From NCBI GenBank assembly GCA_013043705.1, contig JABDNS010000049.1, positions 1 to 55,992 of the forward strand: 55,992 nucleotides of DNA, read 5' to 3'. Position numbers and translations under genes: made by a program. Below, in pieces: positions 1-55,992 of this stretch; the first letter of the stretch is position 1; each line of letters opens with the position of its first letter. The notes below the pieces were generated by a model, which was not told the DNA's origin, searched no databases, and saw only the letters and a list, made by a program, of their open reading frames with translations. Origin of the DNA: Pseudomonadales bacterium. GTDB taxonomy: Bacteria; Pseudomonadota; Gammaproteobacteria; Pseudomonadales; UBA7434.

Positions 1-1
1 G

Positions 2-421
2 AGCGACGTTTTTAACAGCGATACACAGCTAGCTGGCGCGGTATTTATTTTGCGTTATCGCACGCAAGATTTTGCGGCGAACTTCAAATCCCCGGGTTTC
101 GCGATCACCAAGTTATCGGGCGACCCCAATTTGCAGCTCAGCTGGCAATCGAATGACATCGGCCCGGATCACGGCGAGCTCGTTATTACACTGCGTAACC
201 CGCATGGATTTTCGGTGTTGGGCGCGCAGATGTCTAGCGCCAGCAAGCAAAGCCTGTTCGAAGACCTGTCATCAATAGCTATAGGCTGGTTATCGCATAA
301 CTATCGTGGTGAAGCGCCACTGCCGTTTACCTGGTCATCACCACCCATGTATTTCGATGTGCATGGTAATGTTGTAGAGGGCTTGAGCGCGAATATGCAC
401 GCGGGCGGCAGAAGCGGCTAA
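2..421 (+). CDS. Hypothetical protein, 5'-truncated by window edge; possible cohesin-like beta-sandwich
   Basis: Frame is open from base 2 (SDVFNSDTQLAGAVFILRY...) to TAA at 421. Alternating beta-strand pattern with LAGAVFILRY, GELVITLRNPHGF and FDVHGNVV segments. Confidence 0.5.
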   Translation, partial: SDVFNSDTQLAGAVFILRYRTQDFAANFKSPGFAITKLSGDPNLQLSWQSNDIGPDHGELVITLRNPHGFSVLGAQMSSASKQSLFEDLSSIAIGWLSHNYRGEAPLPFTWSSPPMYFDVHGNVVEGLSANMHAGGRSG

Positions 422-465
422 GCCAGGCGCGGCGCCTGGAGTTAAACAATGCAAAGGAATGCGAC

Positions 466-3450
466 ATGAACCGAGCTAATGGAATCCCCGCGCCGCGCAC
501 CGGCGTAGCGTTGAAGCGCGCCGAAGTGAAGCTTGCAAGCATCGCTGTTTTGATGGCAGCGATTTTACTTTGCGCAACGGTTGCACTTGCGCTTTGTACT
601 TTGGTGCCGCCGGCAAACGCCGGTCAAGCAGCGCAGGCAATGTCGGCTTTGATAGGCGCGGAGCGCTTCTTGCTCGGTGAATCAACGCCTACGCCGGAGC
701 AGCGCGTGAATTGGGATATTGCCCCGAACGGAGGCGATGGCCAGCTTAACTGGGCTGATGTTTCGCATATACAGCAGCGCCTGCTGAATGGCGTGCCGCT
801 GCTTAATGCGCTGCAGGCAGTCCCGCTCAGGCAAGACAGCGTGGCCACACGCCACGAGTACACCTGGCATGGCGAAGCGGGGCGGTCACCGCTGGCCTCG
901 CATACCGAGTCGCTACAATATCCGGGCAAACCTGTAGCGCTACAACGCTTTTATGATCGTCGCGGCAATTTGATAAAAACGGTTAACGCTGCAGGCCTCG
1001 TAACGCGCCTTGAAAACTACAATACCAACGGCCAGCCGCAGTCCATTACCGAAATTGACGGTACCGTAACGAAGTTGCAATATCACCCCCGCGGCTGGCT
1101 GCTGCGAAGTACGCTAGAACACCCCGACAACAGCGCCAATAATTTAACTACAAGCTATCGCTACGATGACACTGGCAAGCTCAATCGCGTGGTTTTCCCC
1201 AGCGGCAGGTACATCGATTACTTGCATGATGCGCGTGGCGAACTGGTCGCCATGCGCGACGCAGGTGGCCAGCAAATAAATTACCAGCTTGATGCCGCGG
1301 GTAATCGTGTTGTGGAGTCGTTGTGCACGCGTACGGAGCTCGCTTCCGAAGTGGATATAAGCCCGGTAACAGATATTGGCTGCATCGAACATTTTCGATT
1401 GTTGCGCTTGCACGACGGCAATAACCGACTGCGGCGCAACATAGATGGCCGCGGTGCACGAAGTAACTTTGAATACGATGACAACGGCCGGCTGCTAAGT
1501 ATCGAAAATGCTAGCGGGCATAAAGATCAAACTGCGTACAATGCATTGGAGCAGCTTATATCGCTTGCTCACGTACCGGCACAAGATACGCCGCCAAGCG
1601 GACAAGCAGCCAGCGAGCCAGTGGCCTTTCACTATCGCACTGACGACGCGCTGCTAGGCATTGACGCGCCCGGCGACAGTACCGATTACCTGGTCGATGC
1701 CTATAGTAGCGTGGTGCAAAGCAGTAGCGAGGCACATGGCGTTTCGCAGTTTGGCTTCGATGTGGCTGGCAACCAGGTTACGGCGGTTGATGCTGAAGGC
1801 AGGCAGCAGGTATTTCACTACGACGCGCTAAACCGCCTTGTGCGGGTGCAGGTTCCGGGCGAGCCCGATGCGCAAATTGATTACTTGTTTGGTGCGCAAG
1901 GGGTGGATGCGCATGCTGCAGGGCGCCTTGTTTATATACGCGATGGCAGTGGTTCAATTCAGCACACCTACGACTTTGCCGGCAGGCTGGCAAGACGCAA
2001 TATTCAAATTGGCGATCAGGAATATCCCATCAAGTATTTTTACGATGCCGATGGCCAGCTCACCGGCGTGGATTATCCGGGCATCCGCGAGCTGCGCTAT
2101 ACGCTTAATGCGTCGGGCGAGGTCCGTGAAATACGCCTGGATGACCAGCTTCTTGCCACCGAAATAAGCTATCTGCCGTTTGGTCCGCCTCGCTCAGTCA
2201 GCCTGGCAAACGGAATTACACGCAAAAGCATTTATGCACTGGATTACACCTTAACGGCTGTAGAAGATATCGGCGTCAATTTCCGGGCAACGCAGAGCTT
2301 TAATTTTGACGCGGTAGGAAACCTGCTCACGCTTAGCCGAACGGGGGTGGCGCCAGAGCAATGGCATTTCGCATACGATTCAAAATCGCGCCTGACGCAT
2401 GCCAGCGATGCATCGGGCAGCATCAATTTCGCTTATGACAGCGCGGGGAATCGCTTATCGCGTAAACGGCTTGATAGCGATGGTGCCGCGGTTGAGTTGA
2501 ATACTTATGCTTACGCTGACAACGGCAATCGATTGTCTTCCGTACAAAGCAGCATTGGTGGCAGCGGGCAGCTCGCGTTTGGCTACGATGCGAGTGGCAA
2601 GCTGCTTTCAAGGTCGGGGGCTGGCAACGCAAACGTTGAGCTTGTTTATAACGGTTTTGGCCGGGTGAAAACAGCAATAGTGGCGAACGAGGTTGTGGCA
2701 CGCTTTAGCTACAATGCATTGGGGCAGCGTGTAAGTAAATTAACTGATGGGGCATTGTGGCATTTTATCTACGATGAAACAGGCCGTTTGTTGGGGCGTA
2801 TAGATATTTTGGGCGCGCAGTCAATCTGGTACGTTTATCTTCAAGACCAGCGCATAGCGCGTATCATCGGCGCGAATGGCGACACCGCTGTCGAGTTTTA
2901 CCACAATGATCATTTGGGTCGCCCCTGGGCGTTGAGTAATGCGAGTGGCGAGCTGGTGTGGCAAGCCAGCTACGCGCCTTTTGGCAATAGAACCGTCAAG
3001 GTCGAGAATACCTTGCCGCAATGGCTTGGTTTGCCTGGTCAGCTGTACGACCGGGAATCCGGTTTTTGGTATAACTATCAGCGTGACTACGATAGCGATT
3101 CCGGGCGCTACCTGCAGGGGGATCCGCTGGGCGTGCAGGGTGGGCTCAACACTTATATGTATGCTGGCGCCAATCCGCTGCGTTTTACGGATCCGTATGG
3201 TTTGTTTTTTTTCGGGCCGGTTTGTGGCTCGGGCGCCAGCGCACGCTTTGTTCCCGACGGGCGATTCACTGATGCTTGCCAAAAGCACGACGACTGCTAC
3301 GGCGGTTGTGGCAACAGCAAAGAGCAGTGCGACCTGAATCTATGTACGGATGGTGCTTGCCTGTACGGTTTTATGTTATCTACGGTGTTTTCTGGTGCCT
3401 CCGGTAACGCGTTTGATGATGCGCAAAAGGGATGTGACGATTGTGAGTGA
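466..3450 (+). CDS. Secreted Rhs/YD-repeat toxin (C-terminal shell half) with dockerin-like N-module and PLA2-like C-terminal tip
   Basis: Signal peptide ending PANA-GQ. Many YDxxGxL repeats. Rhs core LPGQLYDRESGFWYNYQRDYD..GRYLQGDPLG..NPLRFTDPYGL. 81-aa tip containing DACQKHDDCY. Confidence 0.92.
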   Translation: MNRANGIPAPRTGVALKRAEVKLASIAVLMAAILLCATVALALCTLVPPANAGQAAQAMSALIGAERFLLGESTPTPEQRVNWDIAPNGGDGQLNWADVSHIQQRLLNGVPLLNALQAVPLRQDSVATRHEYTWHGEAGRSPLASHTESLQYPGKPVALQRFYDRRGNLIKTVNAAGLVTRLENYNTNGQPQSITEIDGTVTKLQYHPRGWLLRSTLEHPDNSANNLTTSYRYDDTGKLNRVVFPSGRYIDYLHDARGELVAMRDAGGQQINYQLDAAGNRVVESLCTRTELASEVDISPVTDIGCIEHFRLLRLHDGNNRLRRNIDGRGARSNFEYDDNGRLLSIENASGHKDQTAYNALEQLISLAHVPAQDTPPSGQAASEPVAFHYRTDDALLGIDAPGDSTDYLVDAYSSVVQSSSEAHGVSQFGFDVAGNQVTAVDAEGRQQVFHYDALNRLVRVQVPGEPDAQIDYLFGAQGVDAHAAGRLVYIRDGSGSIQHTYDFAGRLARRNIQIGDQEYPIKYFYDADGQLTGVDYPGIRELRYTLNASGEVREIRLDDQLLATEISYLPFGPPRSVSLANGITRKSIYALDYTLTAVEDIGVNFRATQSFNFDAVGNLLTLSRTGVAPEQWHFAYDSKSRLTHASDASGSINFAYDSAGNRLSRKRLDSDGAAVELNTYAYADNGNRLSSVQSSIGGSGQLAFGYDASGKLLSRSGAGNANVELVYNGFGRVKTAIVANEVVARFSYNALGQRVSKLTDGALWHFIYDETGRLLGRIDILGAQSIWYVYLQDQRIARIIGANGDTAVEFYHNDHLGRPWALSNASGELVWQASYAPFGNRTVKVENTLPQWLGLPGQLYDRESGFWYNYQRDYDSDSGRYLQGDPLGVQGGLNTYMYAGANPLRFTDPYGLFFFGPVCGSGASARFVPDGRFTDACQKHDDCYGGCGNSKEQCDLNLCTDGACLYGFMLSTVFSGASGNAFDDAQKGCDDCE

Positions 3451-3814
3451 TCTGTTCAGGGATAAATTACTTAGCCGATTTATGCGGCTACTGGCTGGCA
3501 CACTGGCGCTAATTTATCTTTTTGGTTTTGGCTGGTCACCGCCTGGTGGCGCTTACTCGTTGCTATATATATTTCTTGTCGTTGCATTTGTGCACCGCGG
3601 CGTTCGCCCCAATCGTGGCCTTTACCCTGGAGCATACTTCTCATTAACAGCGCTGGCTGCGCTGCTGGTAATGCTAGAGCAGGGCCAGCTGGCTATAACG
3701 CAGTTCTACGGGCGGCCAAATATGCCGATGTCGATAGCGTTTGCAGCCTTTTGCCTTCTCGCTTATGACTTACGCCAGTTTTTCTTGCACCGCGGTGATA
3801 GAGAATTAATTTAA
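3443..3814 (+). CDS. Putative membrane immunity protein
   Basis: In-frame GTG at 3443 overlaps the Rhs stop by 8 nt, with AAGGGA upstream. About four hydrophobic segments. Directly follows the toxin tip. Confidence 0.6.
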   Translation: MSDLFRDKLLSRFMRLLAGTLALIYLFGFGWSPPGGAYSLLYIFLVVAFVHRGVRPNRGLYPGAYFSLTALAALLVMLEQGQLAITQFYGRPNMPMSIAFAAFCLLAYDLRQFFLHRGDRELI

Positions 3815-3829
3815 AACGGAGATCTAGCT

Positions 3830-5863
3830 ATGCAACATGGAACGTTGCTTCGCACAATAATACAAACCTTAACTCAATATTTTTACATTGCGGCAGTCCC
3901 AATTGTTCGCCGCGCTTACTCGGTCATTTTTTTACTCGCGAGCATAATCTCAAGCACAGCGGCCGGCGCCGGGCAGTCGCCGGTTTGGGGCTATCAAATG
4001 CATCGTGGCAACGGCGATATCAAGGTTTTTTCCGATGCTTCAAGCGCAGCCAGTTTTGCTTGCGCCAGCCTGATAAATGCATCCAATAGTGCAGTGGTGT
4101 CGGTGAGCCAAAGCTCGATTAACCTCATTGTCAGTTGCAGTTACGACGACGTTAATGGTGACCCGTCATTTGGTAATGGAGCTCTTGCTGTCTGGGGCGC
4201 AATTTGCCCCGTAGGTACTATATATAATGGTTACAGATGTGAAGGCTTTGACGAAAATAAAAAGCGGCCTTGCCCGGATCCCAGTTCGGGCAACCCCATC
4301 CAAACTTTAACGGGCCACAAAATACAGCGTGAGCCAGATATTGTTAGCAGTTCACCGGGTGGTATCGGGTTCGAGCGGATCTTCGATAGCCGCGCGGCCT
4401 TTGCAAATGGCACCACGCTGGGGCCAAACTGGCGTCATAGTTTCGATGCTGTATTAAAGTTCGTTTATCGGCCGATAGCGGGCATCAGCGGTCCGGTATT
4501 TCTGCCTAACTGTTCGACAATAACCGATGTGCGCAATGATGTGCATGGCTTCAGCCGGCAGGGCGAGTGCCCAGCGTCGGTGCTGCAATCTAATCCGGAT
4601 CTGGAATTGTACTCTGTGGTTCTCGAACGCCCTGGTGCCGGCGCTAGCTATTTCTATGAACAAGACGGGCGCTGGCTCGCCGATGCAGATGGTGTTGAAA
4701 TGCTGGTGCCGCTTAATATCGCTAGCGATAGCGATGTAATTGTTGGCGGTGATGGCAACAATGAGAATACTAGCGGCGCCAATACGAACCCGAACATCTA
4801 CGCGCACCATAGAGCCACAACCCACTGGCAGTATCGTCACCTATCAGGTTTGACGGAGATCTATCACGATACGGGCCGACTATTGCAGCGCACTAAAAAG
4901 GGCATGCATTTTCAATTGCAATATGATCTTACGGCTGAACAGGGTGGCGACAATAATAGCTCCACGCTCGACTTGATAACAACACCAGCACAAGAATCGC
5001 TAACACTGTATTACCATGAGGGCTTGCTAAGCAAGGTGGTCGATACCCAGGGCGCGGTGTACCGTTATTTTTTTAGCAATGAAAACACTACTGTCCGGCC
5101 AGGATTACTGGTGCACGTAAGCTATCCGGATCAAAGCCCCGGGCAACCGGGAGAGAACCCCTGGGGTGAAGACAATCCTTATCGAAGTTATCACTATGAA
5201 AGTGACAGTGCGCCAACCTACCTAACTGGTATTACCGACGAAAATCGCGTTCGCTACGTAAGCTGGGACTACGATATCAAGCGTCGCGCTATATTATCGC
5301 GGCGCAAGGGACAGGCGGGGCAGCCAGATGAAGTTGTACAGCTCGACTTCACTCATCTTTATGATCCACGAAATCCGCGCGTTATTGAAACGAACCCGCA
5401 TGGCAAAAAAACAATTTTTCATTTTGTTGCAATTGACGACTCCCGGCGCGTGGCACGCGTAGAAGGATTGTTGCATGTGAATAGCGACGCGCCGGAAATT
5501 GGTTGTGAGGCGAGCGAACAGCACTACAGTTACGATACTCACGGCAGGCTGAGAACGGTTACAGATTGGGAGGGGAATGTTACCCAATACCAGCGGGATG
5601 GGCGTGGGCGTGAAATACAGCGCAGCGAAGGCTTATGGTGGCACGCAGGCGTAGTTGGGGGGTTGTTGCAAGGCTACGAGCAGGCGCTGGTTACCTCCAC
5701 CCGTTGGCATCCGGATTTGGCACAGCCAGCGCGCCGCAGTGATTCGCAGCTAGTAACCGATTGGCAGTACGATTGTTCAACCGGTTTGCTGTTGGCGGAG
5801 CGAAAATACCCACTTGGCAGCGAGCCTGTGTACCCTGCAGAAACCTGCCCAGCAAGCGACTGA
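3830..5863 (+). CDS. Secreted DUF6531 / YD-repeat protein (Rhs N-terminal shell half)
   Basis: GGAG RBS. Signal-like segment ending AGA-GQ. DUF6531-type motif GNPIQTLTGHKIQREPD..FERIFDS..LGPNWRHSF. YD repeats (YLTGITDEN, YSYDTHGRL..TDWEGNVT). No Rhs core or DPxGL. Confidence 0.88.
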   Translation: MQHGTLLRTIIQTLTQYFYIAAVPIVRRAYSVIFLLASIISSTAAGAGQSPVWGYQMHRGNGDIKVFSDASSAASFACASLINASNSAVVSVSQSSINLIVSCSYDDVNGDPSFGNGALAVWGAICPVGTIYNGYRCEGFDENKKRPCPDPSSGNPIQTLTGHKIQREPDIVSSSPGGIGFERIFDSRAAFANGTTLGPNWRHSFDAVLKFVYRPIAGISGPVFLPNCSTITDVRNDVHGFSRQGECPASVLQSNPDLELYSVVLERPGAGASYFYEQDGRWLADADGVEMLVPLNIASDSDVIVGGDGNNENTSGANTNPNIYAHHRATTHWQYRHLSGLTEIYHDTGRLLQRTKKGMHFQLQYDLTAEQGGDNNSSTLDLITTPAQESLTLYYHEGLLSKVVDTQGAVYRYFFSNENTTVRPGLLVHVSYPDQSPGQPGENPWGEDNPYRSYHYESDSAPTYLTGITDENRVRYVSWDYDIKRRAILSRRKGQAGQPDEVVQLDFTHLYDPRNPRVIETNPHGKKTIFHFVAIDDSRRVARVEGLLHVNSDAPEIGCEASEQHYSYDTHGRLRTVTDWEGNVTQYQRDGRGREIQRSEGLWWHAGVVGGLLQGYEQALVTSTRWHPDLAQPARRSDSQLVTDWQYDCSTGLLLAERKYPLGSEPVYPAETCPASD

Positions 5864-5901
5864 GACAGGCACCCAAGCGGGGGCAGGCGCCCAGCCAGCT
5901 A

Positions 5902-5944
5902 TTTTCATTTGCACATTTATCATATATAATAATGCATATGAAAA
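5902..5944 (+). promoter_or_regulatory. Sigma70 promoter overlapped by an inverted-repeat operator for the TA operon
   Basis: TTTTCA (5902-07), 17 bp, TATAAT (5925-30). Inverted repeat TTTTCATTTGCA (5902-13) / TGCATATGAAAA (5933-44), 11/12 match. Confidence 0.7.
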
Positions 5945-6330
5945 ATAAACAAAATATCGCCACAGCGCGCCTGGAAACACCAGATGATGCGGTATTGCTC
6001 GCTGGTGCCACGCTGGCCGCAGCCGAGGCCCTGGGGTTGAAGCGCGCGCAGTTAGCCGCAATTTTGGGCATATCGGAACCCACGCTATCGCGTATCAAGC
6101 GTGGCAGCTATGGCATCCCCGATGGCAAACCCCTCGAGCTGGCGCTGCTGCTGGTGCGTGTTTATCGAGCGCTGTATGCTATGGTTGGCGGCGATAACGC
6201 GTCAATGCAACATTGGATTGCCACGCCCAATAACCATCTCGGTGGCGCGTCTCCCGCTGAGCTTATGCGTTCAGTGCAGGGTATTGCGCAGGTGGTGCAC
6301 TATCTCGATGCTATTCGTGGCAGCGTTTAG
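5938..6330 (+). CDS. Xre/MbcA/ParS-family antitoxin (HTH plus C-terminal toxin-binding domain)
   Basis: HTH LGLKRAQLAAILGISEPTLSR. C-terminal WIATPNNHLGGASPAELM..G..QVVHYLDA. Immediately upstream of a RES gene. Confidence 0.88.
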   Translation: MKNKQNIATARLETPDDAVLLAGATLAAAEALGLKRAQLAAILGISEPTLSRIKRGSYGIPDGKPLELALLLVRVYRALYAMVGGDNASMQHWIATPNNHLGGASPAELMRSVQGIAQVVHYLDAIRGSV

Positions 6331-6345
6331 GGCCGGCTGCCAAGG

Positions 6346-7167
6346 TTGCCTGCGTTGACGCGATCAAGCCCCCAAACACTGCTTGCAGCAAACGTTAATC
6401 GCTTCAATTTCGCTACATTGCAGCAGCGCCTGGCGCGCACAACCTGGCGCGTTGTCGAGACGCAGGAAATTGCAGCCACCCAGGCAATCACCCAAAATGC
6501 TGCCGATCAAGCGCGGCTTGAGGCATTGCTTGAAGCGTCAAAGCCTGCCTTGGCAGAAGATTGCGCGGGGCTATCCTACTTGCTGTTCACCCCTTTTCGT
6601 TACCCGCCGCTGCCTTTCGGTTCGCGCTTCGGCGGGCAGTTCGAGCGCGGTATTTACTACGCGGCGCTGACACCTGAGGCGGCGTTCGCGGAATGTGCGC
6701 TGTATTTGTGGTTATTCCAGCAAGGTCCGCAAGAGCTTGGCCCGTTGGCGAATATCCGCGACCAGCGCACTGCGTTTTCTGCGCGTATTCGTAGCGCACG
6801 TGCGATAGATACCTGTAGCGAGCATTTCAGCCGGGTAAGCAAGAAAATCAGCGATCCGGCCAGCTGGGAGTTTTCGCAAAAGCTTGGCGCGGCATTGCGC
6901 GAGGTACGCACCGCTTATTGCCTGTACGCCTCACCTCGGTTAGCTGGCGCCACAAATGTGGCGGTGTTCGACCCTAAAAGTTTTGCCGACAAGGCTCCGC
7001 GCGAAATCCAGCACTGGCATTTGGCGTTGGATACTGAGCGCTGTCGATTTTCCAGGAGAGGATTCGACGGCAGCCAGACGATTGAATTTGAATATAGCCA
7101 GTTTACAAAGAACGGCCGCATTCCGCATCCGGCTATGCATAAAAATGCATGGCATGAAGATGCATGA
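6346..7167 (+). CDS. RES-domain toxin (NAD+ phosphorylase / ART-like family)
   Basis: WRVVETQ, LLFTPFRYPPL..GSRFG, GIYYAA..AFAE, SQKLG..LR, YASPR and NVAVF motifs. Start codon uncertain. Confidence 0.88.
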   Translation: MPALTRSSPQTLLAANVNRFNFATLQQRLARTTWRVVETQEIAATQAITQNAADQARLEALLEASKPALAEDCAGLSYLLFTPFRYPPLPFGSRFGGQFERGIYYAALTPEAAFAECALYLWLFQQGPQELGPLANIRDQRTAFSARIRSARAIDTCSEHFSRVSKKISDPASWEFSQKLGAALREVRTAYCLYASPRLAGATNVAVFDPKSFADKAPREIQHWHLALDTERCRFSRRGFDGSQTIEFEYSQFTKNGRIPHPAMHKNAWHEDA

Positions 7168-7209
7168 CAGCGCTTTATAAATAAAAAAGTTGTTGTGGCA
7201 GGCCTGCGG

Positions 7210-8052
7210 CTAAGACTCGATAAACCGCATAGACAGGTCGATTGCACGCAGGTGTTTGGTGAGTGCGCCAACCGAAATGAAATCTACGCCTGTTTCGGCA
7301 ACCTCGCGAATATTGGCCAGGCTCATGCTGCCCGATGCTTCAAGTTTTGCGCGCCCTTGGTTTTGCTGGACCGCTTTGCGCATATCGGCTAGCGAAAAAT
7401 CATCCAGCATAATAATGTCTGCACCGGCCTCTAGTGCCTTTGCAAACTCGGCACTATTTTCCACTTCAATTTCAACCCGTTTATCTGGCTCCAGTTGGCG
7501 GGCTCGCGCTATCGCCGCACTAATTGAGCCACAGGCGGCAATATGGTTTTCCTTAATAAGGTAGGCATCGTAGAGGCCAATGCGATGGTTGCTGCAGCCG
7601 CCACATTGCACTGCATACTTTTGCGCAATACGCAGACCGGGCAGCGTTTTTCGCGTATCCAATACCCTGGTTTTGGTGCCGGCAACGGCGTCGGCGTAAC
7701 TGCGACTTATGGTCGCGGTGCCGCTAAGTAGCTGTAGAAAGTTAAGCGCGGTACGCTCAGCGGTAAGAATCGATCGGGCATTGCCGGTTGCAGTAAACAA
7801 TGTATCGCCGGCGTTCACACTATCGCCATCCTCTACAGAAAATTCGAGCTCGACGCTAGAATCGATATGCAAAAACGTAGACTCCACCCAGGCGCGGCCG
7901 CAAATAACTGCCGGTTCCCTAACAATTACGCGCGTGGCATAAACTTTATCGGCATCGATTAGCGCGGCGCTAATATCGCCGTCGCCGATATCTTCGGCCA
8001 GTGCCTGTTCCACATTATCTTGAATGGCTTGTTGTAACTGCAATTCCTGCAT
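7210..8052 (-). CDS. nadC: Nicotinate-nucleotide diphosphorylase (carboxylating)
   Basis: [51 protein letters not shown]. Confidence 0.97.
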
Positions 8053-8082
8053 CGTCGCTTCCGTTGGGGCCTATCGGGTGAA

Positions 8083-8607
8083 CTATTGTGTTAGGAACAG
8101 CTTGCCATCGCGCTGACTAAATTGCACCTGTGAAAGCGCGCTCATTCCAAGCAAAATGGCATCGCTACCATTCATGCCCGGGTTCAGGTCGGCGCTTACA
8201 TTTTGCAAAGTAATTTCACCGATTTGTAAGCGATCGATACGTGTTGCATAGACGGTTACCCGCCCGTTAGCCGTGTAAGCTACGCCAGCGGGCCCTCTTT
8301 TTAGCTGCAACCTTTTGCCCATGTCTGCCGGAATTGCCACGTTGGTAGCGCAGGTATCCAACAGCAGCGTAACCGGCTGCCCGTTGATCTGCCCGGTGGT
8401 AACAAAATGGTTGTTGCGATTGGCCGCCAAAACCAGCGTTCGAGCACCGTCGACGTCGATCGTTTGTGGCTCACTATTCGGGTTATAGCGTCGTTGTTCA
8501 TCGGCGTTAAACCACATGGCCAGCAGGCCCAGCAGTACGAGCCAGGCCAGCACAAACATGGCGCCGCCTGCGCGACGCAGCGCACCGCCATTCTCTTCAT
8601 TATCCAA
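8083..8607 (-). CDS. Membrane-anchored clan AA (retropepsin-like, TIGR02281-type) aspartic protease
   Basis: N-terminal TM helix, NPN, HF..G.ING, LLDTCAT (normally DTGA), TANG, LLGMSAL. Confidence 0.88.
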   Translation of the reverse strand: MDNEENGGALRRAGGAMFVLAWLVLLGLLAMWFNADEQRRYNPNSEPQTIDVDGARTLVLAANRNNHFVTTGQINGQPVTLLLDTCATNVAIPADMGKRLQLKRGPAGVAYTANGRVTVYATRIDRLQIGEITLQNVSADLNPGMNGSDAILLGMSALSQVQFSQRDGKLFLTQ

Positions 8608-8711
8608 TTCGCCGATCGCCCTCTAGTTTGTGCTTTGCGCCTGCAAGATGGTTGCAGGTCACGGCAAAGCTGCGGACTTTATCACTAACCTGATGTGCAT
8701 AAAAAGCAAAC

Positions 8712-8727
8712 TGTGACCTTGTTCGCT
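8712..8727. promoter_or_regulatory. Candidate CRP/Vfr site in the divergent intergenic region
   Basis: TGTGA-N6-TCGCT, 8/10 match to TGTGA-N6-TCACA. Confidence 0.3.
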
Positions 8728-8875
8728 TGGCGTGGTGCCCGGCCCAAGCCCATCTGCATTAATGATTATACTTTGATCAATGCCAGATTTTCCGGCATCG
8801 GCGCAGTTAATGCTCGCGCGCCAGCCACAATCGCCCAAAAGGCGGATACCGGCGCAGGCTATACAGGATGACTCA

Positions 8876-11224
8876 ATGAATCCAGATGACAAAATAATCC
8901 CTATCGATACAGCCCGTGGCGATGCTACAGCGCCGGACAGTGTTAACCCGCGCGGTAGCGCCAGCATTACCCGCCGCATGTCAGCACCGGCCATCCAGCT
9001 TCGTGAGATGTTACAGCGCAACTTGTCTAAGCAGCTGCAAAGTATGTTCGACAGCGTTGATGATGCGCTATTCGACCTGGCAGAAAACGCGCCCAGCAAT
9101 CAACAACAAAACGTCTTTTTTGAATCGATGCGAGAAGTTCGCTTCAAGCGCGTTGAAATAGAGCGGGATTTTCTGGAGGCGGTGCAGCAGGGATTTGTAG
9201 ATCTTTTCAGTGACGGTGCCGCGCCGGCGGCGCAACTTGGCAACGGCCAGGCAAGTATGCAGGGCTCTGCCGATTCACTGGCCATTCTCGACGAGGACGC
9301 GGTTGAGGAAATGGTCGCGATCGACAGCATGGTCGCCAAATTCGACAAGCAGTTGGCTGGGCCACTGGCCGCACTTGATGCCAGGTTGGCGCATCTTGCC
9401 GGGCATGAAGTTACACGCTTTGGCAGTGTCAATATCAGTAACCCGGTTTGCCCGAAGCGGCTATGCCAAACTTTTTCCAGTGCTTGCCGGATTCTGAGCG
9501 TTGATATAAAAGCTCGCATCGTACTGTTCAAGCTTTTTGAAAAAATTGTGCTCTCGGACCTGGCTGCAATTTACAAGCAAGCCAACGAGAAACTCATTCG
9601 CGCCAATGTTTTGCCCGATTATCGCGGTAGCGTAGCTGCTGTGGGTAGCGCGACTCCAGCGGGTGAAAGTAAGCCGGCGGCTGCCCTTAAAGCCGGCCAG
9701 CAAACAGAGCTTTCTGAGCGTGCTATTTCGGTTGTTGAAGCACAGCAGGCACGCGAGTTGTCGCAGTTGATCTCCTTCGTTCCGCAATATGGTGTGGGTC
9801 TTGCCGATACGCAATCGGCGGCGCTGTCTAACGCTTTACAACTCTTGCAAACCAGCAATTATCCGGTAATTGGTAATGAGGTGTTGTGGCAGTTGCTGAA
9901 TACATTGCAACGACAACACGCTGCAGGTATTGCATCTGCCGATATGGGCCAGCCCGCGGCGCTTTTGCAGCGCCCCGAGGATGTGTTGCTGAACCTGGCC
10001 ACTAAGCTTGCGGCGGCTTCAGATAGTGCAGATCACTCAATTGGCCAGCGAGAGCGTGATGTGATTGGCCTTGTATCGATGCTGTTCCAGTTTGTATTGG
10101 AAGACCGTGTGGTATCCGAACCAATGAAAGCAGCTTTAAGCCGCTTACAGGTACCCATTATTAAAGTGGCGATGAACGAGTCCAATTTCTTTTGTAGCCC
10201 CAGCCACCCGGCGCGCAAGTTACTCAATGAAATGACGGAATCTGTGGTGGGTTGGGTAGCTTCGGATAACTATCAAACAGATCCACTTTACCAAATGGTC
10301 TGCAGTACGGTAGAGCGCATTACGCGTGAGTACGATAGCGACAGCCAGCTGTTTTTCGATGTATTGGCCGACTATAAGTCATGGTTAGACAGCGACAATA
10401 AGCGCACCGAGTTGCGTCGCAAACGCCTGGTAGATGCTGAGTCCGGCCGGGACGAATCGAACCGCGCGCGCGAGGATGTCAAACGCCTGATCGATGCACA
10501 GCCACTGGAGGGGATGCCGGCATTTATCTCACAGATGGTTGAAAAAGTCTGGAGTAATATTTTGTTTCTGGCTTATGTGCAGCAAGGCCCTGACGGCGAT
10601 CGATGGAGCAGTGCAAGGCAGACACTTGAAAAACTCATCTGGACCGTCTCACCCAAGCGCAGCGGTGGTGATCGCGCCGCGATTCTTCGCGAGCTACCTC
10701 CGCTGTTGAAAGCCTTGCGCCAGGGGCTGGAGTCGATTAATTACGACACGCGCGCCGGCAATGATTTTTTTGAGCAGTTGGAGCGTGCGCATATGCAGGT
10801 TATGCAGCGCACTGCGTCGCTGCCTGTACCGTCAAAACCACCTTCCGAGCCCCCAGCGGCCGGTTTGCAAGACGTCAGCGCGATGCAGTCGGCGAGTCCG
10901 GCAGCGGTGGAAGAAGTGAGTAACGTTGCCAACAATCAATACCTGAGTGCTGCCACGGCCATGGCCGTGGGTCAGTGGGTGGAATTGCAGGGCGAGGGCG
11001 AGAAAAAGCGTTGTCGGCTGGTTGCCATACTGCGCAATAGCGGTAAGCGTATCTTTATAAATCGTGCAGGCTCCAAGGCCGCCGAGTTAGATGTAGCGGG
11101 TATTGCGCAATTGCTGGAATCCGGCGATATGCTTCCGCTCGAAGATGCACAGCTATTCGATAAAGCGTTAACATCAATTATCGATGGCTTGCGCAAGCAT
11201 CAACATGAAGCTGTGGGAACCTAA
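8876..11224 (+). CDS. DUF1631 family protein
   Basis: DDALFDLAE, NP..P, FKLFEK, DVIGLVSMLF, RLQVPIIKVA..FF...HPARKLLN, G.WVE..FINR.G.K, LFDKAL. Position between nadC and ampD. ATG 8876 follows AGGA. Confidence 0.85.
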   Translation: MNPDDKIIPIDTARGDATAPDSVNPRGSASITRRMSAPAIQLREMLQRNLSKQLQSMFDSVDDALFDLAENAPSNQQQNVFFESMREVRFKRVEIERDFLEAVQQGFVDLFSDGAAPAAQLGNGQASMQGSADSLAILDEDAVEEMVAIDSMVAKFDKQLAGPLAALDARLAHLAGHEVTRFGSVNISNPVCPKRLCQTFSSACRILSVDIKARIVLFKLFEKIVLSDLAAIYKQANEKLIRANVLPDYRGSVAAVGSATPAGESKPAAALKAGQQTELSERAISVVEAQQARELSQLISFVPQYGVGLADTQSAALSNALQLLQTSNYPVIGNEVLWQLLNTLQRQHAAGIASADMGQPAALLQRPEDVLLNLATKLAAASDSADHSIGQRERDVIGLVSMLFQFVLEDRVVSEPMKAALSRLQVPIIKVAMNESNFFCSPSHPARKLLNEMTESVVGWVASDNYQTDPLYQMVCSTVERITREYDSDSQLFFDVLADYKSWLDSDNKRTELRRKRLVDAESGRDESNRAREDVKRLIDAQPLEGMPAFISQMVEKVWSNILFLAYVQQGPDGDRWSSARQTLEKLIWTVSPKRSGGDRAAILRELPPLLKALRQGLESINYDTRAGNDFFEQLERAHMQVMQRTASLPVPSKPPSEPPAAGLQDVSAMQSASPAAVEEVSNVANNQYLSAATAMAVGQWVELQGEGEKKRCRLVAILRNSGKRIFINRAGSKAAELDVAGIAQLLESGDMLPLEDAQLFDKALTSIIDGLRKHQHEAVGT

Positions 11225-11390
11225 CAAGCACGCGCCGCTCAATAAGGCCAATCCAGCCTTTTACACAGCGTTACCCTAATTTTTTGTTGCATAGCAGCGC
11301 GCTTTCCTGCGCGTGCTGCCTGGCTTTGCGCGCGTGATGCTCTGCGCTATGATGCGCCCCATTACTTCGTTTAATTTTTGGCAAATTGCT

Positions 11391-11939
11391 ATGCAATACG
11401 CGATGTCGAATGGTAGGCTGGACAAGGCTCGCTATTGCGAATCTCCCAACCGCGATGCAAGGCCGGATGCAATAGTCATCGATTTGCTGGTCATCCACTG
11501 CATTGCACTGCCGCCTGGCCTTTATGGCGGCCGCTATGTAGAGCAACTGTTTTGCAACTGTCTCCCTGCCAACGTGCATCCTTATTTTAACGAAGTATGC
11601 TCAATGCAGGTATCCGCGCACTTCCTGGTTCGCAGAAGCGGCGCCATCACACAGTTTGTCGATTGTGAAGATCGCGCCTGGCACGCCGGCCAATCGAGCT
11701 TTGCCGGGCGCGAACATTGCAATGACTTCAGTATTGGCATTGAACTTGAGGGTCGTGATGATGGTCTATTTACCGGTGCGCAATATCAGGTATTGGCGGC
11801 GCTAACGCGAGCTTTACAGCAGCAGTATCCGGGTATTGGCAACGACAGGGTAGTAGGGCACCAGGACATTGCGCCAGGTAGAAAAACTGATCCTGGCTCG
11901 GGTTTTGATTGGTCGCGTTTTCGCGCTATGCTCGAGTAA
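11391..11939 (+). CDS. ampD: 1,6-anhydro-N-acetylmuramyl-L-alanine amidase
   Basis: SPN.D.RP, IHCIALPPG, VSAHF, RAWHAG, CNDFSIGIELEG, GHQDIAPGRKTDPG. Confidence 0.96.
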   Translation: MQYAMSNGRLDKARYCESPNRDARPDAIVIDLLVIHCIALPPGLYGGRYVEQLFCNCLPANVHPYFNEVCSMQVSAHFLVRRSGAITQFVDCEDRAWHAGQSSFAGREHCNDFSIGIELEGRDDGLFTGAQYQVLAALTRALQQQYPGIGNDRVVGHQDIAPGRKTDPGSGFDWSRFRAMLE

Positions 11940-12144
11940 ACACAGCGCAGTTAAATTTTTCCAGGCAAGCTTTTCAATACAGGCATCAATGATGCATCGA
12001 TCCAGCAACCCAGGGCGATAAAATATTTATGGATAACCTGTTTAAACTGTTGTTATTTATTTTTTTAGGCGTGGGCTTGATGGTGGTTGTGCTTGAGCGC
12101 TTCGGTAAGCCGATGGACGCTGAAACCCAATACCGCTGGTCCAG

Positions 12145-13047
12145 ATGGGTGATTCCGCTGTGTGTGGTGTTGTTGGTTGCGCAATTGATCAGGCATTACT
12201 GGGTTTGAGCGTAAAGCTGGCCGAACAGAGTAGACCGGTTGCAGGCACCGACGTGCTGCTGCGGGTAGCGCGTTGCTCGGGGCTTGATAACGCATTGCGC
12301 GAGGCTTACTGGCAGCTGCTCGATGATGTGGAAAGAACGCGCAACCAAAGATTTCGTTTCCAGGCCGACCGCGATCGGCATTTATTAGGTCGCGCGTTGC
12401 TGCGCAGCTCAATTGCCGAGTGGCTTGGCACAAAACCGCAGGCGCTTAGCTTAAGGCTTGATGCGCACGGCAAACCCCAGCTTGGTAACGCTCCCAATGT
12501 ATTTGAAGAACCCGCAGCGTCGGAGCAGCTTCATTTTAACCTTTCGCATTCGGGAGACTGGGTGGTGGTGGCGCTTGCCAATGTGCCGGTAGGCATTGAT
12601 GTAGAGCATACGCTGCGTAAAAGCGATGTGCTTTCTTTGGCCGCGCATTACTTTTATGGCGAAGAGCTCAAGGAGCTACAGAGTTTTCCCGAACCAGAAC
12701 AACGCGAGCGATTTTTCGATTATTGGACCCTGAAAGAAGCCTATATGAAAGCGCGTGGCGAGGGCATTTCGCTGGGCCTGGAAAATTTTGGTTTTCGGCT
12801 ACACAGCGAAGGCGCGTGCGCTGCCCAAGCAAACACAGGCGAGAATAGCGCTGATAAAAATCGTATAGAATTAATGCTGAACGAGTCGCTGCAAGATAAT
12901 CCGCAGGCTTGGCAGTTTTTTTGCGTCTCGCCGGTTGCCGAATACCGGCTTGCGCTAGCCGTGCGCAGTGCGGGTAAAGCGACGATTCGCACTGAGGAAT
13001 ATTGGCCATTTAGGGAAAGTACCCCGCTGGATTGGAGGCTCAACTAA
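12145..13047 (+). CDS. Sfp-type 4'-phosphopantetheinyl transferase
   Basis: HGKP, FNLSHS, VGIDVE, FFDYWTLKEAYMKARGEG. Start codon uncertain. Confidence 0.9.
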   Translation: MGDSAVCGVVGCAIDQALLGLSVKLAEQSRPVAGTDVLLRVARCSGLDNALREAYWQLLDDVERTRNQRFRFQADRDRHLLGRALLRSSIAEWLGTKPQALSLRLDAHGKPQLGNAPNVFEEPAASEQLHFNLSHSGDWVVVALANVPVGIDVEHTLRKSDVLSLAAHYFYGEELKELQSFPEPEQRERFFDYWTLKEAYMKARGEGISLGLENFGFRLHSEGACAAQANTGENSADKNRIELMLNESLQDNPQAWQFFCVSPVAEYRLALAVRSAGKATIRTEEYWPFRESTPLDWRLN

Positions 13048-13140
13048 CAGCGATGCTATTGCGGCATTTGCGATTGGCAGTGTTGGCCGTGTTGGTATTG
13101 TTAATATATTTAGAAGTTATTGGATAGCGCAGAGACGACA

Positions 13141-13794
13141 ATGTTTGAACGTTTTCTAAATGACAAGCGAAGCATGGTGTTGGCGGAGCAGGCGCTGCCG
13201 GGCCGGGCGGAAAAAATGCAGGTACCCGACAAGCACTTTGTTAATGGTGGCAGCATGCTGGATAGCGCGGGCCAGTTGCACTGCCCGGACGGGTCAGTGC
13301 GAGCAATGTTTGGCATGGGTTGCTTTTGGGGTGCAGAGCGAAAGTTTTGGCAGCTAGAGGGCGTAAGCCTTACCGCAGTTGGCTACGCAGCGGGTTATAC
13401 GCAAAACCCAAGTTATGAAGAAGTATGCAGTGGGCGCACCGGGCACAATGAAGTTGTTGCGCTGGTATTTAATCCGCAAGAGATCAAGTATGCAGCGCTG
13501 TTAGCGGTATTTTTCGAGGGCCACGATCCGACCCAGGGCATGCAGCAGGGTAATGATGTTGGCACACAGTATCGCTCGGGAATTTACTGCTATGGCGCGG
13601 AACAGTTGGCGCAGGCCAGGCAGGCAGTAGTGCAATACCAGGCGCAATTAAAAAAGGCAGGGCGTGGCGATATAACCACCGAAATCATTCAAGCGCCGGA
13701 TTTTTACTTTGCTGAAAGCTATCACCAACAATACCTGGCCAAAAATCCGGGCGGCTACTGCGGGCTTGGCGGCACCGGTGTTTGTTTCAATTAA
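13141..13794 (+). CDS. msrA: Peptide-methionine (S)-S-oxide reductase
   Basis: [46 protein letters not shown]. Confidence 0.97.
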
Positions 13795-14576
13795 TATTCG
13801 CTAAGAAAGCCGCGAACCTCGGCCAGTAATTGCACGAGCGCAACTTCGCTGCGAAAGATCCGGCTGCCAAGGCTCATCTCACGCGCGCCAGCTTCGACCA
13901 GCTTATTCACCTCGTAGGGGATTAGCCCGCCCTCGGGCCCAATCACAATATTTATGGTGTCTTCGGCGACCTGCCCGCGCAGCGCCTGTTTGGCGCTCAG
14001 CGCGCTGCCAGGTTGGGCTAGCAGTAACATTTCGCCGTTTATTAAGCCTGGTAGCACATCTTCGACAAAAGGCCTGAACAGGCGCTGTTGATGCAGCACC
14101 GGCATTAGCGTATCTACCGATTGCGATAAGCCCAGCTTGAACTGCTGGTTAACTTGCGCGGGTTTTAGCAGCGGGCTGGACCAGTAGCTTTTTTCAACCT
14201 TGTAACAATTAAAAACGTGGATTTCTTTCACGCCCAGTTCGGCCAATAGCCTGAGTATTCTGCGGGCAGCCTTGGGGCGTGGTAGCGCGACAAAAACGCG
14301 ACAGTTGAGCGGGACGGGCGGCGGTTGGGTGAACGCGTGCGTATCGGTTTCAATCGTTACCGCATTGCTGGCGAGTTCGATGTTGTTAATGGTGGCGCGG
14401 CCAATTTGGCCATTGATAATGCCGGCTTTCAGGCTATCGCCCGCGGTTGCCCGGAGTACTTCAACAATGTGTGTTGCGCGCGCGTCCCGCAGCGTAATTA
14501 AGGTATGGCCGGCATTGCCATGGCCCGCTGTATGTGCGGCCGGCAACTCGTTGCGATCGAGAAGTAACAGGTTCAT
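13791..14576 (-). CDS. rsmE: 16S rRNA m3U1498 methyltransferase
   Basis: [30 protein letters not shown]. Confidence 0.88.
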
Positions 14577-15922
14577 TCATCGAGTGCGCGTGCGAACAGG
14601 TCGTAATCATCGGCGCCGGTTATCGTTGTTTCGATTAATTGACCAGCCTGGTAGTCGCCGTCGGCTTCTACAAACACCACGCCATCAATTTCAGGCGCAT
14701 CGGCGCTGCTGCGGCCAACCAGGCAGTCGCGCTCTTCATCGATGCCATCGATGATAATCGTTTGCCGTGTACCCACTTTTGCCGCCAACCGCGCTGCACT
14801 AATCGATTGCTGTGTTTGCATGAAGCGTTGGTAGCGCTCGTGTTTCAGGTCGTCGGGCACATGGCCTGGCAATTCATTGGCGTCGGCACCTGCTACTGGC
14901 GAGTATTCAAAGCAGCCTACGCGGTCGAGTTGTGCCTGCTCGAGAAACGCCAGTAGCTCATCAAAATCTGTGTCGGTTTCGCCAGGAAAGCCTACGATAA
15001 AGGTGCTGCGTATGGTGAGTTCAGGGCAGTCGCGGCGCCACTGATTAATGCGCGCCAGTGTGTTCTCGGTAGCAGCAGGGCGCTTCATGTCTTTCAAAAT
15101 GCGCATGCTGGCATGTTGGAAAGGGATATCGAGGTAGGGCAGGATTTTGCCCTGCGCCATGAGTGGAATAATTTTATCGACGTGCGGGTAGGGATATACA
15201 TAATGCAGCCGCACCCAAATACCAAGTTCGCCAAGTGCTTCGCACAGATCCTGCATTTTGGTTTTAAGTGGCCGCCCGTTCCAGAAATCGGTTTGGTACT
15301 TACGGTCAACGCCGTAGGCGCTAGTGTCTTGCGATATAACCAGTAGCTCACGTACGCCGGCTGCTTTTAATCGCGTGGCTTCTTCCATCACATCGCCGAT
15401 CGGTCGGCTCACCAGGTCGCCGCGCATCGACGGAATAATACAAAAGCTGCAGCGATGGTTGCAGCCCTCTGAAATCTTCAGGTAGGCATAGTGGCGCGGC
15501 GTGAGCTTGATGCCCTGCGGTGGTACCAGGTCTACAAACGGGTCGTGCACTACCGGGTTGGGCGCGTATTGATGCACCGCGCCCACCACCTGCTCGTAAG
15601 CATGCGGCCCGCTAATATCCAGCACGTTCGGGTGGGCTTCGCGTATCTCCTCTGCGTTCGCGCCGAGGCAGCCGGTAACAATAACTTTACCGTTTTCGCG
15701 CAATGCTTCGCCGATGGCGTCCAGTGATTCGCGCTTGGCATTATCGATAAACCCACAGGTATTCACCACCACCATATCTGCACCATGGTAGTCGCCAACC
15801 AGCTCGTATCCATCGGCGCGAAGTTGCGTAAGTATGCGCTCGGAGTCAACCAGCGCCTTGGGGCAACCGAGGCTGATCATGCCAATTTTTTTGGCGTCGG
15901 TGTTGGGCTTGCTGCTACTCAT
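14573..15922 (-). CDS. rimO: Ribosomal protein S12 methylthiotransferase
   Basis: [18 protein letters not shown], radical [12 protein letters not shown]-terminal TRAM domain with DAPEIDG. Confidence 0.97.
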
Positions 15923-15969
15923 GGTCGAGAACTATTTTTCCTGTTTGACGGCAAGCTGTATAAGCAGCG

Positions 15970-16479
15970 CTAAGTTTTTACAGGGCGAATTTTACAGAGA
16001 ATTTGGCCGCGCAGTAGCTCAATAACGCGGCTGGCTTCCTCGCGACTCAAAAAGTCGCCGATATTCACAGACTCGCCTTGGCAATGCAGTGTGAGCTTGC
16101 TGGCCTGCCAGTCGTGGCTGGCCGGTTCAATTTCAAGGTGGGTGTCGCGCTTGGGCCATGTCCAGCTGCCACGTGGCCGATACACGCCTTTTTCAATTAA
16201 CAGCTTGGCGTCATCGAAGGCCAGTATGTGGCGGTAGCTCAGTTTCCAGGAAACGTAGTACAGCGCGGCTGTGAGCGCGGCAATTTCGAGCCCGGCAAAG
16301 GGTAATATCATCCAGATGCCCAGCCGCAGGAAGAAACCAGCGGCGATGCCGATGCAGAGGACGCCGAGCGCCCAGATAACTTTTTTATTTTGCTGCCAGT
16401 CCAGCGAGCGATTGGGCGCCATTACCAGCCGCAGCTGATAAGGGGCGCCCGTCTCGGTGCGCTCATCTACTTCGAGCAA
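15970..16479 (-). CDS. DUF2244 family membrane protein
   Basis: PNRSL, two TM helices, W.ILPFAGLE, IGDFL..EE. TTG start inferred just after the upstream stop. Confidence 0.8.
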   Translation of the reverse strand: MLEVDERTETGAPYQLRLVMAPNRSLDWQQNKKVIWALGVLCIGIAAGFFLRLGIWMILPFAGLEIAALTAALYYVSWKLSYRHILAFDDAKLLIEKGVYRPRGSWTWPKRDTHLEIEPASHDWQASKLTLHCQGESVNIGDFLSREEASRVIELLRGQILCKIRPVKT

Positions 16480-16487
16480 GAGTTCAG

Positions 16488-17174
16488 CTAGCTTTTGTTG
16501 AACTTGACTACCAGGATGTCGCCGTTGGCAGGCGTGGGTTCGGGCAGTTCCCAATCCCAGACTTCGTGCGTAAAGTGGTCGTCGAGCCGGTCGCAGAGAT
16601 CGACAAAAGGCTGGCGCTGCGGGTCGGCGATAATGGCTTTTTTCACGCCGGCCTTTTTCGCACGCTTGAACAGTTTGAACAGCGTGTCGTTTAGTGAATC
16701 CCAAAAACAGATATCACCACCAATAATAATGTCAAAATTGGATAGCGTTTCAACATCAAGTTTTTCAAATTTACGATGCAGCGTATCAATTTCCACGCCA
16801 TTGAGTTCAGCGTGCGCATCTACATATGGGAACACTTCTTTGTCGGCATCGACGCCGGTAACTTTACAGCCGAACTTTTTCGCGCAGTAGATAGAGGTTA
16901 AGCCCCAGCCGCAGCCAAGATCCAGAATGCGGTGCTTTTTCTTCGGAGGATTGTCTGTCAGGTAATCCATCAGCAGATAACTGGAGCTCCAGAACTTATT
17001 GCCGTGAATTGACGTGGGGTACTTTCGCTTGAGCTTGCGAATAGTCGGGTGCTTGGTCGTCATGCGCAGCACGCCCATCTCCTCGATAATTTCCGGCTTC
17101 TTTACTTTGTCTTTTTTCTTGCTCGCGGGCTTGCGCCGGGTGTTCGCTGATGTCGCTGCTGCGGTCGTAGTCAT
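16488..17174 (-). CDS. Class I SAM-dependent methyltransferase (protein-lysine methyltransferase family 16-like)
   Basis: HGNKFWSSS, ILDLGCGWG, GVD, GGDICF, ADPQR. Confidence 0.82.
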   Translation of the reverse strand: MTTTAAATSANTRRKPASKKKDKVKKPEIIEEMGVLRMTTKHPTIRKLKRKYPTSIHGNKFWSSSYLLMDYLTDNPPKKKHRILDLGCGWGLTSIYCAKKFGCKVTGVDADKEVFPYVDAHAELNGVEIDTLHRKFEKLDVETLSNFDIIIGGDICFWDSLNDTLFKLFKRAKKAGVKKAIIADPQRQPFVDLCDRLDDHFTHEVWDWELPEPTPANGDILVVKFNKS

Positions 17175-17492
17175 GGCATGTCCGTGATGGTTTCGCGGCG
17201 ATGCCGCAGGTGAATACAAAAGCCCTCAACCAGTAGATCGAGGAATGGTTATAGCAGCGGGGAATTATAGATGCTGCATGCCCGCTTGTGGCCATTGCAG
17301 GTGAAATTCGCACTAGCTTGTAAAATAGTCACGCTGCCAGTGGCCAATTGCAGCTATCCTCGCGGCAGCGGCCAAACGCAACGCGGCAGGCAATGCGTGA
17401 TAGTGCGGTTTTTGCGAGTGCGGAGCCTGTGTTACTGCATGCTAAGATGCGCCGCGAAATGCCCTGCGCGGCGCCTGCAAGCGGAAAGACTG

Positions 17493-18515
17493 TTGTACAA
17501 ATTCATTCGCCCACTGTTGTTTGCGCTCGACCCCGAGCGCGCGCACCATCTAACCCTAAGCACGCTGCAAATGAGCGTAGCGCCGCTGTCGAGGCTGCTG
17601 CCCGCACGCGTTGCAGACCCGGTTGAGATAATGGGTGTGAGCTTTGCAAATCGCGTTGGTCTTGCGGCCGGTCTCGACAAGGACGGACGCTGTATGCAGG
17701 GCTTGCAGAGTCTTGGTTTCGGATTTATCGAAATCGGCACGGTAACGCCACTAGCGCAGCCGGGCAACCCCAAGCCGCGTATGTTCCGCCTGGTACCCGA
17801 GCAGTCGATTATCAATCGCATGGGTTTTAACAACGATGGACTCGACGCATTGCTACCGCGCTTGCTGCGTTTGAAACAACATCCTCTGCAGGTGCCGCTG
17901 GGCATTAATTTGGGCAAGAATAAAATTACACCGGCCGAGCATGCGCTGAACGACTACCTGACCGGCCTGAATGCAGTTTACCCCTACGCCGATTACATTA
18001 CCATAAACCTTTCATCGCCAAATACGCCTGGCCTGCGCGATCTGCAATTTGGCGAGCCGTTGAATCGCCTGCTATCGGCATTGTCGGTACGCCGTGAGGA
18101 GCTTGCCGCACGTCACACGGTGCACCGGCCGATTTTGGTCAAGATCGCACCGGATATGGCGCGTGATGATTTGCTTGAAGTGGCAGATAGTTTGCTGCGC
18201 TTTGGTATCGACGGCATCATTGCAACCAACACCACCATTGATCGCTCAGCCGTTGCCAGCAGTAAACACGCGGCCGAAAGCGGCGGGCTTAGTGGTGCGG
18301 TGTTGTTCGATCGCAGCACTGAAGTGGTTCGGCTTTTGGCCGAGCACTTGCAGGGCGAAATCACAATTGTCGGCGTGGGCGGCATCGACAGCGCAGATAA
18401 AGCCATAGCCAAGCTCGAGGCCGGTGCCGACCTGCTGCAGTTGTACAGCGGGCTAATCTACCAGGGCCCCGGCCTGGTGGGTGATTGTGCCCGCGCAGCA
18501 GCGCAGCAGAGGTAG
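17493..18515 (+). CDS. pyrD: Quinone-dependent dihydroorotate dehydrogenase
   Basis: DPERAH, GLAAGLDK, NRMGFNN, NLSSPNTPGLR, VKIAPD, GGLSG. TTG start inferred. Confidence 0.96.
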   Translation: MYKFIRPLLFALDPERAHHLTLSTLQMSVAPLSRLLPARVADPVEIMGVSFANRVGLAAGLDKDGRCMQGLQSLGFGFIEIGTVTPLAQPGNPKPRMFRLVPEQSIINRMGFNNDGLDALLPRLLRLKQHPLQVPLGINLGKNKITPAEHALNDYLTGLNAVYPYADYITINLSSPNTPGLRDLQFGEPLNRLLSALSVRREELAARHTVHRPILVKIAPDMARDDLLEVADSLLRFGIDGIIATNTTIDRSAVASSKHAAESGGLSGAVLFDRSTEVVRLLAEHLQGEITIVGVGGIDSADKAIAKLEAGADLLQLYSGLIYQGPGLVGDCARAAAQQR

Positions 18516-18522
18516 GCCAGCG

Positions 18523-20820
18523 TTGAAGGCGCAGAAAAATGCTAATGCAGCGGCTAGCGCGCCACGCCAGCATTACTTCGCAACCTGCCCCAAGGGCCTT
18601 GAGGCGGTGTTGGCTCGCGAGCTACGCGGGCTTGGTATTGAAGCGGTGCAGGAAAGTGTGGCCGGTTGCTACTTCGATTGTGCCCAGGCACAAGCCTACA
18701 ACGTTTGTTATAAAACGCGCGTCGCCAATCGCGTGGTGCTGGTGCTGTTGCGCCGTGGATTTGACAGTGGCGAAGCACTGCTGCAAGCCGCTACAGCTTG
18801 CGACTGGCAAGCACATATCGACCCGGCACAATCGGTACATATCGATTTCAATGGCAGCAACGCTTTTATTCGCAATGCAAAGTACGGCGCCCAGCTGGTG
18901 CGCGATGCGTTGAATGATTACTTCCGTGCGCGCGACGAGGATCGCATTGAACTCGATAACTTCAGGCCCGATGTAAGGCTTTACGCCAGGCTGTTCAAGC
19001 GTCGCTTTACCCTGGGCATCGACCTGGTTGGCGCAAGCTTGCACCAGCGCGGTTATCGCGGCGATGGGGGCGAAGCACCGCTCAAGGAAAACCTGGCGGC
19101 GGCCTTGCTGATGTTATGCGACTGGCCTGCGCTGGCGGCGCAGGGCGCCAGTTTTGTCGATCCATTTTGCGGGTCGGGCACCTTACTTATTGAAGCCGCT
19201 TTGCAGGCAGCCAATATTCCATCCGGTTACCTGCGCGATGACTGGCCCTTGTTAAGGCTTGCCAGCGCCGATCAGTCAGCCTGGCAGGCCTGTGTCGATA
19301 ACGCCTATGTAGACCTGCAGAACCTGTCTTTGCCCTGCCGCATTGCGGGCAGCGATGTGAGTCGCAATGCGGTAGACATTGCCAGGCAAAATGTTGCGCG
19401 AGCAGGCCTTGCAGAAGTGGTCGAGGTGTCGCGCGCAGCAATCACAGATTTGGAATCAGCCGATTGTTTTGCAAACGCCACCGGATTGTTGCTAGCGAAC
19501 CCGCCCTATGGCCAACGCGTTGGTGACAAGCAGCAGCTAGACGAACTTTACGCGCAAATTGGTGCACTGTTGAAACAAAACTGCGCCGGTTGGCAGGCGG
19601 GCATTCTTACCGACAACGCCGAACTGGGTTGGCGTACCGGGCTACGCAGCTTTCGCCAGCACAAAGTTTACAACGGTAATATCGAGTGTCGCTTGCTGCG
19701 CTATGAGGTATCTAGCGATAGCCAGCTTAAACCCAGGGCGCGCGATGCAGCTGGGCAACGGGTTGGCGGGTTACGGCAAGCGGCGGCGCCGTTAAGCGAA
19801 GGCGCAAAAATGCTTGCCAATCGCCTGCGCAAAAACCTGCGTCGCTTAAAGCCCTGGCTTGCTACGCAAACTGCACCAAGTTACCGCGTGTATGATGCAG
19901 ACCTACCCGAATATGCTGTAGCGATAGACTGCTATACAGCATTGCCATTGACTGGCATCGCAAAAAACACAGCGAGCAGCCCGGCGAGCAACCCTGCCAC
20001 TAACGCCGCGCCGCTGCAATATTTTCACCTGCAGGAATACGCGGCACCGGCCAACATCGATGAGGCCACCGCCGGGCGCAGGGTCAGCGAAGCGGTGCAA
20101 GCGGTATGCGAAGTTTTTGATGTGCCAGCGCAGCAGGTTGTGCTGAAGCGCCGGGAAAGGCAGCGAGGCAAGCAGCAGTACGCGAAATTTTCCAGCCAGT
20201 TGCCCGACCTGGTGATCAGAGAGGGCGGCTATCCCTTTATCATCAATCTTGGAAAATACCTGGACACCGGGCTTTTCCTCGATCACCGGCCGCTGCGTAG
20301 GCTAATAGGCGAGCGTTGTCGCGGCAAACGCTTTTTGAATTTGTACGCCTACACTGCCAGCGCCACCGTGCACGCTGCGCGCGGCGGCGCGCGATCAAGC
20401 GTTAGTGTTGATATGTCTAAAACCTACCTGGCCTGGGCTGCGCGCAATTTTGAATTGAACGAAATGCCGTTTCAGCAACACTTGCTCGAGCGCGCTGACT
20501 GTGGCGAATGGTTGCAAAGCTGCGAGCGATGCTTTGATGTGATATTGCTCGACCCGCCCAGCTTTTCAAATTCCTCGCGTATGGCGCATACGCTGGACCT
20601 GCAACGCGATCACGCCGACTTGATAAAACGCAGTATGGCGTTACTCGAACAGTCTGGAGAGCTTTATTTTTCAACCAATCGACGCGGCTTCCGGTTAGCG
20701 CCGGAGCTGTTGGCGGTTTACACTGTAGAAGATCTTACCGACGCCACGCATGACCCCGATTTCCAGCGGCCGCGCCCATCGCACTACTGCTGGCGAATCA
20801 CAAACCGCAAGGGCTCCTAA
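18523..20820 (+). CDS. rlmKL: Bifunctional 23S rRNA m2G2445/m7G2069 methyltransferase
   Basis: THUMP region, LHQRGYR, APLKENLAA, DPFCGSGT, NPPYG, NRLRKN, YRVYDAD, DTGLFLDHR, LDPPSFSNS. Confidence 0.95.
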   Translation: MKAQKNANAAASAPRQHYFATCPKGLEAVLARELRGLGIEAVQESVAGCYFDCAQAQAYNVCYKTRVANRVVLVLLRRGFDSGEALLQAATACDWQAHIDPAQSVHIDFNGSNAFIRNAKYGAQLVRDALNDYFRARDEDRIELDNFRPDVRLYARLFKRRFTLGIDLVGASLHQRGYRGDGGEAPLKENLAAALLMLCDWPALAAQGASFVDPFCGSGTLLIEAALQAANIPSGYLRDDWPLLRLASADQSAWQACVDNAYVDLQNLSLPCRIAGSDVSRNAVDIARQNVARAGLAEVVEVSRAAITDLESADCFANATGLLLANPPYGQRVGDKQQLDELYAQIGALLKQNCAGWQAGILTDNAELGWRTGLRSFRQHKVYNGNIECRLLRYEVSSDSQLKPRARDAAGQRVGGLRQAAAPLSEGAKMLANRLRKNLRRLKPWLATQTAPSYRVYDADLPEYAVAIDCYTALPLTGIAKNTASSPASNPATNAAPLQYFHLQEYAAPANIDEATAGRRVSEAVQAVCEVFDVPAQQVVLKRRERQRGKQQYAKFSSQLPDLVIREGGYPFIINLGKYLDTGLFLDHRPLRRLIGERCRGKRFLNLYAYTASATVHAARGGARSSVSVDMSKTYLAWAARNFELNEMPFQQHLLERADCGEWLQSCERCFDVILLDPPSFSNSSRMAHTLDLQRDHADLIKRSMALLEQSGELYFSTNRRGFRLAPELLAVYTVEDLTDATHDPDFQRPRPSHYCWRITNRKGS

Positions 20821-21680
20821 TGCAAAATAGCTACCGATTGGTGATAGATTGCCCCGACCGGGTGGGTATCGTTGCCCGCGTTAGCCAGTACATCGCAGGG
20901 CAGGGCGGTTCGCTGTTAGAGGCGAGCTACCACGCCGATCCGTTGGCCAGGCGTTTTTTTATGCGTACCGAGATCGCCGCCGATACGCTGGCCGTTAGCC
21001 CCGACACTTTTTCCAGCGGCTTTGCAAAGATAGCCGATGAGTTCTCGATGAACTGGCATTTGCGCGATGCCAGTAAACCACGCAAGGTCGCGTTGCTGGT
21101 GAGCCGCGCCTCGCATTGCCTGGCCGACCTGTTGCACCGCTGGCGCAGTGGCGATTTGCAGTGTGAGGTGCCGTGCATCATCTCTAATCACGAAAGCATG
21201 CGCGAGATCGCAGGCTGGTACGACGTGCCCTTTTTCCACGTAGCAATGCCGGCCGATGCCGAGAAAAAGCGCCTCGGGTTCGCTGAAATTGAGCGCTTGC
21301 TCGTCCAACACGATATCGATACCGTGGTACTTGCGCGCTTTATGCAAATAATGCCGCAGGCGCTGTGCGCGCGCTATCCCAACCGCATGATTAACATTCA
21401 TCACAGCTTCCTGCCATCGTTTATTGGCGCCAATCCCTACAAGCGGGCTTTCGAGCGGGGCGTTAAATTAATAGGTGCTACCTGCCATTATGTTACCGAA
21501 GCGCTGGATGAGGGGCCAATAATTGAGCAAGATGTGATCAGGGTGGGCCACCAGCACGACGACCAGGATATGCTCAGGCTGGGCAAAGACGTAGAGGCCA
21601 GGGTGTTGGCCCAGGGATTGCGTTTACACCTTGAGGATAGGGCTATAGTGGTGGGCAATAAGACCGTTATCTTCGACTAA
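20820..21680 (+). CDS. purU: Formyltetrahydrofolate deformylase
   Basis: ACT domain CPDRVGIVA, HCLADLL, INIHHSFLPSF.GA.PY, RGVKLIGAT, EGPIIEQD. Confidence 0.97.
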   Translation: MQNSYRLVIDCPDRVGIVARVSQYIAGQGGSLLEASYHADPLARRFFMRTEIAADTLAVSPDTFSSGFAKIADEFSMNWHLRDASKPRKVALLVSRASHCLADLLHRWRSGDLQCEVPCIISNHESMREIAGWYDVPFFHVAMPADAEKKRLGFAEIERLLVQHDIDTVVLARFMQIMPQALCARYPNRMINIHHSFLPSFIGANPYKRAFERGVKLIGATCHYVTEALDEGPIIEQDVIRVGHQHDDQDMLRLGKDVEARVLAQGLRLHLEDRAIVVGNKTVIFD

Positions 21681-22082
21681 AGGGTCGATTTCCAGCCCCC
21701 TTCGGTACATCATTAAGCTGTATGGGTATTGTGCATGTGTTGCACATTATAAAATCGGCTTGCGTTACGACCCTGTCATCATTGAAAATGGCGACTGTAA
21801 CGCATTGGCCTAGCGGGAAATATTGATTTCATGCTCTGCCCATTGCACCAAAAATGAATAATGTGCCGGCCAAAACAGTTTTGCCGGGGTAGCCAGGGCC
21901 TGCAGTTTGCGCTGTAGAAGGCGCGGAATTAGCGCCAGGGCTTTGCAAGATAATTAAATAAGCACGACAACCAACAATTATATATAGTGCCAAAACCGCG
22001 TAGGCGGGACGGGCCAATGTAGAGTCTGGTGATACTGGTGATACGTTATTGCTCGGCTCGTAAGCTCTCAGGAGAAAGTTAG

Positions 22083-24434
22083 ATGTTGAAATCCGCCGGG
22101 TTAGGCTTTTCGGGCCTCGCTGTTCTCGCCATGATGTCGCTGCCTGGCGCGCTGGCGCAGAGTAAAGAAGAACTCGAAGCCTATGAGGCCGAGTTGATCG
22201 ATTATGAGAAAGAGCTGGATCAACGTGCCAAAGAGCTGGACGAGCTCGAAATTGAACTCGAAGATTTAGAGGATGAATTCCTCGATAGCGAATTGGGCGA
22301 GGCACCACCACGGCGCAGGCGCGCAGCGCCAACCGCCGACGGTGAGGAGCAAGTTGCCGACGCCGATGCTGCAGCTCCAGTGGGTGAGGATGGCGTCGCA
22401 ATGGTGCCCGTGGTCGAGTATTTCTCTGCCGAGCCCTATGTGCCCGAAAATACCCGCAGCTTTGATCGAACCGAGCTAACCAAATCCAATATCAACGCGC
22501 TTAGCGATATGCTGCCGGGCAATGCCGCCGGGCTGCTGTTGCAAACCTCGGATAGCAATGCGGCGGCGCTGGAGTTAAGCCTGCGCGGCGTGAGCGGTAC
22601 CACCGTGCACCAGGGCACTGGCGACCCCGGTGTTGGTGTGTTCATCGATGGCGTGTACATCGCGCGCTCGCAAGGCCTGACCATGGACCTGCTCGACCTT
22701 GAGCGCATCGACGTGCAGCGCGGCCCGCAGGGCGTGCTTAGCGGGCGCAATACCTCGGGTGGCGCGGTTCACTTGGTTTCTCGAAAGCCCACCGGTGAAC
22801 TCGACATAGAGCAAACACTGCTGTTCGGCGGCGAATACGATGAAGTGAAGTCGGTAACCCATGTAAATCTGCCGCGCCTGGCCGATATCGTTAACGCCAA
22901 AGTTTCGTACATGCTCGATGACCACAAAGGCTGGGTCGTGAATCCCGGCCAGGGTAGCCAGAACAACGATTTCTGGTCGCGCGACAACCAGGCCGTGCGC
23001 ATCGCGGTTAATCTGGATAAAGGCGGCCCTATCGCGTTTGACTACGCCTTTGAAGATGCAGAGATCACCTCTACCATGCCTTACTTCCAGGCCGTGGACA
23101 TGGGTGAAGCGAAGATGCAGGAAACGGCGCGATCGGGGCTCAATATTCCCGAGTCGGATATCGATATCCAGCATCACAACCAAACCATGGTCATCAGCGG
23201 CGAGAAAGCCTCTATCACATCGATTATTGGCTACCGCGAAGTTGAATCCACCGAATTCACCAACTACGACGGCTTGTTTGGCGCAGGCGTGACACCCACT
23301 ACTGCGCCTGGCGACCAAATTCGCCAGGACCAGTTCTCGGTGGACCTGCGCTTGCAGAGGTTGTTTTACAAGGACCAGGTAGATTTGATTGTCGGCGTCA
23401 ACAACCTGCGCGAAACAGTAGAGCTGCAGGAAAGTGCGACCAGTGGTACCTCCGATGTCGATTCGTTTTCGGTTTATGCGCAGGGTGTTATGGCCATTGG
23501 CAACCAGCTCGAATTTTTGCTGGGCTGGCGTGAGACCAGGGACGAAAAAACTGTGCAAAGCCTGAGACGCAACTCTGTTAACACCGGGCAGCAAACCAAT
23601 ATTGAAGACGACAACACATCGTTTGAAGTGGCCTTTAGACTGCAACCTTCAGAGCACACCAGGGCATGGTTGAGCCTTGCGCGTGGTTTCAAAGCAGCCG
23701 GTGCATCGTTGTATGCCGAGGGCACGCAACCTTATGCAGCGGAAGAGGCAGAAACTATTGAAGCGGGCTTTTCGGGTTCGGCGTGGAAGCAAAAAATCAA
23801 TTACACCGTGGCCGCGTACTCAACCAATCTCGAGAATCGGCAGCTGGTATTTCTCGACCCCGATAACTTGCGCATCACCGACATCATTAACGACCCGAAC
23901 TCGACCAGTATCGAAGGCGTCGAGTTGAATTTGAGTGTGCAGCCGTTAAAAGACCTGACCATTTCAACGTTTTATAGCTATATGGACTACGCAGCCAATG
24001 CGATTGCCGAGCCCTATGATGGCGCCGGATCGTTCTCACCAGGCGCAGGCCCGGCGGTGGTTGTGGAAGGCGAGCGTGCCCCGCAGCATATGGGCTGGGC
24101 GGCTATCGATTACCAGGTGGGTAAGTTCGAGGCAGGCGACCTCGCACTCAGGCTCGAGTATAGCAGCATAGGGGATTACTTTTTTAATTCGCTCAACCCC
24201 GAGCAGGATTCGCGTGATATTTTAAATGCACGTGTGAATATGAGTGGCCTGCAACTCGAAGACGATGCTGGGCAATTGGAAGTTGGCATCTGGGCGAAAA
24301 ATATTTTGGATGAAGAGTACACCGCGTCTAGCCAGTACGTAACCAGCAGCCCCAGGGCGAGCAAATCGGGCAATGTGGTGTCCAGCTTTGGTGAGCCGTT
24401 CACTTACGGCGTGGATATTCGCTACGCGTTCTAA
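22083..24434 (+). CDS. TonB-dependent receptor with acidic N-terminal extension
   Basis: Signal peptide ALA-Q. Plug motifs LSLRG, VGVFIDGVY, DLERIDVQRGPQG.L.GRN..GGAV. C-terminal KNILDEEY..GEPFTYGVDIRYAF. Confidence 0.93.
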   Translation: MLKSAGLGFSGLAVLAMMSLPGALAQSKEELEAYEAELIDYEKELDQRAKELDELEIELEDLEDEFLDSELGEAPPRRRRAAPTADGEEQVADADAAAPVGEDGVAMVPVVEYFSAEPYVPENTRSFDRTELTKSNINALSDMLPGNAAGLLLQTSDSNAAALELSLRGVSGTTVHQGTGDPGVGVFIDGVYIARSQGLTMDLLDLERIDVQRGPQGVLSGRNTSGGAVHLVSRKPTGELDIEQTLLFGGEYDEVKSVTHVNLPRLADIVNAKVSYMLDDHKGWVVNPGQGSQNNDFWSRDNQAVRIAVNLDKGGPIAFDYAFEDAEITSTMPYFQAVDMGEAKMQETARSGLNIPESDIDIQHHNQTMVISGEKASITSIIGYREVESTEFTNYDGLFGAGVTPTTAPGDQIRQDQFSVDLRLQRLFYKDQVDLIVGVNNLRETVELQESATSGTSDVDSFSVYAQGVMAIGNQLEFLLGWRETRDEKTVQSLRRNSVNTGQQTNIEDDNTSFEVAFRLQPSEHTRAWLSLARGFKAAGASLYAEGTQPYAAEEAETIEAGFSGSAWKQKINYTVAAYSTNLENRQLVFLDPDNLRITDIINDPNSTSIEGVELNLSVQPLKDLTISTFYSYMDYAANAIAEPYDGAGSFSPGAGPAVVVEGERAPQHMGWAAIDYQVGKFEAGDLALRLEYSSIGDYFFNSLNPEQDSRDILNARVNMSGLQLEDDAGQLEVGIWAKNILDEEYTASSQYVTSSPRASKSGNVVSSFGEPFTYGVDIRYAF

Positions 24435-24482
24435 ACACCCATCTGGCAAAGCAGCGTCTGTGTAAAGTTTAAAGTGAAGATT

Positions 24483-24513
24483 AAAAAGCCGCCCAACGGG
24501 GCGGCTTTTTTTT
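24483..24513 (+). terminator. Rho-independent terminator (likely bidirectional)
   Basis: AAAAA GCCGCCC-AACG-GGGCGGC TTTTTTTT downstream of the TonB-dependent receptor. Confidence 0.9.
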
Positions 24514-24608
24514 GCCCGTTAAGCCTTCGCTGGAAGCTAAGGCCTGGCCGCAAACATTGGCGTATTTCATGCATAGGGAGAAGTAGGCGATGTATCAGGC
24601 GGCAACTC

Positions 24609-24695
24609 GTCAATGGATTGTCGAATATACGCGCTACCTCCGCGCTGTGCTGACATAGCCCGGTGGCGATATCGCTGAAATGACAAGAATTTGAC
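24609..24695. promoter_or_regulatory. Two candidate FleQ-type binding boxes upstream of fliE
   Basis: GTCAATGGATTGTC (24609-22) and GACAAGAATTTGAC (24682-95), each 11/14 against GTCAATAAATTGAC. Confidence 0.5.
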
Positions 24696-24818
24696 TCGCT
24701 TGTGTCCTGCTTCCACGCACCAAGCCCAGGCCGGCGAGCTGGAACCCGAACTGGAACGAAAGTGCCCGGAATCTGCAAGAAATAGCAATAGTGCCAGCGG
24801 TAACAAACAGTCCAAACA

Positions 24819-25184
24819 ATGGAGCATGCCATGAGCAGCAGCCAACCTATCAACCGACCCGATGTAAACCAGGTTCTTAACGAGATGCGTGCGCTCAAGT
24901 CCAGGGCGCAGGGTTTTGAGCCAGCTACTGCCGCAGGCGATTCCGCTACTGGCGCCAACCCGGTTGAATTCCAGAGCATGCTGGCGCAGGCGGTGGACAA
25001 GGTGAATAGCGTGCAAAAAGAGTCTGGTGACCTGGCCGAAGCATTCCAGTTGGGCGACCCCGAGGTTACGCTTTCACAAGTGGTGATTGCTTCGGAGAAA
25101 GCAGGCATCGCCTTCGAGGCGATGAGCGAAGTGCGCAACCGCCTGGTCAAGGCCTACGAAGATATTATGAATATGCCGATTTAA
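24819..25184 (+). CDS. fliE: Flagellar hook-basal body complex protein
   Basis: F..ML..AVDKVN..Q, V.IASEKA..AF....EVRNRLV.AY.DIMNMPI. Start may be 24831. Confidence 0.96.
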   Translation: MEHAMSSSQPINRPDVNQVLNEMRALKSRAQGFEPATAAGDSATGANPVEFQSMLAQAVDKVNSVQKESGDLAEAFQLGDPEVTLSQVVIASEKAGIAFEAMSEVRNRLVKAYEDIMNMPI

Positions 25185-25315
25185 TTCAAGCGATTCGCAA
25201 GCCCTGGATTTGCAAGCTTTAGTAAAGTCCCAAAAGTCGCCAGGCATTGGCTGCATACATTGGCTTGGTGACAACCATTTTATAATCGCCACATCCATCA
25301 ACAGATTCTTATCCT

Positions 25316-27025
25316 ATGGCTGAAAGCACTGCAGTCGCAACCAATGAGTCACCAAGACCGTTTGAAAGCTTCCTGAACCTTGAGTTCGGCAGACAGCTTG
25401 GCTTAATGCTGGGCCTCGCTGCCAGCGTGGCGATTGGCGTAGGCGTGGCCTTGTGGCTGGTTACCGAGAAAGACTACAAGCCGCTGTACTCAAGCCTCGA
25501 GCGCATTGATGGCAGCGGCGTGGTTGAAGTGCTGGATGCCAACGCCATTGGCTATCGTATCGATAGTCGCTCCGGTGCGTTGCTGGTAGACGCAGGCAAG
25601 ATCCACCAGGCGCGTATGGCGCTGGCCTCTGCGGGCATGCCACTGGACCAGAATGCGGGCTTTGAATTGCTCGACAAAGAGCAGCCGCTGGGCACCAGCC
25701 AATTCATGGAAAGCGCGCGCTATCGGCGCGGGCTTGAAGGCGAACTGGCGCGAACCATTAGCAGCATTGCCGCAGTGCGGGCGGCACGCGTACACCTGGC
25801 GATTCCAAAAACTACCGTGTTTTTGCGCGATGCGCGCGAGTCCAGTGCGTCGATTTTTATTGAAGTGTTTCGCGGCATTCCACTCGAGCAAGAGCAGGTG
25901 CGTGCGATTGCCAATTTGGTTGCATCTTCCGTTCCTTCTTTAAGCTTGCGCAACGTAACGGTTGTCGACCAGCGCGGCAACTTGTTATCCAACTTTGCGC
26001 AGCAAGACGAACGCTACGCCGATGCGGCCCGGCAGCTTGACTACAACCGCAAAATCGAAAACGATCTGTTGCAGCGCGTTAACGGCTTGCTCGAACCGAT
26101 CCTGGGCGCTGAAAAGTTTCGCGCTGAAATTGCCGTCGACCTGGATTTTACGCGCATCGAGCAGACCGCAGAAATTTACAACCCCGACCTGCCGGCAATT
26201 CGCAGCGAGCAAACCACCACCGAACAAACCCTGGCCGCTGGTGACGGCGGCGGCGAGGGTGTGCCCGGCGCATTGAGCAACCAGCCCCCTGAAACCGGCC
26301 AGTTGGGTGCGGCCGAAGGTCAGGCGCAGGCGGGCGGGGCAGTAGCGCCAGCACCAACGCGCTCGCGACAGTTGGCGACGCGCAATTTTGAGCTCGATCG
26401 CACCATCAGCCACACGCGTCACTCGGTGGGCAATATCACACGGCTTACCGTGGCAGTGGCGATTGACGATATGGCCGGAGCCGAGCCTGCAGGCGAGCAA
26501 GATACCGGGGCCGGTGGCTGGACGCAGCAGGAGCTCGACCGGCTGACCGCTCTGGTGCAAAATGCGGTGGGCTATGATGCTGCGCGCGGCGATCGGGTGT
26601 CGGTTATCAATACTCGATTCCTGGTTGAAGATCCTGAGCCGCTGCCCGAAGTTGTGGTTAAAATGTGGGAGCAGCCCTGGTTCTGGAATATCGTGCGTAC
26701 AGTGCTTGGCGTGTTGGCGTTTATCATTGTCGTTTTCATGGTGTTGCGCCCCACCATGCGGCGTCTTACCGAGAATTCGCAAAAAATCAAGGAGCTGGAA
26801 GTAAGGCACCAGGCCGCGCTCAATGCTGTGAATGAAGTGGCTGCTGGCGGTGAGGCGACCATCTCGCCGGAAGGCGATGTGACGCTAACCGGCGCTTCCA
26901 AAAATTTGTTGAACGCCCCGAATGACCAGTTCGCCGAAGTAGAGAGCCAGGTTCGTTCGCTGGTAGACCAGGATCCGGCGCGCGCCGCGCAAGTTTTGCA
27001 GGGCTGGGCAGGCAGGGATGAATAA
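25316..27025 (+). CDS. fliF: Flagellar M-ring protein
   Basis: GFELLD, GTSQFME, LEGELARTI, ARVHLA.PK, GVPGALSNQPP, NAVGYD..RGD. Confidence 0.97.
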   Translation: MAESTAVATNESPRPFESFLNLEFGRQLGLMLGLAASVAIGVGVALWLVTEKDYKPLYSSLERIDGSGVVEVLDANAIGYRIDSRSGALLVDAGKIHQARMALASAGMPLDQNAGFELLDKEQPLGTSQFMESARYRRGLEGELARTISSIAAVRAARVHLAIPKTTVFLRDARESSASIFIEVFRGIPLEQEQVRAIANLVASSVPSLSLRNVTVVDQRGNLLSNFAQQDERYADAARQLDYNRKIENDLLQRVNGLLEPILGAEKFRAEIAVDLDFTRIEQTAEIYNPDLPAIRSEQTTTEQTLAAGDGGGEGVPGALSNQPPETGQLGAAEGQAQAGGAVAPAPTRSRQLATRNFELDRTISHTRHSVGNITRLTVAVAIDDMAGAEPAGEQDTGAGGWTQQELDRLTALVQNAVGYDAARGDRVSVINTRFLVEDPEPLPEVVVKMWEQPWFWNIVRTVLGVLAFIIVVFMVLRPTMRRLTENSQKIKELEVRHQAALNAVNEVAAGGEATISPEGDVTLTGASKNLLNAPNDQFAEVESQVRSLVDQDPARAAQVLQGWAGRDE

Positions 27026-27055
27026 GCCAATAATCGTAAACGAAGTTTACCGGCC

Positions 27056-28087
27056 ATGAATGAAGCTGCGACAGCCGCAACAACAGAAGTTGTTGAAAAG
27101 ATCCCTTACGTAGAAAAGGCTGCCATCCTGTTGCTAACGGTTGGAGAAGCATCGGCAGCTGCAGTATTGAAACAACTCGGTCCCAAAGAAGTGCAGCGCA
27201 TTGGCAGCACGATGGCATCACTGAGCGAGATAAAGCGCGAAAAAATCGAAACGGTTTTCAGCGAGTTTGTCGGTGAAATGACAGATACCACGGGCTTCGG
27301 TATGGGTACCGACAGCTACGTTCGCAGCATGCTTACCAAGGCGCTGGGCGCGGAAAAAGCTTCGGGCATCATCGACCGCATACTGTTGGGCGGCAATACG
27401 CAGGGCCTGGACACCCTGAAGTGGATGGACGCGCGTGCAATTTCAGACATCATCCGCCAGGAGCACCCACAAATACAGGCTATCGTGATTGCCTATCTTG
27501 AAAGTGACCTGTCGGCCGAGGTGCTGTCTTACCTGCCCGAGTCCATGCGGCTGGATATTATTTTGCGCGTGGCCAAGCTCGATACCGTGCAGCCCGATGC
27601 TCTGCTTGAATTAAACAATATTCTTGAGCGGCAGTTTGCCGGCAGTTCCTCAACACAGAAGCGTCGCATTGGTGGCACCAAAGTTGCCGCCGACATCATG
27701 ACCAATCTCGACGGCAGTATTGAAACAGAAATAATGGATGCGCTGACTGAAGTTGATGAAGAGCTGTCAATCACGATACAGGATTTGATGTTTGTGTTCG
27801 CCAACTTGATGGACGTTGACGATCGCGGTATTCAGTCGCTGTTGCGCGAGGTCTCTACCGAAGTGCTGGTGGTCGCATTGAAAGGCGCCGATGAAGAGCT
27901 ACAGAATAAGATCTTTGGCAACATGTCTTCGCGCGCGGCAGATTTGCTGCGCGACGACCTGGAGGCGCTCGGGCCGATGAAGGTTAGCGATGTCGAGGCT
28001 GCGCAAAAGGAAATTCTGGTGGTGGCCAGGCGCATGGCCGAGGCTGGCGAAATCATGCTGGGCGGTTCTGGCGAACAAATGCTTTGA
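27056..28087 (+). CDS. fliG: Flagellar motor switch protein
   Basis: KAAILLL, EHPQI, GG.K.AA, MFVF, ALKGA, NMSSRAA. Confidence 0.97.
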   Translation: MNEAATAATTEVVEKIPYVEKAAILLLTVGEASAAAVLKQLGPKEVQRIGSTMASLSEIKREKIETVFSEFVGEMTDTTGFGMGTDSYVRSMLTKALGAEKASGIIDRILLGGNTQGLDTLKWMDARAISDIIRQEHPQIQAIVIAYLESDLSAEVLSYLPESMRLDIILRVAKLDTVQPDALLELNNILERQFAGSSSTQKRRIGGTKVAADIMTNLDGSIETEIMDALTEVDEELSITIQDLMFVFANLMDVDDRGIQSLLREVSTEVLVVALKGADEELQNKIFGNMSSRAADLLRDDLEALGPMKVSDVEAAQKEILVVARRMAEAGEIMLGGSGEQML

Positions 28088-28146
28088 TCACGCCCGCCGG
28101 CAAGCATTGGCCTGGCTTTTTCAAAATGGCAACGGTTGTTAATTGA

Positions 28147-28878
28147 ATGTCTGAAACGTCTGGCGAGAATTCCGCGGAGGCATGGCTGTTGCCGGAGCTG
28201 GGTGATGCGCAGGTAGTGCAAACCACGCGGCGCAATGCCGGGTTTTCTGCCGCTGTCTCTGCCCCAGTCGATGCGGCGCAGACACAGCATGATATGAGCT
28301 CTCGCGCTCCGCTTACCCGCAGCCGCCTCGACGAGCTGGCGCGCCAGGCCCGCGAGCAAGGTCACGACAACGGCCGCGCCGAGGGCTATCAAAAAGGCTA
28401 TGCGGAGGGTGAGGCGCGCGCGCGCGAAGTTGTGTTGGAGCAGGGCGCACAGCAGCGCGAACAGCTAGCCTCGCTGCTCAATTCGCTCACCGTTGATATT
28501 TCTGCATCGCAACAAGGTCTGCAAGCTGCACTGATAGAAATTGTGCACAGAATCGCGCGAGCAGTTTGCTTGCGCGAGCTGGGCGCAGCCGGGCAGCAAA
28601 GCATCGCCACGATTACAGAGCGCACGTTGCAAGCACTGCCGCTTGGTGAGCAACACGTGGTGTTGCACTTTCATCCCGATGATCTTGAACTTATCCAGCA
28701 GCAGCCTGGCTTGGTCAAGCCTGCCTGGCAGCTAATTGCAGATGAAACATTAGGCCGCGGCGATGTGCGCGTTGAGTCAGAGTTCAGTCAGGTCGATGCG
28801 AGCGTGGAGCAACGTCTTGCCAATATCATTGCCGCGGCGTTTGACGAATCCAGTGACGGCGGCGAGCAAGGGCTTTGA
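28147..28878 (+). CDS. fliH: Flagellar assembly protein
   Basis: W.LP N-terminus, GxxxG repeats (QGHDNGRAEGYQKGYAEG), HPDD. Synteny. Confidence 0.9.
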   Translation: MSETSGENSAEAWLLPELGDAQVVQTTRRNAGFSAAVSAPVDAAQTQHDMSSRAPLTRSRLDELARQAREQGHDNGRAEGYQKGYAEGEARAREVVLEQGAQQREQLASLLNSLTVDISASQQGLQAALIEIVHRIARAVCLRELGAAGQQSIATITERTLQALPLGEQHVVLHFHPDDLELIQQQPGLVKPAWQLIADETLGRGDVRVESEFSQVDASVEQRLANIIAAAFDESSDGGEQGL

Positions 28879-30293
28879 TGCTGGAATATTTTGAACGCGT
28901 AGCGACAAAGCAATGGCAGTTGCCGCAGCTGCAGGCTGAGGGCCAGGTAACCCGGGTGGTTGGCATTACGCTGGAAGCGCGTGGCATTAATGCCGAGCTA
29001 GGCAGCCGTTGCCTGGTGCAGCGCCCGAAGGGCAAGCCTGCCGAAGTTGAAGTAGTTGGTTTTGATGGCAGCTGCACTTTTCTGATGCCGCTGCATCGCA
29101 TTGATCGCCTGCGCCCCGGTGCGCGCGTGGTACCTATCGCCACAGATACGCAAGTGCCTGTTGGCGAGGCACTGCTGGGTCGGGTTGTCGACGGCATCGG
29201 CGTGCCACTCGACGACGCTGGTGCGTTGCGAGGTGCCAGCCTTGTCGATTTTTTTCCGCACCCTATCAACCCGCTGCAGCGCGAGCCAATTACCCAACAG
29301 CTGGATGTGGGCATCCGCTCGATTAATGCGGCACTGAGTATCGGCTGCGGCCAGCGCATGGGTTTATTTGCCGGTAGTGGCGTGGGTAAGAGTGTTTTGC
29401 TTGGCATGATGACGCGTTTTACCAATGCGGATGTGGTGGTGGTTGCACTGGTTGGCGAGCGCGGTCGTGAAGTGCGTGAATTCATTGAAACCAGCCTTGG
29501 CCCCGCCGGTTTGCAAAAGTCGATTGTGGTAGCCGCACCCGCCGACGAAACGCCGGTAATGCGGCTGCGTGCTGGCCTGTATGCATCGCGTATCGCCGAG
29601 CACTTTCGCGATCGCGGCAAGCGTGTGTTGCTGTTGTTTGATTCGCTCACCCGCTACGCCCAGGCGCAGCGAGAAATTGCGTTGGCCACCGGCGAGCCGC
29701 CAGCCACGCGCGGCTACCCGCCATCGGTTTTTTCGCGCCTGCCACAGTTGGTCGAGCGCGCTGGCAATGGCGCCGGCAACGGTGGCTCGATTACCGGCTT
29801 GTACACGGTGCTAACCGAGGGGGACGATATGAACGACCCGGTAGCCGATGCGGCGCGCGCCATTCTGGACGGCCACGTTGTATTGTCACGCGAGCTCGCT
29901 GCGCAGGGTATTTATCCGGCCGTTGATTTGCGTGCTTCGGTAAGCCGTGCCATGCAGCAAATCGTCAGTGGCGTGCAGTGGAGTATGAGCGCGCGCCTGG
30001 TCCAGCTTGTTGCACGCTATGCTCAGAGTGAAGACCTGGTTAGCGTGGGTGCGTACACGCGCGGGATGGATCCGCTTACCGATGAAGCAATTGACAAGCA
30101 GCCAGCTATTCGCGCATTCCTGAGCCAGGCCCTGGATGACGCGGTTGATGTCAGCGAGAGTTTAACTGCACTGGAGCAGGTCGTGAATGAAGCGCCGCAA
30201 GCACCCGCTGAGGCCGGAATTGAGCAGGCGGCTGAAACTGCCGACCCGGCGCGTCTTGTCGCGCCGGGTACCGCGCCCGTAGCGGCGGATTAA
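28875..30293 (+). CDS. fliI: Flagellum-specific export ATPase
   Basis: GSGVGKS, GERGREV, DSLTRYAQAQREI, GEPP..RGYPPS. Confidence 0.97.
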   Translation: MMLEYFERVATKQWQLPQLQAEGQVTRVVGITLEARGINAELGSRCLVQRPKGKPAEVEVVGFDGSCTFLMPLHRIDRLRPGARVVPIATDTQVPVGEALLGRVVDGIGVPLDDAGALRGASLVDFFPHPINPLQREPITQQLDVGIRSINAALSIGCGQRMGLFAGSGVGKSVLLGMMTRFTNADVVVVALVGERGREVREFIETSLGPAGLQKSIVVAAPADETPVMRLRAGLYASRIAEHFRDRGKRVLLLFDSLTRYAQAQREIALATGEPPATRGYPPSVFSRLPQLVERAGNGAGNGGSITGLYTVLTEGDDMNDPVADAARAILDGHVVLSRELAAQGIYPAVDLRASVSRAMQQIVSGVQWSMSARLVQLVARYAQSEDLVSVGAYTRGMDPLTDEAIDKQPAIRAFLSQALDDAVDVSESLTALEQVVNEAPQAPAEAGIEQAAETADPARLVAPGTAPVAAD

Positions 30294-30299
30294 ACCGCA

Positions 30300-30767
30300 A
30301 TGACGCGCAAACGCTCAGATCGATTAGCAGTCGTAGTTCGCCTTGCACAGCTCAAAGAGCAGCGCGAGCGTGTGAATTTTAGTGCCGCGCGTGAAGCGCA
30401 CGCGCAGCAACGCAAGTTGTGCACGCAGCTTGAGCAGTATCTCGATGAATACCAGTTGCTCAATGCAGCAGGCCAAACTACGGTTGCCACGCTTTCTGCT
30501 TTGCGAAATGGCTCACAATTTGTTGCGCAACTCAGTGCATCGATCGAGCAGCAACAGCAGCAGGCGGCGCTGTCGCTAGCGCGCATGCAAGAGGCTCGCA
30601 AAGCCTGGGAGATCGAGATGGCCAAGCTGGATTCGCTTTCTTCACTGCTCGAACGCAGTCGCAACGAAGAAAATCGTGAACTGGAGCACAAAGCCGACCG
30701 CGAAGCGGTTGATATTTGGCAAGCGGCCAGCACTGGGGCTGCGCTTCGCCGCGCGCGCCGGGGCTAG
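30300..30767 (+). CDS. fliJ: Flagellar export protein
   Basis: 155-aa coiled coil directly after fliI; RS.RL..V, QL..Y..EY, F..QL...I.QQ. Confidence 0.85.
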   Translation: MTRKRSDRLAVVVRLAQLKEQRERVNFSAAREAHAQQRKLCTQLEQYLDEYQLLNAAGQTTVATLSALRNGSQFVAQLSASIEQQQQQAALSLARMQEARKAWEIEMAKLDSLSSLLERSRNEENRELEHKADREAVDIWQAASTGAALRRARRG

Positions 30768-30970
30768 TATTGCGCCGCTCTGGCGCTACTTTGAAGCAAC
30801 GCGCCGCTTTTTACCCTCTGTTTTCCAGATGCCGCCGCTCTGGCAGATCAAATTTTCTCTACTAGACTTCAGAATGTTGAGTCGCCTTTCAGGTAGACAA
30901 ACTCATTCATATCAACAACGAGAAAAGCGAGCGATATGCGCGCGCGCAAGCGAAGGCCGGAGCCCAAAAC

Positions 30971-31276
30971 ATGAGTATTTCAGCGAAGCTATCGGATTCG
31001 TCCAATGAGCTGGTAATCCAGGTTGCGGGACGCTTTGACTTCAGTGCGCACCAGGATTTTCGCAGCGCGTATGAAGACCTGGAAAACACGCCGCAAAGCT
31101 ACGCGGTGGATATGGCGCAAACGACCTACCTGGATAGCTCTGCGCTCGGCATGCTGCTATTGTTGCGCGATCATGCCGGTGGCGATGACGCCAGCATCCG
31201 CTTGATTAATTGCAATGATGACGTAAGAAAAATATTGGTGATTTCCAACTTCGGTCGCCTTTTCACGATTCAATAG
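30971..31276 (+). CDS. hsbA: STAS-domain anti-sigma factor antagonist (HsbA-like)
   Basis: GRFDF, YLDSSALGMLLLLR with the phosphorylatable Ser. fliJ-hsbA-hsbR-hptB-fliK order. Confidence 0.85.
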   Translation: MSISAKLSDSSNELVIQVAGRFDFSAHQDFRSAYEDLENTPQSYAVDMAQTTYLDSSALGMLLLLRDHAGGDDASIRLINCNDDVRKILVISNFGRLFTIQ

Positions 31277-31370
31277 TTCTTACAGGGCGAGCCCGTTTTT
31301 CGCCTCTGTGCAAGCATAATATTGGCACTGCGATGCAGCTTGCACTTCAAACCCTACCTCTAGTTTTTCT

Positions 31371-33191
31371 ATGATGGCCCAGGAGCCAGGTATAGTTATG
31401 TCCGCAATTGAGCCAATGCCGGTTAAATGCCTTCGATTGATTTCCTTGCTAAAGCCAGAGCAGCGTGACCATCATATGCAGCGCGCGCTTGATTTGTTGC
31501 AGTCCGAGAAATGCGATATCTCGAGTATCTCGCGTGAGCGCGGCGTTGCTACCACGGTAGATCATGTGAGTTGCCAGGACTTCGCTATGTTGCAAAGCGA
31601 GTTGCAAGTGTTGCCGGATGCCTTGCCTAACCTGCTACTGCTTAGCGTTGCGCTGCTCGGTGAAAATGTATCTGCAGCGCTTGCTGCTTTGCGCGAAGCT
31701 TTCCAGGAAAGGTATATACCGATTGTCATTGTTGGTGAGGAATCGGATGCTGCCCAAATTGGTAGCGCGATGGAAAGCGGTGCAAACGACTTTGTTATGT
31801 TGCCCACCGATCCAAAACTGATTAAGTCCAAACTTCAAGCCCAGCTCAAGGTTGGCAGCATGCATGCGATTATGTCGCAGCAGCATCGCGAAATTAGCAA
31901 CAACCACCAACATATCCTGCGCGAACAGCAAATGGCGAAGGAGGTGTTTAACAAGGTTGCCCACGATTCTGCAGAGTTGGCCAACGTGCGCCACTGGCTT
32001 TCACCGATCGCGGTTTTCAATGGCGATATTCTGCTGGCAACGCCCACGCCGAGTGGGTCGCTACTGGTTTTGATGGGTGACTTTACCGGCCATGGTCTTG
32101 GCGCCGCAATTGGCACTATTCCGCTGGCCTCTACGTTTTACGGCATGGCGAGTAAGGGTTTTGCCATGTACGACATCATTACCGAGCTCAATAGCAAGTT
32201 GCATGCGCTGCTGCCTACAGGGGTGTTTTGTTGTGCCTGTGTTGCGCAGATTAATTTCCAGGATGGTGTTGCCGAAGTATGGAATGCCGGTTTGCCCGAT
32301 TGTTATATCCTGCGCCAGAACAGTGAGCTGCTGGAAATAAACTCCTCTGCGTTGGCGCTGGGTATCATGGGTTCAGATGCGTTTGCTATAGAAAGTAAAC
32401 GCTATAACCTGGAACAGGGCGACAGGATCTATTTGCTATCCGATGGTTTGTTGGAAACCGAGAACACGGCGGGCGAACAATACGGCGAATTGCGCTTGCA
32501 AAAGGCACTCACCAGCACTACCCAAAACCACGTGCAAGCCCCGGCGCAAAGCGCGGCGGGCCTGGAATCGATCAAACAGGATGTATTGGAATTTATCGGT
32601 GAGCATTGCCGGGCGGACGATATTTCGCTGGTAGAAATTGAAATGGTCAGCGCCGAGCAGTTTGAATCATTTTATGACAAGACCACCAAGCACAAAGTGC
32701 AACAGCCGGTATCCTGGAGCCTGCAGTATGAGTTCCGGGCCGAGTCGCTGCGGCACCAGGATCCTGTACCGCTGGTTTTACACAGCTTGCTCGAGGAGCC
32801 GAATTTGCGTCAGTACTCGGGGCAACTTTTTTCAATTATTAGCGAGCTCTATAATAATGCGCTCGACCACGGCCTGTTGCAGCTGTCTTCATCGATCAAG
32901 CAGCAGGAGCAGGGCTTCGCGCGCTATTACGATATGCGCCAGCGTCGTTTGCAGGAACTGGACAGCGGCAATGTACGATTTGAGCTGGACTACCGGGCCA
33001 CCAGTGATAGCGGCGCGCTAACCGTTGAGGTGATCGATAGCGGGCCAGGTTTTGACTACAAAGCCAAGCAATCGGCCGATAAGGGCGGCGATGTATTGCA
33101 TGGCCGTGGCATTGCATTGCTGCGCACCATTTGTCGCAAAGTCGAATACCAGGGCAGCGGAAATCACGTTCGGGTCGAGTACGGCTGGTAG
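31371..33191 (+). CDS. hsbR: HsbR-like protein: degenerate receiver, PP2C (SpoIIE) phosphatase and anti-sigma kinase (HATPase_c)
   Basis: FNGD, GDFTGHG, SDG and DDIS PP2C motifs. ELYNNALDHG, DSGPGF and GRG kinase motifs. Confidence 0.82.
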   Translation: MMAQEPGIVMSAIEPMPVKCLRLISLLKPEQRDHHMQRALDLLQSEKCDISSISRERGVATTVDHVSCQDFAMLQSELQVLPDALPNLLLLSVALLGENVSAALAALREAFQERYIPIVIVGEESDAAQIGSAMESGANDFVMLPTDPKLIKSKLQAQLKVGSMHAIMSQQHREISNNHQHILREQQMAKEVFNKVAHDSAELANVRHWLSPIAVFNGDILLATPTPSGSLLVLMGDFTGHGLGAAIGTIPLASTFYGMASKGFAMYDIITELNSKLHALLPTGVFCCACVAQINFQDGVAEVWNAGLPDCYILRQNSELLEINSSALALGIMGSDAFAIESKRYNLEQGDRIYLLSDGLLETENTAGEQYGELRLQKALTSTTQNHVQAPAQSAAGLESIKQDVLEFIGEHCRADDISLVEIEMVSAEQFESFYDKTTKHKVQQPVSWSLQYEFRAESLRHQDPVPLVLHSLLEEPNLRQYSGQLFSIISELYNNALDHGLLQLSSSIKQQEQGFARYYDMRQRRLQELDSGNVRFELDYRATSDSGALTVEVIDSGPGFDYKAKQSADKGGDVLHGRGIALLRTICRKVEYQGSGNHVRVEYGW

Positions 33192-33302
33192 CCAGCATAG
33201 CGCGCTTCTCACGGTACTTTGCAAGGAGCAGGCACCTGCGTGTACTGGGCTCTGGTGGTATCATCACAGTATGACAACTGCAAAGCTGCGCAGGGACGCA
33301 AT

Positions 33303-33650
33303 ATGATCGAAGCAGAGGACGCGGTAAATTACGATGCACTGGGTGCGCTGCGCTCGGTGCTTGGGCTGGAGTTTGCGGACTTGATTCGCGACTTTAACGA
33401 GCAAATGGCTACCGGCCTGGCGCGCATGGAATTTGCGCTGGCGCAGCAGGATAGCGCGCGCATCCGCTCAATTGCACATACCTTGAAAGGCTCAGCGCTA
33501 AGCTTGCATTGCAAGCCACTCGCCGACTGCTGCGCACGCGTCGAGCGCGGTGCCGACCAATTGGCTGTTGGCAACGAAGGTAGCTTGTTGGAGGACTTGC
33601 GCGACAGTGTGCGCGCTACCGTTCGCGCCATCGACGATTGGATAGGTTAA
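33303..33650 (+). CDS. hptB: Hpt phosphotransfer protein (HptB-like)
   Basis: AHTLKGSA motif. Synteny. Confidence 0.8.
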   Translation: MIEAEDAVNYDALGALRSVLGLEFADLIRDFNEQMATGLARMEFALAQQDSARIRSIAHTLKGSALSLHCKPLADCCARVERGADQLAVGNEGSLLEDLRDSVRATVRAIDDWIG

Positions 33651-33670
33651 AACACTTCACTGGCCAAAGT

Positions 33671-33686
33671 TGGCACCCTCTTCGCA
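33671..33686 (+). promoter_or_regulatory. Sigma54 promoter for fliK
   Basis: TGGCACCCTCTTCGCA (GG-N10-GC), about 50 nt before the ATG. Confidence 0.75.
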
Positions 33687-33735
33687 ATAGAATCCCGTAA
33701 TTCAATCGAAACCGTCATTGCGGTGGGATTCCAGC

Positions 33736-35502
33736 ATGTTGCAAAACTTACTTGGATTGTCTGTGTCGGGCCTTGCGTTGCCAGCCGACGGAGGTGATGG
33801 CGCTACGCGCGAACCGCTGCCGGGTTTAGGTTCTGGCTCAGATTCCTTCGATAACTTATTGAAAAATAATAACTCTTTTGAAGTTGCCGATCAGGGCGTG
33901 GCATCTGGCTCGCCAATTGCGGCCGACCAGCCACAAGCCGCAGTACTCGCGGGTGAGCGGCTTGCGCAGCTGCAACTGGCGCTGCAAGAGCTTGCGCAGG
34001 CACTGCAAGCGAATGGCAGGCTACTGCCGCAGTCCGGCAGCGATTTGCCACAAGCGTTGCCGCATCTGGAGGCGATTGCCGCCGAACTGGGCGAGCTTGC
34101 AGATTTGGTTACAGCGTCGCCGCCTGGTGTGTTGCCGCTGCAGCGCGTGCAGGCCTTGGTCGCCGATTTGCGCAATTTGCTGCCGGAGCTGGTTGCAGCG
34201 AATGCCGGGGCCAGCCAGGATACTGCGCTGGCCGGCTTGTTGCCGACGGCTGGACCGGGTTTGGACGCAAGCACAGGCGATGATTCACTTGCCTCCCGTG
34301 GGGTCGGTTTGCTTGCGGTCGATGTGTTAAAAAATCCTGCCTTGTCAGGCGCTGTGGTTTTGCCCGCGTTGGTGGGAACAGAGTTAATAACAGAAGGCAA
34401 GCCAACCCAAGTCAAACAGCCGCAAGTATTCCAACCACTGGGCAATGCCATTGAGCGCTTGGCCGCGGCGCTAAGTGCGCACACGCAATCTTTAAAAGGA
34501 CCTTTGCAGGCAGCTTCATCGACGGCGGCTGCGATATTGCAGCCTGGCGGTCGACCGGAAAATGCCGGGGGCAATGCTGGCGGCACTGCTGCTGCGCTTG
34601 GTATGGCTGCGCTGAAACCTGGCCTGGCCAACTTACCCGATGGGGCTGCGCTTACCGCGGCATCGACGCCCCCTGCGACGACGGCGAGCCAGGCGATTGC
34701 AAAGCAACTACCTGGCCTTGGTGTTGCGCTGCAGGCAACACCCGCTGGCTTGCGAGCACCGGGTTCGATGCCTGTTGGTACGACAAGTTTGCATGAAGCT
34801 TTTACTGTTAGCGCAAATGCTAACGGCAGCGCTGCAAACTTTGCGGCGCTATTGGCCTCCGGTGGCCCGGTAGCCGATGCCTCCTTGCTCGCGGCTTTAG
34901 CCGCTGCACAGGAAGCCGGCGCAGGGCCCGCGCCGCTTGCGGCATCAGCTTTGGGCTTTGCTATAGGTGCCTCGCAAGCCGCGCCGCCTATGCCAATGGC
35001 ATCGATCTTCAGTACGGAAGTAGCCTTACCCGTGCTGAGCAGTCACTGGGGCCAGCAGCTTACGCAGCGCCTCGGCTGGTTGGCCGGGCAGGGTATTCAT
35101 TCCGCAGAGATACAATTGAACCCGCCCGAGCTGGGGCCTATCCAGGTGCGGATCGATAGCGCTGAAAACGCAGCGCGGGTAACCATTTCTGTGCATAGCT
35201 CGGTAACACGCGAAGCGATGGAGGCTCAAATTCCGCGTCTGCGTGATTTGTTTGCCGAGCAGGGCCTGGACCTGGTTGACGTCGATGTAGGCAGTGGTGC
35301 CTTTGCCGACGACCGGCAAGCTGGTGAAATGCTGTCCGAGGATGGTGAGCAGGGCCGGCAAGAGGGGCAGGATGGTGATGAAAGCATAGTGGCCGGTGAA
35401 GAATTGGCCGCAACGGCGCGCTCGCAGCCGCCTGCACAAGCTACAGAATCGGGCGCTTTGCAGCACATCGTGTTGCATTACTCGGTAGACGCCTACGCTT
35501 AG
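33736..35502 (+). CDS. fliK: Flagellar hook-length control protein
   Basis: Long Ala/Pro/Gly-rich N-region. C-domain W...L..R, AEIQLNPPELGPIQV, REAME..IPRLR..F.EQGL, VDAYA end. Confidence 0.93.
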   Translation: MLQNLLGLSVSGLALPADGGDGATREPLPGLGSGSDSFDNLLKNNNSFEVADQGVASGSPIAADQPQAAVLAGERLAQLQLALQELAQALQANGRLLPQSGSDLPQALPHLEAIAAELGELADLVTASPPGVLPLQRVQALVADLRNLLPELVAANAGASQDTALAGLLPTAGPGLDASTGDDSLASRGVGLLAVDVLKNPALSGAVVLPALVGTELITEGKPTQVKQPQVFQPLGNAIERLAAALSAHTQSLKGPLQAASSTAAAILQPGGRPENAGGNAGGTAAALGMAALKPGLANLPDGAALTAASTPPATTASQAIAKQLPGLGVALQATPAGLRAPGSMPVGTTSLHEAFTVSANANGSAANFAALLASGGPVADASLLAALAAAQEAGAGPAPLAASALGFAIGASQAAPPMPMASIFSTEVALPVLSSHWGQQLTQRLGWLAGQGIHSAEIQLNPPELGPIQVRIDSAENAARVTISVHSSVTREAMEAQIPRLRDLFAEQGLDLVDVDVGSGAFADDRQAGEMLSEDGEQGRQEGQDGDESIVAGEELAATARSQPPAQATESGALQHIVLHYSVDAYA

Positions 35503-35665
35503 CGAGCACAATTCCCGGCGCAGCAGCGCCTCGCCAACTTAAATCGGTAATTCTGGCCACTTTCGAGGCCACAAGCGACACGCTGTGCCGATCTCCTTTA
35601 GACTTTTACTGGCAAGTTTTGCAGCGAGGCCGCAGTGGCTTCGCTAGCCTGCGTTGGCAGTTTGC

Positions 35666-35681
35666 TGGCACAGGACTTGCT
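35666..35681 (+). promoter_or_regulatory. Sigma54 promoter for fliL-R
   Basis: TGGCACAGGACTTGCT, essentially consensus -24/-12. Confidence 0.85.
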
Positions 35682-35718
35682 TCTCCCATTAATTGACAAA
35701 AAGCGACGGTTTATTGGC

Positions 35719-36201
35719 ATGGCAAACGAAGAGGTCGGCGAAGGCGAAGAGCAGAAGAAAAAATCACCGCTACTGCTATTCATTATCCTTGCGGTCGTGT
35801 TGGTGGCAGGTTCAATTGGCGGCACTGTTTTGATGATGAGCGGTGGCGGCGAAGAAGAGCTTGCTGAGGAAGAGCTTGAGCCGGCGGCGATTTACTATGC
35901 CATTAACCCGAAGTTCCAAACCAACTACGATGTGAACGGCCGCCCAAGGTTATTCCAATTGGCGGTTTCGCTGGTTACTCGCGAGGATGATGTAGTTGAG
36001 GCTCTGAGCACACACCTGCCCACGATCAAGAGTCGTTTGGTTATTTTATTGAGCGGGCAAAAATTCGAAACGCTGCAAACGCCGGAAGGGCGCGAGCAGT
36101 TGCGCGAACAAAGCCTGGCAGCAGTACAGGAAATTTTGAACACCGAAATCGGTAAGCCTGGTGTTGAGAGAGTTTTGTTTACTGATTTTGTTATGCAATA
36201 A
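35719..36201 (+). CDS. fliL: Flagellar basal body-associated protein
   Basis: KKK then a TM helix; H.P.I..RL, L.T.EG.E.LR, VLFTDFVMQ. Confidence 0.94.
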   Translation: MANEEVGEGEEQKKKSPLLLFIILAVVLVAGSIGGTVLMMSGGGEEELAEEELEPAAIYYAINPKFQTNYDVNGRPRLFQLAVSLVTREDDVVEALSTHLPTIKSRLVILLSGQKFETLQTPEGREQLREQSLAAVQEILNTEIGKPGVERVLFTDFVMQ

Positions 36202-36306
36202 GCTGCGATGAAAAAAGTAGCTAAGCGTTGTGCGCTTCGTTTGGCGTGACTGGATTGTTGTTTTGCACTAGTTTATTTTTCTTTCCCGCATTTAAGGTAT
36301 GGCTGC

Positions 36307-37293
36307 GTGGCTGACGAAGTATTGTCCCAGGAAGAAATCGATGCGCTGCTCAGCGGCGTCGATGAGGGTGATATCGATACCAGCGAAGATGGTTTCGACG
36401 CAGCGGGTGACTTTTCTTCTTACGACCTAACCTCTCAAGACCGAATTGTGCGCGGGCGCATGCCCACGCTGGAACTTATCAACGAGCGTTTTGCCCGCCA
36501 TTTACGCGTTAGCCTTTTCAACCTGTTGCGGCGCAGCGCTGACGTTCGGGTGGGCGGCTTGCAGGTGCACAAATTTGCTGAATACTCGCAAAGCCTGGAG
36601 ATGCCAACCAGCCTGAACACAGTGCGCATCCAGCCCTTGCGCGGCGTAAGCCTTTTTTCGTTGCAGGCACAGCTGGTATTTCGGCTGGTTGATTGTTTTT
36701 TCGGTGGCGACGGCATCAACGCAAAAGTCGAAGGTAGAGAATTTACGCCCACCGAGTTGCGCGTGGTGGAAATGTTCCTGGGCCAGGTTTTCAAAGATAT
36801 GGAAGAGGCATGGAAGCCATTGGTGGCGGTCCAGTTCGAGTCGGTGGGTGCCGAAATCAATCCCGCGATGGCGAATATTGTAAGCCCGGGTGAAGCAATT
36901 ATTGTCTCGGTGTTCCACATTGAAGTCGATGGCAATGGCGGCGACTTTCACGTAGCTATACCGTACTCGATGATTGAGCCAATAAAGGACGTTCTCGACT
37001 CCGGCATGACCGGGGAATCGACAGAGGTCGACGAACGCTGGCGCGGTGCATTGCGCCGCGACATTCTCAGGGCCAACGTCGACCTGGAATGCACAGTCGT
37101 CGAGCGAGATATGCCGCTGCGCGAAGTAATAGACCTGGAAGAGGGCGACATTATTTCGGTAGACATACCGGACGTACTGGTACTAAGGGCGAACGGTGTG
37201 CCGGTTTTTAAAACGCGCATGGGTACATCAAGGGGCAACCTGGCGCTGGAAATTATAGAGCGAACAGGTATAGACCAGATAGACAACCTGTAA
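36307..37293 (+). CDS. fliM: Flagellar motor switch protein
   Basis: LSQEEIDALL, RGRMPTLE.INERFAR, FFGGDG, EGREFT.TE. Confidence 0.97.
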   Translation: MADEVLSQEEIDALLSGVDEGDIDTSEDGFDAAGDFSSYDLTSQDRIVRGRMPTLELINERFARHLRVSLFNLLRRSADVRVGGLQVHKFAEYSQSLEMPTSLNTVRIQPLRGVSLFSLQAQLVFRLVDCFFGGDGINAKVEGREFTPTELRVVEMFLGQVFKDMEEAWKPLVAVQFESVGAEINPAMANIVSPGEAIIVSVFHIEVDGNGGDFHVAIPYSMIEPIKDVLDSGMTGESTEVDERWRGALRRDILRANVDLECTVVERDMPLREVIDLEEGDIISVDIPDVLVLRANGVPVFKTRMGTSRGNLALEIIERTGIDQIDNL

Positions 37294-37326
37294 TGCTTAA
37301 CCGAAACACGGGAGCGGGGCAATAAA

Positions 37327-37680
37327 ATGAGTGAAGAACAGGCACAAGACGGCGCGGCAGACGCGCAGGCTGCTGCGCTCGACGAACTCTCCTCCACAGC
37401 GGCGAGCGGGTCTGAATCCAACCCGGATCTTGAGGTTGTATTGGATATCCCGGTAAAGATCGCGATGGAGGTGGGTGCGACCCAGATTTCAATTCGCAAC
37501 TTGCTGCAACTTAACCAGGGCTCGGTTATTGAGCTGGACAGGCTTGCCGGTGAGCCACTCGACGTCACGGTTAACGGCACCTTGATTGCGCATGGTGAAG
37601 TGGTGGTGGTAAACGAAAAATTTGGCATTCGCGTAACCGATGTCATCAGCCCTTCAGAGCGCATAAAAAGGCTGAAATGA
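37327..37680 (+). CDS. fliN: Flagellar motor switch protein
   Basis: LDIPV, GSVIELDRLAGEPLD, GEVVVVNEKFGIR. Confidence 0.97.
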   Translation: MSEEQAQDGAADAQAAALDELSSTAASGSESNPDLEVVLDIPVKIAMEVGATQISIRNLLQLNQGSVIELDRLAGEPLDVTVNGTLIAHGEVVVVNEKFGIRVTDVISPSERIKRLK

Positions 37681-38093
37681 AAACCGGTTTAGGGCGCCGC
37701 CGTGCACCGCTTGCACTACTAGCTTTCAGCGCTAGCCCTTTTGCGCTGGCGGCAGACGAAAAGGTGGGTTTGATTACCGCTAGTACAGTCCTGCAATTAA
37801 TTTTAAGCCTGGCTTTGATCGTAGCGCTGATTTTTGCGCTCGGCTGGTATGCGCGTCGTATACAGGGCTTTAGTGGCGGTAAGCAGGGTGACTTACAAGT
37901 GCTGGCAGCAACGCCAGTAGGTGCGAAGGAGCGCGTGGTGCTGCTTAGGGTAGGCGAAGATAAAATATTGCTGGGGGTGGCACCCGGCAGTGTGCGCATG
38001 CTTGGGCGTTTTCCACTGCGTGCAGGAGATTTGGCAGCGGAAAAAAAATTTTCCGAGTTGCTGAATAGCGCCGACCAACAGCATGCGGGTTAA
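37677..38093 (+). CDS. fliO: Flagellar biosynthetic protein
   Basis: TM helix, then G.KERVVL..VG...LLGV. Confidence 0.92.
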
Positions 38094-38940
38094 CTTGTTC
38101 CACCGTGTGGGCAATTCGCGCAGGTCACAACCGGCCCTGTTGTGTTTGGCTGTGCTCGCGGTTTGTCTCTTACTTATTGCCGCGCCGGGCTTTGCCCAGC
38201 AGCCGGATGAAACTGCGGCCGCCGGGCTAGAGCAGGGCGCGCTGCCCACGCTGGCCTCTGGCCCCGGGTTTCCTGTGCTGAGCACATCGCCGCGCGGTGA
38301 CGGTGGCCAGGATTACAGCGTAACTATCCAGTTGCTTGCGTTGATGACGGCGCTCACGCTGTTGCCGTCATTTTTACTGATGTTAACTTCTTTTACGCGC
38401 ATCATTATTGTCTTTGCAATATTGCGGCAAGCGCTGGGTTTGCAGCAAACACCCTCCAACCAAATTTTGCTTGGCCTGGCCCTGTTTCTAACGCTATTTA
38501 TCATGCGCCCTGTGTTTGAAATTGTTTACGCCGACGCTCTGCAGCCGTATATGCAAGAGCAGATAACTTCGTCAGAGGCAGTGCAAGCAGCCGCTAGCCC
38601 GGTGCATGAATTTATGCGAGCGCAAACGCGCGAGAGCGATATCGAGCTATTTACAAGAATTAGTAAATCGCCCGCTGTCAGCGACCCTGCAGATATTTCT
38701 TTTTTTGTGCTTGCGCCAGCATTTATTACCAGTGAGCTCAAAACCGCGTTTCAAATAGGTTTTCTGCTTTTTGTACCCTTTCTGGTTATCGATTTGGTGG
38801 TTGCCAGTGTATTGATGGCAATGGGTATGGTTATGTTGTCACCTATTATTATTTCGCTGCCTTTTAAAATAATGCTTTTTGTGTTGGTCGATGGCTGGGC
38901 CATGGTTATCGGCAGTCTGGCGGCGAGTTATGGCATTTAG
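38083..38940 (+). CDS. fliP: Flagellar export pore protein
   Basis: [52 protein letters not shown]. Confidence 0.97.
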
Positions 38941-38973
38941 CGACATGCCGTATCGAGCGCAGGAGGGCTTGCG

Positions 38974-39243
38974 ATGAGCCCGGAGATGCTGGCGGAAATA
39001 TTTGGCCGCGCGCTGTTTTTGGTGGTTATTCTGGTTGCCGCAATTATTTTACCGAGCTTGTTGGTTGGGTTGCTGGTTAGTGTGTTCCAGGCCGCAACAC
39101 AAATTAACGAGCAAACCCTGAGTTTTTTGCCAAGGCTATTAGCCACGCTAATTACCGTATTGCTGTTAGGCCCGTGGATATTGCAGGAATTGCTCGATAT
39201 GTCGCGTTATGTCTTCGAAGCTGCATCCATGGTTACGCAGTAG
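38974..39243 (+). CDS. fliQ: Flagellar export protein
   Basis: VSVFQAATQINEQTLSFLPRL. Confidence 0.97.
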   Translation: MSPEMLAEIFGRALFLVVILVAAIILPSLLVGLLVSVFQAATQINEQTLSFLPRLLATLITVLLLGPWILQELLDMSRYVFEAASMVTQ

Positions 39244-39265
39244 CAAGTTCGGTGCAAGTAAATCA

Positions 39266-40039
39266 ATGAATATTGACCCGAACCAGATTGTAATGTGGAT
39301 CGGCGTTTATTTTCTTCCCTTCGTAAGAATCGGCGCCTTTTTTGCCACCGTTCCAGTGGCGGGAAACCAGCTGGTCCCGTTGCGCATACGCCTGTTACTC
39401 GCGCTTGCTACCACCGCGCTTCTGGTGCCGTCGCTACCCGGCGCTGCACCTGCCGCATCGCTGTCCGCCGAAACTTTTTTATCGCTTGCCCAGCAGTTAA
39501 CCATTGGTATCGCGCTGGGATTTTTCGTACAAATGTTTTTTCATATCTTTGTGCTAGCAGGGCAGATGATTGCTATGCAAATGGGCCTGGGTTTCGCATC
39601 GATGGTTGACCCTACCAATGGTGTATCGGTAGCGGTGGTAAGCCAGTTTTATGTAATTTTTGTGACGCTGCTATTCCTGGCGTTTAACGGGCACCTGGTA
39701 GTGTTCGAAGTTTTGGCGCAGAGTTTTGTATTCATACCGATTGGCGGTTCAGGGCTGTCTGGGGAGGCGATGTATGGTCTGGCCATTGCTGGCAGTTGGA
39801 TGTTTGCCTCGGCGCTATTGCTGGCGCTACCTGCGGTAACCGCAATCCTGATTGTGAACTTTGCATTTGGCGTAATGACCAGGGCGGCGCCACAGCTGAA
39901 TATATTTTCCCTGGGTTTTCCTTTCACGTTGATATTCGGTATCTTTATTCTTTGGGTGGCGCTGGGCGGTTTTATGCCGCAGTACCAGGATCTTAGCGCC
40001 GAAACTTTTCGTATGCTGCGCGCAATGATCGGCACGTAA
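39266..40039 (+). CDS. fliR: Flagellar export protein
   Basis: QMGLGFASMVDP, NGHL, RAAPQLNIFSLGFP. Confidence 0.97.
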   Translation: MNIDPNQIVMWIGVYFLPFVRIGAFFATVPVAGNQLVPLRIRLLLALATTALLVPSLPGAAPAASLSAETFLSLAQQLTIGIALGFFVQMFFHIFVLAGQMIAMQMGLGFASMVDPTNGVSVAVVSQFYVIFVTLLFLAFNGHLVVFEVLAQSFVFIPIGGSGLSGEAMYGLAIAGSWMFASALLLALPAVTAILIVNFAFGVMTRAAPQLNIFSLGFPFTLIFGIFILWVALGGFMPQYQDLSAETFRMLRAMIGT

Positions 40040-40050
40040 TTTTATTTACA

Positions 40051-40950
40051 ATGATAAAAATTCGCGATCTTGAATACCTTCTGGCAATAGCCGAGCATAA
40101 ACATTTTGGCCGGGCGGCGCAGGCTTGTCACGTGAGCCAACCCACGCTGAGCGGCCAAATTATCAAGCTGGAAGAGCAGCTTGGCTTGCAGTTGCTGGAG
40201 CGCCATCGGCGAGGCATCTTGTTGACCCCGGCCGGCGAGACGCTGGTAGCGGATGCACAAAAGGTCCTGGCTGCGGCGGGCGCGTTTGAGCATCATGCAG
40301 CGGCGTTAAAAGACCCGCTGTCTGGTGCTCGACATATTGGTTTAATACCCACGCTCGCGCCGTACTTACTGCCGCACATTATGCGCCCGCTGGTTGCGGC
40401 GCTACCCAAAATCGATTTCTTTCTTTACGAAAAGCGTACAGCGGAATTGCTCGATGGCCTGGATGCCGGTTCGCTGGATATGTTGGTGCTGCCGTGGCTA
40501 GATGAGATGAGTGGCTTTGAGCGATACGATTTATTCGATGAAGAACTGCTGCTGGCGGTGCACCGGGATTCGGATACGGCAAAGCAAGCAAGCGTTTCGC
40601 TAGCCAGCCTGCGCGGCCAGGCGGTGCTGAATCTCGAAGATGGACACTGCCTGCGCGACCAGGCGCTGGATTTTTGCTCGCAGGCGGGCGGCAAAGACGA
40701 TGAGCGCTTTCAGGCTACGAGCCTGGAAACGCTAAGGCATATGGTTGCATCGAACATGGGTATAACGCTGCTACCCAAACTTGCAACGATGCATAGCATC
40801 GCCGCAGATACGCTGGCCTATATTCCTTTTAGCGAACCGGTACCGCATCGTGAAATTGTATTGTTAACAAGGCCAAACTATACGCGGGTCGAATCGGTAG
40901 AAAAAATGGTTGGCGTTATAAAAAAGGCAATGCAGCGCGTTTTGCCTTAG
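40051..40950 (+). CDS. oxyR: H2O2-sensing LysR regulator
   Basis: LysR HTH (IRDLEYL..AEHKHF.RAA..CHVSQPTLS), IPTLAPYLLP, redox pair DGHCLRDQALDFC, ATSLETLRHMV. Confidence 0.93.
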   Translation: MIKIRDLEYLLAIAEHKHFGRAAQACHVSQPTLSGQIIKLEEQLGLQLLERHRRGILLTPAGETLVADAQKVLAAAGAFEHHAAALKDPLSGARHIGLIPTLAPYLLPHIMRPLVAALPKIDFFLYEKRTAELLDGLDAGSLDMLVLPWLDEMSGFERYDLFDEELLLAVHRDSDTAKQASVSLASLRGQAVLNLEDGHCLRDQALDFCSQAGGKDDERFQATSLETLRHMVASNMGITLLPKLATMHSIAADTLAYIPFSEPVPHREIVLLTRPNYTRVESVEKMVGVIKKAMQRVLP

Positions 40951-41735
40951 CTCAGGAATTTGGATTGCAGTTCTTCGCGCATGTCGGCATCCACGCCTAG
41001 CGCGTCAGCCAAAAACGCATCGGTACTACCAAAGTGTGCATCAATAGCATCAAATGCAGCGCCCAGATAGTCTGCGCGGGTATCCAGCATTGGCAGCATG
41101 CGCTCGCTGTAAAGTGAGGCCCAGTCAACGTCGGGCATGCGCGCTTGAAATCGCTTGAGCTCGGTTTCAGGGTGGTAGTACTCGCGGGTTAACAGATAGT
41201 CCTCCATCACCCGGTCTCGCTCTACGTCCAGGCAGCTCAATAACACCGCAGCGGCAAAGCCAGTGCGATCTTTCCCGGCCGAACAATGAAACAGCATCGA
41301 CTCGTCGTCTTGCAGCGCCAACGCTATCTCCAGCACGCGCTGGAACGGCTCTCGATGCTCTAGCACAAACGCGCGGTTAATTCCTACCATAACGTCGGCC
41401 ATGCTATCTGCGCTGTGCTTATCCTGGGTAAGCAGCTCGGTGACAAAACCCGTGTGGCTCCCCACGCCTACCGGCAGCTCTATAATACTAATATCCAGGT
41501 CGGTAGGCGCTATAGTTGGCTCTCGTTTTTTTTCGTCATCCCTTCGAAAATCACAAATCACGCGCAACTTCATTGCACCAAGCTTTTCCCAGTCCTGTTG
41601 GTCCAGATAAGCCAGTGTTCCCGATCGAAACATACGCCCTGTCGCTACGGCTTTGCCATGGCGGTTGGTGTAGCCGCCAAGGTCGCGTAAATTCGGCGTG
41701 CCGTTAAGCGGGATATGCCTATTTTTGAGCGTCAT
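40947..41735 (-). CDS. Tyrosine-protein phosphatase (Y_phosphatase3-like)
   Basis: NLRDLGGY, FRSG, catalytic HCSAGKDRTG, DYLLT. Confidence 0.92.
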   Translation of the reverse strand: MTLKNRHIPLNGTPNLRDLGGYTNRHGKAVATGRMFRSGTLAYLDQQDWEKLGAMKLRVICDFRRDDEKKREPTIAPTDLDISIIELPVGVGSHTGFVTELLTQDKHSADSMADVMVGINRAFVLEHREPFQRVLEIALALQDDESMLFHCSAGKDRTGFAAAVLLSCLDVERDRVMEDYLLTREYYHPETELKRFQARMPDVDWASLYSERMLPMLDTRADYLGAAFDAIDAHFGSTDAFLADALGVDADMREELQSKFLS

Positions 41736-41946
41736 AGTAATAATAGTGTCAACAATCGGTGCGGCGTGCTGATAGTAAGAATAGGCGCCATTATACGCGT
41801 AAGTGCTGTCTAATCGCAGCGTTAGTTATCTTGGCACTACAGCCGGTATTCTCGCTTATACCAGCGTCGTAGAGTCGCGTTATAATATCAATTGAGGTTT
41901 TGGCTGCCCCTTTTGCTGGCGGCCGCGCAAGCGGGAGGGTTGCAAT

Positions 41947-42453
41947 ATGTTCCCTACACAGCATCCATTTAAATTTGCCGCAAGCGCCATCGCGATTTTG
42001 TGTTTCGGGCTCGTGGTTAGCGCGCTATTTTCAAGCCGCGTGGCTGCGGAGGGCGGTAGGGCCGGTGCAGACACCGACATTAACCAGCGTGGCTGGCTGG
42101 AATTCTGGAGCGAGTCCATGAATAAGCGCTATCCCCGGCACGACGAAAACTTTATTGCCGGTAAGCAAATTTACCTGGGGCAAAGCGGCGATGCCAGAAT
42201 CAGGTTTTGTCTGGCCGCAGATGAGCAGGCGCCAAGGATTCCTTTATCGCGTAAATCACTGCGACCCTACCGCAGTATGCCGGTCACCGCATTTGTAAAA
42301 GTGCTCTATGATTGTGATGATGCTAAAACGCATGCGCTGCAGAAACTGTCGCCCGAAGAAGCGGGTTTGGTGGTCTATTATTTGAACCGTCAGTACAAAC
42401 TTCGCCTGAAACAACCGGGCCGGGGTGGCGGTGATCGCTCGCGCAGAAGGTAG
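41947..42453 (+). CDS. Hypothetical exported protein
   Basis: GGAGG RBS, signal peptide ending VAA-E, two Cys in the mature region. Confidence 0.65.
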   Translation: MFPTQHPFKFAASAIAILCFGLVVSALFSSRVAAEGGRAGADTDINQRGWLEFWSESMNKRYPRHDENFIAGKQIYLGQSGDARIRFCLAADEQAPRIPLSRKSLRPYRSMPVTAFVKVLYDCDDAKTHALQKLSPEEAGLVVYYLNRQYKLRLKQPGRGGGDRSRRR

Positions 42454-42462
42454 CCTTACAGC

Positions 42463-42771
42463 GTGAGCGATCAATCAATTCCGAATGGTGCTGCAGCGGC
42501 CTTGCTCGGTGAAACTTCCAGAATAAAATGGAGCGAATTGGCCAGGTTTTTTGCTGCAGGTAAAACGCTCAGGCTTGCGCCCGAGCTGGATTTGGTGGCA
42601 ACTGCTGCGGCGCTGGCAGAAGATAACAAGGCCGTCGTTGCCAGTTTGCTAGAAGCCGGTAACTTGGCACCAGTTAGCGATCATGAAGCGAGCGCGTGGA
42701 TTAAAGATGACGCGCTGGTTTGGGCGGTAGTGGTAGCGCCCTGGGTGTTGGTGCAAATGCGCGATGCGTAG
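42463..42771 (+). CDS. DUF2288 family protein
   Basis: ET..I.W.EL.RFFA.G, LDLV..A, WAVVVAPWVLVQ. Confidence 0.88.
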   Translation: MSDQSIPNGAAAALLGETSRIKWSELARFFAAGKTLRLAPELDLVATAAALAEDNKAVVASLLEAGNLAPVSDHEASAWIKDDALVWAVVVAPWVLVQMRDA

Positions 42772-42855
42772 ACAAGCATCAGCGCCTAAATGAAGTACAA
42801 CTAGTCTAGCGCTAAGACGCAAACATTTATCTAAATTATTTCTTTGGAGCTTGCT

Positions 42856-43242
42856 ATGGAACAAGTCGCGTTTGTCACTTTACTGATGGGCATTCAATGC
42901 ATTTATTTTTCGTTGAAAGTTGGCAAGGCCAGGGGTACTTATAACATCCCGGCACCTGCGGTAAGTGGCCACGAAATCTTCGATCGCATAAATAGAGTCC
43001 ACCAGAATACGCTGGAACAAATGATGGTTACCTTGCCGGCCATGTGGATTTGTGGCTTTTTCCTCGACTGGAGTTTTGCGGCGTTGTTAGGTGCGGTATT
43101 TGTGGTTGGCAGGCTTGTCTATTCTGCGGGTTACGTGCAGGCACCCGAGAAGCGCGCCAAAGGTACTATTATCGGGTTTTTGGCCACGGTAGTAATGATT
43201 ATTGGTGGTATGTGGGGTGTGTTAAGTGCCTGGCTTTTCTAG
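42856..43242 (+). CDS. MAPEG family membrane protein
   Basis: VGKAR...IPAPAVSG...[17 protein letters not shown]...PEKR..G. Confidence 0.9.
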
Positions 43243-43413
43243 CGCTACGCGCCTCGATTTGTTATCTATTGGCTAATCGAATGGCTAACTAGTTGTTTTA
43301 GCGCGGTTTTTTCTAAGGGTGATTCTCTCTGCATTGAGAATTGCCTCACATTGGTCACTGCTAAGCTTTAGTGTGTAAACACATTCAAAGCTAAATCAAC
43401 CATCGGTAGTGGC

Positions 43414-45741
43414 ATGCTGTTCAAGTCCCTTCGCGAGCGTATACTCGTTTTTTTTTCGCTGCTAATCATCGTTCTGCAGCTGGTCTCATTCTCAGTACTT
43501 AATTCAACCGCCCGGGATTCGGAAGCCAGGCGCGTGGATGCTCAGCGCGCCGCACAAGAGCGCGTTGTTGCCGACATTATTGAATCACGCTATGTGCTAT
43601 TGGAATCCTCATTACTATCAATTGCTGCAACATGGCAAAACCAGCCGCTGCTGCAAACCAGTACTGCAAATCCTGCTGCCAGCTTCACTGCAAATAACCT
43701 GCCTGGCTTAAGCTGGAATAAGCCTAATGCTGTGTATTTAGCTCACGGAAACACGCAGCAATCAGCTTTGCTATGGCCAGCCGAGGCTAATCAAGCAGAA
43801 AGCAATATTTTGACAACAATAAGCGAGTTAGGCGCAGCTGCTACAAGCGAGCATCCGGTACGTGACGCCTTTGTATATGCAAATCAATATTACCTTGCGG
43901 TGTCATTGCCCGCGGCGTTAGGAGAGGACGCGAATCCTGCGACGCTAACGCTAGTTGCATCGTTAAATGATCTGGTTTCTTCAGCGGTGCTAAACACGCT
44001 GGGCCTGGAATTGCGCGCCAATATAGGCAGCGCCGCGCCAAGCGGTGCGGTTCTTTTGCAAAAGGAAAAATTGCCGCAGGCATTACTCGGCGATGTGCCG
44101 TTGCTGCTGTTAGGCAATAGCAGCGCTAGTGTTAGCGACGTCGATCGCCAAAAAAGCGTGCTGATGTTATTGATGGCAGCCGCACTGCTACTTACGCTAT
44201 TGGGTGGTTACGCACTGGCCGACGAATTAACTCGGCCGCTCAAGGATTTAACCCGCGCCGCAGCACAGATTAAATCCGGCGATTACAATTTACCGGCGAA
44301 GCAATACCGGCAGGATGAAATAGGTCAGTTGGCAAGCACTCTGTCACATATGTGCGAAACCATTGCCGAGCGAGAGCAGAAGATCATTGGGCTAGCGTAT
44401 GCAGATTCGCTAACTTGCCTGCCCAATCGCGCGCTTTTTGACGATCGGCTAAATAACGCGGTGAGTCAAGGCATTCGGCATGGTGGCAATTTCTCAATCG
44501 CAATTATGGACCTGGATCGTTTCAAGTACATCAACGATGTACTCGGCCACGAGGCGGGCGACTACGTGCTTTGCGAGGTTGCTCGTCGGCTCGAGAGTGT
44601 TTTGCGAGAGTCTGATACCGTTGCCAGGCTCGGTGGAGATGAATTCGCAATTTTGCTATCGGGTGGTAGCGAATACCAGGTGCAGGCAGCGGTTAACAAG
44701 ATTCTCGATATTTTTGACGAGCCAGTAAACCTCAATGGGCAGCCGCTCGATGTGGCTTGTAGTATTGGTATCGCGCATTTTCCGCAGCATGGCGAAGATG
44801 CCAGCCTGTTACTGCGTCGTGCCGACATGGCCATGTATGCTGCCAAGCGTTTTAACGCAGGCTTTTCCTACTACACGCCTGAGTGTGACCAGCACCAGGA
44901 GCAGCACCTGTCACTACTAGGAGATATCAAGCGTGCGGTTGAAGAAGATGAGCTTCAATTGCATTACCAGCCAAAAATATCTTTAGACAACAATGAGCAT
45001 ATTGCGGTTGAAACCTTATTGCGTTGGCAGCACCCACATCGCGGTTTAATTCCACCCCAGGAGTTTATTCCTTTCGCAGAGCACACCGGCGCCATCAAAC
45101 TTATTACGCGCTGGTTGCTTGTGCACGCAATGCGCCAATGTGGCCGCTGGCACTCACAGGGGCTGAATATCCAGATGTCGCTGAATATATCAGCGCGCGA
45201 TTTAATCGACCCCGAGTTTCCAACACATGTGAGCAACGCACTAGAAGAGAACAATGTAAAGCCTGAGCTTATTTGCCTGGAAATTACCGAGAGCGCACTT
45301 ATGCAAGACCCTGCTAAAGCGCGCCGCACTATCGATGTACTAAGCACGATGGGTATAAAAATGTCGATCGACGATTACGGCACCGGTTATAGCTCGTTGG
45401 CTTATGTGAAAAACCTCAGTGTGAACGAACTGAAAATCGATCGGGAATTTGTCAGCAATATGATGCACAACGCTGAGGATAGTGCGATCGTCAAGTCCAC
45501 CATCGAGCTCGGCCATAATCTGGGCATGCGTGTTGTAGCGGAGGGCATCGAGCACGAGAATGAAATGGAGTTGCTCAAGGACTTTGGCTGTGACCAGGGC
45601 CAGGGCTTCCTGATTAGTCACGCGCTTACCGCGAATGAGCTGGAGGCCTGGTATCGTAATCGCGCTGAAAGTGAGCAACCTGTCGATGGCGAGGTTTCAA
45701 ATACCAGCGAAGACCAGGCACGAATCGATAAGTCTGCCTGA
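43414..45741 (+). CDS. Membrane HAMP-GGDEF-EAL c-di-GMP enzyme
   Basis: Two TM helices, HAMP (DEIGQLA), DLDRFK.IND..GH, RESD I-site, GGDEF, ETLLRW (EAL variant), DDYGTGYSSL, VAEGIE. Confidence 0.94.
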   Translation: MLFKSLRERILVFFSLLIIVLQLVSFSVLNSTARDSEARRVDAQRAAQERVVADIIESRYVLLESSLLSIAATWQNQPLLQTSTANPAASFTANNLPGLSWNKPNAVYLAHGNTQQSALLWPAEANQAESNILTTISELGAAATSEHPVRDAFVYANQYYLAVSLPAALGEDANPATLTLVASLNDLVSSAVLNTLGLELRANIGSAAPSGAVLLQKEKLPQALLGDVPLLLLGNSSASVSDVDRQKSVLMLLMAAALLLTLLGGYALADELTRPLKDLTRAAAQIKSGDYNLPAKQYRQDEIGQLASTLSHMCETIAEREQKIIGLAYADSLTCLPNRALFDDRLNNAVSQGIRHGGNFSIAIMDLDRFKYINDVLGHEAGDYVLCEVARRLESVLRESDTVARLGGDEFAILLSGGSEYQVQAAVNKILDIFDEPVNLNGQPLDVACSIGIAHFPQHGEDASLLLRRADMAMYAAKRFNAGFSYYTPECDQHQEQHLSLLGDIKRAVEEDELQLHYQPKISLDNNEHIAVETLLRWQHPHRGLIPPQEFIPFAEHTGAIKLITRWLLVHAMRQCGRWHSQGLNIQMSLNISARDLIDPEFPTHVSNALEENNVKPELICLEITESALMQDPAKARRTIDVLSTMGIKMSIDDYGTGYSSLAYVKNLSVNELKIDREFVSNMMHNAEDSAIVKSTIELGHNLGMRVVAEGIEHENEMELLKDFGCDQGQGFLISHALTANELEAWYRNRAESEQPVDGEVSNTSEDQARIDKSA

Positions 45742-46040
45742 TCATTATTTGGCTCAGGTGGCTGGGTCTTTGCCGCTGGGCGAGTTATAAAAACGCGGTA
45801 CCGCTGGACCTTCACTACAGGGCTTGTTATCCACAGTCTGTAAAGCAGCGGCTACTGCGGTTATTACGCATCCAGGCAGTGCACAGATCGCATTTCGCCT
45901 GTTGCCTGCATCCCATTTTCTTCGCTCGCTTCGTAGCCAGGCTGTCTGGCGCGGCGACTTCCGTTTCCATTAATTATACTGAAAGGATATAGGGTCAAGA
46001 TCGCTCACGCTAAGCCGCCAGCCGGCTTGGAGCCGTTCTA

Positions 46041-47447
46041 ATGTCATTTGGTTTAAAGCAGAGCAGTTATGAGGCGGTTCTTTATGTGAATCGCAGCAAA
46101 GTGCTAAAGGAAATGCTCTACAGCGAGTTTGAAGCTGTGCTTGACCAGGTGGTTAGCGAGCCAGCATACCTGGATGAAACCTGCCACGCGGTTTACCTGA
46201 AAATTGATATCCGCTTGAATATCGTAGCGGCAGTTTTTTTCTGCATTGACTTCGACAAGCAAGGCAATGCCGATCGCCGCTGGAACCTCCCGCTATTGCA
46301 AATGGCAGAATCTGCTTCGGTGGCCACCGAGCTCAACGGCCAGGGCGTGCGCATTAGTTGCCGGAGTCGCTGCGCCGTAGTGTCCCAGCAGGAGCACTTG
46401 TGGGAGCCTGATCTTAGCGCGCAGAGCACAATGTTGGCGATGCTGGCATCCAGCGTTAAAGCAAATCGTTTAGGCTTGTTGGTTGAGGAGGGTGCTACTG
46501 ATAGCGTAGTTCCGGGCACACCAAATACGCCAGGCGCAGCCCGCGCGGTTGCCGGAGCGCAGCATGCAACTGGCGATGCTTACGAACAGGCAGTAGCCAG
46601 CCAGCAGCGGCACGATGGCGAGATTAAGCGTCTCAACGAAAACATACAGAAGCAGCGTTTATATATCGCTAGCCTGAAAGGGCGCCAGGAAGAAGCAGCA
46701 CAAAATCTCAGCTCACAGTTTGCTCGTGAAAAAGAAGCCTTACTTTTGCAACTCGAAGAAGTTTGCTGCACGCTGAGGCAGGCGCAAGAACGCAATGAAG
46801 TGCTCAGCAATGAGTTGAGTGAAGCCCGCCAGCAAATTTCAGTTCAAGCCGACGACTTTGAGCGCCAGGTATCGGCAAACGTAAATAAGCAAGGCGTTGA
46901 CTTTAGCGCGTTGCAAAAGCAGTTCAAGCGCGAGCTGCAACAAAAATTAATTGAACAGACCAGCGAGTTGAAGGCAAAGCTCGATATGCGCGACGTAGAA
47001 GCGCACTATCGTGATGAGCAAATAAAACACTTGAAAGCACAGCTTCTGGAAAGCGCTTCGAGCGCAGCAGTGCATAATACAGGCATGGGCGCGGCTGCCT
47101 CCGCGGCTCCGCTGCGCGATGCGGTTATAGAACTTGAGTCAAAGGGCGTCAATTTTGTGTTGACCCTGCCAGCGGTTCGACCAATCAATATTCCCGCTGC
47201 CGATGTAGATTCTTTTTGTGTTGACCCGGATGGTTTTGTTGCAGCCCGCCTGGGTATGGATAAAGCCGTCTACCAAAGCTGGATTGCGCACGCTAGAAAC
47301 CCGGTTTGTGTAGCCGTCGAAAGCGAGGGGTGCCGCTGTGGTGCCAGGTTAGAGATTGTCCATCCGCGGCAGTTTGTGCCCGACTTCAGCGATCGCTGTG
47401 ATAGCCATCAAGGCAGTAGTTCTTGTTCTAGCAAGGCCGGAGGTTAG
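46041..47447 (+). CDS. Hypothetical coiled-coil protein with Cys/His clusters
   Basis: 468-aa ORF with central heptad-rich region, N-domain KEMLYSEFEAVLD and C-terminal C..CG..C..H. Confidence 0.75.
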   Translation: MSFGLKQSSYEAVLYVNRSKVLKEMLYSEFEAVLDQVVSEPAYLDETCHAVYLKIDIRLNIVAAVFFCIDFDKQGNADRRWNLPLLQMAESASVATELNGQGVRISCRSRCAVVSQQEHLWEPDLSAQSTMLAMLASSVKANRLGLLVEEGATDSVVPGTPNTPGAARAVAGAQHATGDAYEQAVASQQRHDGEIKRLNENIQKQRLYIASLKGRQEEAAQNLSSQFAREKEALLLQLEEVCCTLRQAQERNEVLSNELSEARQQISVQADDFERQVSANVNKQGVDFSALQKQFKRELQQKLIEQTSELKAKLDMRDVEAHYRDEQIKHLKAQLLESASSAAVHNTGMGAAASAAPLRDAVIELESKGVNFVLTLPAVRPINIPAADVDSFCVDPDGFVAARLGMDKAVYQSWIAHARNPVCVAVESEGCRCGARLEIVHPRQFVPDFSDRCDSHQGSSSCSSKAGG

Positions 47448-47455
47448 CCAATATT

Positions 47456-48547
47456 ATGAGTCGCGATACAAGTGCGAATGAGCAACAGGACTGGAGCCAT
47501 TTACTGGGTGCGGGCACTCAACCGCCGAAAGAAATCCTGGCCAATTTCGTGCCAATGACCGATCTCTCATCTACCCATTTGGGTAGTCTAGCTAGAATTT
47601 CAAAGTTGGTAACCTTGCATGGCTCACAATACCTCGGTGACCAGGACCTGCTGGATCAATACTACGTCTATCTCGTTAACGGCGACCTGGTCGCGACCTT
47701 TTGTGTAACCGGGCAGCGCGTTGTCTACTCCGCAGCAAATTTTGGCATGCTTTCGATCGGCGATTTTATCGAAAACGTCCGTGAGCTAAGCGCAGCGTCC
47801 GATGCCCAGATTCTGGTGGTCGACCGCGACGAGCTCGATTCAATGCTTTGTTGGGACCAGGTCGCCAAGTCCCTTTCGTTGGAACTCAGTGCAGAACGCG
47901 AGTTAGATGAAGATCGCGACTGGTTAAACACATTGCTGACGTCAAATTTATTTCACCGCATACCGCCTTATAACATTCGCCAGGTTGTCGATAAGTTCAG
48001 TGCGCGTGTCGTACAAAGCGGTGAGGTTATTATTCGCGAGGGTGATGAGGGCGAAGAGTGCTTCATCATAAAAGAGGGGCGCGCCTCGGTAACTAGCATG
48101 CCACCTGGCGCAAGCCAACCGGCTGTATTAGCGCAGCTAGGCGCCGGCCAATGCTTTGGTGAAGAGGCCTTGGCCTGTCGAGCAAGGCGCAATGCCAGTG
48201 TGACCATGGAAACTAATGGCGTGCTAATGGCGCTGAACAAAGCCGATTTTAATTCACTGATGCAAGAGCCTGTTGTAGAAGCACTCGAAGAGGGAGAGGC
48301 CGCTGCGCTGGTGTCTTCCGGCCAGGCTACCTGGCTGGATGTGCGATCCCAGCAAGAGTACGATCACGATCATCGCGCCAATGCTTTTCACTTGCCGCTG
48401 CACCTTATGTCCATCAAGACGCGACTAATGAATAACAAGTTCAAGTACCTTGCCTATTGCTCCACCGGGCGTCGCGCGGCTACGGCCGCCAGGCTTCTGA
48501 AACAACAGGGTTTTGACGTTGTAGCTGTTGCTGCGCCAGACTATTAG
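47456..48547 (+). CDS. Cyclic nucleotide-binding protein with C-terminal rhodanese domain
   Basis: IIREGDEG..FIIKEG, FGEEAL...RRNASV; LDVRS..EY...H, YCSTGRRA. Confidence 0.88.
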   Translation: MSRDTSANEQQDWSHLLGAGTQPPKEILANFVPMTDLSSTHLGSLARISKLVTLHGSQYLGDQDLLDQYYVYLVNGDLVATFCVTGQRVVYSAANFGMLSIGDFIENVRELSAASDAQILVVDRDELDSMLCWDQVAKSLSLELSAERELDEDRDWLNTLLTSNLFHRIPPYNIRQVVDKFSARVVQSGEVIIREGDEGEECFIIKEGRASVTSMPPGASQPAVLAQLGAGQCFGEEALACRARRNASVTMETNGVLMALNKADFNSLMQEPVVEALEEGEAAALVSSGQATWLDVRSQQEYDHDHRANAFHLPLHLMSIKTRLMNNKFKYLAYCSTGRRAATAARLLKQQGFDVVAVAAPDY

Positions 48548-48678
48548 CACCAGTGCGCTACCTGGCTCACTAGCTGAATTTTCCGCAAGCATTTTCCCCG
48601 CCAGCGGCTATGGCTGATGTGGCCATCGTGCTACTATCTGCGTTGCCCAGCTTTTGACGCAAAGTGCTTGTTTTAACT

Positions 48679-49566
48679 ATGAAATCCCATTTTCGAAATA
48701 TCGGTCTCATCGGCCGCGTCGACAGCGAAGCGGTTGTCGCTTCAATTCGACAGCTGGTCGAATTGCTGGATTCGCGACACCTGAAAGTTATCCTGGAAGA
48801 ACAGACTTCGCGCGCCCTGGGTGGGCATTCTTTGCAGGTTGCGAGCCGCAAATCCATAGGTGAGGCTTGTGATTTGGTTATTGTTGTTGGCGGTGACGGT
48901 AGCCTGCTGGGTGCGGCGCGCGACCTCGCCCGGCATGACGTGCCGGTGTTGGGTATTAACCGTGGCAAGTTAGGGTTCCTAACCGATATCGCCGCCGATA
49001 ACGTTGCCGATGGCGTTGGCAAAGTGCTCGACGGAGAGTACCGGGAAGAAGAGCGTTTTTTGCTTGATATGCAATTGAAGCGCGATGGTGCAGTTATAGA
49101 AAGCTCGCTCGCGTTTAATGACGTGGTTCTGCACAGCGGCCAGGCGCCGAAGATGTTGAGCTTCGAATTGCATATTGAAGGAGAGTTTGTCTACTCGCAA
49201 CGATCCGATGGTTTAATTGTAGCGTCGCCAACCGGGTCCACTGCGTATTCATTGTCGGGTGGTGGCCCCATTATGCATCCGCGCCTGAATGCCATCGTGT
49301 TGGTGCCCATGTTCCCGCATACGCTGAGCAGTCGTCCTTTGGTAATCGATGGCAATAGCGAAATTAAAGTCATTATCGCCGATACCAATCCTGAAAACCC
49401 CAGGGTTAGCTGCGATGGACAGGTAAACGTTAGCGCCCGGCCCGGCGATGTGATTTATATCAACAAAAGTGCAAAACGAATTAACCTGCTGCATCCGCAG
49501 GGGCACGTATTTTATGCAACGTGTCGCAACAAGCTTGGTTGGGGCTCGCAGTTTATTGGCAATTAA
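48679..49566 (+). CDS. nadK: NAD+ kinase
   Basis: GGDGSLL, GINRG.LGFLTD, ND, DGLIVASPTGSTAYSLSGGGP, KLGW. Confidence 0.97.
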   Translation: MKSHFRNIGLIGRVDSEAVVASIRQLVELLDSRHLKVILEEQTSRALGGHSLQVASRKSIGEACDLVIVVGGDGSLLGAARDLARHDVPVLGINRGKLGFLTDIAADNVADGVGKVLDGEYREEERFLLDMQLKRDGAVIESSLAFNDVVLHSGQAPKMLSFELHIEGEFVYSQRSDGLIVASPTGSTAYSLSGGGPIMHPRLNAIVLVPMFPHTLSSRPLVIDGNSEIKVIIADTNPENPRVSCDGQVNVSARPGDVIYINKSAKRINLLHPQGHVFYATCRNKLGWGSQFIGN

Positions 49567-49597
49567 ACTTACCATGTTTGCTCGATACCGGCGCCCT

Positions 49598-49627
49598 GTA
49601 CTAGCTAGCAGTACTAGCGAGCAGTAC
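49598..49627. repeat. 13-bp tandem repeat (about 2.3 copies)
   Basis: GTACTAGCTAGCA GTACTAGCGAGCA GTAC immediately before the rhomboid ATG. Confidence 0.7.
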
Positions 49628-49629
49628 CG

Positions 49630-50505
49630 ATGAGTAATCTCAAGCCCGTTATAGAGGCGCCGTTAACGCAAAACTTGAAGCCGCTCTCCGTGTACTGGGC
49701 GGAGCGTGGCCTGCCGCACCGTATCGTCGAAAAGTCGGGCCAGCAACTGGTGCTGGCGCCCGACAACCAAAGCATAGAAACGCTACGCGAGACGTACCGC
49801 GCTTTTAGCAGTGGCGAGCTTGAGATAACACTTGTAAAGCAAGAGCAAGCGGCGCGCCCTGGGCTGCTTAGCTATTTTTCAAAGTATCCGGTAACACTCA
49901 CGCTGTTTTTTTTGAGTGTAGGCGGGTTTTTTGCTACCTACTTTAACTTGCAGCCAATTGTAGACCTGCTGGTTATACAGGGCACCGATACCGGTGCGTT
50001 GAGCCAGCGGCTGGATTTACCAGCGCGTATTTCCACCGAAGAGTATCTCGCGCATGGCCAGTACTGGCGTTTGCTTACGCCCATTTTCCTGCATTTTGGC
50101 TGGGTTCATATTACGTTCAACATGCTGTGGCTGTGGGAATTGGGCAGGCGCATAGAGATTCAGGGCGGTTCGCTTCACTTGCTCAGTGTGGTTTGTTTTA
50201 TTGGCATTGCATCGAATTTGTACCAGGCCGAAAGCACGCCGCTGGCCACTTTTGGCGGTATGTCCGGCGTTATTTATGGCTTGCTGGGTTATTGCGCGGT
50301 GTTTACCTTAATTAATCCGCAGCGAGCCCTGCAGTTGCCGATGGGAATTTATGTGCTGATGTTGCTTAGCCTGGCGATTGGCTTTTCTGGCATGCTGGAT
50401 TTTGTTGCACGCATGGCCAACGTCGCTCATCTTTCCGGGTTGATATTTGGCGTTGTTATTGCCGTGCCCAGTGCGCTGCTATCCAGGATGGCGCCTGCGA
50501 AGTAA
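49630..50505 (+). CDS. glpG: Rhomboid intramembrane serine protease
   Basis: WRLLTPIFLHF...HITFNMLW, catalytic GMSG, ANVAHLSGL. Confidence 0.92.
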   Translation: MSNLKPVIEAPLTQNLKPLSVYWAERGLPHRIVEKSGQQLVLAPDNQSIETLRETYRAFSSGELEITLVKQEQAARPGLLSYFSKYPVTLTLFFLSVGGFFATYFNLQPIVDLLVIQGTDTGALSQRLDLPARISTEEYLAHGQYWRLLTPIFLHFGWVHITFNMLWLWELGRRIEIQGGSLHLLSVVCFIGIASNLYQAESTPLATFGGMSGVIYGLLGYCAVFTLINPQRALQLPMGIYVLMLLSLAIGFSGMLDFVARMANVAHLSGLIFGVVIAVPSALLSRMAPAK

Positions 50506-50578
50506 TATTAGCGAGTGTTTTGAAAACGCCTATATCCAGAGAAGCCAACTCTTACAAGACAGCTATGAAAAACTAACT

Positions 50579-50872
50579 ATGACAAACGATACTTTTTCCA
50601 GTAGAGCCTCAGAGCTTGATGCTGTTCAATACCAGAACTTTTTGCGGGCAGTTGAAACAGGCAAATGGCCAGATGGTAAACCCGTGCAGGACAAGCAAAA
50701 GGCGTTGATGCTGCAGGCGATTATCATTTTTGAAAACCAACACCTTCCGCCTGAGCAAAGAAGTGGCTTTATGCCCGACGCCTGCGCTTCCAATAGTCAA
50801 CGCGAAGCAGCTGTAAAAGACAAGACCGATAACAGCAATGTCATTATCTCTTCGGGCAAGGCGGGCAATTAG
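50579..50872 (+). CDS. YeaC/DUF1315 family protein
   Basis: Y.....AVETGKWPDG, QA.I.FE...LP..QR.G.M...C. Confidence 0.85.
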   Translation: MTNDTFSSRASELDAVQYQNFLRAVETGKWPDGKPVQDKQKALMLQAIIIFENQHLPPEQRSGFMPDACASNSQREAAVKDKTDNSNVIISSGKAGN

Positions 50873-50903
50873 TGCGAGAAAAAAATTATGTGTAGAGGGA
50901 AGT

Positions 50904-51743
50904 ATGCCAGGCTTTAGCGGCGGGTTGCGCAAAATGCGTGTGGCAATCGACGATGCCGACGCCGCCGTTGCGCAATACACGCTGGTATTGGGTGAGCACG
51001 AGCTGCCGCTTAACGAGCTCGTCGGTAAGCCTTTCACCCTTAATTACGAGGGTGCCATTCATTGCATTCACTGTAACCGCAAGACCAGCAAGAGTTTTAA
51101 CCAGGGCTATTGCTATCCGTGCTTTCGCTCGCTGGCGCAATGCGACCAGTGTATTGTTAGCCCCGAAAAGTGTCACTACCATTTAGGCACTTGCCGCGAA
51201 CCCGAGTGGGCTGATAAATTTTGCATGCAGGATCACTATGTCTACCTTGCGAATTCTTCTGGCCTGAAAGTTGGCATTACGCGCGGCAACCAGATTCCAA
51301 CGCGTTGGATAGACCAAGGTGCAGTGCAGGCGTTGCCATTATTTCGCGTTACGTCAAGACGTATGGCGGGGCTGGTTGAAACCTTGTGCAAAGCGCATGT
51401 TGCGGATAAAACCAACTGGCGTGCCATGCTCAAAGGCGTGCCAGAACCAGTCGACCTGCAAGGCGAAGCCCGCACACTACTAGGCAGCATAAAGCATGAG
51501 CTTGCCGAGCTGCACAAGGAGTTTGGCATTCAGGCCATCACCGAATTGGACTCAGCGGAGCCGGTCAATATCGCCTATCCAGTGCTCGCTTATCCGGCCA
51601 AGGTCACCTCGCACAATTTCGATAAAAACCCGCAGGTGGCCGGGCAACTGCAGGGCATAAAAGCGCAATACCTTATCTTTGACACCGGCGTAATCAATTT
51701 ACGCAAGTTTGGTGGCTACCAGGTAAGCGCAGAGTTTGGCTGA
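50904..51743 (+). CDS. DUF2797 family protein
   Basis: CIHC.RKT.KSFNQGYCYPC, CD.CI..PEKCH, HYVYLANSSG.KVGITR, RWIDQGA. Confidence 0.88.
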   Translation: MPGFSGGLRKMRVAIDDADAAVAQYTLVLGEHELPLNELVGKPFTLNYEGAIHCIHCNRKTSKSFNQGYCYPCFRSLAQCDQCIVSPEKCHYHLGTCREPEWADKFCMQDHYVYLANSSGLKVGITRGNQIPTRWIDQGAVQALPLFRVTSRRMAGLVETLCKAHVADKTNWRAMLKGVPEPVDLQGEARTLLGSIKHELAELHKEFGIQAITELDSAEPVNIAYPVLAYPAKVTSHNFDKNPQVAGQLQGIKAQYLIFDTGVINLRKFGGYQVSAEFG

Positions 51744-51783
51744 ATGCATGCAAACAATTACGTAAACAATAGCGGAGCAGCAA

Positions 51784-54486
51784 GTGGCAGATAAGCGCGT
51801 ACAAGCAGATCTTGAGCAGGGTGTAACAAACAAACCCTCGGCAATTTTGCGCTCGGATTACGCGGCGCCTGCCTACCAGGTTGACAAAGTCGATTTATCT
51901 TTCGAGCTGTTTGACGAAAAAACGGTGGTTAGCAATACCATGCAGCTGCGCCGTGTTGGCTCTGCGGATGCGCCACTGCAGCTGGATGGCGAACAACTCG
52001 AATTAACCGAGCTTGTTTTAAACGGCCAGCCTTTACCGGCGCAGTCTTACCTTCAAGATGATCATTCATTAACAATCGATACGCTGCCCGAAAAATTCGA
52101 ACTGCGCATCGTTTGCGAAATTGATCCTGCGCGCAACCTGGCGCTGGAAGGCCTGTACATGTCAGATGGCATGTACTGCACGCAATGTGAGGCCGAGGGT
52201 TTTCGCCGGATTACTTATTACCTCGATCGACCCGATGTGATGAGTGTATTCACAACGCGTATTACGGCGCAGCGTAGTCGCTTCCCTGTGTTATTGGCGA
52301 ACGGCAATAAGACCGCACAGGGTGATTTGGAAGATGGCCGGCATTGGGTTGAATGGCATGATCCATTCAAAAAGCCCTGTTATCTTTTTGCAATGGTGGC
52401 TGGCGAGCTGGCGGTAGTCGAAGATAGTTTTCAAACTGTTTCGGGTCGTGACGTGGCGTTACAAATATTTGCAGAACAAAAAGACCTACCCAAATGTAAG
52501 CACGCCATGCGCTCGCTGAAGGCTGCTATGCGCTGGGATGAACAGAAATACGGCAGGGAGTACGACCTCGACCTGTATATGATCGTTGCGGTTGATTTCT
52601 TCAATATGGGCGCGATGGAAAACAAAGGGCTGAATATATTCAATACGTCCTGCGTTTTGGCTGAGCAACGCACCCAAACCGACGCGGCATTCCAGCGCGT
52701 TGAAGCGGTTATTGCGCACGAGTACTTTCACAATTGGTCGGGTAACCGGGTTACTTGCCGCGACTGGTTCCAGCTTAGTTTAAAGGAGGGTTTTACGGTT
52801 TTTCGCGATGCCTGTTTTTCGGCGGATATGAATTCTCCAACCGTCAAGCGGATTGAAGATGTAAGCCTGCTGCGCTCGGCCCAGTTCGCCGAGGACGCCG
52901 GGCCAATGGCGCATCCGGTTCGCCCGGACTCGTTTATCGAAATTTCCAACTTTTATACCTTAACCATCTACGAGAAGGGCGCCGAAGTCATTCGCATGAT
53001 GCGTACGCTGTTGGGGCCAGAAAACTTTCGGCGTGGCGCGGATCTTTATTTTGAGCGGCACGATGGCCAGGCGGTAACGTGCGAGGATTTCATTGTTGCC
53101 ATGGAGGCCGCGAGTGGCGTAGACCTGGGCCAGTTCCGGCGCTGGTATTCGCAGGCGGGCACACCGGTTCTAAATGTGCAGGATGCATGGGACGAAGCGG
53201 CCGGGCGTTATGAAATTATCGTCAGTCAGCACTGCCCGGACACGCCTGGGCAATCCGGTAAGCTGCCCTTGCACATGCCATTGTCGATCGCGTTGTTAGA
53301 TGACAGCGGTGTAATTGAAGGCAGCGAACAGCTGTTGCAGCTGCAAGAGGCAACGCAACGCTTTGCTTTTGATGGCCTGCAGCAAAGGCCGGTGCCATCG
53401 CTGCTGCGCGGTTTCAGCGCGCCAGTCAAGCTCGAGTATCACTACAGCGACGCTGGGCTTTTACTGCTGTTGCACGGCGAGCAGGATGGATTCAGTCGCT
53501 GGGACGCCGGCCAGCGCTACATGCTGTTATTGATTCGCGGGCAGGTAACTGGCGAATTAAACCTGGAGCAGGGCGCGGGGCTAGAAAAGGTATCTGCATT
53601 AGTGTCGGTATTGCTGGGCGAGCTACAACTTGATGCAGACAAGCGCTGGCCGGCAACCCGTGATGCGGCTTTGGTGGCCCGCTTTATCGAAATACCCGAG
53701 TACAGCTATATAGCCGAGCAGTTCGAAGAAATTGATGCGCCGGCAATTACGGGTGCGGTGCGCACATTGCAACAGCAGTTGGCGGCAGCACTCGGTGCAC
53801 AGTGCAAGGCAGTTTACCATGCCTTGCGTGATTCGCTGGCCGAAATCGGCGCTTACCAGCCAGACGCTGCGCAAATAGGGCTTCGCAGTTTGAAAAATGC
53901 GGCGCTGGCCTATTGGCTGCGAAGCGGTGACAGCGATAGCGTGGCCGCTGCAGCAGCGCAATTTGCCAACGCCGATAACATGACCGACCAATACGCTGCG
54001 CTGTCCGCGATGGTTGCCTCCGGAAGTCGCACAGCAGAAGCCCCGGCGGCGCAAGCGCTAAACGATTTCTATGCTCAGTGGCACAGCGAGAGCCTGGTGG
54101 TAAACCAGTGGTTGAGCGTGCAGGTTGTTAACGATATCGACCCGGCATTAGACAATCTACGCAAGCTCCAGGCGCACAATGCTTACGACGATAGCAATCC
54201 GAACAAGGTCAGGGCCCTGGTAGGCGCATTTTGTATGCGCAACTTCCCGCGCTTCCACGCGCCAGGTGGGGCTGGCTACGAACTACTTGCCAGCGAGGTG
54301 CTCCGGCTGGATCCCGTCAACCCGCAGCTGGCGGCCCGGCTATTGGCCCCATTTGGGCTATGGCGGCGCTTTTCCGGCCAGCAGCGCCAGTTAATGCGCG
54401 ATAAGCTGCAGGCAATCGCCCGGGCGGATTTGTCGCCGGACGTTTTTGAGGTAGTATCGAAGTTGCTGGCCGAGCCCGGGCAGTAA
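51784..54486 (+). CDS. pepN: Aminopeptidase N
   Basis: TQCEAEGFRRITY, GAMENKGLN, HEYFHNW..KEG zinc motif, NPNKVRAL. Confidence 0.97.
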   Translation: MADKRVQADLEQGVTNKPSAILRSDYAAPAYQVDKVDLSFELFDEKTVVSNTMQLRRVGSADAPLQLDGEQLELTELVLNGQPLPAQSYLQDDHSLTIDTLPEKFELRIVCEIDPARNLALEGLYMSDGMYCTQCEAEGFRRITYYLDRPDVMSVFTTRITAQRSRFPVLLANGNKTAQGDLEDGRHWVEWHDPFKKPCYLFAMVAGELAVVEDSFQTVSGRDVALQIFAEQKDLPKCKHAMRSLKAAMRWDEQKYGREYDLDLYMIVAVDFFNMGAMENKGLNIFNTSCVLAEQRTQTDAAFQRVEAVIAHEYFHNWSGNRVTCRDWFQLSLKEGFTVFRDACFSADMNSPTVKRIEDVSLLRSAQFAEDAGPMAHPVRPDSFIEISNFYTLTIYEKGAEVIRMMRTLLGPENFRRGADLYFERHDGQAVTCEDFIVAMEAASGVDLGQFRRWYSQAGTPVLNVQDAWDEAAGRYEIIVSQHCPDTPGQSGKLPLHMPLSIALLDDSGVIEGSEQLLQLQEATQRFAFDGLQQRPVPSLLRGFSAPVKLEYHYSDAGLLLLLHGEQDGFSRWDAGQRYMLLLIRGQVTGELNLEQGAGLEKVSALVSVLLGELQLDADKRWPATRDAALVARFIEIPEYSYIAEQFEEIDAPAITGAVRTLQQQLAAALGAQCKAVYHALRDSLAEIGAYQPDAAQIGLRSLKNAALAYWLRSGDSDSVAAAAAQFANADNMTDQYAALSAMVASGSRTAEAPAAQALNDFYAQWHSESLVVNQWLSVQVVNDIDPALDNLRKLQAHNAYDDSNPNKVRALVGAFCMRNFPRFHAPGGAGYELLASEVLRLDPVNPQLAARLLAPFGLWRRFSGQQRQLMRDKLQAIARADLSPDVFEVVSKLLAEPGQ

Positions 54487-54512
54487 ACGCTTCCATAGCA
54501 AGGAGTCTTTTT

Positions 54513-54941
54513 GTGAGCCTTTCCCGGTTTGATCTGCTAAAACTCATCTTTGGTGGAGAAAAAATTCGCGAAGACAAGCGCCAGGCGCTATACGCTGAAA
54601 CGATGTTTATGGTGTTGTCTGGCGCTGCCAGGGCCGACCTGAATATTGAGCCAGTTGAGCTGAAGCGCATTCACAAAATTCTGCGAAACAAACTGGACCA
54701 GGATATCAGCGAGCACGATATACAGCTGGCTGGAGAAACCGAGCTTTTCGAAACCGCGCCTATTCAAAAATACGTGTCGCGTGCCAGCCGCTTTTTGACG
54801 GTAGAGCAACGCCAGGAGGTACTGCGCGCGATGATCGAAGTGTTTTTGTCCGACGGGGTGTTGGGGCCGCTTGAAAAAGCCTACTTCGATTCAATTGTTG
54901 ATGCCTTGCATCTCAAGCCCTCCGAGATGCTGGCGCTTTGA
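54513..54941 (+). CDS. TerB-like protein, copy 1
   Basis: ARADLNI..VE and SDG.L...E acidic motifs in a helical protein. AGGAG RBS. Confidence 0.75.
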   Translation: MSLSRFDLLKLIFGGEKIREDKRQALYAETMFMVLSGAARADLNIEPVELKRIHKILRNKLDQDISEHDIQLAGETELFETAPIQKYVSRASRFLTVEQRQEVLRAMIEVFLSDGVLGPLEKAYFDSIVDALHLKPSEMLAL

Positions 54942-55086
54942 TATTAACGGCGCTGCTTGTCGAGGGGCTAAGCGGTAGCGTGATGGCCATTTAAGCAGAA
55001 GCTAGCTACAATCCAAGGCGTTATCTTGGGTACCGGCGCGCAACAACTGCTTTCGCAAATCACTAAATTCCAGCGAGGAAATTATT

Positions 55087-55515
55087 GTGGCAACTTCCAT
55101 GTTTGGGCTTATTCAGGCCTTGTTTGGTGGCAATCAGATTTCAGAAGAAAAGCAGCAGGAAATTTTCGCCGAAACGCTTTTCATGGTGTTATCAGGTGCG
55201 ACCCGCGCTGACTTGAATATTGAGAGTGTTGAGGTTGAAAAGGTGAAGGCCATCCTTGAGCGCACGCTAAACCGCGAATACAGCCTTTCGGAAATTAAAC
55301 TTGCTGGCGAAACCGAGTTACTTGAAACAGCACCGATTCAGAAGTACGTAGATAAGGCCAGCAAAAAGTTATCGGTTGAGCAGCGCCAGCAAATATTGCA
55401 TGCCATGACCGAAGTTTTTCGCTCCGATGGTAGTATGGGCGTTTTGGAAACAGATTTTTATAACAAGATTGCAGGCGCTCTCTCGCTTACGCCCGCTCAA
55501 ATGCTGTGTACCTAG
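55087..55515 (+). CDS. TerB-like protein, copy 2
   Basis: Ungapped paralog of 54513-54941 (78/142 identical by manual count). Confidence 0.75.
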   Translation: MATSMFGLIQALFGGNQISEEKQQEIFAETLFMVLSGATRADLNIESVEVEKVKAILERTLNREYSLSEIKLAGETELLETAPIQKYVDKASKKLSVEQRQQILHAMTEVFRSDGSMGVLETDFYNKIAGALSLTPAQMLCT

Positions 55516-55516
55516 T

Positions 55517-55992
55517 GTGCCATTAAAAAATTATACTTTCGATAATCCGATTCTAAAGACAATATTGACGCGGAAAAGCATTGTTTGCCTGGTGCTGCTA
55601 CCAACGCTCGCACTTGTTTCCTGTTCTCCGCCAGACCAGCAGCAGGCTGAATCCGGGCAGGGCATGAAGGGCAACGAGTTGCGGCCACAAGCTGGCCTGC
55701 GTGTACCTACCTGGAAGCTCGCAAGCAAGGATTGGGCGCCGCATATTGCCCTGCAAGGCGAAATCAGTGCCGAATCGCCCATTCAATTGCAGGGCGCAAA
55801 TCATTCAAATTTGCTTGAAATGCTTGTCGCCGAAGGCACCGTAGTAAAACAGGGCGCTGTGCTGGCGAGGTCGCAAGATCCATTCAGTTCAACAGCGTTG
55901 CGGGCGGCACACGCGCGGCGTGATGCGTTAAAGCTTGAACTGCAGGCAACGTTGGCAAGCTGGAAACAATTGGTCGCTGGTGAGCAGCAGAG
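55517..55992 (+). CDS. RND efflux periplasmic adaptor (lipoprotein), 3'-truncated by window edge
   Basis: Open frame not in the ORF track. Lipobox-like LALVS-C, lipoyl-like LLEMLVAEGTVVKQGAVLA, then a coiled helix. Start 55517 (GTG) or 55565 (TTG). Confidence 0.72.
   Translation, partial: MPLKNYTFDNPILKTILTRKSIVCLVLLPTLALVSCSPPDQQQAESGQGMKGNELRPQAGLRVPTWKLASKDWAPHIALQGEISAESPIQLQGANHSNLLEMLVAEGTVVKQGAVLARSQDPFSSTALRAAHARRDALKLELQATLASWKQLVAGEQQ

Follow-up and report, generated by a model that had tools for sequence, protein, structure and literature searches.

Descriptions of Rhs capsules usually present a single chain with a variable C-terminal toxin, the Tc BC pair being the known exception. 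In the stretch of DNA analysed here (the window, 55,992 nucleotides from a Pseudomonadales bacterium, positions 1 to 55,992 of contig JABDNS010000049.1), the plug, shell and core of such a capsule are not found on one polypeptide: DUF6531 and the first third of the shell lie on a 677-aa protein, and the rest lies on a 994-aa protein encoded upstream of it. The question raised by this locus is whether the two reading frames, called the N-half and the C-half below, build one capsule from two chains, are what is left of a broken gene, or act separately. The features that bear on the question are the following.

2 to 421, forward strand: 3' end of the upstream gene, which measures about 350 aa in relatives and has a lipobox-like N-terminus there
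466 to 3450, forward strand: C-half gene, 994 aa, with signal peptide, short head, later YD shell, Rhs core and toxin tip
466 to 621, forward strand: C-half aa 1-52, a predicted Sec signal peptide with its end between ANA and GQ (hydropathy window and eye)
817 to 2895, forward strand: YD-repeat shell of the C-half, aa 118-810 (RHS_repeat PF05593, E 2.5e-48)
2896 to 3204, forward strand: Rhs-associated core of the C-half, aa 811-913, with DPYGL at its end
3205 to 3447, forward strand: toxin tip, C-half aa 914-994, Cys-rich, with ACQKHDDCY
3416 to 3814, forward strand: small immunity candidate with four hydrophobic segments and alternative starts at 3350, 3416/3419 and 3479
3830 to 5863, forward strand: N-half gene, 677 aa, with signal peptide, Cys-rich head, DUF6531 plug, early YD shell and conserved Cys tail
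4289 to 4459, forward strand: DUF6531, N-half aa 154-210 (Pfam E 2.2e-8)
4817 to 5767, forward strand: YD-repeat shell of the N-half, aa 330-646, which aligns with the first shell third of full-length Rhs proteins
5768 to 5860, forward strand: C-terminal tail of the N-half, YDCSTG...P.Y..ETC, with the last strand at about aa 653-664

This division of domains had been proposed in a sequence-only reading of the two frames, and Pfam, NCBIfam and hydropathy recover it at these coordinates. The C-half opens with a basic n-region, a hydrophobic stretch at aa 19-50 and an A-x-A site (by hydropathy window and by eye), and a Shine-Dalgarno-like AGGA precedes its ATG by 7-8 nt. Its repeats are also matched by the NCBIfam YD-repeat family TIGR01643 (E 1.2e-35), and its core by Pfam RHS PF03527 at aa 811-843 (E 4e-11) and by NCBIfam Rhs_assc_core TIGR03696 at aa 836-913 (E 3.8e-19). 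The DPYGL motif at aa 909-913, from which self-cleavage is predicted, has D909 and G912 invariant and L913 nearly so in alignment A4. DUF6531 is absent from this protein according to both Pfam and NCBIfam. With 10 Cys within 81 aa and the motif ACQKHDDCY, the tip appears to be PLA2-like; the Pfam family PLA2G12 scores 21 bits against it (E 3.5e-4), below the cut-off of 34 bits. The same tip occurs in five relatives at 83, 58, 40, 38 and 32% identity, the motif AC(Q/R)KHD.CY with its His-Asp pair is kept in all four whose tips were compared residue by residue, and two of the relatives with this tip carry precomputed PLA2 Pfam matches. A search of PDB sequences with the tip returned no matches.

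The N-half likewise starts with a signal-like segment, hydrophobic from aa 25 to 47 and preceded by RR (hydropathy and eye), and has a Shine-Dalgarno-like GGAG 8 nt upstream of its ATG. The plug of RhsA comprises residues 268-386 according to the passage that describes it (PMC8765631). Positions 114-312 of profile A1 match residues 240-465 of RhsA (7q97), and the N-half DUF6531 matches this plug region. RHS_repeat PF05593 has a single match on the N-half, at aa 568-597 (E 5.4e-7), and Pfam reports only this family and DUF6531, with no Rhs core and no SpvB or propeller family. In the tail, C649 and C673 are invariant in alignment A2; a Cys tail of this kind is carried by 10 of 113 stand-alone relatives, themselves drawn from the best 150 of 3698 matches. 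An AlphaFold2 model of the N-half has a mean pLDDT of 79.2, and the beta hairpins of the shell reach 85-96. Its best PDB matches in a Foldseek search are Rhs, teneurin and Tc shells, found for the isolated N-half with good E-values and low TM-scores (0.13-0.24); these matches indicate an Rhs-type sheet and not the position of the break.

If the two frames are parts of one shell, they should tile the single-chain proteins, and it had been predicted that they would do so collinearly and without overlap. This is what is seen: the halves of the window and of two relatives (G015 and G013) map end to end, in order and without overlap, on 15 full-length DUF6531-Rhs proteins, and where both half-alignments reach the junction (on P0002, P0006, P0008 and P0014) the gap is 3-15 residues. 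For instance, N-half aa 153-650 fall on residues 302-686 of P0006 and C-half aa 118-913 on residues 701-1424. The G013 N-half stops at residue 589 of P0014 and its C-half starts at 593, and on P0008 the G015 N-half stops at 607 and the C-half starts at 614. The closest fused relatives, which share 22-35% identity with the N-half and 26-32% with the C-half, hold both segments in one polypeptide with no spare repeats.

A complex model of N-half aa 152-677 with C-half aa 118-588 points the same way. It obtained scores of 0.83, 0.83 and 0.81, compared with 0.00 for the best of three controls, at least 91% of contacts were shared among the runs, and partner pLDDT was at least 77. Of 80 solved complexes 58 attain the mark used, as do 2 of 110 mismatched pairs, counts that are only a rough calibration because the present analysis used its own alignments. 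In the model, N-half aa 653-664 pair with C-half aa 123-132, which are the very ends that the sequence-only reading had named as the junction, and the N-half shell makes periodic contacts with the C-half; the first strand of the C-half, at about aa 123-132, is the predicted docking strand. The pass may nevertheless reflect likeness and not binding, because single-chain Rhs and TcB-TcC shells have already been solved.

Taken together, it is probable that 466-3450 and 3830-5863 encode complementary halves of one Rhs/YD toxin capsule, that is, a binary Rhs toxin. To this capsule the N-half would bring a variable Cys-rich head behind its signal peptide, the DUF6531 plug and the opening 500 or so residues of the shell, and the C-half a signal peptide, a short head, the remaining shell of about 700 residues, the aspartyl-protease core and the 81-aa PLA2-like tip. 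Both chains may cross the inner membrane via Sec. Once in the periplasm, they would join edge to edge, the final N-half strand (about aa 653-664) against the opening strand of the C-half (about aa 123-132); the loops of adjacent spiral turns would interlock, and the shell would close round the self-cleaved tip. The capsule could then exit through a type II secretion system, with the N-half head selecting the target, membrane phospholipid serving as the putative substrate of the tip, and the producer presumably protected by the four-TM protein encoded between the halves.

The split is a conserved trait and not a product of decay. A search among 1.84 billion representatives gave 3698 matches to the N-half, of which the best 150 were classified. 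Within these best 150, 113 proteins end within 45 aa of the end point of the window N-half; 111 of the 113 begin with M, the median length being 554 aa. The other rows comprise 23 fused run-on proteins, 5 fragments and 9 of other kinds. A word-index search for relatives of near N-half length gave 9 proteins, none of them from a named isolate. Splitting at a fixed point is widespread, mostly in uncultured Gamma- and Betaproteobacteria. On a tree of 124 of the best 150 rows, the window falls in a starred clade of 14 rows, all of them split. Fused and split forms are otherwise interspersed, with 15 or more changes between the two, of which starred branches force 6, so that fission may be easy and not always adaptive.

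Related species retain both frames at 35-58% identity. In G009, an intact C-half of 1039 aa (47-52% identity, with a tip at 83%) is followed by a homologue of the immunity candidate and then by an N-half (51-58%). At the same nadC site, G013 encodes an N-half of 640 aa, then after a gap of 53 nt a C-half of 1093 aa and an ankyrin ORF, each half having a hydrophobic N-terminus of its own. In a genome of another family (G047), an N-half of 616 aa is followed by a C-half of 1144 aa.

The possibility that the locus is an artefact of assembling or binning a metagenome-assembled genome is highly improbable. The window begins at base 1 of its contig (C21) in a genome of 136 contigs, and assemblies often break at Rhs repeats. 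Against this, Logan contigs of other runs cover 56-5727 and, in four further bridging pieces, 3440-3930, 3612-3903, 4802-7300 and 5559-6700, with no indels and no joints, so that the misassembly check suggested for the two junctions came out clean. The upstream gene, the gene order and the nadC flank also recur in G009 and in G015, where the same flanking genes stand on an 879-kb contig.

More substantial are two explanations in which the frames are real and the capsule is not. The pair could be the leftovers of a rearranged single-chain Rhs gene, for example after a tandem duplication and two deletions, with at least the N-half on its way to being lost. C-half, immunity gene, N-half is the order that a duplication with deletions would leave, fused and split forms interchange frequently on the tree, and broken copies do occur in relatives: the G015 C-half has two frame changes within about 100 nt (decay or an assembly error), G043 and G025 contain broken copies in pieces, and G005 keeps a 121-aa tail remnant. 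Yet both ORFs are intact in the window and in G009 despite only 47-58% identity, both genes have Shine-Dalgarno-like sequences, and the same end point is shared by those 113 of the best 150 representatives. The C-half has moreover gained a signal peptide and a head of its own, and two invariant Cys mark the conserved tail in which the N-half ends. The N-halves of G015 and G017 differ by 8 synonymous and 6 non-synonymous changes, a dN/dS of about 0.21 that is drawn from only 14 sites. A leftover is on these grounds distinctly unlikely. It is unlikely, if less easily set aside, that the proteins never assemble, the C-half being a self-sufficient short Rhs toxin and the N-half a separate exported adhesin or decoy, or a stored recombination cassette. 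C-half-like proteins of 845-1320 aa that stand alone and lack DUF6531 are common, some of them in named isolates; G017 and G005 have an N-half, their loci run to contig ends and no C-half was found with this query; and the conserved 3' ends of tandem arrays, described below, would fit recombination as well. What speaks against separate proteins is that a C-half by itself has no plug domain of the kind that closes known shells, that fused relatives make one chain of both segments without spare repeats, that tandem N-halves are complete ORFs with predicted signal peptides directly upstream of one C-half, and that at the junction strands the complex model clears its controls, with the reservation about solved shells made above.

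The binary capsule that we favour may also be used in a modular way. The evidence comes from a survey of 78 loci in other species (alignment A3, main clade), which are relatives of P0038 and not members of the Cys-tail clade of the window. At 7 of the 78, one or more stand-alone N-halves are followed by a C-half, and at 4 of these 7 there are 2-4 tandem N-halves upstream of one C-half. Every N-half and C-half examined in the survey has a signal-like start, and the repeats of the C-halves begin directly after it. Within one locus, tandem N-halves are 74-90% identical over the last 100 columns and 9-20% identical over the first 130 or so, and for their heads the figure is 10-15%; the heads preceding DUF6531 in 10 tandem N-halves match no Pfam family. 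The proposal that targeting and toxin halves can be exchanged independently gains support from these arrays. It is possible, though we would put it at somewhat short of even, that binary Rhs toxins are a widespread combinatorial system, in which one C-half is capped by any of several N-halves with a common docking end and different heads, so that one toxin can be aimed at several targets, the split may allow Sec export with type II release, and the genes work in either order. The near-identical 3' ends could alternatively be the result of gene conversion or recombination, as in classical Rhs orphan modules.

The order of genes in the window is another matter. C-half, immunity candidate and N-half follow one another closely, with 15 nt between the latter two, and could form one operon; among the runs listed as containing the stretch, none is of RNA. 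This order is found at none of the 78 other loci, and the same-genus species G013 has the N-half before the C-half; the order is a rearrangement specific to this lineage and not a feature of the system. Of the expectation that the arrangement would be conserved, the split has held, and the three-gene order has held only within this lineage. The ORF between the halves is an immunity candidate by virtue of its position. Its hydropathy segments lie at aa 44-62, 65-85, 93-116 and 124-141 in the numbering of the frame that starts at 3350, it matches no Pfam family, and the ORF at the same place in G009 is 38% identical. The 3' end of the upstream gene is 41% identical to the end of a 350-aa ORF directly upstream of the G015 C-half and 60% identical to the corresponding ORF of G009; the 350-aa gene has no Pfam family, and its Atlas scores are all below 0.9.

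With regard to export, the earlier remark that no PAAR is visible extends to the whole genome (94.7% complete), in which neither PAAR (PF05488) nor TssC/VipB (PF05943) is found. The genome has four secretins and, from six domain matches, three GspF-type genes, two of the latter on contigs that also bear a secretin. Type II secretion clusters seldom adjoin related Rhs loci (4 of the 78), and no such neighbour is seen in the window.

The nearest known analogue of the split pair is TcB/TcC. In TcdB2-TccC3 and YenB-YenC2, two separately encoded proteins form one YD cocoon, as they would here according to the model, and the second protein of the Tc BC pair is described as bearing the aspartyl-protease core and a variable toxin inside the cocoon (PMC8765631). 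Profiles built from either half match Tc BC chains; positions 432-787 of the C-half profile align with residues 241-664 of TccC2, and 495-787 with 327-690 of YenC2. Extrapolation from these ranges places residue 1 of TccC2 and YenC2 at about position 230 of the C-half profile, in which the C-half shell starts at about 35, and the break in the split Rhs would thus lie some 200 positions before the TcB/TcC boundary. Pfam gives no SpvB or propeller family on the N-half, parts that would be expected on a Tc B subunit, and unlike the Tc BC pair, some relatives of the window pair offer several alternative N-halves to one C-half. Tc subunits are not known to carry Sec signal peptides, whereas both halves here have predicted ones. 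That the system is undescribed, as was suggested at the outset, holds for the split itself, in that searches of the main texts of papers turned up no description of tandem N-halves or of an Rhs shell divided at this point; a heterodimeric YD cocoon as such has its precedent in TcB/TcC. Literature matches to 'heterodimeric Rhs' concern toxin-immunity pairs and not split shells. In the accessible portion of a paper on Bathymodiolus symbionts, truncated YD genes are mentioned only as annotation problems.

Compared with single-chain Sec-type DUF6531 Rhs or WapA-like toxins, the order of parts is the same (head, DUF6531, YD shell, core, tip, immunity) when the halves are read N then C. The differences are that the shell is cut at a fixed point into two exported chains, that the gene order is permuted in this lineage, and that each half has an acquired part, a signal peptide and head on the C-half and a tail on the N-half. 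Both halves find their best sequence and fold matches among T6SS Rhs effectors (RhsA of P. protegens, Rhs1 of P. laumondii, Tse5 and Tse15): the C-half profile matches 7q97 with E 2.9e-110, and the N-half model matches 8qjb with E 1.3e-15. In the 94.7%-complete genome of the window, no PAAR or TssC family is found, and T6SS cargo uses no signal peptides, while the halves here carry predicted ones. Another T6SS-independent Rhs-family antibacterial toxin of a Gram-negative, by its published description, is the bacteriocin Bcn-A of Xanthomonas perforans, which is found in the supernatant and lost in an xpsD mutant (T2SS secretin) (PMC7259588). Bcn-A requires further ORFs of its locus, among them the 290-aa ORF4, which resembles WapA, RhsA and Tc proteins, and a membrane-predicted immunity ORF comes last (PMC7259588). 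By that description its ORFA is a 1398-aa shell protein, which sets it apart from the window pair, and any split there would lie near the core and not after the first third; in the portions of the account consulted, the authors did not interpret the locus as a split shell (PMC7259588).

At some of the loci described here, it is the front half of the capsule that varies and is multiplied. If the halves assemble, they would represent a two-chain YD cocoon that arose independently for a second time, a natural system in which front halves are swapped and the toxin is retained, and a lead on the release of T6SS-independent Rhs toxins from Gram-negatives, a poorly understood step. Such pairs are labelled only 'DUF6531 domain-containing protein' or 'YD repeat-containing protein' and can be mistaken for broken genes.

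The N-half head (aa 45-152) has one weak Pfam match only, to SsgA (E 0.11), and the C-half head (aa 50-130) matches no Pfam family. Dockerin_1 scores 20.1 bits on the head of the G015 C-half, under its cut-off of 22.9, and P0177, a relative of the C-half, carries a precomputed Dockerin_1 match.

Three consecutive ORFs occupy the locus, all on the plus strand. The window makes up the first 55,992 bases of contig C21 in a genome of 136 contigs (2.68 Mb, 94.7% complete).

466-3450, plus strand: C-half ORF (later YD shell, Rhs core, toxin tip), 994 aa
3350/3416-3814, plus strand: small ORF (immunity candidate) with four hydrophobic segments, start uncertain
3830-5863, plus strand: N-half ORF (DUF6531, early YD repeats), 677 aa

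The C-half has a basic start and a hydrophobic stretch (aa 19-50) followed by ANA-GQ. Its RHS repeats (E 2.5e-48, Pfam) lead into the core (RHS core family, aa 811-843; Rhs_assc_core, aa 836-913), and domain family searches of the 994-aa protein returned no DUF6531. Behind DPYGL (aa 909-913) lies a tip of 81 aa with 10 Cys and the motif ACQKHDDCY. The small ORF matched no Pfam family. The N-half begins with RR and a hydrophobic segment (aa 25-47), then a Cys-rich head, DUF6531 (aa 154-210) and YD repeats; a Pfam search of the 677-aa protein found no Rhs core. Both large genes are preceded by Shine-Dalgarno-like sequences, and the gap between the middle ORF and the N-half is just 15 nt.

Misassembly across the ORF junctions, a concern of the sequence-only reading, is not borne out. 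Contigs of four other runs (X1, X2, X5, X8; three studies of beach sand metagenomes) bridge both junctions, with no joints or indels reported in them. One contig of 5672 nt covers 56-5727 with six base differences and zero gaps, and further contigs bridge 3440-3930, 3612-3903, 4802-7300 and 5559-6700. One of the four, the run that matches the locus best, may be the source sample and would then not count as independent. Synteny adds evidence of another kind: directly upstream of its C-half, the related genome G015 has (on an 879-kb contig) a 350-aa ORF whose end is 41% identical to the partial ORF at 2-421. The counterpart in G009 shares 60% identity with that partial ORF, and nadC lies downstream in all three. 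The assembly of the locus is sound, and an arrangement that is merely artefactual is extremely improbable.

The halves were proposed to be separately secreted parts of one Rhs/YD shell, predicting collinear, non-overlapping coverage of full-length Rhs proteins. Such coverage is seen: when the halves of the window, G015 and G013 were aligned to 15 full-length DUF6531-Rhs proteins, N-half and C-half mapped in order without overlap every time. For instance, on P0006 the window's N-half 153-650 maps to 302-686 and its C-half 118-913 to 701-1424. The G013 halves end and start at 589 and 593 on P0014 and at 543 and 549 on P0002, those of G015 at 607 and 614 on P0008. The 42 fused proteins among 78 related loci of other species carry both reference segments consecutively within one ORF.

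The break point recurs widely. Scanned in full with phmmer, 1.84 billion representatives yielded 3698 matches, of which the best 150 were re-aligned. Among these best 150 of 3698, 113 end at most 45 aa from the end point of the window's N-half, the rest being fused (23), fragments (5) or unclear (9). Of the 113, 111 start with M; the median length is 554 aa. Stand-alone N-halves share the end motif TEWHPDFRLPTKITEP..V.DFTYD..GRLL plus 5-25 residues, and ten of them, the window's included, bear the tail YDC..G...P.Y..P.C with two invariant Cys. On a FastTree phylogeny of 124 of the 150 rows (26 with short coverage left out), the window belongs to a starred clade whose 14 rows are split without exception. 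Fused forms occur at scattered places, requiring at least 15 state changes, six of them forced by starred branches; the two states thus interconvert, which suggests that split and fused forms are interchangeable, and also shows that fission is easy. On these alignments, the split is conserved and widespread.

Beta hairpins make up most of an AlphaFold2 model built for the N-half from a 44-row alignment (mean pLDDT 79.2). Compared with the PDB, this model comes closest to T6SS Rhs shells, teneurins and Tc BC chains (E down to 1.3e-15); the TM-scores are low, as half a spiral would lead one to expect. In profile searches the N-half matches residues 240-465 of the T6SS effector RhsA (7q97) and the C-half 568-1317. 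The RhsA plug is reported at residues 268-386 (PMC8765631), within the N-half match; the plug therefore resides on the N-half, and a C-half alone would be open there. P305, within the plug, is reported as the N-terminal self-cleavage site of RhsA (PMC8765631). The window's DUF6531 starts GNPIQTLTGHK (4289-4330, aa 154-167); among 44 stand-alone N-halves, N155 and P156 show almost no variation or none, and the residue after the Gly varies (H in the window, Q in G015, E in G013).

Modeled together with custom alignments, N-half 152-677 and C-half 118-588 scored 0.83, 0.83 and 0.81, against 0.00 for the best of three controls. Of 80 solved complexes, 58 reach the mark for such scores, as do 2 of 110 mismatched pairs; these counts are rough owing to the custom alignments. 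The runs agreed in at least 91% of contacts, with partner pLDDT of at least 77. Contacts are closest between N-half 654-657 and C-half 128-130, and loops of N-half 355-641, about every 20 residues, meet C-half 138-414, the pattern expected if an unbroken YD spiral had been cut between two of its hairpins. The complex model passes its controls at the predicted junction, but single-chain Rhs and TcB-TcC structures have been solved, so the pass shows likeness to such shells and not binding of these copies. The split-gene observation is confirmed and the two-halves interpretation supported on its main points; a two-chain capsule that functions is probable, and that the two proteins function independently is unlikely.

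The window's own family comprises 21 genomes of one genus, 7 of which match at E 1e-15 or better. G009 has the order upstream gene, C-half, immunity homologue, N-half, with an intact C-half of 1039 aa (47-52% identical to the window's), an immunity homologue at 38% and an N-half at 51-58%; a second G009 contig carries the N-half tail, Xre/RES and nadC. A decaying locus would fit some copies: the G015 C-half, in the window's gene order, has two frame changes within about 100 nt, G005 has, besides an N-half at a contig end, a 121-aa tail remnant elsewhere, and the copies in G043 and G025, outside this family, are broken. The N-half gene of G017 (655 aa) matches the one in G015 at 99.3% DNA identity, with 8 synonymous and 6 non-synonymous differences (dN/dS about 0.21); in G017 the query used matched no C-half, and the contig ends upstream of the N-half. 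Decay of the locus is considered rather improbable.

The order C-half, immunity, N-half does not characterise the system as a whole. At the same nadC site, G013 has the usual order, with an N-half of 640 aa, a 53-nt gap, a C-half of 1093 aa in another frame (with a hydrophobic, lipobox-like start) and an ankyrin ORF, and none of the 78 loci of other species is reversed. The reversed order is thus a rearrangement confined to one lineage and, on this comparison, is incidental. G016 has a fused form (1609 aa). In another family of the same taxonomic order, G047 has an N-half of 616 aa followed by a C-half of 1144 aa, and the broken copies of G043 and G025 also belong there.

In the reversed-order genomes showing this flank (the window's, G009, G015), a protein of about 350 aa lies directly upstream of the C-half, in the place held by the N-half elsewhere. 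Its N-terminus is lipobox-like, as seen in G015. Searches of G013 and of further split loci did not turn it up, and it matched no family.

Window, 2-421: part of the ~350-aa upstream protein
L014, 13204-14256: the same protein
L100, 2704-3687: the same protein

The 78 loci, from Methylococcaceae, Thiobacillus, Nitrosomonas, Sedimenticola and others, were found with the main-clade alignment, the window's clade being too divergent for locus search.

Classes of the 78 related loci
7 of 78: stand-alone N-half or N-halves, then C-half
3 of 78: stand-alone N-half, no intact C-half start in view
19 of 78: N-half and part of C-half in one ORF
42 of 78: fused
7 of 78: off contig or unclear

Four tandem N-half genes precede one C-half in L019, L029 and L032, and two in L022. 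Each N-half and C-half in tandem loci starts with a signal-like segment, just past which the C-half repeats begin, with the shared motif type SYTY...G....DGPRTD. DUF6531 was found in 9 of 10 tandem N-halves scanned, and no Pfam family in any of the ten heads. Within one locus, N-halves are 74-90% identical over the last 100 alignment columns, 40-53% over the next 100 and 9-20% over the first 130 or so. Whereas the toxin end varies in classical Rhs loci, here the front end varies and the C-half-facing end stays similar. Either a shared docking surface or gene conversion would account for such a pattern. C-half heads are variable too: between signal peptide and first shell repeat, those of L029 (10399-16089) and L020 (11182-15849) carry about 900 and 700 extra aa, and relatives of the window's C-half have precomputed Dockerin_1 (P0177) or carbohydrate-binding hits.

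Two further breaks recur. In L034, L037, L046, L047 and L089, a shell ORF of 1240-1320 aa ends just before the core, near C-half reference position 815-841, followed by 1-4 ORFs, each with core and tip behind 200-650 further residues. In L036, L052, L054, L056, L059, L067, L073, L078, L080 and L084, mostly Methylobacter and Methylococcaceae, N-half and about 190 C-half residues form one ORF ending near C-half reference position 357-365, and more ORFs continue; by extrapolation this falls roughly at the TcB end and TcC start.

The split pair belongs with Rhs/YD toxins but lacks their single chain. It would work like the Tc BC pair but is cut elsewhere: the C-half shell begins near C-half profile position 35, TccC2 and YenC2 near 230 (extrapolated from aligned ranges), putting the TcB/TcC break about 200 positions later, by extrapolation and not structural superposition. 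Pfam found no Tc-specific domain on the split halves, and the break is likely a fission independent of the Tc one. Bcn-A, a bacteriocin of the Rhs family from Xanthomonas perforans, is reported to occur in supernatant and to need ORFA, ORF2 and ORF4, the last resembling WapA/RhsA/Tc proteins (PMC7259588); judged by layout, the break before the core may match ORFA/ORF4. Full-text literature, with most subscription papers and supplements outside coverage, yielded no Rhs shell split at the window's break point, no signal peptides on both halves and no tandem N-halves. In databases, such proteins bear generic names ('DUF6531 domain-containing protein, partial', 'YD repeat-containing protein').

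The tip resembles PLA2G12 below the Pfam cut-off (E 3.5e-4) and is common to G009 (83%), P0177 (58%), P0105 (40%), P0254 (38%) and P0190 (32%). P0254 and P0190 have precomputed PLA2 families, and AC(Q/R)KHD.CY is kept in the four tips compared (G009, P0254, P0190, window). If the tip is a lipase, a membrane protein would be a fitting source of immunity.

As to export, the lack of a PAAR gene noted from the sequence extends genome-wide: family searches found neither PAAR nor TssC (94.7% complete). Secretins number four in the genome and GspF-type genes three (six domain matches); two of these GspF-type genes share a contig with a secretin. In 4 of 78 loci, T2SS clusters (GspC, D, E, F, G, K) are found no more than 10 kb from the Rhs genes, which seems more than chance would give, but the number is small and the loci are non-independent.

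L020, 1-9124: T2SS cluster, opposite strand, directly upstream of the Rhs locus
L022, 3618-9033: T2SS cluster, opposite strand, directly upstream of the Rhs locus
L087 and L089: T2SS clusters

Bcn-A activity is reported to be lost in an xpsD mutant (PMC7259588). Together, these points make Sec plus T2SS the most likely route, with moderate confidence. In L081, an AAA_22 ATPase gene lies directly upstream.

The interval between the window's N-half and nadC (5761-7167) encodes an antitoxin of Xre type (Xre_MbcA_ParS_C, E 4.6e-17; Xre-like HTH) and a toxin with a RES domain (E 1.3e-20). The pair also occurs in G009 (70-74% identical), and tblastn against the loci of G013, G015 and G017 gave no homologue of either protein. 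Positions 5902-5930 hold a promoter-like site.
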